A DNA stretch of 10,169 nucleotides from an uncultured archaeon. GTDB taxonomy: Archaea; Asgardarchaeota; Thorarchaeia; Thorarchaeales; Thorarchaeaceae. The notes under the pieces were generated by a model, which saw only the letters and a list, made by a program, of their open reading frames with translations, searched no databases and was not told the DNA's origin. The position numbers and the translations under genes were made by a program. This document shows, piece after piece, positions 1-10,169 of this stretch. The stretch spans positions 1-10,169 of the forward strand of contig CAZSWP010000071.1 in NCBI GenBank assembly GCA_964610875.1, given 5' to 3'. Each line of letters opens with the position of its first letter. Position 1 is the stretch's first letter.

Positions 1-1070
1 ATTTCGAAAATGTCACTTTCTAAGAATTTTGTTTCTTCATGGTCAGAAGTTAGTGTAATATTGTTTTTGAAATAGGGTTTCTTAGGTTCTGTACGGATTG
101 GCCATATCATTTCCCAAATCAGGTTATCTTTTTCATCTAGGTCCTTTTGAACTTTAAAATCAAATTGCTTATCAGCTAGTCTCACGATACTGGCAATTGC
201 TTCTGTTCTTACAATAGCTGGATATTCTCCTTCAACCCCAGCTAGTTTCATGAGCATGTTCACTAACCGTCTGAGATTACCATTATCATAGTCTTTCTTA
301 GCGATACCCTTTACCAGTAATTGGGCCAAAGACAAGAATCTTTTCGATATCCTTGTTAGCACTTTCCTAGGAATTCCATATTGGGTTCTGTTTCTAATAT
401 TGTATTCAATAATGTCAATCTCGGATTTGGTAAAAAATGAATCTGGTCCTCTAGGAATTTGCAAATCTTCTACTTCTACCTTGATAGGATGCTGTAGGAG
501 TTGATTGGGTGCTTGAATTAGTTGCCTTATTCCCGTTTCAAGAATCTTTACATAATTCACAATGAAAACAAGTTCCCAAATATTAACATCATAGAACTTC
601 TGAATCCAATCAACTGGTTTGAGGTGTTCAGTCCTTTTTCTGAATCCTGTGGTCTTCTCAAATGGTATCCTTTCTCTACTTAGAAATGATGCGAGATCTT
701 GGGAAGAATCCACAGCAATTCTAGAGGTGAAGAATGAATCATGCCCCAACAATGAAACAATCAGTCTTGTGTTTTCATTCATGACCCTCATTAATCTTCG
801 AGTGTCTATTTTCCATGTTATCCAAATTATCCCATACAGAAAGGCAAGAATCAGTAGAAGGAAAAACACTGAAACTGTCACGACGACTGGTGTTCCTGAG
901 GGGAGATCGAAGAATACTGGATTAATCAATCCCAGTAGATCTACCACAAGCTCAGCATACTGTGGAAAAAGATAGAATGTGACAAGTAGGATTCCTAGAA
1001 TTAGAAGGAATATCTTCGTGTGCTGTAGTTTACTCCTTATCCAATTACGGTAGTCATTGAAATACTCCAC
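1..1070 (-). CDS. Hypothetical membrane protein with two N-terminal TM helices and a large soluble domain; 3' end lies outside the window (>355 aa)
   Basis: Hand translation shows an uninterrupted minus-strand frame from GTG at 1070-1068 (preceded by GGGTG SD-like) to the window edge: MEYFNDYRNWIRSKLQHTKIFLLILGILLVTFYLFPQY...VVVTVSVFFLLLILAFLYGIIWITWKIDTRRLMR...HEETKFLESDIFE. Probably absent from the ORF track because there is no stop codon in the window. No family recognised. Confidence 0.85.
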   Translation of the reverse strand, partial: MEYFNDYRNWIRSKLQHTKIFLLILGILLVTFYLFPQYAELVVDLLGLINPVFFDLPSGTPVVVTVSVFFLLLILAFLYGIIWITWKIDTRRLMRVMNENTRLIVSLLGHDSFFTSRIAVDSSQDLASFLSRERIPFEKTTGFRKRTEHLKPVDWIQKFYDVNIWELVFIVNYVKILETGIRQLIQAPNQLLQHPIKVEVEDLQIPRGPDSFFTKSEIDIIEYNIRNRTQYGIPRKVLTRISKRFLSLAQLLVKGIAKKDYDNGNLRRLVNMLMKLAGVEGEYPAIVRTEAIASIVRLADKQFDFKVQKDLDEKDNLIWEMIWPIRTEPKKPYFKNNITLTSDHEETKFLESDIFE

Positions 1071-1129
1071 ACGAACACCCAATCCTTTTGCTTAACCCAA
1101 CAGAACTGACTAATGAATTATTGGGGTAC

Positions 1130-1924
1130 TCATATAATGCCTTTCTCTATCATTTTCAATGATATTTGAAGTGATAGAATGCAATGGTCTGTCGCAGGAT
1201 AATCTGGGTATTTGGAATAATGTTTCATTTCTATAATTTGTGAAAGGACATCATCACTGTAATCTATGGGGATGAGTTGGGAATGCTCTGGAAGTCTAAT
1301 AGAAATCGATTCTGAATCAATAGATATTGGGACTAGCGTCACAAGACTCGTGTCGTGATTACTTCCCCATACTCCGCCTATTAGTTTCATTTCTGAAGTA
1401 TCTATATTCTTTAAAGTGATGGAGGTTTCTTCTTGGATTTCCCTGATTGCGGTTTCAAATGGATGTTCCGGAATTACTGACCAAGCTTCGGGCATGTCGG
1501 GGTTGGAAATTACGAATGGTTCTATGAATCCCCCTCCTACAAAGTGAAGCATGCCTCCTTGATCGCTTCCTTTCCTTATCCCTAGAACTAATTTCTTATC
1601 TGATGTAAGGAGGATTGTTGTTACACTGAGAGGATTAGGGTAGTCTGACATTATCTGGTATTTTTGGTCTCTAAGAACGAAATGCCACTTGTAGCTTGAA
1701 CGGCTGACTTTGATAGCAAGCATATGATCAAATTGATCAAAACTCTCAAATCTCCAAAGAGGTAAGTCTACAGTGTCGTTAGGTCTATTCTCCCAGCCTT
1801 TCTGAACAATATTTGCTTGTTTATCAGAGGGATTAAAACTCGTTGGGATTTGGTATATTTTTGTAACATCTCTGTACCACACACCATCGAAGAGGATTTT
1901 ACTTTCAATACCCAATGAGAACAC
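1130..1924 (-). CDS. Nudix hydrolase, NUDT22-like architecture
   Basis: Contains NPLSVTTILLTSDKKLVLGIR, then HFVGGGFIEP, an insertion, and FETAIREIQEETSI (Nudix box REUxEE). Has an N-terminal extension of about 95 aa. The true start may be TTG at 1915, with AGGTG as the SD. Confidence 0.85.
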   Translation of the reverse strand: MFSLGIESKILFDGVWYRDVTKIYQIPTSFNPSDKQANIVQKGWENRPNDTVDLPLWRFESFDQFDHMLAIKVSRSSYKWHFVLRDQKYQIMSDYPNPLSVTTILLTSDKKLVLGIRKGSDQGGMLHFVGGGFIEPFVISNPDMPEAWSVIPEHPFETAIREIQEETSITLKNIDTSEMKLIGGVWGSNHDTSLVTLVPISIDSESISIRLPEHSQLIPIDYSDDVLSQIIEMKHYSKYPDYPATDHCILSLQISLKMIEKGII

Positions 1925-1974
1925 CTGTTACTTTAGAATTGCAATCCTGTTTATAGAATCATCTGTCCAAATGA

Positions 1975-2051
1975 ATCCATTATTTAAATCCCCCAAAAAC
2001 CATGCTGATTTAAATGGATGATTAGGAATGTAAATAATTATTCAAATAATT
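1975..2051. promoter_or_regulatory. Divergent promoter region with a 9-bp inverted repeat (ATTTAAATC-N16-GATTTAAAT) and an AT-rich palindrome/direct repeat
   Basis: Arms at 1982-1990 and 2007-2015 each contain TTTAAA (TATA-like). AATAATTATT palindrome at 2033-2042. AAATAATT at 2032 and 2044. Lies between the divergent Nudix and MFS genes. Confidence 0.4.
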
Positions 2052-2091
2052 TGTATATGGTTAGGAGTTGTGCTAGCTGACAGTCATTGAT

Positions 2092-3702
2092 ATGTTTAGA
2101 CGTATATTCACACGAAATGGGATAATTCTGATTTCAGTCCCATTATCTGGTGGATTGATGTGGATTTTGCATTTCATTTTGGAATTCTCAACATTGAGAA
2201 AACTCACTCCAAGTGCAGAACTCTTTCAACCCGCGTTCATTCTCTTTCATCTCGCAGCAGTACCCTTTGGGTGTCTATTCTACATCTCAACTTCTTCAAG
2301 ATGGAACCCATACAAAGCATTCGTACCATCACTAACACTCCTGACTGCCACGTTGATTGGGATGGTCTGGCTTCCATATATTGACCTAGGATATACTGGG
2401 TATTATGCATTGAGTACAATCTTTATTTCATTTCTTATTCTCCTTACTTTCGCAGGTTTTCTAAATGGTACAATTCTATCAATCACAATGATTACTGCAT
2501 TTCCTTCATTTGATAATCCTGAATATAATGGAAGATTCTATTTTGCGGCAACTGCCTTTCTGTGTCCTATTGTTATTGCTGCGGCATGGTTGGATGAACT
2601 GAATAATCCTCTTTTCTACAGCATATACCTGCTGCTCATATTCTTGGCTATTGCTGTCTGCTTCACGCTAGGTCATGAGCAACTAAATGAACATCCTCCA
2701 AGATGCTCGAACATTCGAGCATTATTGAGACAGACGGAGGTTTGGCCGTCTATTCTTCTATTATTCTTTGTTGGCTTCTTTTTCACAAACACCTATTTTG
2801 CAGCCGTCATCCTTCTCGATTATACTAATCTTCTTGGATTTCTCAACATGTTCGTCATGATTCTTTTTTGTACGTGTCTTGTGGCTACTGTTCCAAGTGG
2901 CATTTTATTCGACAAGCTAGGACGAAGATGGAGTCTCCTAATCGGGTTCTACCTCCAAGCAATTGCATTCTTATTGCTCTCGTTCTTTCCCCCCGCACAA
3001 AATCCACTAATGATTGAAGTCATATTTCCCATACTCATAGCTTTCGGGTTCACAATCTCAACATTCGGATCATTACTGTTTTCCTTGGAACTTGCTCCAA
3101 GTGGGTTTCTACGAGTGCATCAAGGTATCTCTTGGGCTTTATTTGGTGTGGGAATGACAGTCGGGGCTGCTACTGATATTTTTCTATATTCACTAATTAC
3201 ATCATCACCTGCGTATCTACCACTCGTCTTAGTATTTGCGTTATTCACCGCAACAATAATTGTACTGCAGTTGAAAGAAACTCTTCCATCACGTGGCGAG
3301 TTGGAATGGAAACACAAAATAGAACACTTACTGGTCCTTTCAAAAGGTGGCCTCCCACTTTATTCAGAACGACTTAGCAAATCTCCTGCACCTGAAACAA
3401 CTGCTGATGAGATGCTTGTTGGAGGTGCATTAACAGGAATCACTGAACTTGTGAAAGAGATTTCTCAAAGAGCAGGAAAACTGAAAGTAATTCAACAAGA
3501 AGGATATTGTATTCTTCTCGAAGAAGGACGCGAAGTCATTGTCGCAGTTATGGCACTTGAGGAACTTGGTATCATTAGATCCAAGACTCAAGACTTCCTA
3601 GAAGAATTTCAACGTTTCTTTGGTGAGCTTGTTACCGAATGGGAAGGCAATCCAAAAGTATTCAGTCCAACAAAAGAGATTGTTAAGGAGTATTTCCATT
3701 AA
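2092..3702 (+). CDS. MFS transporter fused to a C-terminal longin/roadblock-like domain
   Basis: About 12 hydrophobic segments in aa 1-395. MFS motif A GILFDKLGRR at 2899-2928. LKETL after the last TM. Soluble tail of about 128 aa (3316-3699): IEHLLVLSKGGLPLYS...DEMLVGGALTGITELVKEI...LKVIQQEGYCILLEEGREVIVAVMA...KTQDFLEEFQRFF, consistent with a beta-beta-alpha-beta-beta-beta-alpha-alpha longin pattern. Confidence 0.85.
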   Translation: MFRRIFTRNGIILISVPLSGGLMWILHFILEFSTLRKLTPSAELFQPAFILFHLAAVPFGCLFYISTSSRWNPYKAFVPSLTLLTATLIGMVWLPYIDLGYTGYYALSTIFISFLILLTFAGFLNGTILSITMITAFPSFDNPEYNGRFYFAATAFLCPIVIAAAWLDELNNPLFYSIYLLLIFLAIAVCFTLGHEQLNEHPPRCSNIRALLRQTEVWPSILLLFFVGFFFTNTYFAAVILLDYTNLLGFLNMFVMILFCTCLVATVPSGILFDKLGRRWSLLIGFYLQAIAFLLLSFFPPAQNPLMIEVIFPILIAFGFTISTFGSLLFSLELAPSGFLRVHQGISWALFGVGMTVGAATDIFLYSLITSSPAYLPLVLVFALFTATIIVLQLKETLPSRGELEWKHKIEHLLVLSKGGLPLYSERLSKSPAPETTADEMLVGGALTGITELVKEISQRAGKLKVIQQEGYCILLEEGREVIVAVMALEELGIIRSKTQDFLEEFQRFFGELVTEWEGNPKVFSPTKEIVKEYFH

Positions 3703-3704
3703 GT

Positions 3705-3713
3705 AAAAAAAAA
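3705..3713 (-). terminator. Oligo-T (T9) archaeal-type terminator for the serpin-like gene
   Basis: A9 run on + equals T9 on -, 11 nt after the TAG stop at 3725, within the 22-nt gap between convergent genes. Confidence 0.55.
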
Positions 3714-3724
3714 CTCCATAATTT

Positions 3725-4633
3725 CTACATCTCAAGTCCACCAGGATCCTTCCAGACATCTTTGTTTAGATATCCAACAAACAGTGGCTTACTAAGATTC
3801 GGTCGAGAAATCCACATCAAGAAGGGTCTGTTGATCACATAGGGTGTGACTTTTGGTGGCATGCCTTTTGCTAGCATTCCGATGGCTGCAGCACTTTTCA
3901 CTCGAAATCCTTTTTCATTCATTTTCAATTTCGTCTGTTGTAATGCCTGTGCAATGAAATAGTAAGGTACGGGTCCATCTGGTGTCAGTAACCGCATACC
4001 CAGTAGCCAATCTACTTCCTTTTCAATATCTAAATCCACCATGGGAAATATGACACCGTTGTGTTGAACATGGATTGGTTTCATCTCATTAGTGAGTCTT
4101 TCAACCAGTTTTATTATCTCAATTCCCTCTGGTACCTCTTCTAACATCATGAGATAGACGAGATCATCACCCTTGGTCTTTAACTCAACAATGAATGAAT
4201 CATGGTCCTCTACAGAATGGAACGCATAATCCGATTGTATCTTGACTCCTGGATATTTTTGACGGTCATCATCGAAGACATGATTTTGACTTCCTGAAGA
4301 TAACCATTCTCCAACTACATCTAGAATGCTCACAACTCCGAATCCATCACCACCAAAAGGATCCAGTTGGATACTGAATCCATTTTCTTTCAGCCACTTA
4401 TTTAGTACAAAAACATCACTGTGTGCGATACTCCTAATTTCTTCAATCCTATGGGCATCTCCCCTACACCAATCGAAGACTTCTTTCATGAACTTCTTCT
4501 GTACTTCGTTGATAGGCTCCCATTCAGTAGAATGTTCAAGATAGTCCATTGCTTTCAATAGTGCTGAAACAATGGGATATACAACTACTGTTGAAGTTTC
4601 ACTTGTAAGGTTCTCTGACTTGTTCATTGGCAT
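3725..4633 (-). CDS. Serpin-fold protein, shortened, with atypical hinge
   Basis: Serpin landmarks occur in the expected order: VVYPIVSALL (s6B/hB), LNKWLKENG (hF), VVSILDVVGEW (s3A), IVELKTKGDDLVYLMML (s2B/s3B), VIFPMVDLD (s2C/s6A), IAQALQQTKLKMNEKG (s5A/hinge), YVINRPFLMWI...PLFVGYL...DP (C-terminal signature). The start may be the second ATG at 4627, which follows GGGAG. Confidence 0.8.
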   Translation of the reverse strand: MPMNKSENLTSETSTVVVYPIVSALLKAMDYLEHSTEWEPINEVQKKFMKEVFDWCRGDAHRIEEIRSIAHSDVFVLNKWLKENGFSIQLDPFGGDGFGVVSILDVVGEWLSSGSQNHVFDDDRQKYPGVKIQSDYAFHSVEDHDSFIVELKTKGDDLVYLMMLEEVPEGIEIIKLVERLTNEMKPIHVQHNGVIFPMVDLDIEKEVDWLLGMRLLTPDGPVPYYFIAQALQQTKLKMNEKGFRVKSAAAIGMLAKGMPPKVTPYVINRPFLMWISRPNLSKPLFVGYLNKDVWKDPGGLEM

Positions 4634-4707
4634 CTCCCAAGCAACCTGTACGAATATTGTTCGTGTTATCTTACCAAGAGATAAGTCTTCGTAATTATAT
4701 CAGACTG

Positions 4708-4713
4708 AAAAAA
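4708..4713 (-). terminator. Probable oligo-T (T6) terminator after the acyl-CoA synthetase gene
   Basis: The minus strand reads TAG-A-TTTTTT directly after the stop. A TATAATTA box at about 4692-4699 (-) suggests the serpin gene has its own promoter. Confidence 0.35.
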
Positions 4714-4714
4714 T

Positions 4715-6151
4715 CTAGAAATTATCTCTTCTTCTTTTTTCATAATATGAAGAAACGTGGTTTAATGCAGTGACAGCTTCGCTAATATTCCGAAATACTG
4801 GAATATCATATTTTACAAAAATATCCCATGCTTCTTTTCTCGCATCTGGATACGCAACGTCAGGAATAGCTGCGAGGAACGGTTTCTTCTTCTTCTCAAT
4901 TATCATCTTACCTGATTGTGCGATTGCTTCCCAGAAATGGTTGACCACATCTGCGGCATCCATGATGGAAGAGACTTGGAAAATATTATGAACATCTGCT
5001 TCAAAAATTATCGAGTCGAAATTCTCTTCATCACCAACGATTCTGATAACTTCAGAAATGGTCTGGTCCTGATAATAATCTGCGGCAAGGTCAATTGGAT
5101 TTCCGAGACCTGTACCAACATCCCGGATCAATGGATCTAGTTTCTTTATAGTATCTTCAGATGTCTTTGGGACTTTCAGACCTGCCTCTATACAGAGATC
5201 TGTATAGATAACGCTAGTTCCTCCACTGATTGCCACAAGTCCTACATTCTTTGACTTTGGTGCAGGACACACTGAAAAGACACTCATTGTGGAAACCATT
5301 TCCTCCAGTGTTCTTACGGTTGGAACATTGGATTGAATGAATGCTGAATCCCAGATTTGTTTTGACCCAGCTAATGCCCCTGTGTGTGAAGATGCTGCTC
5401 GTGATCCCTCTGCTGACCTTCCACCTTTGAGAATTACCACGGGTTTCTTCTTTGCAAGTTCTCTGAGATTTTGAAAAAGAGTCCTTCCGTCCTTGGTTCC
5501 TTCTAAATATGCTCCAACTACCTTAGTTTCGTCGTCATCAATGAAGTAATCCAGAATCTCGTGAGATGTGATATCTATCTGATTACCAAAGCTGAATAGC
5601 TTACTGAAACCAACACCAGACTCAACACCTGCTGTATACACTGCAATGGCTACCCCTCCAGATTGAGAGAGAAAACCTGCGTTACCTGCGAGTCTTTTCG
5701 CAGTAGGCATGAAAGCAAATCCGAGTTTGGGATACGTAAGCCCCATACAATTAGGCCCCAAAACCCTCATTGGAATACTATGCACAAGTTCTCTAAGACT
5801 GGCTTCATACTGCCTTCCTTTATCGGTTCCCAATTCTGAATAACCACTTGTAAAAATAGTGACTCCCTTCGCTCCTTTTGCGTAACACTGCTTAACAACA
5901 GGTTCTACAAATCTCTGAGGGACTGCAATGATAGCATAGTCGATATTTTCAGGTAGTTCGCCAACATTCTCGTATATCTTCTTACCGAGAACCTCTCCAC
6001 CACGATGAGAAACAAGCCAGATATTCAAATCGTGGTCCCACTGCAACATAGAATGAGCCCAATAGTATCCGAGCTTAACTGAAACACCCACTATCGCAAC
6101 GGATTTGATCTTTAGCATCTCCTTGATGCTTGGTCTTTGAACTTGAATCAT
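4715..6151 (-). CDS. acdA: Acyl/acetate-CoA ligase (ADP/NDP-forming), alpha subunit family
   Basis: CoA-binding Rossmann start (SVAIVGVS), IDYAIIAVP, FTSGYSELG, LGPNCMG, LSQSGG, SFGNQIDI, YLEG, LKGGRS, phospho-His motif SHTGALAG (H256), SGG and NPIDL. No ATP-grasp domain. Substrate specificity cannot be assigned. Confidence 0.92.
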   Translation of the reverse strand: MIQVQRPSIKEMLKIKSVAIVGVSVKLGYYWAHSMLQWDHDLNIWLVSHRGGEVLGKKIYENVGELPENIDYAIIAVPQRFVEPVVKQCYAKGAKGVTIFTSGYSELGTDKGRQYEASLRELVHSIPMRVLGPNCMGLTYPKLGFAFMPTAKRLAGNAGFLSQSGGVAIAVYTAGVESGVGFSKLFSFGNQIDITSHEILDYFIDDDETKVVGAYLEGTKDGRTLFQNLRELAKKKPVVILKGGRSAEGSRAASSHTGALAGSKQIWDSAFIQSNVPTVRTLEEMVSTMSVFSVCPAPKSKNVGLVAISGGTSVIYTDLCIEAGLKVPKTSEDTIKKLDPLIRDVGTGLGNPIDLAADYYQDQTISEVIRIVGDEENFDSIIFEADVHNIFQVSSIMDAADVVNHFWEAIAQSGKMIIEKKKKPFLAAIPDVAYPDARKEAWDIFVKYDIPVFRNISEAVTALNHVSSYYEKRRRDNF

Positions 6152-6228
6152 GTATTGTCCCTCTGGGCTCCAGCTGAGGAAAACTATACGAGATTTAAGA
6201 GTAGTGCAATCATCGTTTAGCCAATCGG

Positions 6229-6236
6229 TTTATTTA
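6229..6236 (+). promoter_or_regulatory. TATA-like box; probable leaderless transcript for the 6261 gene
   Basis: TTTATTTA lies 25-32 nt upstream of ATG 6261, and no SD precedes the ATG. Confidence 0.35.
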
Positions 6237-6260
6237 CATCCTTCTTTTGAAATTTGAAAT

Positions 6261-7403
6261 ATGTCGGGCAACTACGGTATTGCACAAGTATGGACACGGT
6301 ACCGTAGGTATTTGATTCTCTCACTTTTATTGACATTCATACTTGTTCCCGTTGTAGACTCGTTTGTCATTCAACGGGATAGAAATAGAAACATGGTGTT
6401 TGGAGAGTTATTCTGGTCTGAAGGCCTTGATGTTTATGATATGAATGACCAGTATCTAAATGAAACATTTGATGTTCCAGAAGATCATTTACTTACTGAT
6501 GTACTAAACGTAACCTACGAATACCCGCTAATCACCCTTCTATTTTATGCACTCATTGCGGGAATTGAACCTGGAATTTACGGTCCACATTATCTGGTCA
6601 ATTGGATAACACTATTGATTGCTCATCTCAACCTTATACTATTCCTATATCTTGGACAGGGGCAATGGGATAAAAAATGGTTCTGGCAATTCTTTGGTAC
6701 TTACTATATCTTTACAGTCGGATTATCTCTTTTTTTTGCTAAAACAGAACCACTTGCAGATCTGTTCTGGTTGATTGCTATAGTATTCTATAAAGGCCGA
6801 AGATATTGGTTCTCACAGGGTATGCTTGCAATCGCGACCCAAACTAAATTGTATCCTGCAATGATAGAGCCTGTACTTTTGATTGCGAACCCTCTCTCAT
6901 CTATTTCATTCATCATAGTAAATGCATTGTTGCTTCTTCCATTCATTCTTAATGGTAAGGGATATGATACTCTATTCAATCATGTTTTCAACAGAGAAGG
7001 GTACGCTAGCATGATCACTAATCCGTTCTACATTGGTTGGATAGGATCCAATATCTTGGCAATTATCCCCATAATTGTTCTATTGATTGCCTTTGCATAT
7101 GCCATCTTTGCAGGAAAGAGAACTAATGGAATTCTTCTTCCTCTAGGCAATCTGGAAGTGCGTTCAGCAAGAACAATTCTCATTTTCATCTTGCCATTTA
7201 TTCTTGTTCTCTTTTCTTGGGTACTTATGTGGTACTATGCATGGTTCATTATTCCAGTTCTTCTAATCGAGGAAAGTAAGGAAGCTTCTAGGTATAGATA
7301 CATACTTCTTGGCATTGGATTTGCTCATGTTTTTGGAATTCTTATTAACTTGGACTACTTCATTCTTGGACCAATTGCTGAATTTCTTGGGCATCTAAAG
7401 TGA
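6261..7403 (+). CDS. Polytopic GT-C fold glycosyltransferase (GT87/DUF2029, PIG-M-like)
   Basis: About 10 TM segments. Acidic first external loop ending in YEYPLITLLF, mid-protein AIATQTKLYP, and late MWYYAWFIIP. These match the EYP / KxxP / xY..W..P motifs of GT87-type mannosyltransferases. Confidence 0.7.
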   Translation: MSGNYGIAQVWTRYRRYLILSLLLTFILVPVVDSFVIQRDRNRNMVFGELFWSEGLDVYDMNDQYLNETFDVPEDHLLTDVLNVTYEYPLITLLFYALIAGIEPGIYGPHYLVNWITLLIAHLNLILFLYLGQGQWDKKWFWQFFGTYYIFTVGLSLFFAKTEPLADLFWLIAIVFYKGRRYWFSQGMLAIATQTKLYPAMIEPVLLIANPLSSISFIIVNALLLLPFILNGKGYDTLFNHVFNREGYASMITNPFYIGWIGSNILAIIPIIVLLIAFAYAIFAGKRTNGILLPLGNLEVRSARTILIFILPFILVLFSWVLMWYYAWFIIPVLLIEESKEASRYRYILLGIGFAHVFGILINLDYFILGPIAEFLGHLK

Positions 7404-7564
7404 TTTTGAGTTCATAAATCGGAACCTTTAATCATCATGTGGTATGAAAAAAAATAGTGCTTTCCATATCGAAAGTGCTTTATGCCGTCCAAAAACCCAC
7501 CCGTCAATACATCAATTACGCTGCTATTTGAGAGAGTAGTACTACGGAATGGTGACATCATCAA

Positions 7565-9367
7565 ATGCGAATATATCTAGATGCAAATTTCTTCATATCG
7601 GGATTCAGCGATAGACCAAAAGACGTCTTTCTAATCAAAGAAGCTTGTGAACAAGTAGGTATGGAACTATGGACAACAAGGCAGGTTTTTCAAGAGCTTC
7701 GATGGTACCTCCGTCGAGAAGTTGAACAAATCATTTCTATTGAGGAAACTCTGAAGAAAGACATCAAAGAATTCATGAGCAGTATTCCGAGACCTGAGTC
7801 TAGTCTTCCTCAGGCAAATGATATGTCATTAATCCTAGCAGCTATGCGAAGTAAGAATTCAAAGATTGTCACCAGTGATCTGAAGCTCCTCAACACAATT
7901 CAGGATTTGAAAGTCAAGGCTGACGGTATTGTGGGCTCAGCATTTGTCCTTGAACTTGTTGAGAAACTCGAAGATGAAAAACTGAAAAAGCAGCTGATTA
8001 AGATTCGTGAGAGAATTTATGGTGAGGAAGTTAGGTATAGTATCTCACGACAGGAATCATATGACCCGGTCACTAGGATTAGAATTATTGAAGAACATGC
8101 AATGAAGGTTTTACGGACAGTTAAGCGCCCCGCTGAAGCATTGGAACCAAAACTTGCTAAAGGACAACCTTTGTTTGTTTTAGACTTCCTTGAGGATATC
8201 AAAGCAGGCATTCCCACTATGTTTGAAGATTTCAAGCTTGGAAAATATGATGTTCTTGCTAATGAGATTGAAGCAGTGCAGAACGAGATTGAACGTTTAC
8301 TCATTGTTTCAACATTGACTGAAGAACGTGACACTCACGACCAATTAGTTGGTCATGCTGCAGACCTGACGTTATTTCTATATTATTTGGAAACGATATG
8401 TCATCTCTATCGAGGCACACGCGATGGAGTTGAAGATGCTCTTGCTGTAAGCGATGAAGCATTTCGACTTCTTATGTTCACAGGCGTGCAAGATGATGCA
8501 CTGAAAGCTTCTGTGTTCTTTGCGAGAATCTTGATATCTCTAATACGTGAAGACTATGAGGATATTGATTACTTCTATAGTCTCTACGATTCGATGTTGA
8601 AGAGAACTGGTCTTGAAGACATGATGGAAACCTCAGAAGGACTCTATGTCACTATGCAGATTTTGAGGGAATTCATGGGTGGATTCTCCCTGACAAAGAG
8701 TCGCCTTGAGTATCCTGATGCAACAATTGCGATGCTTAATGACATTTCTAAATATTGTATCCAGTTTGATGACCATGACAATGCTTGGCAATTGTCAGTA
8801 AATGCGTACAAGATTGGTGTGGCATATGGTAAGGAGGACGCAGCACTCGCATCTTTCCAAATGTTATACAAGGTGTCATCCTCGTCACATGACCGGTTCA
8901 AACCTGCCCTCGAAAAGATAGCAGAAAATGCACTGAAGATGTTTGTAAAGAAAGGATGGAAAACCTCTGAAGTAACACCCATTCTCAATGAGGTTCAGGG
9001 TAACATCCCTCCTATGGAATTGAAAATCACAGAAGGAAGGCAGTCCTTTGAAAAATTGCCTGATGAACTAAAAGGTTGGATGGATGTGCTTTCGCTTGAA
9101 CAGATTGATGATACAATCACGATGATTGTCCGCAATGACTCAATTCAGGCAAGAGTAGGCATTGTTGTTTCGGGGCATCCTGAACTACACGAATTGAGGA
9201 CTGGTCATAAAGTTGCTCTAACACACGGTGAATTCACAATTCGGAAGGCATCGGATGAAGTTATTAAGAGATATGCAGTAATGTTAATCGTAGAGCCTTC
9301 AGAATCAGCTGAAATCTCCTACGAGGGCGAATATGGATTCAGCTACTTGAAGGTTGCTGGAGCATAA
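7565..9367 (+). CDS. PIN-domain nuclease with a long helical (TPR-like) region and a putative C-terminal OB-like domain
   Basis: PIN acidic tetrad is intact: IYLD6AN, VFQE44L, AND86MSLI, IVTSD105. Aa ~135-480 are amphipathic helices; aa ~500-600 are beta-rich. SD GGTGA at 7551-7555. Confidence 0.85.
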   Translation: MRIYLDANFFISGFSDRPKDVFLIKEACEQVGMELWTTRQVFQELRWYLRREVEQIISIEETLKKDIKEFMSSIPRPESSLPQANDMSLILAAMRSKNSKIVTSDLKLLNTIQDLKVKADGIVGSAFVLELVEKLEDEKLKKQLIKIRERIYGEEVRYSISRQESYDPVTRIRIIEEHAMKVLRTVKRPAEALEPKLAKGQPLFVLDFLEDIKAGIPTMFEDFKLGKYDVLANEIEAVQNEIERLLIVSTLTEERDTHDQLVGHAADLTLFLYYLETICHLYRGTRDGVEDALAVSDEAFRLLMFTGVQDDALKASVFFARILISLIREDYEDIDYFYSLYDSMLKRTGLEDMMETSEGLYVTMQILREFMGGFSLTKSRLEYPDATIAMLNDISKYCIQFDDHDNAWQLSVNAYKIGVAYGKEDAALASFQMLYKVSSSSHDRFKPALEKIAENALKMFVKKGWKTSEVTPILNEVQGNIPPMELKITEGRQSFEKLPDELKGWMDVLSLEQIDDTITMIVRNDSIQARVGIVVSGHPELHELRTGHKVALTHGEFTIRKASDEVIKRYAVMLIVEPSESAEISYEGEYGFSYLKVAGA

Positions 9368-9393
9368 ATCACGAACATCGAGGATAAACAAAA

Positions 9394-9789
9394 ATGGACC
9401 CATTCATCATATTGGTAATTGTAGTTGGAATAATGATAGCGTCATATTTCAATTATCTATTGAACCGCGCCCCCGGTTCTGATCCTGATGACTTTCAAGT
9501 TGGTCCTTCTGAACTCAATATCACATGTGACTGTTATCTCAATACTCTCATAATTGGTGGTATAGTTGTCATTGCTATAGCCGCTTCGTCATCTTATTTT
9601 GATGGCAGATTGGAACTCTATACAGTTGGAATTCTGGCTTTTACCATCATCACCGTAGCAGGGATTCTTGGAAGACGCCAAAGATATGCTGAATGGCGTG
9701 AGTTACACAAGGTATTCAAGAGAGTCGTCAAGAAGTCTAAGATCAAGACTGCAGATGCAATCTTCGACGAAGACCCAGAGGATTATTAA
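9394..9789 (+). CDS. Small hypothetical membrane protein (3 TM, CxC motif, basic then acidic tail)
   Basis: Three hydrophobic segments, ITCDCY before TM2, GAGG SD, 26 nt downstream of the PIN gene on the same strand. Confidence 0.8.
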   Translation: MDPFIILVIVVGIMIASYFNYLLNRAPGSDPDDFQVGPSELNITCDCYLNTLIIGGIVVIAIAASSSYFDGRLELYTVGILAFTIITVAGILGRRQRYAEWRELHKVFKRVVKKSKIKTADAIFDEDPEDY

Positions 9790-9974
9790 ATCAATAATCG
9801 CAATCACAATTAACATAAATTAACCTTTCCATTTTTAGAACACAAACAGCATATTTGGAACGCGAAGAGTCTCACTAGCTTTAAGTGTGAGAATTGTTAG
9901 CACCGTTATAGAGAGGACAGTTTTTCAGTACAAATACTGACTGCATCCGAAAACGTCAACAGTGGGTAGTAACC

Positions 9975-10169
9975 ATGCCACCGAAGAAGCACATTCGTTT
10001 GTTATGCCTTCTACTTCCAATTCTATTTGGAATGATATTTCTGAATCCTAGTGGAACACTCAGTCCGACAAACATCTTCACTGATTCTGAACCTAATCCA
10101 GATCAAAAGATGATACAATACTCTCCAAATAACTCTCCGTCTCTGTCCTCTATTCCAACTGAGAGGACT
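9975..10169 (+). CDS. 5' part of a secreted or membrane-anchored protein (partial)
   Basis: Hand translation gives MPPKKHIRLLCLLLPILFGMIFLNPSGTLSPTNIFTDSEPNPDQKMIQYSPNNSPSLSSIPTERT, open to the window end. It has a basic n-region, a hydrophobic h-region and a P/S/T/N-rich linker. Confidence 0.7.
   Translation, partial: MPPKKHIRLLCLLLPILFGMIFLNPSGTLSPTNIFTDSEPNPDQKMIQYSPNNSPSLSSIPTERT

Follow-up and report, generated by a model that had tools for sequence, protein, structure and literature searches.

A gene for an MFS-longin fusion in Asgard archaea

The window, the whole 10,169 nt stretch analysed here (contig CAZSWP010000071.1 from an uncultured archaeon of the Thorarchaeaceae), carries on its forward strand the gene for a 536 aa protein, P0001, in which a transporter body of the major facilitator superfamily (MFS) is followed by a longin-fold tail. 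The features of this gene are as follows.

2092..3702 (+): whole gene of the MFS-longin fusion P0001, 536 aa, single open reading frame, stop codon included
2113..2670 (+): N-terminal half of the MFS body, TM1-TM6, aa 8-193, from AF2 helices and Foldseek
2161..2187 (+): conserved patch on TM1, W24-x2-H27-F28-x2-E31-F32, candidate for a cavity or proton-coupling site
2287..2316 (+): cytoplasmic loop between TM2 and TM3, STSSRWNPYK, aa 66-75, where motif A is degenerate
2734..3267 (+): C-terminal half of the MFS body, TM7-TM12, aa 215-392, from Pfam MFS_1, the A1 profile and AF2 helices
2893..2931 (+): motif A of the C-terminal half, TM8-TM9 loop, PSGILFDKLGRRW, aa 268-280; P268, G270, D274, G277 and R278 invariant or nearly so
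3268..3318 (+): juxtamembrane linker, Q393-LKETLPSRGELEWKHK-409, more conserved than any other part of the protein
3319..3699 (+): longin-fold domain, aa 410-536, from AF2, VIA-align and the A2 profile
3391..3513 (+): predicted interface of the homodimer, aa 434-474, comprising helix a1 and edge strand b3, from two-copy complex prediction

The frame begins with ATG, contains no internal stop codon and stays open for only five codons upstream of the start. The initial annotation had described an MFS body running in frame into a soluble tail, and the uninterrupted 536 aa frame confirms this. Full-length relatives with 39-66% identity and 99-100% coverage were found in independent NCBI, JGI, ENA and Logan assemblies, and identity reached up to 78% in related genomes. 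The full-length fusion is present in metagenome-assembled genomes (MAGs) of Loki-, Thor- and Odinarchaeota, and a Hodarchaeales MAG encodes a partial protein of the same type. Of 201 genomes sampled from the phylum, 79 matched the segment comprising TM11/12, linker and longin domain at E<=1e-10, and two other genomes maintain tandem MFS-longin paralogues with 48-53% identity. Chance is excluded because the full-length relatives come from independent assemblies; an assembly artefact or chance reading frame, the explanation that absence from relatives would have favored, is ruled out by the recurrence of the fusion across several Asgard lineages. The gene is thus confirmed as a real and conserved Asgard-archaeal fusion of a 12-TM MFS body and a cytoplasmic C-terminal longin domain, a fold that serves the control of small GTPases in eukaryotes.

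The MFS body is divergent and retains conserved cavity residues

The AF2 model of the body consists of 12 long helices in a 6+6 arrangement over aa 8-392, connected by a central loop (aa 194-214), with pLDDT mostly 80-96 and about 90. Those of the N-terminal half span aa 8-38, 47-66, 73-96, 109-139, 146-169 and 173-193, also with pLDDT mostly 80-96. All of the 50 Foldseek matches listed from the PDB were MFS chains, including SV2A, PiPT, GLUT7, VMAT2, XylE and PfHT1; the alignments covered 405-480 columns, and the lowest E was 4.6e-9. The 12 helices and these MFS-only matches bear out the 12-TM MFS body proposed from the letters. At the sequence level, matches to Pfam MFS_1 or to solved MFS chains were confined to the C-terminal half. 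Pfam MFS_1 covered aa 175-358 (E 8.3e-8, 32.0 bits versus a cut-off of 33.4), a precomputed PF07690 match was present in 10 of 12 relatives, and the A1 profile matched PfHT1, FucP and STP10 with E between 1e-4 and 1e-3. No NCBIfam family matched the MFS body.

Motif A was said to be clear only in the C-terminal half, and the alignment of relatives agrees. The TM8-TM9 loop reads P268-S-G-I-L-F-D274-K-L-G277-R278-R-W, with G270, D274, G277 and R278 unchanged in 12 relatives. In contrast, only S69 and the following K/R are conserved in the degenerate TM2-TM3 loop. On TM1, the W..HF..EF pattern has a column frequency of at least 50% in 42 MFS-longin proteins, reaching ~20% identity, and W24, F28 and F32 are invariant in the eight closest relatives. 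Conserved polar residues on TM1 (H27, E31) and TM7 (N233, Y235) only suggest, from sequence conservation, a putative ligand site. Conservation persists in the cavity helices TM1, 4, 7 and 10 and in the C-half gating motifs, and loss of transport is not indicated because these helices retain conserved polar residues. The protein is best explained as a putative MFS secondary carrier, divergent and specific to Asgard archaea.

The tail adopts a longin fold

A model of the tail built by AF2 from the 70-row alignment A2 reached a pLDDT of 92.1 and a pTM of 0.86, whereas the full-length model from a 12-row alignment did not place aa 409-536 (pLDDT <50). The tail model has the bb-a-bbb-a-aa topology by which a longin domain is recognized: b1 (aa 410-417), b2 (422-427), a1 (440-458), b3 (466-469), b4 (472-478) and b5 (482-488), followed by a2 (493-515), a3 (521-524) and a4 (527-535). 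In model numbering, DSSP assigned strands to residues 11-18, 23-28, 67-70, 73-79 and 83-89, and helices to 41-59, 94-116, 122-125 and 128-136. Just two one-turn helices precede b1, and a full N-terminal helix is missing from the model.

Structural comparison with VIA-align over model residues 7-137 placed the first longin domain (LD1) of Fuzzy at the top (Z 12.6), followed by TRAPPC1 (12.1), Bet5 (12.0), and VAMP7 and Sec22 (both 11.9); the matches at Z 11.6-12.6, which comprise these five and synbindin, span model residues 1-137. Roadblock chains scored Z 8.5-11.5 and were aligned over model residues 6-117 only, and C9orf72-SMCR8 scored Z 8.0. Roadblock/LC7 domains such as those of MglB and LAMTOR2/3 have a helix ahead of b1 and just one at the C-terminal end (a-b-b-a-b-b-b-a), whereas the model has extra helices at that end. 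Foldseek returned 88 matches at E<=1e-3, among them the LAMTOR chains of 6wj2, and the best 35 of the 88 all belong to the longin/roadblock superfamily, the outcome expected from the proposed identity of the tail. The longin part of the original "longin/roadblock-like" assignment therefore stands (pLDDT 92, Z 11.9-12.6), whereas the tail is less of the roadblock type than of the longin type.

The sequence of the tail is distant from described families. Both strings quoted for it occur there, GGLPLYS in aa 419-425 and DEMLVGGALTGITELVKEI in aa 439-457, but the tail of P0001 had no Pfam match at E<=0.1, and a single-sequence phmmer search of the PDB returned only noise (RuvBL2 E 0.08, Mon1 E 1.7). 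In the PDB, the A2 profile reached Trs23/TRAPPC4 (E 1.5e-4) and TRAPPC1 (E 0.09). Weak Pfam matches among 70 family members were to Sybindin (19/70, best E 5.3e-5), Fuz_longin_1 (18/70, best E 4e-4), Intu_longin_1 (14/70) and Robl_LC7 (6/70). As the tail lacks a Pfam match while the family profile reaches Trs23, it is a distant longin relative outside the existing Pfam families.

Longins of the GAP type (FLCN, NPRL2, SMCR8) have a GP motif that ends the b1-b2 loop and a catalytic arginine finger (PMC12290439). In P0001 this loop is K-G-G-L-P (aa 418-422), with G-x-P instead of GP, and its proline is not conserved family-wide. Neither the tail nor the 70 relatives gave an FLCN- or NPRL2-type Pfam match. 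Any assignment to a subfamily or to a GEF-like flavor is tentative because the Z scores of SNARE, adaptor-sigma, SRX and roadblock chains lie within 1-3 of the top.

Comparison with known longin systems

The TRAPP subunits TRAPPC1/Bet5 and TRAPPC4/Trs23 (Pfam Sybindin) match the fold along the full length of the domain (7b6d_C Z 12.1, 3cue_C Z 12.0), and TRAPP is the only solved family reached by the sequence profile as well as the source of the commonest weak Pfam match. The identity to the tail is just 8-15%. In TRAPP the subunits are soluble and assemble into a multi-subunit Rab GEF, whereas the tail here is covalently attached to a 12-TM carrier; the partner subunit TRAPPC3/Bet3 is not linked to the tail, and a longin-V4R protein is encoded elsewhere in the genome.

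The tri-longin Rab GEFs (Fuzzy/Inturned of CPLANE, Mon1-Ccz1 and HPS1-HPS4) resemble the tail in their first longin domain. Fuzzy (7q3d_C) is the top structural match, with an rmsd of 2.7 A over 119 residues, and Mon1/Ccz1 scored Z 10.3-10.9. Unlike the single longin domain of this integral membrane protein, these GEFs have three longins in a row and are soluble and peripherally recruited. The longin SNAREs VAMP7, Sec22 and Ykt6 (Z 11.9 for 4afi_B and 3egd_C) also combine a longin with a membrane anchor, but in the reverse order: an N-terminal longin, the SNARE motif and one C-terminal TM in the SNAREs, and a longin after the last TM here. P0001 had no match to any Pfam SNARE family.

The Asgard longins and roadblocks already known belong to the same expanded superfamily and the same phylum, and solved chains scored Z 9.2-11.5 (PDB 8yqg, 9jue, 7f8m). 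Those described are soluble proteins, with fusions to GTPases, TRAPPC3, DENN and two-component domains (doi 10.1101/2020.10.19.343400; PMC10933270). The fusions to GTPases and to TRAPPC3/V4R occur in this genome, too. In the papers searched, no fusion of a longin to an MFS or other transmembrane protein was found.

A conserved linker and a predicted tail dimer

About 17 residues connect TM12 to the longin domain. The mean frequency of the top residue is 0.68 in this linker, 0.49 in the longin domain and 0.35 in the TM body. E396, L398, E403 and W406 are invariant in alignment A1, and W406 is near-invariant across 70 tails on unrelated scaffolds.

Two copies of the tail were predicted to pair with ipSAE values of 0.70, 0.71 and 0.70, versus 0.00 for the best control; the runs shared at least 98% of contacts, and the pLDDT of the partner was 86. 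The ipSAE mark was attained by 20 of 30 homodimers and 1 of 23 single chains of solved structure. The interface comprises model residues 35-75, with the closest contacts at 68:68, 68:69 and 51:51 in model numbering, and the a1/b3 pairing is as in the longin and roadblock dimers of PMC10933270, a likeness that includes TRAPP. The tail is therefore predicted by modeling to homodimerize via the canonical alpha1/beta3 longin interface. We also note that the dimer prediction may have passed through likeness to roadblock and longin dimers of solved structure that the model remembers. Conservation extends over the whole domain, including a2-a4 outside the predicted interface.

Juxtamembrane longin tails on many membrane proteins

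A survey of MFS-longin architectures, as suggested with the initial annotation, revealed that the fusion recurs and that many other membrane scaffolds carry the same tail. The tail family is unannotated and comprises 531 cluster representatives. Among the 141 representatives in which the N-terminus of the domain is present, the domain is C-terminal in 128, at least one TM lies upstream in 120, and the last TM ends within 30 aa of strand b1 in 104. Typically the tail begins ~10-30 residues past the last TM helix of proteins with 1 to 12 TMs. About 100 or more unrelated membrane scaffolds share it, with bodies of 1-3, 4-5, 6-8 or 9-12 TMs, and the single-pass ones include adhesin-like giants with beta-helix/Ig ectodomains. 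Few members are named, and these are all from Promethearchaeota (= Asgard) or "archaeon"; a scan of a genome collection gave at least three loci among the matches listed, all Asgard. These results strongly predict that the tail represents a large and hitherto unannotated family of C-terminal juxtamembrane longin tails. Its presence on diverse scaffolds makes it look like a general juxtamembrane dimerization and docking module and not like a device specific for nutrient sensing.

We considered whether the class with 6-8 TMs is a half-MFS homologous to the C-terminal half of P0001, and neither BLASTP nor Pfam supported this. In BLASTP of P0001 against two such copies from the same genome, only the longin domain aligned, together with one weak TM stretch (E 0.004), and Pfam found no family in the body of ten members.

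One conserved tail and linker common to many unrelated membrane proteins would also be expected of a sorting or localization tag, by which one cytoplasmic system, for example coat-like, cytoskeletal or ESCRT-linked, recognizes membrane proteins and places them in membrane regions such as protrusions or vesicles. The longins of SNAREs and of adaptor subunits serve cargo sorting in eukaryotes, and the tail resembles VAMP7, Sec22 and adaptor sigma/mu chains closely in structure. On the other hand, a folded, dimerizing domain of 130 aa is large for a mere tag, the recognizing machinery would be hypothetical, and internal compartments were not observed in two Asgard isolates (PMC10933270). According to a later report, as cited in PMC12290439, cultivated heimdallarchaeial cells do infrequently contain internal membrane structures. 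We regard a sorting tag, in general as in these particular forms, as very unlikely.

Genome context and the function of the tail

Dozens of Ras-superfamily GTPases are encoded in Asgard archaea, along with numerous proteins of the longin and roadblock types. The genome studied here gave 29 matches to Ras-superfamily small GTPases and 14 to Robl_LC7, and it holds ~28 paralogues of the longin tail, with weak matches to Pfam Fuz_longin_1 and Intu_longin_1 among them. Related longins in the genome are joined to TPR, wHTH, V4R or an Arf-like GTPase, and the longin joined to this GTPase was matched by the A2 profile at E 4.8e-10. The neighboring genes differ between the window, one Thor contig and one Odin contig; none is conserved, and no conserved GTPase, roadblock or longin neighbor was found in these three loci.

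The simplest function of the tail would be dimerization itself, the longin domain being a generic oligomerization module that makes the MFS carrier a dimer without any GTPase or signaling partner. The predicted a1/b3 homodimer with its clear margin over controls, the high diversity of the scaffolds and the lack of a GTPase neighbor in the Thor and Odin loci are all consistent with this, and the conserved tandem paralogue pairs would fit obligate heterodimers. wHTH DNA-binding domains typically act as dimers, and plain dimerization accounts for the wHTH, TPR and V4R fusions of the same genome. Against it, the linker and tail outdo the transporter body in conservation, the conserved a2-a4 suggest further functional surfaces, and the longin and roadblock dimers characterized so far mostly are platforms for GTPases or other partners (PMC10933270). 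We consider dimerization alone a possible though rather improbable account.

The initial annotation had favored a transceptor. In such a protein the MFS body would mainly sense a solute, and its state would reach the longin platform via the linker, which is short and rigid; the platform would act as GEF, GAP or scaffold for a small GTPase by analogy with SLC38A9-Ragulator-Rag. The likeness to that system is no more than a functional analogy, in that a polytopic transporter fold is coupled to roadblock/longin platforms at a membrane. SLC38A9 has the APC/LeuT fold, not that of the MFS, its platform domains are separate roadblock proteins, and it binds Rag-Ragulator non-covalently via an unstructured N-terminal tail. 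The very short and very conserved linker between TM12 and b1, the degenerate motif A of the N-terminal half, the affinities in sequence and structure to GEF-type longins, and the wealth of GTPases, roadblocks and longins in the genome argue for a transceptor. However, non-transporter scaffolds carry the same tail, so the tail is not specific to solute sensing; the conserved cavity helices and C-half gating motifs fit active transport equally well; and the GAP-type longin signature is seen neither in the b1-b2 loop nor in the Pfam search of the relatives. Solute sensing as the main role of the body is thus unlikely in our estimation, and the same applies to a platform working in the manner of Ragulator.

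As a whole, the data are best explained by a carrier with a dimeric longin platform that docks a cytoplasmic partner, a reading to which we give about an even chance of being correct. Two tails would pair via a1 and b3, as modeled, and the protein would work as a dimer, homomeric here and perhaps heteromeric in lineages with two tandem paralogues. This would hold a two-fold longin platform close beneath the membrane as a docking or regulatory surface, and the most likely partner would be one of the ~29 Ras-superfamily GTPases or a roadblock/longin protein of the genome. The carrier would thereby also anchor GTPase/roadblock/longin machinery to the membrane, and control may run in either direction: the partner may regulate transport, or the state of the transporter may regulate the partner. 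The docking platform is challenged by the wHTH, TPR and V4R longin fusions, for which dimerization suffices without any GTPase, and by the absence of a conserved GTPase, roadblock or longin neighbor in the window and in the Thor and Odin loci. A broader proposal, in which the juxtamembrane longin tail defines an Asgard class of integral membrane proteins acting as receptors or GEF-like platforms for small GTPases, is doubtful, and similarly doubtful is the proposed inclusion in such a class of MFS carriers, proteins with 6-8 TMs and single-pass proteins bearing large ectodomains.

Implications for Asgard membrane biology

How the GTPases, longins and roadblocks of Asgard archaea reach membranes, and what they act on, is a standing question. 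CAAX motifs and prenyltransferases are listed as not found in Lokiarchaeum, and the question of the targets of Loki GTPases has been raised (PMC4917890). A tail shared across membrane proteins may show how Asgard cells link these proteins to GTPase-type machinery; if so, tail-bearing membrane proteins could be the route of Asgard GTPases to membranes. Even if the tail only dimerizes, it explains the C-terminal part of hundreds of proteins labeled "hypothetical" or "MFS" that lack a Pfam model. A family with a rigidly tethered cytoplasmic longin dimer, as predicted here, provides a concrete and clonable bait for partners, and its MFS version allows a direct test of whether the coupling of transporters to GTPases predates eukaryotes. 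If the broader proposal is true, transporter-Ragulator/TRAPP coupling would have a forerunner in the MFS-longin protein, a single polypeptide tying solute status at the membrane to GTPase switching.

The MFS-longin fusion is a conserved Asgard gene

P0001, the 536-aa MFS-longin fusion protein, is encoded by one uninterrupted ORF of 536 codons beginning with ATG (2092-3702, + strand). Its start is well defined, as the frame stays open for just five codons upstream of it. The strings GGLPLYS, DEMLVGGALTGITELVKEI and SSRWNPYK (TM2-3 loop) quoted in the initial annotation were all found in the translation. Judging from the gene arrangement in the window, the gene forms a transcription unit by itself.

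Genes surrounding the P0001 gene
1130-1924, - strand: NUDIX-domain gene, divergent from the P0001 gene
3725-4633, - strand: serpin-like gene, convergent with the P0001 gene
4715-6151, - strand: 478-aa protein with CoA-binding and Succ_CoA_lig domains
6261-7403, + strand: 380-aa ORF, no Pfam match
7565-9367, + strand: 600-aa protein with an N-terminal PIN domain (weak PIN_12 match) and a large remainder without a match
9394-9789, + strand: 131-aa ORF, no Pfam match

The 302-aa ORF at 3725-4633 is an unusually short serpin-like protein, since its Pfam Serpin match (E 2e-6) is limited to the last ~65 residues (aa 226-289 against profile positions 305-367). The 478-aa protein resembles the alpha portion of acyl-CoA synthetases (ADP-forming). 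The neighbours of P0001 are not conserved among the loci compared (this window, a Thor contig and an Odin contig), and thus gene context does not discriminate the preferred reading of P0001 from its rivals.

The fusion could have been an assembly artefact, but it is genuine and conserved. Full-length MFS-longin relatives are encoded in MAGs that bear the labels Lokiarchaeota (66% identity), Thorarchaeota (66%) and Odinarchaeota (41%); a Hodarchaeales MAG has a partial one (89% of P0001 covered, 40% identity), and independent JGI, ENA and Logan contigs supply others. The segment comprising TM11/12, linker and longin domain was matched in 79 of 201 sampled genomes of the phylum at E<=1e-10, a count that takes in other tail-bearing classes and so describes the tail family rather than the MFS form alone; the top matches are 78% and 68% identical and lie in ORFs of 554 and 540 aa. 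Among 42 MFS-longin proteins, the mean top-residue frequency is highest in the juxtamembrane linker from Q393 to K409 (0.68), intermediate in the longin domain (0.49) and lowest in the TM body (0.35). These frequencies indicate that selection on the tail is at least as strong as on the carrier. We regard the MFS-longin architecture of P0001 as practically certain.

The membrane body is a divergent MFS

By sequence, the TM body is a very divergent MFS, because Pfam MFS_1 matches only aa 175-358, scoring 32.0 bits where the cut-off is 33.4, no NCBIfam model matches, and the profile built from 12 relatives connects to solved sugar porters and to FucP via the C-half only (E 1e-4 to 1e-3). In the AF2 model, its MFS identity is unambiguous: 12 long helices are arranged 6+6 (pLDDT mostly 80-96), and the 50 Foldseek matches listed are MFS transporters only (405-480 aligned columns). 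The TM8-9 loop has an invariant motif A (G270, D274, G277, R278) and the TM2-3 loop a degenerate one, in line with the initial annotation.

TM1, TM4, TM7 and TM10 line the cavity in MFS proteins generally, and the loops after TM4 and TM10 are gating loops. Across the 42 family members, which range down to ~20% identity, conserved body residues are located in TM1 (W24, H27, F28, E31, F32), TM4 (G122, F123) and TM7 (F225 to Y236, including N233), with further conservation in TM10 and in the cytoplasmic loops that follow TM4 and TM10. Since these positions fall on cavity-lining helices and gating loops, P0001 may retain a candidate ligand site and conformational cycling. The initial annotation had proposed a true transceptor, a solute sensor wired to a small-GTPase network, which we consider improbable.

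The tail adopts a longin fold and is predicted to dimerize

The tail alone (aa 410-536) gave no match in Pfam and none by sequence in the PDB. Modelled by AF2 with a 70-row alignment of the tail family, it shows the topology b-b-a-b-b-b-a followed by two short helices (pLDDT 92.1, pTM 0.86), which is the longin order and not the roadblock order. When the model was compared with 48,161 chains by VIA-align, the best matches were longin domains, with the first longin domain of Fuzzy at the top (Z 12.6), and TRAPPC1 (12.1), Bet5 (12.0), the VAMP7 and Sec22 longins (11.9) and synbindin (11.6), all spanning model residues 1 to 137, whereas roadblock chains (MglB, Asgard roadblocks, LAMTOR) scored Z 8.5-11.5 over residues 6-117 only. 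Foldseek agreed, and the tail-family profile matched the PDB sequences of Trs23/TRAPPC4 (E 1.5e-4) and TRAPPC1 (0.09). The only weak Pfam matches recurring in the 70 members were Sybindin (19/70), Fuz_longin_1 (18/70), Intu_longin_1 (14/70) and Robl_LC7 (6/70). The initial expectation of a longin, roadblock or profilin-like fold for the tail is thus borne out by the model, in which the fold is that of a longin. It leans towards GEF-type longins; the GAP-type signature described in PMC12290439 is not seen in the tail, where the b1-b2 loop reads K-G-G-L-P, and the loop proline is not conserved across the family.

Two tail copies co-predicted with the same alignment gave ipSAE values of 0.70, 0.71 and 0.70 against 0.00 for the best control, a passing score that may stem from resemblance to complexes already solved. 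Among solved proteins, 20 of 30 homodimers reach the mark, compared with one of 23 single chains. At least 98% of contacts recurred between the runs, and partner pLDDT was 86. The predicted interface comprises helix a1 and edge strand b3 (aa 434-474), with b3 paired to b3, which is the central-helix region also used by published roadblock and longin dimers (PMC10933270). These predictions support homodimer binding by the tail. That the tail serves dimerization and nothing else is a rather unlikely explanation.

Tandem head-to-tail MFS-longin paralogues with 48-53% identity are kept in two genomes of another Asgard family (L034, G049:C5:73400-78000; L035, G195:C9:14300-19000), their orthologues being 67-76% identical. 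This conservation between two genomes suggests that the pairs may form obligate heterodimers in those lineages. A tandem pair of 6-TM-longin genes is also present. MFS-longin is single-copy in the genome studied here. The Odin locus L030 carries two 531-aa MFS genes, one gene apart.

The longin tail is shared by other membrane proteins

When 1.84 billion cluster representatives were searched exhaustively with phmmer, 531 tail relatives were returned at E<=1e-3, 137 of them at E<=1e-10. The tail is not peculiar to MFS. Among the 141 best representatives containing the N-terminus of the longin domain, this domain is at the extreme C-terminus in 128, follows at least one predicted TM helix in 120, and begins with strand b1 no more than 30 residues after the last TM in 104. 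By a crude hydropathy scan, which makes the counts approximate, the upstream TM number is 0 in 21 (many short, possibly fragments), 1-3 in 34, 4-5 in 15, 6-8 in 36 and 9-12 in 35. All named members are Asgard proteins (Promethearchaeota or Helarchaeota) labelled 'hypothetical protein', 'membrane protein of unknown function' or 'MFS'; one JGI entry bears the label of a Roadblock/LC7/MglB-family regulator. A sorting or localization tag shared by these proteins is a very improbable role for the tail.

Five single-pass proteins of 600 to 2,600 aa (P0033, P0034, P0068, P0094, P0098) combine NosD/beta-helix, Ig-like or EMC7/ribophorin-like ectodomains with a juxtamembrane longin tail. Three of the five have a C-terminal wHTH (Pfam wHTH-PRTase_assc) after the longin domain and are thus candidate membrane-tethered regulators. 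The 6-8-TM class of ~355 aa (P0059, P0070, P0076 and others; locus L036), one of the two largest scaffold classes, has no Pfam family and has only the longin domain in common with P0001, its membrane body showing no detectable similarity to the MFS body. Its genes occasionally occur in tandem pairs (78% identity).

Longin proteins and possible partners in the genome

The assembly GCA_964610875.1 (3.75 Mb, 95% complete), of which the window is one complete 10-kb contig, contains ~28 further longin domains by tail-family profile search, as well as 29 Ras-family and 14 Robl_LC7 matches.

Longin fusions in this genome
C7:80018-82009, C21:11238-13253, C9:9456-11453, C4:31540-33378 (L010, L013, L023, L025): four TPR-longin proteins, ~610-670 aa, longin C-terminal
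C26:43530-45563 (L022): 677-aa protein, Arf/Roc-like GTPase (aa 140-274) and C-terminal longin (aa 402-523)
C26:5974-7035 (L009), C24:52722-53822 (L014): two 6-8-TM-longin proteins
C9:7648-8547 (L024): 298-aa protein, N-terminal longin and C-terminal V4R (E 3.8e-12)
C5:79978-80592, C48:15071-16845, C22:21378-23689 (L016, L017, L019, L020, L021): several proteins with N-terminal longin and a TrmB- or MarR-like winged helix; two sets in tandem, one set ~1 kb from a roadblock gene (C48:17766-18029)

The longin-V4R protein has the same longin and TRAPPC3-like combination as reported from a Heimdall MAG (Tran et al., 2024, PMC10933270), and the longin-wHTH proteins raise the question of whether they are longin-regulated transcription factors. 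As a 'Rosetta stone', the fusion of a GTPase to a longin domain hints weakly that the tail family cooperates with Arf- or Rag-like GTPases, but a general pairing module is suggested by the wHTH and TPR fusions.

In our preferred reading, P0001 would be a dimeric MFS carrier in which the rigid, conserved 17-residue linker keeps the longin dimer just beneath the membrane, as a docking platform for a partner in the cytoplasm, for which a small GTPase or a further roadblock/longin protein would be the most plausible candidate. We give this functional part about an even chance of being correct.

Expansions of longins and roadblocks in Asgard archaea, and their fusion with GTPase, TRAPPC3, DENN and two-component domains, have been well documented (Liu et al., 2020, doi 10.1101/2020.10.19.343400; PMC10933270). 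Neither an MFS-longin fusion nor a C-terminal-longin transmembrane family is mentioned in the papers searched; the asCOG supplementary tables may hold an entry. The membrane body of the 6-8-TM class might be receptor-like with 7 TMs, the tail then being a putative platform for GTPases.
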